From: a virus
Taxonomy: Duplodnaviria; Caudoviricetes
DNA: 40,686 nucleotides
Direction: 5' to 3' (one strand)
Virus record (IMG/VR): IMGVR_UViG_3300031965_000075
Coordinates: 1-40,686 of that record
Part shown: piece after piece, positions 1 to 40,686 of the stretch
Numbering within the stretch: the first letter of the stretch is position 1
How the letters are laid out: each line of letters starts with the position of its first letter
Notes under the pieces: model-generated
Told to the model about the DNA's origin: nothing
Database searches by the model: none
What the model saw: only the letters and a program-made list of their open reading frames with translations
Made by a program: the position numbers and the translations under genes

Positions 1-490
1 AGCCGGCCTTGTCGAGGATGTTGTTGACGATGTCGCTGATGTCGTAGTCGAGGTAGACGAAGTTGCTCTGGTCGCGGACCGCCCCGTCCTCGTCGGCACC
101 CTGGGGGTCGGTGACGAGGATGTCCTGGACCAGCAGCACCTTGGCCCAGTCGCGGGCGGTGACCGTCACCGTGCGCGCGTCGCGGTGCTCGACGATCTTG
201 TCGATGAAGCCGGTGAACACGCAGATGCGGTTGTTGTAGTCGCCGTACCACGCCCACGCCGTGAAGAGCGCGTTGGCGGGGAAGGCGTCGGCCGCCAGGC
301 CCAGCGTCCCGTCCTCGTTGGCGAAGGTGGCCGAGAAGGCAGAGGCCATCGTCTGCAGGGAGTGGTCGACCTGCATCGTGAGCGGGAAGTACTCGACCTC
401 GTTGAGCACGACCATGCCGTGAAAGCCCGAGGCGCCGGCCTGGAACTTGCTCTTGAGGATCGCCTCCAGCTCGGCGGTGATGGTCTGCAT
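1..490 (-). CDS. Tail hub/baseplate-like minor tail protein (3'-truncated by window edge)
   Basis: Not in the ORF track. Manual translation from ATG 490 gives MQTITAELEAILKSKFQ...CVFTGFIDKIVEHRDARTVTVTARDWAKVLL..., open to base 1. The 'F.G.ID......V.V..RD..K.L' pattern and the position two genes after the tape measure fit a hub protein. Confidence 0.7.
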   Translation of the reverse strand, partial: MQTITAELEAILKSKFQAGASGFHGMVVLNEVEYFPLTMQVDHSLQTMASAFSATFANEDGTLGLAADAFPANALFTAWAWYGDYNNRICVFTGFIDKIVEHRDARTVTVTARDWAKVLLVQDILVTDPQGADEDGAVRDQSNFVYLDYDISDIVNNILDKAG

Positions 491-493
491 CGG

Positions 494-853
494 TCAGCTG
501 CCGCTGAGGCCGAAGTCGAGCAGCGTCATAGAGACGAGCCAGAGCTCGGGCTGCAGGCGATCGAACCTGAAGGTCAGGATGACGGCGTCGCGGTTCTCGT
601 CATCCGTGTCGACGACCGTGATGATCTCCTTCGTGGCGTCGTAGCCACGAAGGGTGGCCAGGTCGCCAGCGGTCTCGATCCAGCCGCTGAAGACCGCCTG
701 CAGACGTGGCACGGCACTCGACTGCAGGACCTCGTTGTCGACAGAACTGCCATCGGACAGGACGGCTACGACGGAGCCGAACTTAGGGTAGCGCCAGTCC
801 ACGAAAACTTGCGGGATCACGTTGACCTCGCCGATTGAGACGACAGCAGCCAT
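494..853 (-). CDS. Putative distal tail (Dit-like) protein
   Basis: 119 aa ORF directly after the tape measure gene; assignment by synteny only. Confidence 0.5.
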   Translation of the reverse strand: MAAVVSIGEVNVIPQVFVDWRYPKFGSVVAVLSDGSSVDNEVLQSSAVPRLQAVFSGWIETAGDLATLRGYDATKEIITVVDTDDENRDAVILTFRFDRLQPELWLVSMTLLDFGLSGS

Positions 854-857
854 CAGC

Positions 858-3761
858 TCACCCCATGTTCACGCGCGGTCGGTTGGGGAAGCGGGCGCCC
901 TGCTCCTGCAGGGTGTTCGCCAGCTCGTCATGGATGCTCTGTGCGAAGCGCCGGGCGGCGTCTGCCGAGACGTCGCTGCCGATCCCGCTCAGGTGGATCC
1001 CGCCGGTGATAGTGAGAGAGGAGCCCCCACCGAGAGCTGCTCCTACGGGCGCGACGCCAGCCAGACCCACTCCGCTGACCCCCGCCATGGCGGGTGCGGC
1101 AATGCGCGGCGCGATGGCCAGGGCGTCGCCCACCATGCCCACGCGGGACTCGATCGCCCGCTGGGCAGCAGTGATCGCCCGGGCGATGCCGTCGCCCCAT
1201 GACTCCCCGACGCCCTCGCCGATCTCGCGGGAGTGCGTGTAGGCGGGGGAGCCGGCGAACTCCAGGAAGCGCTGCACACCGGCCTTGATCTGCCGCGCCT
1301 TGTCGTTGACGTAGCCCTGCGCGGCAGCGAGGCCGTCGCCGTATGAGGTGCCGACGTTGTAGCCCGCGTTGTAGGCCTCGGCCGTGAACCCAACCCCGAG
1401 CCCCTCGCGCGCCGCCTTCTGGATGGCGCTGATCTCGCCCATGAGTTTGTCGATGCGCGCCCGCTCCACGCCTCGGACGTAGGACGCCAGCCCGTCGTAG
1501 CCCATCCGGTCGAGCTCGTCGGCGAGGTCGAACTGGTTGGTGATCTCGCCGGTCGTCGTCTCGAGGTAGGTGGTCAGGGCGTCCAGGTTCTTGTCGATGC
1601 CTGCCTTGAGCGCCGGATTGATGAGCTCGCCCGCCGCGAGCGCACCAGGCGCCAGCAGCTCGTACTCGGCCAGGATGCCCTTGAAGTACTCGGCGGTCCG
1701 CGCCCGGTCACCGGAGTCGGTACTGGTCAGGCCCTTGATGAGGTTCTTGTTGGCCAGGATGCCTTCAAGGGTGAGCCGGTGCTTGATGTCGGGGAACGGG
1801 CGCAGGATGTCATCCCACATCTCGTTGGCGGCGTCGATCAACTCCTGCGGGTTGCTCGACAGCGTCGCGGCTAGGGTGTGGATCAGGTCGTTGGCGGCAT
1901 CGGCGACCGACTGCTTGGCCTTCTCGACGGCCTCCGCGACCGGGTCGACCATGACCTCGGCGGCCTCGCCGACTACAAAGGCGCCATCGATCAGCTCTGC
2001 CGATACGTTCTCGGGGATCTCCTTGGCCGCACGCCCAGCCTCGATTGCCGCCTGCCCAACCTCTCGGCTGCGCGAGCCCCAACCCCGGAACGAGCCCTCG
2101 GCCGCCGCCTCCGACTCGGCCCACAGCTTGGTGAGCGCCTTGCCGAGGTCGCCGGCGTTGTCCTTGATGGCATTGAAGGCGTCGCCGACGTCGCCATCGG
2201 CCTTCTCCACCAGTTCCGTGAACTGCTCGACCGATACGCCCCAGCCGCGCAGGGCAATGGCCATCTTCGGATCGCCCACGATCTTCATCAGGTCCTTGAG
2301 CGTCTTGGTCGCCTTCTTGCCGTTGAACAGCTCGTCGAAGAAGTAGCTGACGTCATCGGTGACACTGTTCAGGGCGAGCCCGACGGCTGCGATCACGCCC
2401 ACCCAGCCGAGCATCACCAGCTTGGCCCGGGCCGCAGCTGTGGCCACGGCGGGGATACCGTTGATACCCACCAGCAGGCCGACCACCTTGAGCAGCGCGC
2501 CGAGGCCGCTGACCAGCTTGCCGACCACTACCAGCACAGGTCCCATGACGGCCAGGAAGGCGAGCGACCGCACGATCAGGTCCTTGGTGCCCTTGTCGAG
2601 CGTCTTCCACCAGCCCGCCAGACCGCTCACCGCATCCGCCACCTCGCCGAGCACCTCGACCACCAGCGGCAGCACGTCGGTCCCCAGTTCGATCGCCGAG
2701 GCCTGCAGCTTGGCGAGGCTGCGGTCGATGTCGCGCTGCGCCCCCTCGGTGTCCTCGTAGGCGCCGCTGAGCGTATCGAGCGCGCCGGCGGTGTCGGCGA
2801 AGATGCCGTTGAGCTGCTCGGTGTCGAGCGACAGCAGGGCCGTCACACCACGCAGGGCCCGGATGTTGCCGAACACCGCGGCGGCCGCCGTCTCGTTGCC
2901 GGCGAAGCGCTCCTCGAGCGTCCGCAGGGTGGACAGCAGGCCCTTCTCCCTGAGTTGCTCGCGCAGGCCAGCCGACGAGAGGCCGAGCCCCTTCATCGCA
3001 TCCTCGGCCTGATTGGTCGGCTTCTGCAGAGCCGCCAGGACCTGGCCGAGGTTGGTGGCCGCGGTGTCGGCCGAGATGCCGACCTGGGTCATGGCCGCCA
3101 GCGCGGCGGTGACCTGGTCGAAGCTGACCCCGAGCGAGGCGGCGACCGGCACCACGAAGCCGATGACGCCGGCGAAGTCGGACGCCTTAGCGGCGCCGTC
3201 CTGGATGGCGGCGGTCAGAATGTCGCCCGCCTTGGCGGCGGACAGGTTCTCGTGGCCGTAGGCGTTGATGACACCGCCCAGCGTCTTGGCGATGTCCTGG
3301 ACCTGACCCATCCCGGCGGCTGAGGCGGTGGCGCTGATGCGCAGCACCTCCATCGCCTCTTCGGCCTCGAAGCCCGCCGACGCGACGAAGTAGAAGGCCT
3401 CGGCCAGCTCCTGCGGGCTGCGACCGATGTCCTGGCCCATCGCTAGGATCTCTTCGCGGACGCCGGCGATCGCGTCCTTCGGCACCTTGGCCAGGCCGAC
3501 GATGCGGTGCATGGTGGTGTCGAAGTCCAGCGCGAAGTGGGCGACCGCCCCGCCGGCGGCCAGGATCGGCACGGTGACGTTGGTCACCATCGCGTTGCCG
3601 ACTCCGCTGATCGCCCTGCCGGCCTTCATCAGGCTGGCGCCTGACTGCTCGGTGAACTTCCCAGCTGCGCGGGCGGCGCCGCTCAGCTTCGAGTGGAAGG
3701 CTGAGTCGTCGATGTCGAGGTCGAGGACGCTCCGACCGAGCGTGGAGTTGCGCCTAGCCAT
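858..3761 (-). CDS. Tail tape measure protein (TP901-like)
   Basis: 967 aa, Ala/Gly-rich and helical. Typical core (FDTTM...SPQELAEAFYFVASAG...LGVSFDQVTAALAAMT..G..A..A.T.L) plus hydrophobic mid-segments; follows the tail chaperones. Confidence 0.95.
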   Translation of the reverse strand: MARRNSTLGRSVLDLDIDDSAFHSKLSGAARAAGKFTEQSGASLMKAGRAISGVGNAMVTNVTVPILAAGGAVAHFALDFDTTMHRIVGLAKVPKDAIAGVREEILAMGQDIGRSPQELAEAFYFVASAGFEAEEAMEVLRISATASAAGMGQVQDIAKTLGGVINAYGHENLSAAKAGDILTAAIQDGAAKASDFAGVIGFVVPVAASLGVSFDQVTAALAAMTQVGISADTAATNLGQVLAALQKPTNQAEDAMKGLGLSSAGLREQLREKGLLSTLRTLEERFAGNETAAAAVFGNIRALRGVTALLSLDTEQLNGIFADTAGALDTLSGAYEDTEGAQRDIDRSLAKLQASAIELGTDVLPLVVEVLGEVADAVSGLAGWWKTLDKGTKDLIVRSLAFLAVMGPVLVVVGKLVSGLGALLKVVGLLVGINGIPAVATAAARAKLVMLGWVGVIAAVGLALNSVTDDVSYFFDELFNGKKATKTLKDLMKIVGDPKMAIALRGWGVSVEQFTELVEKADGDVGDAFNAIKDNAGDLGKALTKLWAESEAAAEGSFRGWGSRSREVGQAAIEAGRAAKEIPENVSAELIDGAFVVGEAAEVMVDPVAEAVEKAKQSVADAANDLIHTLAATLSSNPQELIDAANEMWDDILRPFPDIKHRLTLEGILANKNLIKGLTSTDSGDRARTAEYFKGILAEYELLAPGALAAGELINPALKAGIDKNLDALTTYLETTTGEITNQFDLADELDRMGYDGLASYVRGVERARIDKLMGEISAIQKAAREGLGVGFTAEAYNAGYNVGTSYGDGLAAAQGYVNDKARQIKAGVQRFLEFAGSPAYTHSREIGEGVGESWGDGIARAITAAQRAIESRVGMVGDALAIAPRIAAPAMAGVSGVGLAGVAPVGAALGGGSSLTITGGIHLSGIGSDVSADAARRFAQSIHDELANTLQEQGARFPNRPRVNMG

Positions 3762-4125
3762 CCGGGTTCACCTTGCGCTCGCGCTTGACGCCGATACCCA
3801 TGGCTGCCAGGTGGGCGTCGTACTCCGCTGGGCCCTTCGAACGCATCGCAAGACGGGGCTGATCAGTGCCTCGCGTCCACCCGGCCGTGATGCGGCGACC
3901 CTCGCCCTTCGTCAGCGACCCGGTCCCGACCGCCGTGCGCGTGGCGGCCATCAGCGACTCCTCGGCGCTCAGGCGCGGGAGCTGCTCGGCGTAGGCATTG
4001 AGGATCGGGGTGGGCATGCTCAGCCAGTCGCTCCAGACGTGGCCGGCGTAGAAGCGGCTGAGGCGGGGGAGGAGTCGGCCGAGGTCGACGGGGTCTCGGT
4101 CGGGCTGGGCTGCGGCATCTTCCCC
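3754..4125 (-). CDS. Tail assembly chaperone, T segment (reached by -1 frameshift)
   Basis: The -1 frame relative to the upstream chaperone reads GEDAAAQPDRDPVDLGRLLPRLSRFYAG...KVNPDG and ends overlapping the TMP start. Confidence 0.7.
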   Translation of the reverse strand, partial: GEDAAAQPDRDPVDLGRLLPRLSRFYAGHVWSDWLSMPTPILNAYAEQLPRLSAEESLMAATRTAVGTGSLTKGEGRRITAGWTRGTDQPRLAMRSKGPAEYDAHLAAMGIGVKRERKVNPDG

Positions 4126-4523
4126 GTCACCGCTGCTGGAAAAGTCAAGAGCAGCCGAACGTGCTGCTCGAAGTCCAGCGCGTCGAGCACGTCCCCGGGC
4201 GCGTCCAGGATCATGCCCGAGCATTCGCGCACCAGGCGCCGCATACGGGCCAGCGCGGCGGGATCCTCCTGTGTGCCCATCAGCGTCGTGGCCTCGATCT
4301 GGATGCGCTGCAACTTGGCGATCGCGGCCAGGCCGAACTCGGAGCGCAGCCGCATCGCGTACAACTGCCGGGTCTCGGCGTAGCGGACCGGGAACCAGCG
4401 CAGCAGCACGTCGAAGTGGCGGTGCTTGAAGCGCTGCCACGGGCCGTCAGGTGCGTTGCGGTTGATAGCGACCAGGGGCCGTTCGGGCTCTAGGTCACCG
4501 AGGGTAAGGACTGGCTCCGGCAT
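4020..4523 (-). CDS. Tail assembly chaperone (gpG-like)
   Basis: ATG 4523 preceded by GGGAGAG (MPEPVLTLGDL...). Lies between major tail and TMP; G-GGG-AAG at 4125-4119 is followed by a low-complexity tail. Confidence 0.75.
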   Translation of the reverse strand: MPEPVLTLGDLEPERPLVAINRNAPDGPWQRFKHRHFDVLLRWFPVRYAETRQLYAMRLRSEFGLAAIAKLQRIQIEATTLMGTQEDPAALARMRRLVRECSGMILDAPGDVLDALDFEQHVRLLLTFPAAVTGKMPQPSPTETPSTSADSSPASAASTPATSGATG

Positions 4524-4710
4524 GGTTGGTCTCTCCCTTGTGGGTCTGACGTGGTTCACGGATCAGGCGGATGCCGACGCGCTGGCAATCGGCCTCCAGG
4601 CGTTCGAGGTCTCTCAGCCTTCGAGCGGCGGCCTGCCTGTGCCAGCGCACGTCGGCGAGGATCCGCGCCCGCTCGATTGCCGCCGTCTCCGGCGTGAGGG
4701 TGTGGATCAC
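4495..4710 (-). CDS. Hypothetical small protein
   Basis: 71 aa ORF whose GTG start overlaps the upstream stop (GTGA). Confidence 0.5.
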   Translation of the reverse strand: MIHTLTPETAAIERARILADVRWHRQAAARRLRDLERLEADCQRVGIRLIREPRQTHKGETNHAGASPYPR

Positions 4711-4940
4711 CCCTTGGCCAGCCTGAACTTGCGGCGTTGGGGGCTGGCGATCGTCCGGCTGAGCTCAGCGGTTAGGCGGAGAGCGCGACCGGAATCGACC
4801 GGGACCGCGCTCACCACCTCGCCCACCTTGCCCAGCTTCCCGTACCGCACGGGACGGCCGAGCAACTCCAGTCCAGCCCGTGCCGTCCAGCGACCGTCAG
4901 ACGGCGCGCCCAGGTGGAAGGTCACGAGCTGCCGGCTCAT
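4707..4940 (-). CDS. Hypothetical small protein
   Basis: 77 aa; ATGA overlap with the major tail gene stop. Confidence 0.55.
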   Translation of the reverse strand: MSRQLVTFHLGAPSDGRWTARAGLELLGRPVRYGKLGKVGEVVSAVPVDSGRALRLTAELSRTIASPQRRKFRLAKG

Positions 4941-5518
4941 GTGCCGGAGTCAGGGTCTTCGGCCCGGACCACGCCGAACTCCTCGCCTGCGGCGGCGTCG
5001 GGATCGACGAGCGCCACGAACAGGAACTGCAGCCCCGCCGGCGTGCCCTTGAGATAGACGATCTCCGGGGCACCCTCGGTGTAGCAACGCGGGATCTCGT
5101 ACTGCGCCGAGAGCGTGTCGTCATAGGGCGACGTGCCCACGATCAGCAGCGCGGACTCCGGGATGCTGAAGCCGCGGTACAGGCCCATCACCCGCCCGAC
5201 GCCCGAGTCGGTCACGGTCTGCTGGCTGAGCGCCTGGGCGTAGGCCTCGAGCGTCAGATCCCACAGCGTGAACTCGACCTCGCAGTCCTCCTCGGTGCGA
5301 GCCGCTTTGATCGGTCCAGTCGAGCCGGCCGGTCGAATGCGGTTGACGCTCTGTGGATGACGGACGGTGACGCCGTCCTCCCCGTAGCTCTTGTTGCCGT
5401 TCACGCCGAGCTTGATCCAGCTGGCGCTCGGCGCCGCGCCAAGTGCGGGGAACGCTGTCCCCACTGGAGCCCGGTAGACGACTTCCGGGCCACCGATCAC
5501 GATTGAGCTGGGCTCCAT
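4937..5518 (-). CDS. Major tail (tube) protein
   Basis: 193 aa, AGGAG RBS. The pattern 'G...VY.AP.GT..P......W..LG......EDGV' is typical of siphovirus tube proteins; follows the tail terminator. Confidence 0.85.
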   Translation of the reverse strand: MEPSSIVIGGPEVVYRAPVGTAFPALGAAPSASWIKLGVNGNKSYGEDGVTVRHPQSVNRIRPAGSTGPIKAARTEEDCEVEFTLWDLTLEAYAQALSQQTVTDSGVGRVMGLYRGFSIPESALLIVGTSPYDDTLSAQYEIPRCYTEGAPEIVYLKGTPAGLQFLFVALVDPDAAAGEEFGVVRAEDPDSGT

Positions 5519-5539
5519 CGCTGGTCTCCTTCTGTGGCC

Positions 5540-6061
5540 CTAAGCCACGCTCACGTATTCCTCGGCGAAGCTCGCCGCGTAGATGCCGACCACGACCGGG
5601 CAATCCAAGTCGGGATCGACGAATGAAATGGGCCCTCCCTCCACGGTGACGTCATGCACCAGGGCGGTGCCGTCCGTCAGGGACGCCCGCACCCGCGAGA
5701 GAGCCTTCAGGTGCTTCTCGGCGGCCAGCAGGACCGCCATGGCGATGCTGTAGGTCGGGGCGTAGCTGAGGAGGTCGAAGCGCGGTCGGCTCCACAGGGC
5801 ACGGCTGGTGTCACCACCCGAAGGCACACGACCCGCCGGCGAGACGAGCAGCAGCCTGATCGCGCGCTGGGACAGCAGCGCCGCGTAGTCGTGCGGCTGC
5901 TGGGCCGACTTGCGCGGGTACTCGAAGGCGAAGATCGGCGGGGTGGCAAGCCCGGGGAGAGCATCCTGGTCATCCAGCAGGCTGGCCACACTCGACTCGT
6001 CCAGCAGGATGCGGCGGATGGCGTTGGGAGCGTTCGGCAGCTCGGAGACGTCGAAGCTCAT
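5540..6061 (-). CDS. Tail terminator/completion protein
   Basis: 173 aa directly upstream of the major tail gene; 'RPRFDLLSYA......A..V' pattern; synteny. Confidence 0.7.
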   Translation of the reverse strand: MSFDVSELPNAPNAIRRILLDESSVASLLDDQDALPGLATPPIFAFEYPRKSAQQPHDYAALLSQRAIRLLLVSPAGRVPSGGDTSRALWSRPRFDLLSYAPTYSIAMAVLLAAEKHLKALSRVRASLTDGTALVHDVTVEGGPISFVDPDLDCPVVVGIYAASFAEEYVSVA

Positions 6062-6165
6062 CAGGCCACCCCCACGGGGTAGACTGGGTGCAGCGAGGCC
6101 GCCCAGCGCGTGAACGCCAGACGGCCTCTGACCAACCCACCGACGAAACCGGAAGGATGGCTGGC

Positions 6166-6753
6166 ATGGATTCTACCGAGGAGCGATGGCTCCCGATCCC
6201 CGGCTACGAAGGCCGCTACGACGTGTCCGACCTCGGTCGCGTGCGGTCGCTGCGCTCGAACCACGGGCCCCTCTCCATACCGACGGCGAAGCACCCGACG
6301 CTGACTCCGAGCTTCCCGTACCTGGTCGTCGCGCTGTCCGTGAAGGGACGCGCTCGCATCTGGCCGGTCCATCGCCTGGTACTGCTGGCGTTCGTCGGAT
6401 CGCTGCCAGACACGAAGCCCCGAATGGAAACGCGCCACCTGAACGGCAACAAGCTCGACAACCGACTGGCCAATCTCGCCTACGGCAGCGCCGTTGATAA
6501 CAAGCTCGACGCCGTCAGACATGGCGATAACCGGCACGCCGCGGCGACGCACTGCAAGCGGGGCCATCCGTTCGACGAGGCCAACACCTATCGCTACACG
6601 AACGTCTCCGGCAACCCATCTAGGAAGTGCCGAGCATGCGCGACGTGGCTGAATCGCGAGTGGTACCGCCGCGTAAAGGGCAAAGGGCGTCATCTCAGAC
6701 GAGCCCCCGTAGATACTCAGCTTCAAGGCGAGCAGCAACCGATGGGAAATTGA
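6166..6753 (+). CDS. NUMOD4-HNH homing endonuclease (inverted insertion in the late operon)
   Basis: ERWLPIPGYEGRYDVSDLGRVRS (NUMOD4), VHRLVLLAF...RHLNGNKLDNRLANL (HNH) and a C-terminal HCKRGH...CRAC Zn motif. GGAAGG RBS before ATG 6166. Confidence 0.92.
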   Translation: MDSTEERWLPIPGYEGRYDVSDLGRVRSLRSNHGPLSIPTAKHPTLTPSFPYLVVALSVKGRARIWPVHRLVLLAFVGSLPDTKPRMETRHLNGNKLDNRLANLAYGSAVDNKLDAVRHGDNRHAAATHCKRGHPFDEANTYRYTNVSGNPSRKCRACATWLNREWYRRVKGKGRHLRRAPVDTQLQGEQQPMGN

Positions 6754-7060
6754 CGTCTGCCGCAGACCGGAGCGCGGCTCCGTTCTTCACCTCAAGAATG
6801 AGTAGATAGAACTCCGATCCGGCGCCGCCGGTCACGTTGCCGCGGATCTGGCGCTTCTGGAGGCGCGCCGGGTTGGTGCCGATCGATCCCTCCGCCTTGC
6901 CGGTCACGTTCTTCCAGCCAGGGTGATTCGCGCGGGCGTACTCGGCGGTCGCCTCGGTGGTGCGGTCGATGGCACGCTTCGAGGCACCCTCGACCCGCTT
7001 CTCCAGCGCGTCGCCGAGCCACGTCAGGTAAGAGCGCCCGTAGCGCTTGCGGGTGGCCAT
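6695..7060 (-). CDS. HK97 gp10-like head-tail/tail-completion protein
   Basis: Real start MATRKRYG at 7060 (TGATG coupling). 'A...A..NHP.W...TG.A..SI' motif; synteny. Confidence 0.75.
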   Translation of the reverse strand: MATRKRYGRSYLTWLGDALEKRVEGASKRAIDRTTEATAEYARANHPGWKNVTGKAEGSIGTNPARLQKRQIRGNVTGGAGSEFYLLILEVKNGAALRSAADVNFPSVAARLEAEYLRGLV

Positions 7061-7413
7061 CAGCTGGTCACCCTGGTCAGGCTCAGCTGCAGGTGGGTCC
7101 GCTTTCGCAGGACCGTGTCGATCTCGAGGATCCCCGCCTCGATCACCGTCCCGCGCCGATCGGTCACGCCGGCGATGCGATCCTGCTCGGTCACGTCCGC
7201 GGCAAGAGGCACCATCAGGCGCAGGTCCGTGACCACTGCCGTGGTCTCCTCGCTGACGGCCTCCTTCTCGACGGAGCCATAGAGCCAACAGGCCAGCGCT
7301 GCGATGTGGGTCGCCCAGCTGACGGGCCCACCGGGGTTGCCGGAGTCATCCGTGGCGGGTGCCGTGGCACGCTGCACGAGGGCGCGCTGGGACATGCGGC
7401 TGCGTGCACTCAT
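7060..7413 (-). CDS. Head closure/stopper protein (SPP1 gp16-like)
   Basis: 117 aa; 'DDSGNP...W', 'P..ADV...DRI' and 'H.QL.L' patterns; synteny. Confidence 0.75.
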   Translation of the reverse strand: MSARSRMSQRALVQRATAPATDDSGNPGGPVSWATHIAALACWLYGSVEKEAVSEETTAVVTDLRLMVPLAADVTEQDRIAGVTDRRGTVIEAGILEIDTVLRKRTHLQLSLTRVTS

Positions 7414-7970
7414 GCGAAGCCGATCCCGACTGGCATGAGCTCACTGATGAGGGCGTTGCGCTGGTCCTGGTAGCCCTCCTGCCCGCCGCTGCGGGCGCCC
7501 ATCGACTCCTCGGCATAGTCGCCATCGCGGCGCGAGTCGAGCCCGGAGAACTGGAGCGCCAGCTTGACCAGGTCGACCACCACGCGGTCGTAGCGGTCAC
7601 TGGCGGGCGCCGCGTCGTAAGTCACGCTGATCAGGCCGGACCAGCCGACCCGGTATCCGGTAGAGAGACGTTCCAGGAAGGCGCCGCCCGGGCGCAGCCG
7701 GTAGCCGTCGTCGTCCTCGTCGAGCTCGACGTCGTCCTCGAGGACCTCGAGGATCGTGGAGGCCGGCGGGTCGAGCTCAATCAGGAGCTGGCGCGTCCCA
7801 ACCGCGTTGAGCAGGACATCAGTCCGCGGCCCCAGACCACGCGCGGCGATCTCGTCGACGGCGGCCCTGCCATACGACGCCAGATCGGCGTCGAGCAGGT
7901 CGGTTTCCACGCCACGGGCGCGCAGGGCGGCCGCCACGGTTGCGTCGGCCGCAGTCCAGTCGATGGCCAT
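7410..7970 (-). CDS. Head-tail adaptor/connector protein
   Basis: Start MAIDW at 7970 (TGATG). 'I.VTY.A', 'S...GDY.E' and position after the capsid region. Confidence 0.7.
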   Translation of the reverse strand: MAIDWTAADATVAAALRARGVETDLLDADLASYGRAAVDEIAARGLGPRTDVLLNAVGTRQLLIELDPPASTILEVLEDDVELDEDDDGYRLRPGGAFLERLSTGYRVGWSGLISVTYDAAPASDRYDRVVVDLVKLALQFSGLDSRRDGDYAEESMGARSGGQEGYQDQRNALISELMPVGIGFA

Positions 7971-8959
7971 CAGGCGACCGCCTCGAGCGCCTGGGCGCCG
8001 ATGGTGCGCCGGTAGAGGGCCACCAGGCGCTCCAGCGCCGGCTGCTGCGCATGGAAGCGCGCGACGTGCTCCATGCCACGCACGGCCCACTCGGCGCGCA
8101 GCTGGGCGCTCTGCACCAGCTCACGCAGGGCATCGAGCAGCCCGGCCTCGGTCATCTCGTAGAAGGGGAGTACACCGAATTCGCTCAGCATCCGGTTGCG
8201 GGTGGAGGCCGGGATCGGATGGTTGACCTCCGCCGCCCGCTCCGGGTCGATGCCGGCGATGACCGGCAGTCCCATGCCCCAGGCCTCGATCGCGTTGCAG
8301 CCGTAGCCGAGATACAGCTGGTCGAAGTAGATGTCGGCGCTCGCCTTCCGACGCAGGCATGCCGCCCAGGTCGTGCGCTCGATGAGGTCGAGCTCCACCC
8401 GCAGCCCCTCGTCCTGCAGTGCGACCACGGCCGCCACCAGGGCGTCGGTGCTCTTCAGGGTGCGCATGGTCGGTGCATGCGCGATACGCACCACGCCGTC
8501 ATCGGTCCGGCGGTGGGCGCGGCGCAGCGCGGCCAGCGCGTCGAGGTCGTAGGCGGTCGGCAGCCAGGTGATGACGTCCGGCGCGAGCTCGACCAGGTCG
8601 ACCGTACTGGCAGCCTGCACCCAGCCTTCGCGGGCGGCACGCGCTAGGAGCAGCGGGGGGTTGGTGCGGAAGGCGGAGCCGTGATGGTGCAGCAGCACCG
8701 GCTTGGCGCCCACGTCGGCGAAGAGCTCGAACCCCTGCGCCCGGTTGTTGAGGTGGATGATGTCGGCCTCGGCCCACAGACGCCGGATCGCGCCGGCGTT
8801 GTTGGCGTACAGGATGTCCACCGGCAGGTGCTTGAAGGAGTGCGTGCTGCGGGTCACCGCCCGGATGGCAGCGCCGCCATGGCGATCGGCAGCGGCCTTG
8901 TAGCGCAGCGCCTCGCCGTTGGGGTCGGTGCCCATCGAGAAGATCAGCGAGCGGATCAC
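7970..8959 (-). CDS. Glycosyltransferase, GT-B/GT4-like
   Basis: Real start is GTG 8959 (overlaps upstream stop). ADIIHL, 'HHHGS.FR', 'RIAHAPT...K.T' and 'ADIYFDQL..GYG.NAIEAWGMGLPV' match a GT4-type C-terminal signature. Confidence 0.85.
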   Translation of the reverse strand: MIRSLIFSMGTDPNGEALRYKAAADRHGGAAIRAVTRSTHSFKHLPVDILYANNAGAIRRLWAEADIIHLNNRAQGFELFADVGAKPVLLHHHGSAFRTNPPLLLARAAREGWVQAASTVDLVELAPDVITWLPTAYDLDALAALRRAHRRTDDGVVRIAHAPTMRTLKSTDALVAAVVALQDEGLRVELDLIERTTWAACLRRKASADIYFDQLYLGYGCNAIEAWGMGLPVIAGIDPERAAEVNHPIPASTRNRMLSEFGVLPFYEMTEAGLLDALRELVQSAQLRAEWAVRGMEHVARFHAQQPALERLVALYRRTIGAQALEAVA

Positions 8960-9669
8960 TGGATCGCCACCCGCGCCGCCTCGACCAGTGCCGGCGCGTA
9001 GTGCTCGGCCAGCTGCTGCCAGGGGTCGCGGTGCTCCTCGACACCCCAGTAGTACCAGAGCTTGGCGTAGGTGGTCAGATGGGGCTCCCCGCGGAAGCTG
9101 ACGTGCTGGAAGCGATTGAGGTCGCGCAACTCCCAGACCACCTCGCCGGCGAGACCATTGACCGTCGAGCGGTCGATGTTGCGGTTGATGAGGTCCTTGG
9201 CCGGACGAAAACCAGACCGCTCGAGCTGCGCGCGGTGCAGCATGTACGGGCCGCCGCCGTGGTTCGGCTTGATCTCCAGGTGCGCCAGCCGGTCGCGCGT
9301 CACGGTGCACAGGTAGGTCGAGGTGCGCACCGCGCCATCGGCCGGCAGAGGTGCGAAGTAATCCGCCTGGACCCACGAGTCGGAGCCCACTGGCACGACC
9401 ACGTCGGCCCCGTGCTTGCCGGCGTACTCCATGCCGTCGTTGAAACGGCGCGCGAGCCATTCGTTGTTCTGCTCGAGCGTGTCGAAGCCAGCCGCGCGGG
9501 CCAGCTCGAGGTTCTCGTCGTCAGCCACGACCACGCAGTGGGCCTCGATGTCCATGCTGGCGAGCTCGTCTATCACCTGGCGGCGCTGCTCGAAGCACAC
9601 AGCGGATAGCGCGAACCGTCGCCACGAAGGGGTGACGAACCACAACTGGGTGACGGTCCGCTTCGCCAC
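8956..9669 (-). CDS. Glycosyltransferase, GT-A/GT2-like
   Basis: N-terminal 'WFVTPSWRR', 'VVVADD', and 'N..LA.RFN.G.......ADVVVPVGSDSWV' (DxD-equivalent). Confidence 0.7.
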   Translation of the reverse strand: MAKRTVTQLWFVTPSWRRFALSAVCFEQRRQVIDELASMDIEAHCVVVADDENLELARAAGFDTLEQNNEWLARRFNDGMEYAGKHGADVVVPVGSDSWVQADYFAPLPADGAVRTSTYLCTVTRDRLAHLEIKPNHGGGPYMLHRAQLERSGFRPAKDLINRNIDRSTVNGLAGEVVWELRDLNRFQHVSFRGEPHLTTYAKLWYYWGVEEHRDPWQQLAEHYAPALVEAARVAIQ

Positions 9670-9675
9670 ACCCGC

Positions 9676-9825
9676 TCAGTCCTTCTTGGCCTTGGCGGCC
9701 CGCGCCTCGGCAGCCGCAGCGGGATCGGCCACGACCTTGATGTTCTTGCCCTTGTAGCCAGCGATGCCGCGATCCGGGCGGACGCGCTGCTTCGGCAGGA
9801 AGATTGGGCCCTTGGTGTCAGTCAT
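9676..9825 (-). CDS. Small basic protein after capsid gene
   Basis: 49 aa from ATG 9825 with a GAGG RBS; Lys/Ala-rich end. Confidence 0.5.
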   Translation of the reverse strand: MTDTKGPIFLPKQRVRPDRGIAGYKGKNIKVVADPAAAAEARAAKAKKD

Positions 9826-9875
9826 GGGAGCGGTACCTCTTTCGGTGGGAGCGCTGATGGGTGGGTAGACCAGCT

Positions 9876-9913
9876 CGGTGTGCTCGGCGCCTGAGATGGC
9901 GCCGAGCACACCG
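9876..9913 (-). terminator. Perfect 16-bp inverted repeat after capsid stop
   Basis: CGGTGTGCTCGGCGCC-N6-GGCGCCGAGCACACCG, about 27 nt downstream of the capsid gene; no U-tract. Confidence 0.7.
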
Positions 9914-9940
9914 GGCAGGTCAGGGTCATCTCAGGTCAGC

Positions 9941-11251
9941 TCAGGTGCTGGCCGGAGCCCACTCGCTGAGGGTGATCTCGACAAAAGCGCCCGGGAAGTA
10001 GATCGGGAAGGCGATCCGCTTCTCGAACAGGACCACCGCCAGGTTGCGGATGAAGAAGTCCGAGTGCTGCTCCGCCACGCGGATGGTCAGAGGCTCGCGA
10101 TCGAAGATCGTGGCTCCTGCCCGTCCGCCGACCAGGGCGGTGCCCTCGGCCATCGCCTCCGACTCGACCCGTGGCAGCCGCCAGATAGGCGGTGAGTCCG
10201 GTCCGCCCGTGGCGAACGGGTCACCGGCCCGGTAGCGGCCATCGTTGTCCTTGAGGAAGTCGAACTCCTCGGAGTCGACCGGATGGACGATGACGAAAGT
10301 CGGCGGGATGCGGCCCGTGCCGGTGCGCGCCAGGCGCCGCGCCGTCCGCACACCCTCCAGGTTGGCGAGATCGCCGAGCCCGGTGAGGTTGAGCGTCTGG
10401 AGCCCGGTATTCTGGTCGTCCAGAATCCCGATCAGGTCCGGCGCGGTGCCGTCTCCGTTGAGGAACTGGTCCTCTTCGGCGAGGTCGAGCATCAACGACC
10501 CCTGGTTGTCGATCAGGGACCGAATCTGGTTGACGTCGGACAGCGCCTGACGGGTGACCGCCATCCAGGTCGCGATCCAGGTGGCGCGCGCGGTGCGCTC
10601 CTCGAGGCGAATGCTGGACTGCGGCTTCAGGCCCGCCGCATCGGTGGCACTGGTGGACTGAGCGACTGCAGCCGCCGCGTTGTCGAAGCCGACCTGCGCG
10701 ACGTACTCGATCGTGTCGCCCGACGGCATGTTCTCGTTGGCGAACAGGCTACGGACGGTCAGCGGTCGCTGCGCCAGCGGCAGGATGCCGGGCTGGCGGA
10801 AGGTCGGCACAACCTCGGACCCGCCGGAGCCGGTGTGCACGACATCGGTCGCCGCGGCACCGAAGCGCGTGCGACGGCTACCGACCACGACCGGGCCGGA
10901 GTCGAACTTCGAACCGGGCACGAGCAGGCTGGAGTTGCCGATCACAGCCTTGAACTCCGCCGACTCGACGAACTGCTCGCCCGGAGTCTTCTGGGACTTG
11001 CCGTCGATCTCGGCACTGGCGAAGCTCAGCGGCTGGCCGCCGGCCTGGCCCTGGTACCACTGAAGGCGATCCTCCAGCTTCTCGGCGTTGCCCTCGCGAT
11101 CCGCCTGCTCCGCATATGCCGCGTCGGCCGCGACGAACTCGGCGGTCAGAGCGTCGAGCTTCTCAGGATCCGCGTCCTCGCGTTCCTGGTAGGCCTTGAC
11201 CTCCAACCCCTTGGCGAGCGCCTGCTCGCGCAACTCTACTGCCTTAGACAT
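9941..11251 (-). CDS. Major capsid protein (HK97 fold)
   Basis: Start MSKAVELRE at 11251 after GAGAGG. Coiled-coil delta domain, 'IATW....RQAL.D', 'EEDQFLNGDGT..LIGI' and 'DFFIRN.....EKR'. Confidence 0.95.
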   Translation of the reverse strand: MSKAVELREQALAKGLEVKAYQEREDADPEKLDALTAEFVAADAAYAEQADREGNAEKLEDRLQWYQGQAGGQPLSFASAEIDGKSQKTPGEQFVESAEFKAVIGNSSLLVPGSKFDSGPVVVGSRRTRFGAAATDVVHTGSGGSEVVPTFRQPGILPLAQRPLTVRSLFANENMPSGDTIEYVAQVGFDNAAAAVAQSTSATDAAGLKPQSSIRLEERTARATWIATWMAVTRQALSDVNQIRSLIDNQGSLMLDLAEEDQFLNGDGTAPDLIGILDDQNTGLQTLNLTGLGDLANLEGVRTARRLARTGTGRIPPTFVIVHPVDSEEFDFLKDNDGRYRAGDPFATGGPDSPPIWRLPRVESEAMAEGTALVGGRAGATIFDREPLTIRVAEQHSDFFIRNLAVVLFEKRIAFPIYFPGAFVEITLSEWAPAST

Positions 11252-12476
11252 GGCCGGATACCTCTCTTCGAACGTGGGAAGTCGCGAGCGCAGCACTGGC
11301 CCGTGCGGCGGCAAGCCGCATGGGATGGGGTGGGCTCGCGTCGGCCTCCTCCGGCTCGTCCGTATCGAGGTCCGTAGCAACGGGATCGCTCACATCGAGC
11401 GGGGTGAGAGCAGCCAGCTGCTCCCGGGCCTGGGCGGAGAGGGGTCGTCCCTCCTTCGCCCGTAGTCGCTCACGCTCTCGGTAGTGCGCGATCATTCGGT
11501 CACGCTCCGAATCCCAGAGCGCGGCCTGCTCGTGAATGGGAAGGGTGGCCATGAGGGCCGAGATCGCCTCCGGCACCGGCAGCAGCCCGGCTGCAGCCAG
11601 GAAGCTGGGGTTGGCGCCGTTGGCCTTGAGAATCATCTGGTGCACGGTGGCGTCCAGCGTTTCGACGCGATCGACGAGACCCGCCGTCTTGGCCTTCTTG
11701 GCGGTGAAGACATCCGCTTTCCAGCCGCTGATGACCTGGGTGGCTTTCACGCCCCGGCCCGCGGCGACGTCGCCCACGAAGAGGGCGTAGTAGTCGTCGG
11801 CGATGCCCTGCAGCTCGGCACGGCCCTCGTCGGAGAGGGGCAGATGCTCGTTGCCGTCGGCCTTGCCGGCGCCGGCGGTGATGAGCGTGACCTTGACGCC
11901 CTCCATCTCGTCCGCCTTCGAGACGTCGTGGTGCATGCCGATGATCCCGACCGAGCCGACGATCGCGGAGGGGCTGCCGATCACCTCGTCGGCCTGGCTG
12001 CCGATCCAGTAGGCGGCGCTGGCCATCGTCGGGTTGGCGACGGCCGCCATCGGCTTGACACCGCGGGCAGAGCGGATCTCGGTGGCCAGTTCGGTGATGC
12101 CATCGACCGATCCACCAGGCGAGTCGATGTCGAACACGATGGCGCCGACATCCGGATCCGCCATGGCCTCGCGGAAGTCGCGGGTGATGCCCTCGACGCT
12201 GGTGCCGCCCGACATGGCGGTCATCAGGTTCAGGCGCTGCGTGATGACGCCGTAGATGGGGATGACGGCCACGCCCTGTGCCCGGAGGCCACCGCGACGT
12301 GGTCCGTTGTCAGCAGCTGCGACCCGGGCCTCGATCTCCTCGTCGGTGAAGGGGGCGCCGGCCGCGCGCAGGCGCACGATCTCCTCGATCACGGCCAGCA
12401 TGGCCGGCTGTAGGGCCCACGGGCGCTCGTAGACCGCCTTCGTGATCTGGGTGTAGCGGCGAGTCGGAGCGGACAT
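11244..12476 (-). CDS. Prohead protease, S49 (SppA/ClpP-like) family
   Basis: DIDSPGG, MASAAYWIGSQAD, VGSVG, 'A...GLVD.V'; GGAGG RBS before ATG 12476. Confidence 0.93.
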   Translation of the reverse strand: MSAPTRRYTQITKAVYERPWALQPAMLAVIEEIVRLRAAGAPFTDEEIEARVAAADNGPRRGGLRAQGVAVIPIYGVITQRLNLMTAMSGGTSVEGITRDFREAMADPDVGAIVFDIDSPGGSVDGITELATEIRSARGVKPMAAVANPTMASAAYWIGSQADEVIGSPSAIVGSVGIIGMHHDVSKADEMEGVKVTLITAGAGKADGNEHLPLSDEGRAELQGIADDYYALFVGDVAAGRGVKATQVISGWKADVFTAKKAKTAGLVDRVETLDATVHQMILKANGANPSFLAAAGLLPVPEAISALMATLPIHEQAALWDSERDRMIAHYRERERLRAKEGRPLSAQAREQLAALTPLDVSDPVATDLDTDEPEEADASPPHPMRLAAARASAALATSHVRREVSGHV

Positions 12477-12481
12477 AAAAC

Positions 12482-12513
12482 GGACCTCCAAGCCATGGGG
12501 CTCGAAGGTCCTC
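12482..12513 (-). promoter_or_regulatory. SD-sequestering RNA hairpin with tandem GAGNNCC motifs
   Basis: The mRNA GGACCUUCGAGCC-CCAU-GGCUUGGAGGUCC forms 13 contiguous pairs (2 G-U) and contains the GGAGG of the protease gene. GAGGACC (12513-12507) and GAGCCCC (12503-12497) overlap the 5' arm and loop. Confidence 0.75.
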
Positions 12514-12604
12514 TGTCGATGTGCGGACTACCGCTCGGTGGCGATTCTGCCGCGCTGTCTTCTGTTGCGGGAAACTCTACACGACGCTGTCAACTCGCGC
12601 AGCG

Positions 12605-13990
12605 CTAGATCACGCCAGCGGCCTTCTCGACACGGGTGATTGCCGCCGCGATCAGTGGGTGCTCGATGAGCTCGCCGCCGACGGAGGACGTCCCTCCAAT
12701 CACGGCAATACTGCCGGCAGCCACAGGGCGGGCGATGCTCGTTACGGCGGGAATGCTCTCTCCGCCAGCCGTCAGGTGCGCGACCCCGGCGCCGGTTGCG
12801 GTGAGGATCCCTGAGCGAGCGGTAGACAGGACTGCCGTCAGGACCCCGCCACCGCTCCACAGAGCCGCACCTAGACGAGCGCTTTCGACCGACAGCGTGC
12901 CGGCACCTGCGCCAGTCGCCTCAATGACGGCACGGCGGCCCGTCATGGCGGCGAACGTTGAGACACCGCCGCCGGTTGCGGCAAGGGTGCCACTGTGGCT
13001 CTCGACTGAGCCACCCACCAACGTCGCAACGCCGCCACCGGTCGCGGTCAGGACACCAATCCGAGAGGTGGTCTCGGCGACGGTAAACTCTCCAGCGCCT
13101 GTCGCGGCGAGTATCGCTCGGCGGCCAGACTCGAAGCTGTATGTGACCATACCGCCGCCAGTGACGACCATCGCTGCCGAGCGGCTGGTCGTGAGCACCA
13201 AGGATGCGACTCCGCCGCCAGTCGTCGCCAGCGTTCCCTGCCGAGCGGCGACGGACTCGATAGTCGCCACGCCTCCGCCGGTTGCGAGTAGGTCCATAGT
13301 CCTGGCAGTCGTGGCCTCGAAGGACGCCACGCCTCCGCCTGTCGCAACCAGCGTGCCGGCGTGCTCCTCGCCGCCTTCGCTCGTCTCATACGCGAACGTG
13401 GCGACCCCACCGCCGGTGGCGGTGATTGTGGCCGGGCGATCAGTGATCGTATCGGCGGCGAATGCGCCGCCGCCGGTCGCAGCTATGGCGGAACTGCGGG
13501 CGGTGACCGCTGCCGAGGTGAATACGCCTGCGCCCGTCCCGGCGATCAGGCTCCGGGCGCCCTTCTCCCCCGAGGTCGTGAGCACGCCGCCGCCCGTACC
13601 GACGAGTGTGCCCGAGTGCTCCTCGGCGCCAGCGGCCACTTCAACCGTCTGGGTGGCCGAGAGAACGGTGTAGCTGCCGCCCGAGACAGGGGCTCCGACC
13701 ATGCGGATGGTGTAGGAGCCTGCTTCGTCGCAGGTGACGGTGATGCTCTTCTGCGCGGTCCCGTTGCTGTTGATGACCGGGTTGGTATCCGCCGTGATGA
13801 GGCCCGTGCCCGAGGCCCCGATAGTCACATACCCGCCGCCGTCATTGACCTCCCACTTAAAGTCGTAACGCTGAACCCCACCCGTGCCAGTGAATCCGGG
13901 CGTACCGGAGAAGGCGAAGGTGTCACTGATCGCCGCCGAGACTGGCGAGGCCGGCGCATCACGACTGATGCTGGTGAGGACCTTAGCCAT
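12605..13990 (-). CDS. Gly/Thr/Ala-rich repeat protein, putative virion fibre/decoration
   Basis: 461 aa: beta-rich Ig-like N-terminus (~120 aa) followed by 14 copies of a ~20 aa (T/S)G(G/A)G repeat. Confidence 0.65.
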   Translation of the reverse strand: MAKVLTSISRDAPASPVSAAISDTFAFSGTPGFTGTGGVQRYDFKWEVNDGGGYVTIGASGTGLITADTNPVINSNGTAQKSITVTCDEAGSYTIRMVGAPVSGGSYTVLSATQTVEVAAGAEEHSGTLVGTGGGVLTTSGEKGARSLIAGTGAGVFTSAAVTARSSAIAATGGGAFAADTITDRPATITATGGGVATFAYETSEGGEEHAGTLVATGGGVASFEATTARTMDLLATGGGVATIESVAARQGTLATTGGGVASLVLTTSRSAAMVVTGGGMVTYSFESGRRAILAATGAGEFTVAETTSRIGVLTATGGGVATLVGGSVESHSGTLAATGGGVSTFAAMTGRRAVIEATGAGAGTLSVESARLGAALWSGGGVLTAVLSTARSGILTATGAGVAHLTAGGESIPAVTSIARPVAAGSIAVIGGTSSVGGELIEHPLIAAAITRVEKAAGVI

Positions 13991-13993
13991 GGG

Positions 13994-14365
13994 CTAGGCG
14001 TCGTTCAAATCGAGCGATGATCCTGCTGCGGTGACGGTATATGTCCCTTGGGCCCCGAACGCCTCGTCGGTGACGTCCTTCTTGAGGTAGCGGACGGTGC
14101 CGGCGGTGTTCCACAGCGACAGCCACGAGACGGTCGTGGCGGCCGGGATGTCGACCACCACATCGCCGTTCTGCGCGGCAGCACCGGCAGCGGCTGCACC
14201 CCACGCGATCGCCTTGCGGGCATAGGCCGGGGAGCCGCCCGAGACCTCGTTATCCGCAGCGTTCGCCGCGCCGGGATCGCCCGTGTGCGCCGCCACGCGG
14301 ACGGCGACCGTCGCCAGCTGATTCAGCATGACGTTCTTGGCTTCTGCGTCGTAATCGTTGGCCAC
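13994..14365 (-). CDS. Small virion structural protein (fibre adaptor-like)
   Basis: 123 aa. 'HTGDPG.....NEVSGG..YARK.I.W' pattern, common in phage structural/fibre-associated proteins; GGAG RBS. Confidence 0.65.
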   Translation of the reverse strand: MANDYDAEAKNVMLNQLATVAVRVAAHTGDPGAANAADNEVSGGSPAYARKAIAWGAAAAGAAAQNGDVVVDIPAATTVSWLSLWNTAGTVRYLKKDVTDEAFGAQGTYTVTAAGSSLDLNDA

Positions 14366-14377
14366 CTGAGTCTCCTT

Positions 14378-15886
14378 CTAGGCTGCGGCCATCTCGCCGC
14401 ACTTCGAGCACTTGATCTCGACGGCACCCGGTGGCGTCGAAGCATCCCGCTTGGCGAGGAGGCGATTGCAGCCGGTGCATCGCACCTCGGACGACATGGC
14501 CAGCAGAGGCACTGGCTCGACCACGGCCGCCCCGTTCCCTCCGGGCAGGGCGAGTTGCCCGCGGGGGGGTTGATTCCCCCCAGCGGACACGGCGACGTAG
14601 TTGTTGGGCATGATGTAGACGTCGTCGGTGGGCTCTACCAGGAGGCCGACCGCGCGCTTGAAGTCCGAGCGCATGACCAGCCCCTTGGTGGCGGCGCCTT
14701 CGTAGCGCTTCCAGACGGCGTCGGCGAACGCCTGCATGGCCGCGACCCGGCGCCAGTCGAACCAGACATCGAGCTGCTCGCGCTCGATCTGGTCCTTCGA
14801 TGCGAACTCCGGCAGAAGCTGCACCTCGAGCTCGGCCGCGAAGAGGCGGTGGAGCGGGATGACACCCTCGGTGTAGGCGGCCACGCGCGCCTCGCCGTAG
14901 TTGGTGAATGTATTTCTGTCGAGCCCGGCGCCCAGCTGCGCGACGCCGGCGGGCACGTGGAGGTTGGCCGAGATGCGCTCCTCGGGGATCCGGCGCAGGG
15001 CCTTGAGGTCCATCTCCTGCGGCGACCAGGACAGCACCTTGATCTCGGTCGGCGCGGTCATCACCATCGGCTCGCCACGCTTGTCGCCGCCGAAGGTCTC
15101 CTTGAACTTCTGCTTCACGGACTCGGCATCGATCTTGCCGGGGGCCAGCCCGGTATTCGCCGGCGCCAGGATCACACCCGGCACCCCGAGGTTACGCAGC
15201 ATGGAGGCCGTGAAGTTCGCCGCCTCGTCGTCGGTGAAGATCTCGCGGAAGAGCGGCTCCAGCTGGTCGCGCCCCTTGCGCGGGTTGAGCGGATTCAGTC
15301 CGTTGCGGAAGTGAACGATGTTGCGCTTCTTGATCGCGTAGGCGACTCCGTCGACGGTGTACTGGTACCACTCGATGAAGGAGGTCGAGTCGCGCTCGTC
15401 CCACTTCGGCTCGACCATGAAGGCGGGCAGCCACCAGAGGGCGATGACGCGACCCGAGCGGTTGCGGACCTTCATCCAGTACGCATCGCCGCGGATGTAG
15501 TCCACGATGGTCGCCATCCACTGCAGGACGCCGGAGTAGACCTCGTTCGGCTTCTCGAGCAGCCGCAGCATCGCGCCTGGTCCGGTAGCGGCCGGCGGAT
15601 AGGCGATCTCGACCGTGTCCTGGTGGATGATGCGGACCGGTGCCTCGGGGAAGTTGGTGGCGATCCAGCCCACCACGGCGCCGACCGCACTGTTCTTCAG
15701 CGGGTCGCCGACCTCGGACCGGTAGTCGAAGCGCGTTCGGTTGAGGAGGAGCGACCAGGCGGACCGCGTGCGGAAGATGACCGATGACAGCGTCGCGGCG
15801 GCGCCGTTGAGCGCGCCGAAGCTCACGCGACCCACGCCGCGGGCCGCCGCGCCGATGGGTGTGCGATTGAGGGCGGTCAGGTCCAT
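14378..15886 (-). CDS. Portal protein with C-terminal Com-like zinc finger
   Basis: Start MDLTALN at 15886 after AGGAG. HK97-type portal motifs (LL.KPN, 'G.AYW.K.RN..G.V..LW.L', 'IVHFR', NLGVPG). Ends in RCTGCNRLLAK...VEIKCSKCG. Confidence 0.92.
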   Translation of the reverse strand: MDLTALNRTPIGAAARGVGRVSFGALNGAAATLSSVIFRTRSAWSLLLNRTRFDYRSEVGDPLKNSAVGAVVGWIATNFPEAPVRIIHQDTVEIAYPPAATGPGAMLRLLEKPNEVYSGVLQWMATIVDYIRGDAYWMKVRNRSGRVIALWWLPAFMVEPKWDERDSTSFIEWYQYTVDGVAYAIKKRNIVHFRNGLNPLNPRKGRDQLEPLFREIFTDDEAANFTASMLRNLGVPGVILAPANTGLAPGKIDAESVKQKFKETFGGDKRGEPMVMTAPTEIKVLSWSPQEMDLKALRRIPEERISANLHVPAGVAQLGAGLDRNTFTNYGEARVAAYTEGVIPLHRLFAAELEVQLLPEFASKDQIEREQLDVWFDWRRVAAMQAFADAVWKRYEGAATKGLVMRSDFKRAVGLLVEPTDDVYIMPNNYVAVSAGGNQPPRGQLALPGGNGAAVVEPVPLLAMSSEVRCTGCNRLLAKRDASTPPGAVEIKCSKCGEMAAA

Positions 15887-15894
15887 CTCATCTC

Positions 15895-17646
15895 CTACGC
15901 TGCCGACCAGACTGCCGGCGCTGCGCCATGCGCCAGCCAGCGATTGAGGGCCATGTCGAGCGCGACCATGCCGTCGATGCGCTCCGAACTGTGACGCTTC
16001 GAGGGCTTCTGATTGCCGGAGGCATCGGTCTCGACCTCGACGTTGCCGGCCATCCAGCGCAGGATGGGATGCCCACCGTGGCGCATGCCGTGTTCGAGGA
16101 CGACCTTCTCGAGTTCGCGCCAGGCCGGTCCCAGCCCGGCGTGCGTCTGCGGGATGGCGGTGCACTGGGCCCCGTCGCCCATCAGGTCGATAACGAGCTG
16201 CGTGGCGTTCCAGCGATCGAAGCCGATGTCGCCGATGGCATAGCTTTCGGCCAGCGACAGGATCTCGTTGCGGACAAAGCTGTAATCGGTGATGTCGCCC
16301 GGGGTGGCGATCAGGAAGCCATCCCGCACCCAGTCGGCGTAGGGGACGCCGTCACGCCGGCTGCGCTCATCGATCCCGACCTGCGGGCACCAGAAGCGGC
16401 ACAGTACGTCGTACCAGAAGTGCTCGCAGTCGGGCCGGTCCTGGCAGGCATGCTCGACCTTGACCTCTGGCCGCGGGGTGCGGAAGAGGAGAATGAGCGC
16501 GGTCAGGTCCTTGACGCTGGCGAGGTCGAGCCCGCCGTAGCCGCCGGCCCCGTCGGGGATCTGTGGCTCGGCACCGTTCGCGTCCCACTCCTCGATGCTG
16601 AGGGCGCGGGTGGTGACCGCGGTCGGCACGTTCATGTGGAAGCGCAGGTAGGCGGCCAGCGCGCCGGGCGAGCGCTGCGCCTTGGCCGCCCGCTCGCGCA
16701 GGAAGTCCAGCTGGACCGAGACGTTCAGGTTCGGGTTGGCCTTTGGCCACACCGCCTCGTCGAAGGGATCGTCGCCCTCGTCGAGGGTGTAGATGACGGC
16801 GAAGAGCGAGTCGTCGGTAGCACGCCCCTCGATCACCGCCACGGCGTCAGAGCGCTCATCCCACCAGACCGAGTCGCGCTTCACGCCGGAGGTCGTGATC
16901 TTCCAGATCATCGGCTGGCGTCGTGCCGATGCCGCCTTCTCCACGTTGTCGACCACGTCCCGGGTGTCGTACACGTGCAGCTCGTCGAGCAGCGCGCCGT
17001 GCGGGTTGATGCCCTGGTCCGAATCCGAGTCGCGGCCGAGCGGCTGGTAGAAGGACGCACTGGCCTCGTGCGTGATGCTGGCCGTCTGGCCGCGGCCACC
17101 GAAGACGCGGATCCCGCGCCGCCGCAGGCTCGGGCTGAGGCGCACCATCTGCGACCCCGCGGTCCAAGCCAGCTTCGCCTGGTCACGCTTACTCGCCAGC
17201 GAGTAGCACTGCGCCCCAGGCTCGTCGTCGAAGAAGGCGAGCCGCAGCATGGCGCCGGCGCCGATCGTCGTCTTCCCGTTCTTGGCGGCGACCTCGACGT
17301 AGATGAAGCGGAAGCGCCGTGTCCCGTCGGCCCGCTTCCAGCCCCAGGCCGAGCCGATGATGAAGCACTCCCAGGGGGTCAGAATGATGGCGTCCGCGCG
17401 GCCCTGGTAGTGGTGCAGCAGCGGGTAGAAGGCGATCGCCTTCTCGGCCTCCTCGCGGTCGAAGGTCAGCCCGCGCTGGTGACCGGTGGCGAGATCCGAG
17501 AGGTGCCGCTCGCATGCCTTGCGCACCAAGCGGCATGCGACGATGCGCCCCGCGGTCACGTCGAGCGCGTACTGCGTGACGGCGTCGGGCCGATCAGGCG
17601 GGATCATCCGCCGTCGTGCGCGGGGGGCCAGCGTGGAAACGGTCAT
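15895..17646 (-). CDS. terL: Terminase large subunit
   Basis: Start 17646 (ATGA overlap). 'RRFR....V..KNGKT' Walker A, LLDELH Walker B, ANPNL, GGLDLAS..DLTA, FDRWNA, RIDG.VA. Confidence 0.97.
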   Translation of the reverse strand: MTVSTLAPRARRRMIPPDRPDAVTQYALDVTAGRIVACRLVRKACERHLSDLATGHQRGLTFDREEAEKAIAFYPLLHHYQGRADAIILTPWECFIIGSAWGWKRADGTRRFRFIYVEVAAKNGKTTIGAGAMLRLAFFDDEPGAQCYSLASKRDQAKLAWTAGSQMVRLSPSLRRRGIRVFGGRGQTASITHEASASFYQPLGRDSDSDQGINPHGALLDELHVYDTRDVVDNVEKAASARRQPMIWKITTSGVKRDSVWWDERSDAVAVIEGRATDDSLFAVIYTLDEGDDPFDEAVWPKANPNLNVSVQLDFLRERAAKAQRSPGALAAYLRFHMNVPTAVTTRALSIEEWDANGAEPQIPDGAGGYGGLDLASVKDLTALILLFRTPRPEVKVEHACQDRPDCEHFWYDVLCRFWCPQVGIDERSRRDGVPYADWVRDGFLIATPGDITDYSFVRNEILSLAESYAIGDIGFDRWNATQLVIDLMGDGAQCTAIPQTHAGLGPAWRELEKVVLEHGMRHGGHPILRWMAGNVEVETDASGNQKPSKRHSSERIDGMVALDMALNRWLAHGAAPAVWSAA

Positions 17647-18011
17647 ACGATCGACACCGTCACATCGGGCTCGACCGTGAGCGTGCCCTTGAGCGGCGTG
17701 ATGATCCGACCCGATGACAGCTTGACCTGGACGTCGTAGACCAGCCTCACGGTCCGCGCGGCGAGCGCGGAGGTGTCGCCCGGCACGAGCTCGACCGTGG
17801 CCAGCCCCGTCGTCGGATCGGCGTCGATCGTGATGCCGTCGCCGACCGTCTTCTGGAAGATGGCGTCGGCGTCGGCGTCGCGGATGTGGCGCTTGGCCGT
17901 CATCCACATCTCGGCATCGGTCAAGTCGAGCGGTGCGTCGTCTTCGGTCACGGTCAGGAGGTAGGTCTCGCCATCGCCCCGGATGGCCTCGATGTCGCTG
18001 ATGACGGTCAT
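17643..18011 (-). CDS. BppU N-terminal-like structural adaptor protein
   Basis: Start 18011 with a GGAGGAG RBS. 'RGD.......V......DLT.A', 'G...V.L...DT..L' and 'YDVQV' match the BppU/N-terminal fibre adaptor pattern. Confidence 0.7.
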   Translation of the reverse strand: MTVISDIEAIRGDGETYLLTVTEDDAPLDLTDAEMWMTAKRHIRDADADAIFQKTVGDGITIDADPTTGLATVELVPGDTSALAARTVRLVYDVQVKLSSGRIITPLKGTLTVEPDVTVSIV

Positions 18012-18024
18012 GTCGCTCCTCCAG

Positions 18025-18798
18025 TCAATACGGCACCGTCTCGTAGTCGAACAACGGTTCCGGCAAGCCCGGCACGTCGTCTTCCTGACCTGTCCGCTCC
18101 AGGACCATGACCCGATCGTTGCAGAATGCTCGACCAGCGAGGATATGCTTCTCATCGCGCAGCAGACAGCGGTGCTCGATCTCGTAGTAGGCACCGAGCG
18201 GGTGCTGAGGAAGGACCGGCTGATGTCCTTCTGGCCCGTGCCACATCCACACCCGGCGCCCGTTTTTCATGGCGCTGTACCACCAGTGCAGGGTTTCGAC
18301 GCGCAGCCCGGGCAGCGGACGGAAGAAGTGGGGGATGGCGGATCGCTGCCCAGCCACCTTCCGATGCCAGTTGGTGGCGAACGGCTGTCTGCTCGGCGGC
18401 GTGTAGAGCGTGACGCTGACGACATCAACGTCGGGGCCGTAGCTCGCCAGCTCCGCGCGAGCGGCTTCTCGATCGGCATGGATGCGCCAGTCCGCGTCGA
18501 CGATCACGATCCAGTCGGCCCCGAGCGCTGCGCGAGTCAAGGCGAACGTGCGCTTTTCGACCTGGCCAGCCCACAGGCGCTCCGGCACGTGGACCTCGCA
18601 ATCCACTCCGAGCTCGGCCGCGGTGGTGCGGATCGCGTCCGCCTGCTCAGATGGGCTCGCCACATTGGCATCGGGATAGCGGCGGTAGGCACCGTCAACC
18701 GCGACCAGTCGATCAGCGATCTCGGCCACACCCCGCACGCAGATCGCGAGGTCCTCCGGCCTCTCGTCATACCAGATCAGGGCGGCAGTTATGACCAT
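18025..18798 (-). CDS. Glycosyltransferase, GT-A/GT2-like (paralogue 2)
   Basis: AL.WYDE, 'VAVDGAY', 'QVEKR' and 'DWIVIVDAD' (DxD). Confidence 0.8.
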   Translation of the reverse strand: MVITAALIWYDERPEDLAICVRGVAEIADRLVAVDGAYRRYPDANVASPSEQADAIRTTAAELGVDCEVHVPERLWAGQVEKRTFALTRAALGADWIVIVDADWRIHADREAARAELASYGPDVDVVSVTLYTPPSRQPFATNWHRKVAGQRSAIPHFFRPLPGLRVETLHWWYSAMKNGRRVWMWHGPEGHQPVLPQHPLGAYYEIEHRCLLRDEKHILAGRAFCNDRVMVLERTGQEDDVPGLPEPLFDYETVPY

Positions 18799-19580
18799 CA
18801 GAAGGGCAACGTGCGGTAGTCGAAGATAGGTTCCGGCAGCCCAGGCAGATCGTCTTCCTGGCCCGTCTGCTCAACGATCATGGTGCGATCGTTGCAGAAG
18901 GCCCGGCTGGCGAGTACCCGCTCCTGATCTCGGAATAGACAGCGGTGCTCGACCTCATAATGGGCGGTGAGCTCGGCAGCGGGCAGCCCCGGCCCGGAGT
19001 CGTCATGGATGACCCACACCCGCTCACCGTCCTTCACTCCGCTGACGTGCCAGTGGCGCTTCTCGACGCGCAGCCCGGGAAGGGCCCGGAAGAGCAAGCG
19101 GTGCCGGTCGGCGCGCCCGGAGCTGCGGCGGTGCCAATCGGTCGGCGCGCTGTCGTCGAGCGGCCTGGCCTCGTTGAGCGGAACGGGGTATGGCGCCGTG
19201 ATGACGTCCACGCTCTCGGGCAAACTGGCCAGCTCCGCTCGGACAGCCTCGCGATCGGCATGCACGATATGGTCGGCATCGACGACCACGATCCAGTCCG
19301 AGGCGACGGCAGCCATCGACAGAAGGTAGGTGCGTTTCTCGATCTGACCCGCCCACAGCCTGTCGGGTGCCAGGATGAGGCAGGCCAAGCCGACCTCGGC
19401 GGCGGTGCGACGGATAGCCTTCGCCTGATTCGTTGGGCTGGTGACGGTCGCCTGCGGATGGCGGCGGTAGGCACCATCCAGGGCCACGACGCGATCAGCG
19501 ATGTTCGCCATACCGCGCACGCACTCGATCAAGTCCGCAGGGCGCTCGTTCCACCAGCACAAGGCCGCGGTCACGATCAT
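18798..19580 (-). CDS. Glycosyltransferase, GT-A/GT2-like (paralogue 1)
   Basis: Start MIVTAAL at 19580. Same motifs (VALDGAY, QIEKR, DWIVVVDAD); collinear with its neighbour. Confidence 0.8.
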   Translation of the reverse strand: MIVTAALCWWNERPADLIECVRGMANIADRVVALDGAYRRHPQATVTSPTNQAKAIRRTAAEVGLACLILAPDRLWAGQIEKRTYLLSMAAVASDWIVVVDADHIVHADREAVRAELASLPESVDVITAPYPVPLNEARPLDDSAPTDWHRRSSGRADRHRLLFRALPGLRVEKRHWHVSGVKDGERVWVIHDDSGPGLPAAELTAHYEVEHRCLFRDQERVLASRAFCNDRTMIVEQTGQEDDLPGLPEPIFDYRTLPF

Positions 19581-19632
19581 GCGACGGCCTCCGCCCGGTA
19601 GCATGCCACCGCCGACGAGTCCCGCTCGATGG

Positions 19633-20520
19633 TCATTTCGATGGGCTCAGGTGACTGAATGTCTCGGTGACGCCGTGCTGCTGGTACCAGGCCACCGCCT
19701 TGGCGATGCCCTCCTCCAGCGTCGTGCGGGCAGTCCATCCGAACTCACGCTTCGTCTCGGACGGATCCAGTAGCAGGGTGGCCACGTCATCCGGTCTACG
19801 CGGGATGACCTCGGGGTCCGGCACCTCCGCGCCCATTGCCGACCGCACCGCAGCGAAGACCTCAGCGATGCTGTAGTCCGACCCTGACGAGACGTGATAG
19901 ACGCCATGGCCTTGGCTGGCTGCGTTGACTGCCACCCAGACCAGGTCATCGACGTACACGAAGTCCCGTCGGCTATCGACAACCGTGCAGGGCTTTCCTT
20001 CGGTCAGACGCTGGTAGAAGGTCGGGATCGGACCTGACAGGTTGCGCGGGCCGTAGATGTTGGCCAGTCGGAGGGAGACGTAATCCAGCCCGGAGTCGCG
20101 GATGTAGCCCTCGCCGGCCGTCTTGCTGACCGGGTAGGAGCCGTGCGGATCGAGCGCCGCATCCACCCGCACTGGGCTGTGGGGATGGGTGCCGTAGCAC
20201 AGCGAGGTCTGGAAGTAGATCAGCCTGGCGTTCGAGCGCAATGCCGCGCGGACGACTTCGATGGTGCCCAGCACGTTGGTCCGGGCGTCCTGCTCCCACG
20301 CTCCGCGATCTCGGTACGACGCGGCGCAGTGATAGACGAGATCGAAGGACTCTCCCGGCAGGTCGGTCAGGATGTCTCCGACGATCAGCTCGCCGGGGTA
20401 GTTGTCGGCGCGGCCGGTCGAGAGGTTGTCGATGCCGACCACCTCGTGCCCGTGGTGCAGCATCGCCTCGGCCAACCGCGATCCGATGAAGCCCGCAGCC
20501 CCGGTGATGAGGACCTTCAT
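19633..20520 (-). CDS. NAD-dependent nucleotide-sugar epimerase/dehydratase (extended SDR, WbmG/WbmH-like)
   Basis: Start MKVLITGAAGFIG at 20520. YPVSK catalytic motif. 'H.AASY.D...W..D..TN', 'IYFQTSLCYG' and 'RLANIYGPRNLSGPIPTFYQRL' recall the WbmH-like subgroup. Confidence 0.9.
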   Translation of the reverse strand: MKVLITGAAGFIGSRLAEAMLHHGHEVVGIDNLSTGRADNYPGELIVGDILTDLPGESFDLVYHCAASYRDRGAWEQDARTNVLGTIEVVRAALRSNARLIYFQTSLCYGTHPHSPVRVDAALDPHGSYPVSKTAGEGYIRDSGLDYVSLRLANIYGPRNLSGPIPTFYQRLTEGKPCTVVDSRRDFVYVDDLVWVAVNAASQGHGVYHVSSGSDYSIAEVFAAVRSAMGAEVPDPEVIPRRPDDVATLLLDPSETKREFGWTARTTLEEGIAKAVAWYQQHGVTETFSHLSPSK

Positions 20521-21359
20521 GCCACCGCCGCCTGACGGTCCCTGAACATGTCGTACCACCAGCGCCGGTCCCACGGGGTCCCCGGGTCGGGCAGGTAGCC
20601 GATCCGGTCGCCGACGAAGCCACGCACCGGCTCCCGCTGCGCCCACAGCGCATAGGGCGCGGGGAAGCCCATCTTGTCGGTGCGGTCGATGATGGCGGCG
20701 GGCACGATGCCGCGCACGGCCTCGCGCAGGTGGCGCTTTCCGACCCGCTGGCGCGGGGGAAGGGCCAGCGCGTAGGCGACGATGGACTGATCGGTGAAGG
20801 GTGCCCGCGCCTCGATCCCGTGGGCAGCGCACATCTGATCGTCCACGGCCAGCAGGTCAGGCAGGCGCTCGAGGTCCCATGCCAGCGCCGCGGCGAGATC
20901 GTGCACAGGGTAGCCGGGCGGGACCTGGTAGTGCTCGTAACCGTCCATCGGGGGCTCACCGGCCGCGATCAGGGTGCGGGCGTAGCCACCGAACAGCTCG
21001 TCGCTGCCCTCTCCGGACAGCATGATCGCGATGCCCTGCGCCGCGGCGAAGCGGGCCACCATGTACTGCCCGAAGGTGCCCATCCCCTGGATCGGAGGCC
21101 GGACGTGGGCTGCCATCGCATCGAAGTGCTCGACGAAGTCCTCCGGGGTGATCTGGATCTCGTGGTGCTGGCCCGCACCGACCAGGCGAGCAAAGCGCCG
21201 CTCGTCGAAGCCGGGCTCGTCGTACCAGCCGGTGAAGGTCGGGAAGGGCGCGGCGATGGCCGTCACGGTGGAGGAGTCCAGGCCGCCCGACAAGGCGATG
21301 CCGGTGTGCGGACCGATGCGCGCCTCGACAGCATGCCGGATCAGGTTGACCAGTCTCAT
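20517..21359 (-). CDS. Asparagine synthase-like ATP-dependent amidase (synthetase domain only)
   Basis: LSGGLDSS PP-loop, LSGEGSDELFGGY, GIEARAPF, KMGF; no N-terminal Cys-1 glutaminase domain (280 aa). Confidence 0.9.
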   Translation of the reverse strand: MRLVNLIRHAVEARIGPHTGIALSGGLDSSTVTAIAAPFPTFTGWYDEPGFDERRFARLVGAGQHHEIQITPEDFVEHFDAMAAHVRPPIQGMGTFGQYMVARFAAAQGIAIMLSGEGSDELFGGYARTLIAAGEPPMDGYEHYQVPPGYPVHDLAAALAWDLERLPDLLAVDDQMCAAHGIEARAPFTDQSIVAYALALPPRQRVGKRHLREAVRGIVPAAIIDRTDKMGFPAPYALWAQREPVRGFVGDRIGYLPDPGTPWDRRWWYDMFRDRQAAVA

Positions 21360-21832
21360 GTGCCGGTGCCTCGCTCCCAGACGTCGAGCGGATCGGCGGC
21401 GTCGCGCTCCTGTCTGGTGTGAAGGCCGGTGCGGGCCGCTGGCGTCAGGCCGAGCTCGCGGGCGAACTGGCGCATCAGGTCGGCGTTGTCGCGCACGATC
21501 TGGTGCAGCGGGTTCTTGACGAGCTCGCCCGAGCGCTGCCCGCGGACCAGCGGCCCGGAGTCCTCCAGCATCTTTGCCGCATACTTGTACCGAGCCACGG
21601 CCTCGCAGTAGGCGCGCAACGCATCGGCATCGACGGCCGTCAGGACGCCCGTGCCGCCGAAGTCGCGCATGATCCGGCGCCAGATGATGGCGGCGGCGGC
21701 GCTGAGGTCCGCCGGGCGCTTCGGGCGGTTGGCACGCGGCTGCGGCTCGTCCCGGTTCAGGCGCGCCTTGCGGCGCTCGCCGTGCAGGATCTTGAGCTTG
21801 GTCGGCATCGGCTGCGGTCCGCGTCTACCCAA
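21356..21832 (-). CDS. terS: Terminase small subunit (P27 family)
   Basis: 'RGP.P.PT.LK.L.G', 'L..YC', 'KNP', 'ELGLTPAAR'. Confidence 0.95.
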   Translation of the reverse strand: MGRRGPQPMPTKLKILHGERRKARLNRDEPQPRANRPKRPADLSAAAAIIWRRIMRDFGGTGVLTAVDADALRAYCEAVARYKYAAKMLEDSGPLVRGQRSGELVKNPLHQIVRDNADLMRQFARELGLTPAARTGLHTRQERDAADPLDVWERGTGT

Positions 21833-22337
21833 AACTCAGTCCTCCGGTGCGCCGCACCGCTGGCGGCCGCTGCCACCAATGCGGTTCGTTATCGCCCTTC
21901 TCGATGTTGCAGCGGAGGTGCGCCGCTGCAAGGTTCGACGGGTCGTGGCTCCCGTTCATCGCAATCGGGACAACATGGTCCACGGTCGGTGAGAGCGGGT
22001 GCGGTCTCTTGCGACTCTGCGCGATGGCAACTCCGCAGAGGTAGCAGATCCAGTTGTCGCGGTCTAGGATGGCGATCCGCAACCTAGCGGACAGGGCATG
22101 ACGCTTCCTCGTCAGTCCCGCGTTACGGGTGTTGTGCCACATCGCATAGCACAGGCGCGAGCAGAAGGTGGCGTTCGGCTGGCGAGCCGAGAAGGATTGG
22201 CCGCATCGCTTGCAGTCCAGCGGACCGGCCCCGGCTAGATTCCGGCTGGCAACCGCAGCACACTCGGGTGAGTGATACCGGGCGCGTCGGCGCTTGCGGC
22301 GGAAGGTCACCCCGCAACCGATGCAGGCGATGACCAT
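21825..22337 (-). CDS. Zinc-finger HNH endonuclease
   Basis: CxxC repeats, 'RDNWICYLCG', 'DHVVP...GSH...NL..AH..CN..K'. An alternative coupled start exists at ATG 22475. Confidence 0.88.
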   Translation of the reverse strand: MVIACIGCGVTFRRKRRRARYHSPECAAVASRNLAGAGPLDCKRCGQSFSARQPNATFCSRLCYAMWHNTRNAGLTRKRHALSARLRIAILDRDNWICYLCGVAIAQSRKRPHPLSPTVDHVVPIAMNGSHDPSNLAAAHLRCNIEKGDNEPHWWQRPPAVRRTGGLSFG

Positions 22338-22474
22338 TGGCAGGCCATCAGAGCGACGATCCCTCCCCGCATGGCGCGGCGATGCCGGGGTCGGTCCAGC
22401 CGCCCCGGCTCGTGCCGCTTGCCCGCTGGCCAGCCTCGCCACGGGGCTCTTTCGCGGGTGTTCCATTCGGCCCA

Positions 22475-22555
22475 TCAGCGCCTCCGGTAGATCAGCATCA
22501 GGGCGACGACGCACAGGGCGACCACCACCAGGGCGATCGCGTCGGCGTTGTTCAT
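22475..22555 (-). CDS. 26-aa single-pass membrane peptide (lysis cassette)
   Basis: MNNADAIALVVVALCVVALMLIYRRR*; ATGA overlap with the holin stop; below the ORF-track cutoff. Confidence 0.55.
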   Translation of the reverse strand: MNNADAIALVVVALCVVALMLIYRRR

Positions 22556-22842
22556 CCCTGCCAGCCTTCGGGTGGCACTCCGATATCGACCGGGGTACCG
22601 GCTGGCAGATTGGTGGCCGCATTGGCGATCTTCTGTACCGTGGCCGGGGCAAACGCGAAGCGGCGGATCAGCTCGGCGATGACGAAGCCGGTCAGCAGGC
22701 TGATGGCCGCCAGCACGTCGGCCGACAGCACAATGCCCACCCGCTCGGCCAACTTGAGGGCTACCGCTACTGCCAGCGATGAGCCGTAGCCCACGAAGCG
22801 GGCGGGGTCCTTGGCAAGGATGTTGCGGATGAAGTCGAGCAT
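22552..22842 (-). CDS. Putative holin
   Basis: Start MLDFIRN after GAGGAGG; two hydrophobic helices; directly downstream of the endolysin. Confidence 0.65.
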   Translation of the reverse strand: MLDFIRNILAKDPARFVGYGSSLAVAVALKLAERVGIVLSADVLAAISLLTGFVIAELIRRFAFAPATVQKIANAATNLPAGTPVDIGVPPEGWQG

Positions 22843-22852
22843 GGGTTCCTCC

Positions 22853-23824
22853 TCAGATGGCGCGGATCGCCGCGCTGGCGGCTGTTTCGGCAGCCTGTTT
22901 GGTAGCGTTCTTGACGCGATTTCCCTCATCCCTCTTGGCCTCGTCGAGGTCAGCCTGGCTATAGGGAGTGCTATCGGGTGGGGCCACGGGTGCCGGTGCC
23001 AGCGTGACTTGGCTGATCGGGATGTACAGGCCGGCGTAGACGCCGTTGGAGCCGAGGTAGAAGGTGCCCTGCGGCGCGCGCAGCGGAACCTGGCTGATGA
23101 CCGCGACACCCTTGGCGCTGGCGCTCGACCCGGTGGCGAAGGTCTGCGTCTTGACCGGCGTGGCCGAGGTTGGGCTGTAGCCGTGGACGGTGGCACCGGG
23201 CGCGATGCTGAACAGGCGCGGCCCCTCGGGGAACAGGGTCAGTTCGATGGTGGTCACGGAGTCCTCCTGCAGCGGCGCCACGGTGTGCCCGTTGGCCGCA
23301 AATGCGTTGACGTAGAGGGCGAGGTTGTATTTGCTCACCCACTCGCCGTTGTAGGTGCCAGCCGGGCCCAACGGGTCGCACCACCACACCCGGTCGGTGG
23401 CGTCCAGCCGGAAGGCGGTCACCTGGTGGATGCCGGTGAAGCTCGGAAGGTGCCGACGCAGGGTGTGGCCGGCGGGGAAGGCGCCCATGCGACCCTGTAC
23501 GCAGGCAGCGGTACCGGGGACGAGGGCTGCCCACAGGGCGGCGAAGCCGACGGCCTTGGTGCCCGAGAAGCCGTACCGCTTGCCCAGGCCAGCTCGTACC
23601 ACGTCGATGGTGGCGCCACCCGACGGTCCGAGGCCCGCATCGGCGCGCAGTGCCTCGGCCTCGACGTGAGTGGCGGGGATGGCCGGATTGCGGACCACGC
23701 GCGCCCACTCGACGGCGGTGTCGAAGGCGCAGTCCTCCCACAGCGCATCGTCATACCGGCCATCGGGCCAGTAGTGGGCTCCCTCGCGCTCACTGATGTG
23801 GACGTGACTGGTGGGCAGGTTCAC
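22853..23824 (-). CDS. Putative endolysin, papain-fold C39-like cysteine peptidase
   Basis: Triad-like motifs EDCA (Cys), GIHQV (His), WWCDPL (Asp); beta-rich C-terminal domain and coiled-coil tail; GGAGG RBS; flanked by membrane proteins. Confidence 0.65.
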   Translation of the reverse strand: MNLPTSHVHISEREGAHYWPDGRYDDALWEDCAFDTAVEWARVVRNPAIPATHVEAEALRADAGLGPSGGATIDVVRAGLGKRYGFSGTKAVGFAALWAALVPGTAACVQGRMGAFPAGHTLRRHLPSFTGIHQVTAFRLDATDRVWWCDPLGPAGTYNGEWVSKYNLALYVNAFAANGHTVAPLQEDSVTTIELTLFPEGPRLFSIAPGATVHGYSPTSATPVKTQTFATGSSASAKGVAVISQVPLRAPQGTFYLGSNGVYAGLYIPISQVTLAPAPVAPPDSTPYSQADLDEAKRDEGNRVKNATKQAAETAASAAIRAI

Positions 23825-23936
23825 GGTCTCCTCCAGGTGAACGGAGCCGGAAGGGGTCGGGCCACCACCGTCCGGCTCCGAATGAGTGCGGGGGCGGCGG
23901 TGCCCGTCGTGCCGGCTGCGTAGATCAGGTTGGCCA

Positions 23937-24359
23937 TCAGTGCGCCACCAGGTCGATGCGGATGTTGCCCAGGAAGGTGAGCAGGGTCAGCGCGGCGGTG
24001 GCGATCAGCTTCCAGTTGCGGCCGGCCAGGTCGATTCCCCAGCGCACCAGGCCCAGCGCTCCCTGGCGCCGCGCCATGTCGAGGTCGTAGCCGTTCAACC
24101 GCCCGACGAGCTCGCCGTACTTCTCCTGCGACCAGGCGTCGTGGCTGGCATGGACCTGAACGTGGCCGCCTACGAAGCCCTCGAAATCGTCGCGCACGTC
24201 CCGGATGTCGGTCGTCACGCGGCCCTCCATGGCGCGCAGATCGGTGCGGATGCCCTCGGCCACGGTGAGGATGTCGCCCAGGCTGGGGGGCCCGTTGGCG
24301 GCGGCCTCGCCGGCCCGGCGCTGTGGGCCATCCCCTTCCGGGGCGCGCTCATCGGTCAC
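23937..24359 (-). CDS. Coiled-coil protein with C-terminal membrane segment (lysis cassette)
   Basis: 140 aa, helical, hydrophobic C-terminus; first gene after attP. Confidence 0.55.
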   Translation of the reverse strand: MTDERAPEGDGPQRRAGEAAANGPPSLGDILTVAEGIRTDLRAMEGRVTTDIRDVRDDFEGFVGGHVQVHASHDAWSQEKYGELVGRLNGYDLDMARRQGALGLVRWGIDLAGRNWKLIATAALTLLTFLGNIRIDLVAH

Positions 24360-24414
24360 CGGAGGATGTAGGACGTTTGTAGGACAGAGGTGCCCATCGG
24401 GGGCTCTTATACCA

Positions 24415-24581
24415 CGGTGACTCCCGGCGTGACTACCTTTCGCGCAGATTCAGCACGAAAGCGGGCGGCTGTTAACCGCTTGGTCGTAGGTTCGAGTCCT
24501 ACCGCCGGAGCCACATCCACGCTCATGTAGACGACGCTGGCCTACGCTGCACGACGCGGCGGTGACTACTCGGTGACTCCC
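24415..24581. repeat. Integrase arm-type direct repeats flanking the att core
   Basis: CGGTGACTCCC (24415-24425), CGTGACTACC (24428-24437), CGGTGACTACT (24560-24570), CGGTGACTCCC (24571-24581). Confidence 0.75.
24460..24513 (+). other. attP core: 3' portion of tRNA-Asn(GTT)
   Basis: GGCGG-CTGTTAA-CCGCT anticodon arm, GTAGG-TTCGAGT-CCTAC T-arm, CGCCGGAGCCA end; no proper D-arm or 5' half; about 0.6 kb downstream of the integrase. Confidence 0.9.
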
Positions 24582-24853
24582 TCGGAGCTCGGTGCCCAGG
24601 CCGCGGTCTTCCCATCCGCCGTGCGGACGTAGCGACCAGGCAGCCAGCCGGCCAGCGACGGCGCCACGTTGACGTTCCAGGTCTCATGCCAGTCGGGCTC
24701 CAACGCCGGCGCATCGGGCTTCACGATCCACCCATCCATCGGCCCGCCATGGAGCACGACCGAGTCGGGTACCGGATGCTGCAAGCCGCCGCCCTTGACC
24801 ATGCGCTTGACGGTGGCCTTCAGGTGGCGGCGCTGGGCGCGGTTCATGGTCAT
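24566..24853 (-). CDS. Hypothetical protein
   Basis: 95 aa, ATGA-coupled; NRAQRR and L.GGP.DG motifs common in small phage proteins. Confidence 0.6.
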   Translation of the reverse strand: MTMNRAQRRHLKATVKRMVKGGGLQHPVPDSVVLHGGPMDGWIVKPDAPALEPDWHETWNVNVAPSLAGWLPGRYVRTADGKTAAWAPSSEGVTE

Positions 24854-25128
24854 TCCTCGTGGTGCCCGCAGGTGCAGGCCTGGTAGGGACAGGCTGCCAT
24901 CTCCGCCTCGCGTAGCGCCTCCTCAGCGGCTCGCTCTTGCTCAGCGCGCCAGCCGATCGAGATCGTGTGCTCATGGTCGCCGTGCTGGTAGGCCTGGCGG
25001 CCGTCAGTAGCCTCTTCGCCGGTCGGGGGTCGCAGGACGATGCCAGCGCTCCACATCAAGCAGGCGATCCCTTGCGTCATGGGAGCCATGTCCTCCATGG
25101 CCTCCGAGCTCACCGATACGAGGGTCAT
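24850..25128 (-). CDS. Hypothetical protein
   Basis: Start at 25128 overlaps the integrase stop (ATGA); Cys/His C-terminus. Confidence 0.55.
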   Translation of the reverse strand: MTLVSVSSEAMEDMAPMTQGIACLMWSAGIVLRPPTGEEATDGRQAYQHGDHEHTISIGWRAEQERAAEEALREAEMAACPYQACTCGHHEE

Positions 25129-26312
25129 CCGATCAGCCTCTCGACCGCAGCGAGCGCGGCATCCTGGGCAGCTCCCTCGGTGGCGATGTAGTGGCCATGC
25201 GTCGTGGAGGTCCGCGTATGGCCCATCAGGTCGGCGAGGCGCCGGTCGGGGACCCCTGACTCGAACAGCCGTGACGCGAACGTCGACCTGAGATTCTTGA
25301 AGGGCAGCCGCGGGATCCACGCCGCCTCGAGCAAGTCGTAGAAGTGGTGCGTCAGCCACGAACCGTTGAGCGGCCCGCCGCGCAGGTTGGTGAAGACGGG
25401 GCCCGGGCCGATCGGCACGAAGCCCGCTGCGATGACGCGCTCCCGGTGCGCAGCCATGGCGGCCACCACCGACGGTGACAGCGGGACGACGCGGCGCGAG
25501 CGCGGCGTCTTCAGCTCGGCGCGCTGGTACTTTCCATCACGCCGGACCAGCTCGCGGCGGACGTGAAGCCTGCCCGTCCCGGATACGCTCCCCGGGCCAC
25601 TCTGAGTGCGTGACCTCTCCTCATGGACGACCTCTACACTGGCCGCACCGGGCAGGTCCCCGAACTCTACATCCTCCCAGGCCAGGCCGAGGATCTCGCC
25701 CTGGCGCAGACCGGTGCCGATCGCCACGACGAAGAGTGCCTCCAGGCGATCGCCGGCGATCGCCGCCAGCAGCCGGTGAACCTCGCCGGTGGACAGCGCC
25801 CGCGGCTCCTCGACCGGGACCCGGGGCGCATCGACGAACTCGCGGGCCGCGACATTGCGCGCGATGAGTCCGGCCCGGACCGCCTGCCCGAGCGCCCGGC
25901 GCAGGACGGCATGCACGTTGCGCAGGCTCTTCGGGCTGAGGCGCTGGCCGACGGTGGCCAGCATCGACTCGACGTGAAGCGGGGTCAGGGCGACCAGCCG
26001 CACGTGACCGATGGCCGGGGCCAGGTGATAGGTCACCACGGAGGCGTACCCGTTCCGCGTGGAAGGTCGGATGTTGCGGGCATCACGAACCCACTGCTCG
26101 AGGTAGGCGCCAAGCGTCAGACGGCTCGGCTGTTGCCCGCTGGCGTGACCCGCGCGCAGCTGGTCGAGCGCCTCGGCGGCTTCGCGTCGGGTCTTCCGGA
26201 TGCGTTTCAGGAAGCGTCGGCCGACCCGGCCGCCGATCGACAGCTGCGCCACCCAGCGGCCGTCCGCTCGCTGGAAGATCGACCCTTGCCCGGGCATCCG
26301 TCGGCTCCTCAT
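25125..26312 (-). CDS. int: Tyrosine integrase
   Basis: N-terminal G.GSI.QR.DGRW arm-binding domain, SAM-like core, TGLRQGE, LKT..SRR, FKNLRST, MGH, catalytic Y (HGHY). Alternative start ATG 26297 after GAGGAG. Confidence 0.95.
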   Translation of the reverse strand: MRSRRMPGQGSIFQRADGRWVAQLSIGGRVGRRFLKRIRKTRREAAEALDQLRAGHASGQQPSRLTLGAYLEQWVRDARNIRPSTRNGYASVVTYHLAPAIGHVRLVALTPLHVESMLATVGQRLSPKSLRNVHAVLRRALGQAVRAGLIARNVAAREFVDAPRVPVEEPRALSTGEVHRLLAAIAGDRLEALFVVAIGTGLRQGEILGLAWEDVEFGDLPGAASVEVVHEERSRTQSGPGSVSGTGRLHVRRELVRRDGKYQRAELKTPRSRRVVPLSPSVVAAMAAHRERVIAAGFVPIGPGPVFTNLRGGPLNGSWLTHHFYDLLEAAWIPRLPFKNLRSTFASRLFESGVPDRRLADLMGHTRTSTTHGHYIATEGAAQDAALAAVERLIG

Positions 26313-26481
26313 TGCGGGGTGATGATAGCCACGCCTCCAACTCGTGCAGCAACGTGAACCACGCGCCGCCCACTTTGCGCCCGGGCAGGACGCCTGCCTG
26401 CAGCCAGCGGCGCACGGTCTCCTCGTCGATGCCGATGCGCTCGGCGATCTCGCGTGGCCGCAGGGCCAGACGATCGCTCAT
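26083..26481 (-). CDS. xis: Excisionase-like HTH protein (reading frame runs into int)
   Basis: Start MSDRLAL at 26481. 'L.P.EIAERIGI..ETVRRW...G.LPG.KVGG.W' is a MerR/HTH_17-type pattern; directly upstream of int. Confidence 0.8.
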   Translation of the reverse strand: MSDRLALRPREIAERIGIDEETVRRWLQAGVLPGRKVGGAWFTLLHELEAWLSSPRNEEPTDARARVDLPASGRPLGGAAVDRRPGRPTLPETHPEDPTRSRRGARPAARGSRQRATAEPSDAWRLPRAVGS

Positions 26482-26711
26482 GCCAGTCCCCCGTGCTCCT
26501 GCCCGCACGCCGGGCAGCGATGGGCGAACAGGCGGGCCCGGACGATGCGCAGCGACCGCCGCTCGGCGCGCCACTGGTACAGCGCCTCGGCACCGAACAT
26601 GACCGCGCAGCCGGCGATGCCGATGCCGGCCACGATCAGGACCGCGGGGATGCCGCCGAGCCAGGCAGCGGCCCCGTAGGCGGCGAGCACGAGGGCGCAG
26701 CCGGCGTTCAT
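26478..26711 (-). CDS. Small membrane protein with C-terminal CxxC
   Basis: MNAGCALVL... coupled at both ends. Confidence 0.5.
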   Translation of the reverse strand: MNAGCALVLAAYGAAAWLGGIPAVLIVAGIGIAGCAVMFGAEALYQWRAERRSLRIVRARLFAHRCPACGQEHGGLA

Positions 26712-26896
26712 GGCCGGCCGTTCCGCTGCGCCGCGCGCATGCCGGCGAAGTAGCAGGGCGGACACATGCCCAGGTTGGGCTGATGGATCGGCTGCAGGTG
26801 GTCGGTCTGGCCGCCGTGGCACTTCCAGTCGGCGTGCTGCGCGCAGTACGAGCGCAGGTCCCCGGACATCCGGCAGCCGCAAGTCCAGCTGGTCAT
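26708..26896 (-). CDS. Small Cys/His-rich protein
   Basis: MTSWTCGC...; ATGA overlaps at both ends. Confidence 0.45.
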   Translation of the reverse strand: MTSWTCGCRMSGDLRSYCAQHADWKCHGGQTDHLQPIHQPNLGMCPPCYFAGMRAAQRNGRP

Positions 26897-26987
26897 CGCG
26901 GCCACCGGCCCCATGCACAAAAGGTCAGGTGGCGCCAGTGGCGGCGGCAGACCGGGCAGCCGGCGACCAGGACGCGGAGACGGCGGA

Positions 26988-27335
26988 TCATTGCAGCCAT
27001 GCCTCCAACTCGGACCAGTCCAGCCCGTTGCGGGCGATGGCGGCATCGACCCGGATCACCTGGTCTAGCTGCTGGAGCCACCAGCGCTGGTGCACGGTTG
27101 GCTGCTTACGCCCGGTCTTGAGCTCGAGGAAGACGAGGCGGTGATCCCGCGGCCGGACCAGTGCGAGGTCAGGGAAGCCGGGCTCGGAGCGGCGGCTGTC
27201 GTGGGTGTGGTAGCGCAGCTCGTAGCCGAGCCGCTCGGCCAGCCCGAGGACCCGGATCTGGAAGGCAGCCTCGGTCGTCAGCGACGCATCGGCCAGGGCC
27301 TGCGCATCGGGGCGGTAGGGGCGACGCTCAGCCAT
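26988..27335 (-). CDS. VRR-NUC domain nuclease (putative Holliday junction resolvase)
   Basis: 'E..FQ..V...A...G', 'YHTHDSRRS.PGFPDL', 'FLELK', 'Q..WL..L'. Confidence 0.88.
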   Translation of the reverse strand: MAERRPYRPDAQALADASLTTEAAFQIRVLGLAERLGYELRYHTHDSRRSEPGFPDLALVRPRDHRLVFLELKTGRKQPTVHQRWWLQQLDQVIRVDAAIARNGLDWSELEAWLQ

Positions 27336-27434
27336 TGGGGCGCACCGGCCAGCGCCTGACCAAAGCCGGAAAACGAGGCCGTGCGAAACGGACTACGGCG
27401 GTCAGTAGCCCCCCCGTCGTTCGCTGAGAGATTT

Positions 27435-27812
27435 TCAAGGCCGCCCCCTCACGCTGGTGCTCTTCAGCCCGAGCCTCGCGTGGTGGCGGTGCTGCGGGCA
27501 GTTGCACAGCCAGCGACGCCTCGAATCGGCGGCCAGCGAGCTCGGAATGACGTGATCGCGCTGCAGGTCCACCGTGCACCCACACTTCCGACCGATCGCA
27601 TCCGCCGCCTCGCAGCTGGCACCGGGAAGAGCAGCCGCTCGCTCTCGCTGGTGAGGCGTGCCATAGCCGCGCTGGCTGGTCGTCCGCCGATGCAGCTCAC
27701 AGCGCCCGCGGTCCACGGCGACGCCGGGGCAGCCCGCCACCAGGCAGGCGGTTGGCGCCTCGAACGGGCTCAGCCCCAGGATCAGCAGCAGGATCCACCA
27801 CAGCGGGCTCAC
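27435..27812 (-). CDS. HK97 gp74-like, degenerate HNH protein
   Basis: C...GC......RC..H, 'SQRGYG..H', DHVIP, 'LC....H..H'. Likely GTG start at 27812 after GGGAG. Confidence 0.6.
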   Translation of the reverse strand: MSPLWWILLLILGLSPFEAPTACLVAGCPGVAVDRGRCELHRRTTSQRGYGTPHQRERAAALPGASCEAADAIGRKCGCTVDLQRDHVIPSSLAADSRRRWLCNCPQHRHHARLGLKSTSVRGRP

Positions 27813-27947
27813 CGCGTCGCTCCCCGCGGTCGTGCAGTCGGCGCTGGTTTGGGTGGTGGTGCCGATGCTCGGATCGGCGCACATACCAGACAGTCCGGAT
27901 GCTGGCCCTCGTGTCGAGGGTTCGGTGCCTCGCCAGACAGCCGCTCT

Positions 27948-28679
27948 CTAGGCACTCGCCGACCTTGGCCTGGCCGTGGGTGACGGTCGCTGCAATCGCT
28001 CCAGCTCAGCCTGCCAATCAGTGTCGCCGTCGAGCAGTCGCAACGCTCGGAGCGCCGCCCGCTGGACCTCAGCCTCGGGATTGGTCAGCAGCCGACGGTT
28101 GTCCGCGATCGCCTTCGTTCGTTCCTCTTCGGTCATTGACCGTGACGGCGGGCGCGGAGCACCGCTGCCACCGCTATTGCTATTGCCTAAGCCTCCGCTA
28201 CTGCTGTTGTGGACGCCCTCCTGTGACGCGTCACTGGCGTCCTCCCTGTGACGCTCCCTGTAACGCCTCTGGCGGATGGCTCCGGGGGTTGGCCGAGGCC
28301 CGTCACCACGCCGCCTGGCGATGTTCACGAAGCGCGCCGGCGGCGTGACGTTGCCCTCCTGCCACTCGTCCCAGCCATCGACGTACAGCTGACCGCCGGG
28401 CTGGAGCACGAGATCCCCGCGCACGAGCAGGTAGGGGACCTGACGCGCGTACCTGGCCCCGCGCCCATCGTCGCCGCGCATCAGCTCGCGCAGGATCCGC
28501 TCGGACCGAAAGCGTCCCCGCTCCGGCTGCAGCTCAGCGAGCGCCAACACCCCGAAGAAGGCCACCAGAGCATCGGTCGGATAGGCCGCCCAGCCCTTGA
28601 TCGGTGTGCCGTGGTGGTCGATACCAAGCACCTTGCGGTCGTAGACGTGGGGGTCCAGATGCATGTAGACGCGGGCCAT
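27948..28679 (-). CDS. Putative replication initiator/replisome organiser
   Basis: '..V.GWDEWQ' followed by 'RQRRYRER' and a low-complexity linker, typical of phage initiator N-termini; early-region position. Confidence 0.55.
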   Translation of the reverse strand: MARVYMHLDPHVYDRKVLGIDHHGTPIKGWAAYPTDALVAFFGVLALAELQPERGRFRSERILRELMRGDDGRGARYARQVPYLLVRGDLVLQPGGQLYVDGWDEWQEGNVTPPARFVNIARRRGDGPRPTPGAIRQRRYRERHREDASDASQEGVHNSSSGGLGNSNSGGSGAPRPPSRSMTEEERTKAIADNRRLLTNPEAEVQRAALRALRLLDGDTDWQAELERLQRPSPTARPRSASA

Positions 28680-29296
28680 CAGGCGTCACCGACGTCGAAC
28701 GAGTGGTCGCGGACGGCCTCTGCAGCGCGCCTAAGCTGCGGTGAAGGGCATGAACAGCGGATGCGAGCGCCGGGCGCAGCGAACGAAACGGCATCGCAAC
28801 CGGGGCACTCGGCCCACTCAACGCCACCCACCGCCTCTTCCCCTGGGCGGCAGACCCAGCCGAACGGAGCTGACCTGGTGAGGACACCGCTCACCCAGGT
28901 ACCCGGCGTCCCCCAGAAGATAAGCAGGGGCGCGTCGACCGCATTGGCGAACGCCTGCCAGCGCCCGACGTCGCGGTGCCTGGCTTCCTCTGTCAGCTCT
29001 CCCCAGCTCTCCGGCTTGATCTCGACATACCAGCGCCGGGGCACATCGTCGGCTGCCTCATCCTCCTCGCTGACTCCCAATCGGAAGTCGGGCTGGTAAG
29101 CAACCCCCGCATCGCTGACCGGCTCATAGGTCCAGGCGATGCCGAGGGCATCGAACCAGACGGCCCAGCGAGCCTCCAAGCGCGATCGGAAGCGGATGCC
29201 GCGGTAGACGGTTGGGATGGCCTTCATGGCGGAGCTCCTCATGTATGGAGGAGCAGCATCGACCGTGGCGGCGGTACCGGCCAGCGGCTTATCCAC
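28679..29296 (-). CDS. PD-(D/E)XK nuclease family protein
   Basis: 'AIPT.Y.G..FRSRLEARWA.WFD.LG..W.YEP', 'Y.PDF', 'YVEIKP'. Confidence 0.8.
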   Translation of the reverse strand: MDKPLAGTAATVDAAPPYMRSSAMKAIPTVYRGIRFRSRLEARWAVWFDALGIAWTYEPVSDAGVAYQPDFRLGVSEEDEAADDVPRRWYVEIKPESWGELTEEARHRDVGRWQAFANAVDAPLLIFWGTPGTWVSGVLTRSAPFGWVCRPGEEAVGGVEWAECPGCDAVSFAAPGARIRCSCPSPQLRRAAEAVRDHSFDVGDA

Positions 29297-29588
29297 CGAT
29301 CTTCTCCACCACCACCAGGTCAGCCACGCGATCCACCAGCAGCGGGTCGCGGGCCGTCAGCTTCTCCATGACCTGCCCCAGCGCGACCGCCGGCGTGGTC
29401 CCATAGCCGCTCAGGTACTCGGGCCTGACGCCGGCCACGCGGACCAGCCGGACCCGCCATAGATGTGATGCCTGGAAGTCGTGCTCGATGCGGTCGAGGT
29501 ACCAGTGCTCCCGCGCCTCCAGGGCGCCCCTTAGCGCCGCCAGGGCGTCAGCGAAGCCCGTGCCGTCGTAGCGGTCGAAGATGCTCAT
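29289..29588 (-). CDS. Hypothetical protein
   Basis: 99 aa, coupled ORF. Confidence 0.55.
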   Translation of the reverse strand: MSIFDRYDGTGFADALAALRGALEAREHWYLDRIEHDFQASHLWRVRLVRVAGVRPEYLSGYGTTPAVALGQVMEKLTARDPLLVDRVADLVVVEKIGG

Positions 29589-30298
29589 GCCGACCGCCTC
29601 CCGGCCGCGACAGCCTCACGCCAGTCCTCGCGGCGCTCAGGATCGTTGGCGGGGTGGGCCGCGCGGATGAGTGCTCCCATCCGTTCCCGCTCTCCGGGCT
29701 TCGCCCAGCGGCGGGCGCTCGCCAGGCGGTGCGATGCCCGGCCGACCGCACTCAAGGGACCCTGCTTCCAGGGCTGGGCGGCGTCGACCTCGATGGCTGA
29801 CCGTAGGGGGAGCGGGCTGACCGGCCGCAGGTCGCACGCCGGCGTTTTGCAGATGCCGTCCGGCTCACAGGCGCCGCAGAAGGTGGCGACGACGGCCTTG
29901 TGCATGGCCAGTGCGGACTCGACCATCGGCAGGTTCGAACGCCGCCTGGTCGCCGCGTTGGCGCCGTACTTGCGGCAGCGGTCGGAGCAGTAGGTCGCTC
30001 GCCCGCCACCGCGCCACTCGAACGTCCTGGAGCAGACCGGGCACGTCAGCATGCGGCCGGCCATCACGATCTTCAGGATGCTCGGATCGGCCAGCGCCTC
30101 GGACAGCTCGCGCGCCTGGTCGAGCGAGGGCAAGACGTCGCCCTTGCACCACAGGGTCAGCAGCGATCGCGACGTCGAGAGTGTCTGCGCCAGGCCTTTC
30201 TTGCTGATCCTCCTGATCGCTAGCTCGTGGGTCAGGTGGGCGCCCAGCTTCGCCGAGTGCACGCGCCGATGGCTGTCGGGAGGTAGTGGGGTCGTCAC
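29585..30298 (-). CDS. XRE-type HTH plus zinc-finger protein
   Basis: GTG start 30298. 'LAQTL..SRS....W..G...P' HTH, then CPVC...YCS..C and C..C....C....C clusters. Confidence 0.65.
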   Translation of the reverse strand: MTTPLPPDSHRRVHSAKLGAHLTHELAIRRISKKGLAQTLSTSRSLLTLWCKGDVLPSLDQARELSEALADPSILKIVMAGRMLTCPVCSRTFEWRGGGRATYCSDRCRKYGANAATRRRSNLPMVESALAMHKAVVATFCGACEPDGICKTPACDLRPVSPLPLRSAIEVDAAQPWKQGPLSAVGRASHRLASARRWAKPGERERMGALIRAAHPANDPERREDWREAVAAGRRSA

Positions 30299-30513
30299 GC
30301 CGCGGCCTCCTCGCCCTTGGCGCACGCCGTGCAGCGGTTGATCCGGGCCCCGAACAGGCCAGCCACAGGCTCCTCGAGGTGCGCCCCGGCCAGCGGCAAT
30401 CGGTTGCAGGCGGTCCTGGACAGCCGCCCCGGGTGCGGCGGCACCAGGTGAGCGGTCCTGCCGCCGTTGAGGTAGCGCCAGCCCCAGCCGTAGGCGAGCA
30501 GCACGTCGCTCAC
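30295..30513 (-). CDS. Small Zn-binding hypothetical protein
   Basis: 72 aa; H...AC...CxxC pattern. Confidence 0.5.
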   Translation of the reverse strand: MSDVLLAYGWGWRYLNGGRTAHLVPPHPGRLSRTACNRLPLAGAHLEEPVAGLFGARINRCTACAKGEEAAA

Positions 30514-30619
30514 TTCTGCTCTCCTATCGCTGTATCAGGTAGCAGTAGTGCCAGCACGGTCCCGCTGGACAACGACGCGGGGCCAGCAGACGAGCCGCTG
30601 GCGCTGGCAGGGATCACGG

Positions 30620-30898
30620 TCATGCGAGCGCCTGCGGAGGCCGCCAGCGACGGTAGGCTTCTCGATCAAGGATGCAGTCCTCGCCTATTGGCCCACAACC
30701 ATCGGAGTTGCCACCCTCGACGGCAGCGAGAAGGTGCCGCATCTCGTGTGCATCGCCCGGCGCCATCCGGTCCTTGCGGAGTTTCGCGCTGACCACGAGC
30801 AGCTTCCCAGCGATCCATTCGATGTCCTTGATGGTGAAGTCCTGAGCTGCGATGATCTCGGCCAACTTCAGGTCGCGGAGTTCGTCATGGGTGCTCAT
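30620..30898 (-). CDS. Hypothetical protein
   Basis: 92 aa, ATGA-coupled. Confidence 0.55.
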   Translation of the reverse strand: MSTHDELRDLKLAEIIAAQDFTIKDIEWIAGKLLVVSAKLRKDRMAPGDAHEMRHLLAAVEGGNSDGCGPIGEDCILDREAYRRWRPPQALA

Positions 30899-30962
30899 GG
30901 CGCCACCATCGCGGCGTAGTCGTGGCAGGGGCAGCTCGGGTCGGGGCAGTCGCGCAGGCGGG

Positions 30963-31193
30963 TCATCGCGACGCCCGCCGCAGCAGCTCCCGCGCGATGT
31001 TCTGCATGTCGCGCACCTGGCGGACCGTCAGCGTCCGATCGTCGAGCCGGGCCACGTGCAGCGCGATGACCTCGATCGCGTCGCCCAGGGAGGCGACCTC
31101 GCAGGCCGACTCGGGCGGCAGCGGGCGCGTGCCGAGCAGGACCGGCATCGCCAGCGGGCGCGACCAGCCGGGACGGACGGCGGGCGCGGTCAT
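30963..31193 (-). CDS. Hypothetical protein
   Basis: 76 aa, ATGA-coupled. Confidence 0.5.
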   Translation of the reverse strand: MTAPAVRPGWSRPLAMPVLLGTRPLPPESACEVASLGDAIEVIALHVARLDDRTLTVRQVRDMQNIARELLRRASR

Positions 31194-31408
31194 GCGGGGG
31201 CGGCCTCCATCGCGTCCAGGACGGTGTCCACGACCCGGCGCGCGGCGCTCGCGTCAAGTGCGCGGTCCAGTTGACCGCGAAGGCTGGCGATCGTCCGAAG
31301 TCGCTCGCCGGCGATTACTCGGCGGAGTGCCTTCTCACTGCACGGCGCCTCATCACGGAGGATGCGGTCGGCAGCATCGTTGCCGGTGATGGTGCCCTTC
31401 GCGGTCAT
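31190..31408 (-). CDS. Hypothetical protein
   Basis: Real start MTAKGT at 31408 (ATGA overlap). Confidence 0.5.
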   Translation of the reverse strand: MTAKGTITGNDAADRILRDEAPCSEKALRRVIAGERLRTIASLRGQLDRALDASAARRVVDTVLDAMEAAPA

Positions 31409-31806
31409 GCCGCGCCCTCGTCCCACAGCCGCAGCGGCACCGGGCGCGGCTCCGAGGTCGCCAGCCAGCGGCGCAGGCCGGACCGACGCCGCAGCATCGT
31501 GCGGATGCGGGAGTCGTGGCGCTCGAGATACTCCCGCACGTCGGCGCGGCTGCCCCACCACACGCCCATCGGGCGCTGCGAGGAGGCGCACAGCGGTGCC
31601 AAACCGTCATCGGCCAGCAACTGCAGCGCTTCTTCCGTGTCGCGGTGGGTAGCGTGCGCCAGGCGTGCCAGACGCGCGATGGTGATCGCGTTGGCGCGAC
31701 CGCGCGGCAGCAAGCACACGAGCAGATCGGCCAGCGAGAGGTCGGGGTCAGCGGGCCGAGGCGAGGGGGGGCACACCTCGGCCCGCTGCTGAATGGCCGC
31801 GCTCAT
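31405..31806 (-). CDS. Winged-HTH-like DNA-binding protein
   Basis: 'GRANAIT...LA.......R......L...G..P.C.S....G.W' pattern; start 31806. Confidence 0.6.
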   Translation of the reverse strand: MSAAIQQRAEVCPPSPRPADPDLSLADLLVCLLPRGRANAITIARLARLAHATHRDTEEALQLLADDGLAPLCASSQRPMGVWWGSRADVREYLERHDSRIRTMLRRRSGLRRWLATSEPRPVPLRLWDEGAA

Positions 31807-32438
31807 CGTGGCGTGGCGAAGATCGCCGCGAGGTCCTTGTCGATGTCCCACCGCGCGATCTCGAAGAAGAGACTCTCACCCAGGTGCGTGATGAGTCCGA
31901 TCAGGACCGGGTCGCGCGGCTCCGGGTTGGCCAACTCCAGGAAGTCATCGCGACTCGGCGAGTAGATGCGGTACTCGTCGAGGAGCGGCTTGGCCGCCGC
32001 GTAGCGCTGGAGGGCCGCGATCGGGATGGCGCTCTGGAAGACCATCGCTGCGCGCTGCGAGCTGGCGCAGGGCCAACTCTCGGCGGGATAGTGCAGGTCG
32101 CCCCATGAGTCCTTCGTCCTCGCAGGCTCCTCGACGTGTCCACACCACCACTGTTGCGGCGGTGTGGTCGGCTCAGCCCCGAGGGCCAGCAGGCGCTTGA
32201 TGCGATCGAGCGATGCCTCGGCCTTGCGAGTGGCGATGGCGGCCTCCGCCGTGGCGGTCACAACATTGGCCAGGGAGGCGGTGAGGACGCCGACGCGCCC
32301 AGCGGCGAGCAGGTAGTCCTGCCTAACCTTCACGTCAGCCTTGGCGGCCTCCAGCCGTTCGTACTGGACCGCAACGAATGGGATGTGGTGGCTCGACACC
32401 TGGATCGGTTCCGGGGCCCGCTTGGTCATGAGTCTCAT
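31803..32438 (-). CDS. Hypothetical protein
   Basis: 211 aa; C-terminal 'DPVLIG......FEIARWD'. Confidence 0.7.
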   Translation of the reverse strand: MRLMTKRAPEPIQVSSHHIPFVAVQYERLEAAKADVKVRQDYLLAAGRVGVLTASLANVVTATAEAAIATRKAEASLDRIKRLLALGAEPTTPPQQWWCGHVEEPARTKDSWGDLHYPAESWPCASSQRAAMVFQSAIPIAALQRYAAAKPLLDEYRIYSPSRDDFLELANPEPRDPVLIGLITHLGESLFFEIARWDIDKDLAAIFATPR

Positions 32439-32650
32439 CGGATGTCTCCAGTCATGAAGCTAAAGGTCAGGCTGCGCTCCGCACAGTCGGAGCTGTCATT
32501 GCAGTAGCGGACGTTCTCCTGCAGCCGCCCCAGCACCGGGTCGACGGTGACCCTGCGATGTACGCTGATCTGCGCATCGGGTCGGTCGCGTCCACAGATG
32601 TGGCAGCGCCATGTGCCGCGATCGCTCAGGGGGTGCATGGCGGCCGTCAT
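32435..32650 (-). CDS. Small Zn-finger protein
   Basis: MTAAMHP...WRCHICG...NVRYCND..DC; ATGA-coupled to the recT stop. Confidence 0.6.
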   Translation of the reverse strand: MTAAMHPLSDRGTWRCHICGRDRPDAQISVHRRVTVDPVLGRLQENVRYCNDSSDCAERSLTFSFMTGDIR

Positions 32651-33828
32651 CCGGCATCTGCCTTCCCGAACTCGCCCGCCGTGATGCGGTCGCGCAAACT
32701 GAGCCAGTCGGCGACCGTCAGGCTGTCGGGCTCGATGCTCAGGGCATCGCGTACCAGTTGGTCGATGACGGGCCAGGACGAGTCCAGACCAGCGCTGGCG
32801 GCCGCGGCAGCGACGGCGACCGTTGCCTCGTCGATCGACAGCGGCGGCTCCACGCTGGCTGTGGCGGCGGCAGGGGCCGGAGCAGGAGCCTTTGCCACGG
32901 GGGCAGCGTCCGCTGGCCCTGACTCCTGCTCCGGCTTTGCAGTGGCGCGCTTGCGAGAGCGCGTCGGTCGGGCCGCGTCGGCGACCGTGGCGTCGGTGGT
33001 GACCAACGCCGGTCGCGCGGTGGGTGTCGGGTCCGGAGCAAGCGCCGCCGCGCGTTGCCGGATGGCCCCGCGCAGCCCGCCCATGCGGTCGCTGCGTCCG
33101 CCTTCGACCACCACGACCGGGGTGCGCTCTGCCTCGTCCTCCATCTCGATCAGGGCGCGGACCTCGACTGTCAGCGGCAGCGTCTTGCTCAGCCGCCGCA
33201 GGACCGTCTTCTTGGCCATCTCGTGCCAATCGGTGCGCCAGGGTCCGGCGTTGCCGGCACGCGACCGACCGCGGATGCGCTCGATCTCGTCGCGGGTCAT
33301 CACGTCGAACTGGCGCTGGCCGTTGCGCAGCCGGGCGACGGCGTAGACGTGGGTGACCGGGTTGCCCTCGTCCGCTGGATCGGCCGGCGAGGGGGCTTCG
33401 ATGTCGGGGACGTGATCGATCGACGGCTCCGTGCCGCGGCGCACCTTGAAGTGGTCCGCCTGGCGCACGATGGCGGCGTCGATGGCCGCGATCTCCCCGG
33501 AGCGGCGGGCCAGCTCCACCAGGCCGCGATAGTCGACGATCAGCTGCGCGGTATCCCCATACGGCACCAAGTGGGCTCCGCCGATCGCGCCCGACGGCTC
33601 GAGCCCCAGGCGCGCGGCTTCTGCCGCCGCGTCGACGATGCTGTTGGGGGTGCACTTCTTCAGCTGCGGGTTGCGGTTGATGCTCTGCAGCACGATCCGC
33701 TTGAAGCGCTCGACGTCGGTCCCCTTCGGCAGCAGCGAGGCGATCACGTCGGACCGCTCGTCGAGGGCGGCGACGATGGGATGGACCTGCTCGCGGCGAG
33801 CGAGGGCAGTGCTCTCAGAGGGGGGCAT
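32647..33828 (-). CDS. recT: RecT-family single-strand annealing protein
   Basis: Start MPPSES at 33828 after AGGAG. 'P.L..C...S', 'LGLEP', 'LVPY', 'YRGL..LARRSG', 'PW.TD..EMA.KTV.RR..K.LP'; long C-terminal extension. Confidence 0.93.
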   Translation of the reverse strand: MPPSESTALARREQVHPIVAALDERSDVIASLLPKGTDVERFKRIVLQSINRNPQLKKCTPNSIVDAAAEAARLGLEPSGAIGGAHLVPYGDTAQLIVDYRGLVELARRSGEIAAIDAAIVRQADHFKVRRGTEPSIDHVPDIEAPSPADPADEGNPVTHVYAVARLRNGQRQFDVMTRDEIERIRGRSRAGNAGPWRTDWHEMAKKTVLRRLSKTLPLTVEVRALIEMEDEAERTPVVVVEGGRSDRMGGLRGAIRQRAAALAPDPTPTARPALVTTDATVADAARPTRSRKRATAKPEQESGPADAAPVAKAPAPAPAAATASVEPPLSIDEATVAVAAAAASAGLDSSWPVIDQLVRDALSIEPDSLTVADWLSLRDRITAGEFGKADAG

Positions 33829-34801
33829 CGTCGGACTCCTTGCTGTAGGTGATCCGCAACGGGCGAATGCCCGGCGTGGTGGTGGTGAAGAGGTCGTGGA
33901 TGACCTCGAGCTCGGCGACGTCGGCGCCCATCTGCTCGAGCCGGGCCCGGTAGGCGGCGGCGATCTCCTCCCAGCCCACTTGGTGGCGGTCCGCCTGGTG
34001 GCGGTAGCTGATGCGGAAGCCATCGCCCCGAACGGTGGCGACGTCGATCAGCTCATGGCGCAGCGAGTGCTCGAGCTCCTTCTTCACCGCCTCGACCTGA
34101 TCGAAGTTGGTCCGGACCCCGCGTAGTTGGGCGACGAGGGCCGTGATCGTGTCGGAAGCCTCGACCTCGCCCTCGCGCAGTGGCACCGGCCGCGGGCCCA
34201 GGTCGGTCAGGTCCGGTGGCAGGCTCTTGGCCTGCACGGCGGACCAGAAGGCCGTCTCCATCCCCAGCAGATCAGCCTGGATGTCGGCGTCGCGCTCGAT
34301 GGTGTAGGTCCGCAGGTCCGATCCGGCGAAGAGCACGACGACGTCGGCGACCTCGTAGCCGGTCACGGCCATCTGGTGTTCGACCTGGATGCGCACATGG
34401 TCGGGGACCTCGTCGCTGCCGTCGGCACCCCACTCGTCGGAGGCGAAGCGTGCCGTCTTGATCTCCACCAGGCGCATCTCGCCGATCACCACCCGGTCGA
34501 GGCTGGCGAGCATCCAAGGCAGCTCGCGGTGGCGCAGCATGCGTCGTACCCGCCTGACCTTGCGGCCGGTCTTCTCGCTGTAGGCGGTGGCGACCACGGC
34601 CTCCAGCGCGATGCCGAACTTCATCGGGCGCGTCTCGATGACGGGCGCGGCCCAGCCCACCTTCTCCGCGAAGAGCGTTCGGATGTCACCCCACGGCGAC
34701 ACCCCGGCGATGACCGCGGCGTCCGATGATCCGATCCCGTCCTGGCGGCGCTTGCGCCACTCGGGCGTGCGTTGGCGTTCAGGGAGGGCGATGGCGGTCA
34801 T
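33815..34801 (-). CDS. YqaJ-like viral recombinase exonuclease
   Basis: 'W...R..GIGSSD...I.G.SPW', 'ASLD', 'VEIKT', 'Q..HQM.V.G'. Confidence 0.93.
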   Translation of the reverse strand: MTAIALPERQRTPEWRKRRQDGIGSSDAAVIAGVSPWGDIRTLFAEKVGWAAPVIETRPMKFGIALEAVVATAYSEKTGRKVRRVRRMLRHRELPWMLASLDRVVIGEMRLVEIKTARFASDEWGADGSDEVPDHVRIQVEHQMAVTGYEVADVVVLFAGSDLRTYTIERDADIQADLLGMETAFWSAVQAKSLPPDLTDLGPRPVPLREGEVEASDTITALVAQLRGVRTNFDQVEAVKKELEHSLRHELIDVATVRGDGFRISYRHQADRHQVGWEEIAAAYRARLEQMGADVAELEVIHDLFTTTTPGIRPLRITYSKESDDAPL

Positions 34802-35742
34802 GACAGGAACGCCACGACATCGGCCCAGCGGTCCAATGTCTTCTGTAGGAGCTCGCGACCGATCCGCTCATTCTCGACCGCCGCCGTCCACGCGTTCTCG
34901 TCGCGCTCGGCCTCCACCTCAGCCCGGATCAGGGCGTCGATGGTCGGTGGGTCCAGCGCGTCTAGCTCCCAGGACTCGCGCCCGTACTTCGCGACGTAGC
35001 CCTCGAAGCGCGAGCTGGTCTGCTTGGCCGAGTTCGGTGGCGGGCTGTAGAGCCTTACCTGGTCCATGTTCAGCGCGATGCGCCGGATCTCCAGGTCATC
35101 GGGGTCATAGCCGTCGCCGTCGAGGAATGTGCGGAACCGATCCTCGATGTCGCGACTCATGTCGATGCCCTCGGGGTCGTGGTCGCCCAGGTGCAGGATC
35201 ACGACCCGCTCGGCTCCGTCGTCGAAGTAGCCGCCGATGCGCTGGGCGGCCTGCCAGGCGTTCGAGGTGCTGTTATAGCCGCGACATGCAAAGTACGGAA
35301 GGTCGAGGTCATTGGCGGGGCGGGCGATCACGTCGACGAGGGCGTCCTTCTCGATCCAGACCTCCATGCGCAGCGGCTGGGTGTCCCACTTCGAGGTACG
35401 GAACTGGGGCATGACCGCATCGACGAAGGTCTTGGCGTTGCCCGGACCGTCAGCATCGGGCGAGCCCCAATGAGGGAGCTGCTGCAGCCGCCGCGTTCGA
35501 TCGACGATGTAGTCCCAGTCGATCAGGCCGGCGTATCGCGCATCGTCCACGATGGAGCCGAGGCGCTTGTATTCACTCTGGCGGTTGGCGATCAGGCCGC
35601 GACTGACGAACTGGTAGTAGAGCTGTCGAAGCGTCAGGCTGTAACCAGCCGCGGCATACTCCGCGCAGATCACGTTGGCCTGGTGGATGATCGGCAACGT
35701 GGCGGGGCGGAACGCAATCTCCCGATAGACGATGGCGGTCAT
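34798..35742 (-). CDS. TOPRIM-domain protein (Topo VI-A/Spo11/JetD-like)
   Basis: Start 35742 after GGAGG. 'TLRQLYY', 'EVWIEKDAL', 'RGY.S', 'HLGDHDP.G', 'WELDAL'. Confidence 0.8.
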   Translation of the reverse strand: MTAIVYREIAFRPATLPIIHQANVICAEYAAAGYSLTLRQLYYQFVSRGLIANRQSEYKRLGSIVDDARYAGLIDWDYIVDRTRRLQQLPHWGSPDADGPGNAKTFVDAVMPQFRTSKWDTQPLRMEVWIEKDALVDVIARPANDLDLPYFACRGYNSTSNAWQAAQRIGGYFDDGAERVVILHLGDHDPEGIDMSRDIEDRFRTFLDGDGYDPDDLEIRRIALNMDQVRLYSPPPNSAKQTSSRFEGYVAKYGRESWELDALDPPTIDALIRAEVEAERDENAWTAAVENERIGRELLQKTLDRWADVVAFLS

Positions 35743-36443
35743 GCCTGCTTCCTCCATGCCGCCGCGTCGGGGCACGATGAGAAGTGCGAGACGCCATCCG
35801 GATCCACCGGCGCCCGCTTGCCGCGCGGAGTGACGGCCCACAGGATCAGCGCTTGGCAGGAGCGGCAGCGTGACGACTTATCGCCGGGCGTCCAGCCCTC
35901 GGGCACCAGGAAGCGATCGCCCTCCGGCGTGATGTGCTCGAAGGTGGAGGCGCCTGTCCCCGGCTCTCTCGGCGCCTCCGTGGGGCTAGCAGCCGCGGCA
36001 GGTGCTAGGTCCGTTGCAACCTGCTCGGCCCGGGGTCCCTGCGCAATGCCGACCTGGCGCTCTTCCTCGGGGCTCATCGGGCGGCCGATCAGGGCAGGGT
36101 CGCCGGGCCGGATGCACCTGCGGACGTCGTGGATGCGGTAGCCGTCGCGGCCGAGCTCCTCGATCAGGATCGGCGCCAGCATGGCGGCGTACTCGTCGAT
36201 CTCGGCCGGCGTCCAGGGGACCTTGGCGTCGAGGGCGAACTGCATCAGCGCGGTGACCAGCACCTGCGGCAGCGTCCGGCGCGGCTTCAGGACGCCGTGG
36301 TCCCGCAGCAGCGCCATGTACTGGTCGCCGTCGTAGGACGGCGTGCCGCCGCCGGCCTCGACCCAGCACTGGTAGGCCGTGGAGCGCGACGTCGCCGCAT
36401 CGCGGGGGCGGGCAGTGGGCCGCGGGCGTGCGGTGACGGTCAT
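35739..36443 (-). CDS. Hypothetical protein with C-terminal Zn ribbon
   Basis: Start 36443 (TGATG); 'CRSC...I.W..T..GK..PVD......HFSSCP'. Confidence 0.65.
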   Translation of the reverse strand: MTVTARPRPTARPRDAATSRSTAYQCWVEAGGGTPSYDGDQYMALLRDHGVLKPRRTLPQVLVTALMQFALDAKVPWTPAEIDEYAAMLAPILIEELGRDGYRIHDVRRCIRPGDPALIGRPMSPEEERQVGIAQGPRAEQVATDLAPAAAASPTEAPREPGTGASTFEHITPEGDRFLVPEGWTPGDKSSRCRSCQALILWAVTPRGKRAPVDPDGVSHFSSCPDAAAWRKQA

Positions 36444-36673
36444 CAACGGTCCAGCCCGTGCTGCTCGCGCAGCCACTGCGATGCAGCCACTGCGGCCCGG
36501 ACGCTCTCGAAGGCGGGGCCCACAAACTCGCGCATGCGTCCGCCATCCCGTAGCCAGACGACTCGCCACGCGCCGGCCAGATCCCGCGCCACTCCACAAT
36601 CGCCGGCATCGGCTGGACGCGGCACGCTGGTCAGGGCGGTGAGCTGCGCGGCGGTCACTTCGGCGCCAGCCAT
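36443..36673 (-). CDS. Hypothetical protein
   Basis: Short coupled ORF; the true start may be GTG 36658. Confidence 0.5.
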   Translation of the reverse strand: MAGAEVTAAQLTALTSVPRPADAGDCGVARDLAGAWRVVWLRDGGRMREFVGPAFESVRAAVAASQWLREQHGLDR

Positions 36674-36795
36674 TCGTGGATGCCGCCGCCGATCGTCTCG
36701 CCGATGCCCTGCGCCAGGGTCACGAGCAGGACGAAGGCGATGGCGGCTGCGAAGCCGAGGACGAGGGTGCTGACGCTGATGCCGGGTGAGTGCAT
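36655..36795 (-). CDS. 46-aa membrane peptide
   Basis: MHSPGISVSTLVLGFAAAIAFVLLVTLAQG...; GGAG RBS; below the ORF-track cutoff. Confidence 0.5.
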   Translation of the reverse strand: MHSPGISVSTLVLGFAAAIAFVLLVTLAQGIGETIGGGIHEWLAPK

Positions 36796-36841
36796 CGGGT
36801 TGTCTCCGTAGATGGCCATCCCCTGCGGGCGTGGCCGTGGG

Positions 36842-37129
36842 CTAGGTGGATCGACCGTCGAGCCGGCCGGCAGCCGCGCGCAGATGGACGAGCAGCTGCA
36901 TCAGCCGGGCGTGGGTGTCGTGGACGGACCGGATCGCCTCGTAGACCGCGGCGTCCTTGTCGACGTGGGTGAGGATCTGCAGGGCCGCCCCGTTGGCGTA
37001 CATCGCCTCGGTGGCGAGGGCCTGCCAGTCCATGAGGTCGCCGACCAGCTGGTGGCGCTCGACCTCGATGCGGACCGGGCGGCGCTGTCCGTTGGTGGGG
37101 GCCTTCGGGCGGGCGACTGTTGCGGTCAT
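36842..37129 (-). CDS. Hypothetical protein
   Basis: 95 aa, ATGA-coupled to the cro-like gene. Confidence 0.55.
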   Translation of the reverse strand: MTATVARPKAPTNGQRRPVRIEVERHQLVGDLMDWQALATEAMYANGAALQILTHVDKDAAVYEAIRSVHDTHARLMQLLVHLRAAAGRLDGRST

Positions 37130-37383
37130 GACGCGACCTTCTCGGCTGTCACTGCAGCGGCAGCAGGACCGTCCGTGGGCTCTGACTGACTCAGTGACAT
37201 GACGAGGCCTGGGAGCAGCTCGGGAAAGGCACGGGCCGCTCGCATCGAGATCGCCTCGGAGAGCTCGAGGCTTCCCAGCTTGATGCTGGTCCAGGTCGAG
37301 CGCGCGACGCCGAGCTTCTCCGCCATCTCGCGGTCTTTCAGCCCCTCGCGTCGCTGGATCCTGATAAGGTGTTCGCGCATCAC
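37126..37383 (-). CDS. Cro-like HTH regulator
   Basis: 'GL.D.EMAEKLGVARSTW..IK.G' HTH; divergent from the repressor. Confidence 0.8.
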   Translation of the reverse strand: MMREHLIRIQRREGLKDREMAEKLGVARSTWTSIKLGSLELSEAISMRAARAFPELLPGLVMSLSQSEPTDGPAAAAVTAEKVAS

Positions 37384-37463
37384 GTCAGGACTCTGACACA
37401 GCGCAACGCCCGTGTCAAGCGGTTTGTCACATTGCTGACGCGCTGTCGTATGGTGCGCGTCAG
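37384..37463. promoter_or_regulatory. Divergent promoter/operator region (genetic switch)
   Basis: - strand: TTGACA(37418-37413)-N17-CAGAGT-N6-GTG. + strand: TATGGT (37449-37454) 9 nt before ATG. Inverted repeats TGACAC/GTGTCA and CTGACGCG/CGCGTCAG. Confidence 0.75.
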
Positions 37464-37919
37464 ATGAACGAGCGCGCCAGCGATTGGCTCAAGCGGCACC
37501 GTACAGCCGCGGGCTTCACCAAGCAGGACACCCTCTCGCGGGTGCTCGGGCTGAGCCGCGGTGCCGTGGGCAACTGGGAATCGGGGCGAGGCGGCCCCGG
37601 CCCGGCCGTCGTGCCCGCGCTGGCGGCCGCTCTCGGCGTGCCTCAGTCGGAGATCGTGGCGGTCTTCGGCATCAAGATGCGTGGCGACATCCGCACGCCA
37701 GTGCCCGCATGGGCCGAGGAGCTGATCACCGAGGTCCGAGCTATGCGGCAGGCCCTTGAGCGGCAGGCCCCGTTGGTCGCTGGCTGGAAACAGGTCGCGG
37801 AGAAGGTCGAAGAGCTGGCGGCGAATCAACTCCTGTCGTCCGGCGAAGGATCCCCAACGCAAGGTGCCGGCGCAGCTCGCCGGGCGAAGGCCGGTCCTCG
37901 GGTGGCAGCATCGCGATGA
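37464..37919 (+). CDS. CI-like XRE repressor
   Basis: 'L...R..AG...Q..L...LG.SR..V.NWE.G...P......LA.AL' HTH_XRE; no S24 peptidase domain. Confidence 0.85.
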   Translation: MNERASDWLKRHRTAAGFTKQDTLSRVLGLSRGAVGNWESGRGGPGPAVVPALAAALGVPQSEIVAVFGIKMRGDIRTPVPAWAEELITEVRAMRQALERQAPLVAGWKQVAEKVEELAANQLLSSGEGSPTQGAGAARRAKAGPRVAASR

Positions 37920-38110
37920 GGGCCGAGGAGAGGGCGAAGGCCTCCTCCAGCAGTTCCAGAAAGGTTGGCTCGGTGCTCACGGGGCTCCCCTCCGCTCCGG
38001 CTCTCATTAGCGTCTCGGGCCGGCTGAGACGGTTGCCTCGTCGAGGGCTCTGCATCGTCGGCGGAGGGCGTGACAGGTAGGGTGTCTGGCACCGATAGGG
38101 GAGGACGCAG

Positions 38111-38377
38111 ATGGATACAGGCGAGCTTCTGATCTACTGGGCGATCGCCGCCGGCGTCGTCGGCTTCATCGCCAGCCAACGAAGCCATGGCTTCGTTGGC
38201 TACTTCCTGCTGTCGTTGCTGCTGAGCCCCCTGATCGGGCTCGTCGTTCTGTTGCTCCAGAAGAGAGGGGATGAGCCTGCGCGGGCACCCTGCTGGCAAT
38301 GCAAGGAGGGCGTGGTGGTTGGGGCATCGAAGTGCCCGCACTGCGGCGCGGAGCTCATCTGGCCCGAGACCACATGA
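38111..38377 (+). CDS. Small membrane protein with C-terminal zinc ribbon
   Basis: Two TM segments, then C..C.E.V...A.KCPHCG; GGAGG RBS. Confidence 0.75.
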   Translation: MDTGELLIYWAIAAGVVGFIASQRSHGFVGYFLLSLLLSPLIGLVVLLLQKRGDEPARAPCWQCKEGVVVGASKCPHCGAELIWPETT

Positions 38378-39273
38378 GGTGGCGCACCGACACGGGAGAA
38401 GTGATGGAGCGCACGCTGCCCCGCTGGCGGTTGGATTGGCGGATGTTGGCGATCGTCATTGCGGTCTCGCTGCTCCTCATCGACGCTGCCGAGGTCGCCA
38501 AGGTGGTCCGCTTCTGGATCCTCACCGGCGGCCAACAGGATTGGGGCAACATCGCCTTCCTCGATCCGCTGCGGCCGTTCGATGTACATGGCTACGTCTG
38601 GTCGCCGCTCGCAGCGTGGCCGCTCGAGGTCATCGCATGGATCGGCTATCCCGCCTGGACCGCGGCCCACTTCGCAGTCCTGCTGCTGATCCGTGACTGG
38701 CGGATCGCCGTTGTCTACGTCCTATGGTGGCCGTTCTGGAACGATGCGATGACCGGCAACAGCATCACCTTTGCCTTCGTGGCCGCCTGGCTAGCACTGT
38801 CCGGCAGCCGGTGGGGAACCTACGCCTTCATGGTCTTGACTCTGCTCATGCCCCGCCCGCTGATGCTGCCAACCCTGGCGTGGCTACTCTGGAAGCGGCC
38901 CGAGACACGCATCCCGTTCGCCTCGTTGTTCGTAGTTCACGCGGGTCTGGTCCTCGCCTCCGGCCAGCTCGGGGACTGGATCCGCAACGTGCAGTCAGTC
39001 AGCGCCTGGGAGATGACGCGGACCCTCAATGTCGCGCCGTCTCGGCTGATCGGGATCGCATGGGCGCCAACTGCCGCCGTCCTGGCCATGTGGTTGACGT
39101 GGAAGGGCCGGATCGGCTTCGCATCGCTGGCCGCCTGCGTCTATCTCCACGCCTTCTATCTGGGCTTCGCCCTGCTTGAGTTTCAACCCCGTGAGCTCAG
39201 GTCCCGATCAGCCGATAGGAGATCCGCGGCATCGAGTACAGCGTCCCCGGCGTCCCGGTCTTGGTGGCGATGA
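38374..39273 (+). CDS. Multi-pass membrane glycosyltransferase, GT-C/GT87-like
   Basis: ATGA-coupled start. 'D.....', 'YVWSP..AW', 'W.PF..D...GN' and 'P.P' motifs with many TM helices. Confidence 0.6.
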   Translation: MRWRTDTGEVMERTLPRWRLDWRMLAIVIAVSLLLIDAAEVAKVVRFWILTGGQQDWGNIAFLDPLRPFDVHGYVWSPLAAWPLEVIAWIGYPAWTAAHFAVLLLIRDWRIAVVYVLWWPFWNDAMTGNSITFAFVAAWLALSGSRWGTYAFMVLTLLMPRPLMLPTLAWLLWKRPETRIPFASLFVVHAGLVLASGQLGDWIRNVQSVSAWEMTRTLNVAPSRLIGIAWAPTAAVLAMWLTWKGRIGFASLAACVYLHAFYLGFALLEFQPRELRSRSADRRSAASSTASPASRSWWR

Positions 39274-40501
39274 CCTGGAGTTGAAAGTCGCTGGTCGTCA
39301 CCACGGCGTTGATCGCGTCCGACGCCTGGCGGTAGGCGTCCGATGCTCCCGAGTTGATGGTGATGGTCCCGATGGCGGCGCTCGTCGCCGGCTGCGGAAT
39401 GAGGGTGCAGACCCACTTGTGCGACGCCCCCAGCGCCGTGCCGCCTGCCACCAGGAAGGTCATCCAGAAGGTCTCGACCCAGATCGCCATCGAACCGGCG
39501 AGCGGCATCGCCACCCGGTTGACGCTGGTGGTGGCGCCGATGGGCAGCGCTACAGCGGGCGGGATCGGATCGGTATAGAGGGTCGTCGTCAGCCAGCGGG
39601 TACCGTCGTAGAAGAAGAGCAGGTTCAGGTCGGTGCGGTAGAACTTGGCGTTCGTCGCGGGCGAGCCGGGGAACGCGGTACCCTCGGAGTAGCCGGCGGC
39701 GGCGGACCCGCCCGCCACATAGGCCACGATGGCGGTGTTCGCGGCGTTGACCGTGAAGTCGCCGGTAGACCCGCCCGAGTAGCGCGCCTGGAGCTTGACG
39801 GTGGCGGGGGAGGCCAGAACGATGCGCCACACCTGAATGACGTTCAGGCGATCCCCGGTGATGCCGGCCGGGGTCAGGATCGCAAAGTCCGCCTCGTCCA
39901 CACCATCGACGTCGAGGATGCCCTCGAAGCTGCGGTCCGAAGCGTTGTCGGTCACGTCGAAGACGCCGGTCACGATGTAGGTGCCGGCGACCAAAGAGAG
40001 CGTTGCTCCCGCTACGTCCTGAGCGGTGCCGGTAACGGTCAAGTCGCCGGTGGCGACGGCACGCGACGAATCGCCGGCCGCATGGGTGTGATCGCCGGCC
40101 GCCACTTGAGTCGCGCCCTCTCCGAAGTCAATGTTGACGTCGGTCTCATCGTTGCCGGCGTCATCGGTAGCCACGATGCCGGTCGCGAAGTTGAGCTTCG
40201 AGCGGGCGGAGAGCGGTGTGCCGTCCTCCTCGATGGTATGGCCGCCGCCGCCCGCCACCCACGTCCCGTCACCGGCCAGCCGGTCCTCCGCATCGCCCGA
40301 CAGCGGCGGCAGCAGGCCAGAGTGGGCCGCGGTCGCCAGCTTCTGGTCAGTCCCGATCGCCTCGGTGTGCTCCGGGCCGTCGAGCGCATGCTGCGGGGCG
40401 GCCAGCACCGTGCCGCCGCCGATGGCGGTGGGGATGTTCAGCTCGGCCGCGCGGCGCAGCCGCTTGTCGATCTCCTTGACGAGGTAGGTGCGCTTCGGCA
40501 T
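39197..40501 (-). CDS. Tail fibre/minor tail protein
   Basis: 434 aa, G/T/A-rich modular protein (H..H spacer motifs, 'GTAFPGSP.....YRTD....F.YDGTRW'); last gene of the late operon. Confidence 0.75.
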   Translation of the reverse strand: MPKRTYLVKEIDKRLRRAAELNIPTAIGGGTVLAAPQHALDGPEHTEAIGTDQKLATAAHSGLLPPLSGDAEDRLAGDGTWVAGGGGHTIEEDGTPLSARSKLNFATGIVATDDAGNDETDVNIDFGEGATQVAAGDHTHAAGDSSRAVATGDLTVTGTAQDVAGATLSLVAGTYIVTGVFDVTDNASDRSFEGILDVDGVDEADFAILTPAGITGDRLNVIQVWRIVLASPATVKLQARYSGGSTGDFTVNAANTAIVAYVAGGSAAAGYSEGTAFPGSPATNAKFYRTDLNLLFFYDGTRWLTTTLYTDPIPPAVALPIGATTSVNRVAMPLAGSMAIWVETFWMTFLVAGGTALGASHKWVCTLIPQPATSAAIGTITINSGASDAYRQASDAINAVVTTSDFQLQVIATKTGTPGTLYSMPRISYRLIGT

Positions 40502-40686
40502 CAGGCCATCCTCACCGCGATCGTGCCTCTGATGAGGTTGAGCGTTCCACCGCTCCAGGTCCCGATGGGCGCCGCAGCGGCCGTCGAGCGCAGGGAGGTC
40601 AGCATCTGGTAGATCTGGTTCTTGTTGCCCGCCTTGTTGACGGTCGTCCCCTCCGGGTATCCACCGTCGGTCGGCCAGCCAACACT
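40501..40686 (-). CDS. C-terminus of a tail-associated protein (5'-truncated)
   Basis: Open frame ...VGWPTDGGYPEGTTVNK...IAVRMA* whose TGA overlaps the next ATG. Confidence 0.6.
   Translation of the reverse strand, partial: SVGWPTDGGYPEGTTVNKAGNKNQIYQMLTSLRSTAAAAPIGTWSGGTLNLIRGTIAVRMA

Follow-up and report, generated by a model that had tools for sequence, protein, structure and literature searches.

The closest described system to the locus analysed here is formed by the Com protein of phage Mu and its target gene mom. Com, which belongs to the Cys4 zinc-ribbon family PF10122, is a free protein of 39–62 residues that controls an adjacent DNA-modification gene, and the initiation region of mom, which has a GUG start codon, is covered by an inhibitory hairpin that overlaps the Com motif (accessible text of PMC6483171 and PMC3299994). 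In the available sections of PMC6483171, SELEX defines the Com consensus as GAG(N)2CC(N)2-3GAG(N)2CC, binding is placed on CC(N)2-3GAG in a short loop closed by a C-G pair, the basic patch of Com is formed by Arg8, Asn13, Lys14, and Arg31, and the disordered C-terminal tail may be needed for melting. Mu Com has its cysteines at positions 6, 9, 26, and 29, and ComHia has only 39 residues (accessible text of PMC3299994), so the disordered tail is not universal among Com proteins.

In Pseudomonas, stand-alone com-like genes precede genes for bacteriocins, lysis, and glycosyl hydrolases; control of the Com type is suspected beyond mom, and its wider role is called unexplored. These are free proteins with non-structural targets, and the accessible text of PMC6240691 mentions no fusion. 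As far as the available parts of PMC3299994 and PMC6240691 go, com is described only as a free gene.

At the present locus, the finger is instead the C-terminus of a virion protein. The window, which is the whole stretch of 40,686 nucleotides that was analysed, comes from a virus of the Caudoviricetes (IMG/VR record IMGVR_UViG_3300031965_000075) and carries the head genes listed in Table 1. The PF04860 match covers residues 67–406 of the portal protein, and Foldseek matches its core to GTA and HK97 portals (6toa, 8cez, 8fql); with the TIGR01537 equivalog model the protein scores 60 bits, under the 112-bit cut-off. In the AlphaFold2 model, which was made with a 119-row alignment, the portal core is followed by a disordered linker and by a finger that folds as a separate unit. 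The sequence-only reading had proposed that the portal ends, past a Gly/Pro linker, in a Com-like zinc finger, and had asked for a profile search of the tail against the Com family. That search bears the proposal out: Zn_ribbon_Com (PF10122) matches residues 465–498 with 23.9 bits for the whole protein and 29.3 bits for the tail alone, above the curated cut-off of 22.9 bits. The PHROGs matches of the portal include ‘translational regulator’ (1e-7) and ‘gpCom’ (1e-4), and of 26 aligned fingers, 13 have PF10122 as their best family at E ≤ 0.01. A fold search with the finger alone had no match at E ≤ 0.001, and what it returned above that value were generic zinc ribbons. The portal finger is a member of the Com family, and a Com-type function is predicted for it from its sequence.

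The cysteines of the finger are Cys470, Cys473, Cys493, and Cys496 (CxxC..CxxC), with three more residues between the two pairs than in Mu Com as numbered in the accessible text of PMC3299994. Arg469, Asn474, Arg475, and Lys495 occupy the positions of the Com basic patch relative to the cysteines, as located by cysteine spacing and not by alignment to the Com of PMC6483171. Six residues follow the last cysteine, the protein ends in Ala-Ala-Ala, and both the small free-protein form and the disordered C-terminal tail of Com are absent. No free Com gene was found in the genome (40.7-kb record, about 90% complete), in which the portal tail is the sole PF10122 match. The portal gene of the window also contains, 14 codons ahead of the finger, a GTG that has a Shine-Dalgarno-like stretch.

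Table 1. Features of the portal–capsid region of the window, with the evidence for each.
Feature	Positions	Strand	Evidence
Major capsid gene with its own GAGG site	9941..11251	(-)	PF05065
S49 prohead protease gene, likely target	11244..12476	(-)	PF01343
13-bp hairpin burying GGAGG (12489–12485), followed by a short U-rich tail	12482..12511	(-)	predicted fold, flagged terminator-like
Tandem GAGNNCC-N3-GAGNNCC (Com-type hairpin 2), loop is the anti-Shine-Dalgarno strand	12497..12513	(-)	SELEX-consensus match
Com-type hairpin 1: 5-bp stem, C-G closing pair, C-N3-GA loop	12530..12545	(-)	descriptor match and folding
Promoter-like element: TTGACA, 8-nt spacer, TAnnnT box	12574..12593	(-)	pattern scan
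Accessory gene, 461 aa, Gly/Thr/Ala repeats, between portal and leader	12605..13990	(-)	sequence
Accessory gene, 123 aa, Gp80-like, between portal and leader	13994..14365	(-)	PF23140
Com-family Cys4 zinc ribbon, end of portal gene	14378..14494	(-)	PF10122 above cut-off; pLDDT 75–89
Gly/Pro-rich linker, portal residues 434–464, predicted disordered	14495..14587	(-)	pLDDT <50 at 434–440, 442–464
HK97-type portal gene with fused C-terminal finger, 502 aa	14378..15886	(-)	PF04860 E 1e-34, Foldseek

The portal homologue search gave 505 sequences, and the best 120 were taken as the listed set. A strict CxxC..CxxC tail is present in 52 of these best 120, a finger profile built from the strict tails matches 83 of them, and under a wider rule the finger is found on 86 of 119 close homologues, one fragment of the 120 having been dropped. 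The in-frame presence of the fusion in these 86 rules out an assembly or frameshift artefact. Far-diverged PF04860 portals carry the same finger tail, as seen in a finger-only scan and in later scans, and the automatic database name of one protein (P0059) already lists both portal and Com domains. In a portal tree of 117 rows, which were thinned from 236 with all 20 fused rows retained, the fused rows fall in four deep lineages, and well-supported branches force at least four changes; the tree was made by a quick method, contains long branches, and is read without a direction of change. The portal has 231 matching records among cultured phages, all with less than 60% identity, and none of the 15 listed of these 231 reaches the finger. 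A finger-only query of cultured phages gave six weak matches, one of which is annotated as translational regulator Com. No description of a portal–Com fusion was found in the literature searched (Com biology, portal fusions, and zinc ribbons), which was judged mostly from listings, with sparse coverage of subscription journals and with supplementary tables outside the scope.

The only long gap between terL and the capsid gene, with 128 nucleotides (12604–12477), lies immediately ahead of the protease gene, as the sequence-only reading had stated for the head operon. That reading had also placed the GGAGG of the protease inside a 13-bp hairpin, which agrees with the predicted fold: a 56-nucleotide segment of the leader has a z of −5.6, and none of 200 shuffles is as stable. 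Like the hairpin of Mu mom (accessible text of PMC6483171 and PMC3299994), this OFF hairpin is predicted to hide the ribosome site and overlaps the Com motif. The tandem motif is an exact match to the SELEX consensus, and the GAGNNCC form that the sequence-only reading had given for Com sites agrees with that consensus in the available sections of PMC6483171. Chance alone would give 0.59 such tandem motifs per window, so the weight of this one rests on its position and conservation. A second strict match, at 37987, has no Com stem and is at chance level. Com-type hairpin 1 is identical in the close relative L001 and has the hexaloop format of the Mu site in the accessible text of PMC6483171. 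Rfam cis-regulatory RNAs gave no match at the gathering score in the window and six loci.

The promoter-like element is the only such site on the minus strand of the window, and a comparable element precedes 15 of 16 leaders, with a spacer of 8 nucleotides in five and of 17–19 in ten. A standard sigma-70 scan found no promoter because it requires a spacer of 16–18 nucleotides; given the element, the head genes are probably on a transcript of their own. This element, Com-type hairpin 1, and the two genes between portal and leader are not mentioned in the sequence-only reading. The accessory genes in this position differ in L001, the 461-residue protein has no match in Pfam, NCBIfam, or PHROG, and a contig of run X3 joins the portal stop (14380) directly to the leader (12570), with the accessory block absent. 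The opening energy of the protease ribosome site is 22.6 kcal/mol, which is the highest among 12 positions tested in the window, and that of the capsid site is 8.5 kcal/mol. The protease stop overlaps the capsid start, as had been noted, by 8 nucleotides.

Finger and leader are found together. A protease ribosome site occluded by at least 13 kcal/mol, a threshold chosen after seeing the data, is present in 14 of 14 finger-fused loci vs 3 of 76 finger-less ones, and seven phylogenetically independent pairs agree (p = 0.016). Ten of the 14 fused loci were found by protein queries and four were picked by leader features; the scored set leaves out the fused L002, L096, L086/L319, L320, and L322, which have no protease in the available DNA. 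The opening energy is 13.6–22.6 kcal/mol in ten fused loci vs a median of 8.1 in 70 others (p = 4e-7), a comparison that omits 11 duplicates, rows with less than 110 nucleotides upstream or without a recognisable site, and one stand-alone-finger locus. Weak start codons are frequent here, as in mom in the accessible text, and the protease starts with TTG in five of the ten fused loci vs none of the 70 others. L318 and L316 likewise have occluding leaders, that of L316, which was read by eye, preceding a small gene ahead of the protease. The highest opening energy among the 70 others belongs to L384, whose DNA begins 150 nucleotides before the protease, with the portal end outside.

Among 26 rows of this portal clade with an S49 protease, near-duplicates included, the protease lies −18 to +32 nucleotides from the portal stop, without a leader, in 17 of 20 finger-less rows, whereas all six fused rows have a portal–protease gap of 330–4418 nucleotides with a leader. 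In the reverse direction, a leader-only search of IMG/VR, with a pattern derived from the leaders of the window, L001, and L378, gave four matches, all behind finger-fused portals and two of them new. The gene downstream of the leader is a protease regardless of family: some loci have an S49 enzyme, and L404 has one of family S78. For L323, L324, and L406, Pfam gives no protease match, and the assignment as protease comes from inspection and similarity. These counts are the outcome of the co-occurrence survey that the sequence-only reading had proposed, and neither of the two sequence-level findings that it had named as speaking against it, the lack of a Com match and fingered homologues without the hairpin and motif, turned up.

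The Com format itself recurs among the leaders. When they are anchored on the Shine-Dalgarno partner alone, the C-G closing pair is in register in 13 of 14, and by a loose descriptor at least one Com-format hairpin is present in 11 of 12 fused leaders vs 18 of 86 others; the window has two, and L321 is a fused leader without one. GA is found at the anchored loop position with five of six Lys/Arg-type fingers (two of these five loci were selected by the GA pattern) vs one of eight Glu-type fingers. DNA patterns of the GU type match mostly by chance: at least 120 matches gave one leader of a known locus and one stand-alone module, and a second scan with 53 matches gave two already-known leaders and no new fused locus.

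What the sequences show is the fusion, the match to the Com family, the motifs, and, across loci, the joint occurrence of finger and leader. By analogy the module likely works like Mu Com/mom, with a Com-family domain in place of free Com. We consider it probable, with considerable room for doubt, that the attached portal finger acts as a Com-type translational activator of the head genes. Unlike in Mu, the likely target is a head protease gene, which lies 0.1–11 kb away and has a promoter-like element of its own. Transcription from a host-type promoter at 12593 would yield a separate head transcript, which is predicted to fold into the OFF hairpin by pairing of the Shine-Dalgarno sequence with the upstream CCUUC strand. 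Since this strand is also the loop of the proximal Com-type motif, the large OFF hairpin and the small ON hairpin exclude each other. The finger, which is produced only as the portal tail, may capture the Com hairpins during RNA synthesis, aided by the two sites and perhaps by the 12-mer portal ring, and the ribosome site would stay open. Capsid output would follow via the 8-nucleotide gene overlap or via relief of polarity, and the outcome would be a portal-first ordering cascade.

Some observations weigh against this mechanism. In the window, the ON fold can be imposed only at an equilibrium cost of about 17 kcal/mol (−41.1 vs −23.7), which is likely more than one small finger supplies, so co-transcriptional or multivalent capture must be assumed. 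The proximal ON hairpin, which contains an A-C mismatch in the window, has no covariation above shuffles (66.1% paired vs 65.5%), and it has two pairs with two-sided changes, with 32 of 500 shuffles equally high. The Com tail that is possibly required for melting, according to the available sections of PMC6483171, is missing from the portal finger. A separate, accessible ribosome site precedes the capsid gene.

The active regulator could also be a free finger, cleaved off by proteolysis or translated from an internal start, in which case the fusion would provide co-expression only and the portal would sense nothing. The long disordered linker of the portal and the internal GTG candidate of the window agree with such a release, and related phages have stand-alone finger genes before head genes, several of them with tandem repeats or hairpins. 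In lambda, prohead proteases cleave portals, which also speaks for release, but cleavage by the regulated protease itself would need a prior leak. A conserved internal start is not found, as a Met lies within 14 residues in only 12 of 80 tails, and internal starts before the finger are not enriched (3 of 19 loci vs 12 of 128 background windows). Moreover, the fusion persists across four lineages and with either finger subtype, and we regard a released finger as unlikely.

A rather unlikely, still live rival is that the hairpin is mainly a terminator or pause site and the finger an antiterminator for the whole head–tail transcript, with burial of the ribosome site as a second layer. It is kept alive by the U-rich bases past the stem, T averaging 3.7 in the 8 nucleotides before the start in 14 fused loci vs 1.2 in 86 others (p = 1e-7), and by the window hairpin passing a loose terminator scan, for which shuffled sequence yields 4.7 sites. 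In L253, the same motif occurs with a stand-alone finger and a U-rich tail that is longer. The U-runs past the stem are, however, short (2–4 nucleotides) in most leaders, and in all 14 leaders the 3′ arm contains a GGAGG-type site immediately ahead of the start codon, an arrangement that a pure terminator does not need. It is very improbable that the finger serves as a structural or DNA-contacting appendage of the portal crown and that the hairpin keeps the protease low as an unregulated damper: the crown faces packaged DNA (accessible text of bioRxiv 10.1101/2023.02.24.529869) and the fold search returned only generic zinc ribbons, but the joint gain and loss of finger and leader, the four of four reverse matches, the two Com-format sites, and the link between subtype and loop would be left unexplained.

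Translational activation by the attached finger can be extended to a checkpoint. The HK97 portal crown faces the capsid interior (accessible text of bioRxiv 10.1101/2023.02.24.529869), and the C-terminal finger would, from the fold match, be on this interior side of the portal, so assembly would hide it from mRNA. The intact portal ring would then be an mRNA-binding assembly sensor whose twelve fingers grip two Com hairpins; protease and capsid would be made only when and where free portal exists, and synthesis would stop when proheads enclose the fingers or when these are degraded via the Ala-Ala ends. We put this forward as a tentative possibility. An Ala-Ala end is a degron of Clp protease, and such ends are found on 67 of 86 fingered vs 3 of 33 finger-less portals, a contrast with only five independent pairs (p = 0.125). 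This excess would fit Clp turnover of unassembled portal. An ordering cascade, antitermination, or a released finger fits the data as well as a stoichiometry checkpoint does.

In P22, the unassembled pool of scaffolding protein feeds back on its own expression by self-repression. Both systems link a head-assembly protein to gene expression, but here the RNA-binding domain of the portal likely activates another gene. The pRNA of phi29 is a part of the motor at the packaging vertex; RNA would be at the portal vertex in both cases, whereas here it is an mRNA leader and the finger is proposed to be on the capsid-interior side.

HK97 capsid protein needs no portal to form correct shells, and portal nucleation is given as a hypothesis in the accessible text of PMC10275583. 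How a single portal enters each head is still argued, and the module offers a testable route. If the tentative sensor reading is true, HK97-type phages would have a genetic means of avoiding heads without a portal. The module is small, with a domain of 40 residues and an RNA of 100 nucleotides, and its two finger subtypes, one with GA and one with GU loops, may give orthogonal Com-like protein–RNA pairs. If activation by the attached finger is true, a conserved protein of the virion would also serve as a sequence-specific regulator of genes and would build the order of assembly into translation.

Within the 128-nt gap that precedes the S49 protease gene, ahead of the hairpin leader, lies a promoter-like element, which recurs before the corresponding leaders of other phages (table). 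Its spacer falls into two classes among 16 leaders, with 8 nt in five and 17-19 nt, mostly 18, in ten; both forms occupy the same site, and the difference between them corresponds to one helical turn. Across high-GC loci the spacer lengths show a second peak at 8 (12, against 2-6 for neighbouring lengths), and a near-identical relative in run X3 apparently carries the 18-nt form, as read by eye. Portal and leader are separated by a cassette of variable content: relatives have from 0.1 to about 11 kb of differing genes there, and the window has a Gp80-like gene and a 461-aa repeat protein that had no family match.

Coordinates of features in the window and in loci (L-numbers) of related or compared phages
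Feature	Locus	Position	Strand	Remark
Promoter-like element	window	12593-12574	-	
	L001	11415		
	L089	13745		
	L092	11923		
	L404			
Portal-leader cassette	window	12605-14365		Gp80-like gene, repeat protein
Portal with Pro/Val-rich extension beyond finger	L316	3731-5650		
	L318	1632-3425		
	L319	7369-9180		
	L320	1439-3034		
	L322	1304-3082		
Stand-alone finger gene	L021	10959-11090		
	L132	9273-9410		
	L146	4886-5020		
	L157	10833-10982		
	L033			
	L138			
Small gene with Cys pairs	L323	2891-3721		
Second strict GAGNNCC tandem	window	37987	-	directly 3' of GGAGG
Sugar-modification-like genes	window	18028-21359 and 7970-9669	-	flank head module

Lower-identity relatives (table) encode a finger as a stand-alone gene upstream of the head genes, and several of these genes are followed by tandem repeats that differ along with the finger. 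In L323, an additional small gene with several Cys pairs lies behind the finger-fused portal and possibly encodes a second, free zinc-ribbon protein. The second GAGNNCC tandem of the window was rejected as a further Com site, as it has no Com stem and the count is within chance.

Some portals, including homologue P0038, continue beyond the finger in a Pro/Val-rich extension whose end bears a conserved acidic-basic pattern, R..RD..GRI.G. Among 119 portal homologues (P0002-P0120; the best 120 of 505, less one fragment), 67 of 86 finger-bearing portals end in Ala-Ala (14378-14386 in the window), against 3 of 33 others, an excess that arises in part from GCATGA-type gene overlaps. The large terminase of the window also ends in Ala-Ala. 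In finger-bearing portals this end is a possible degradation tag.

The sugar-modification-like set comprises an NAD-dependent epimerase, an asparagine-synthase-like protein and a weak glycosyltransferase match, and possibly serves in capsid glycosylation.
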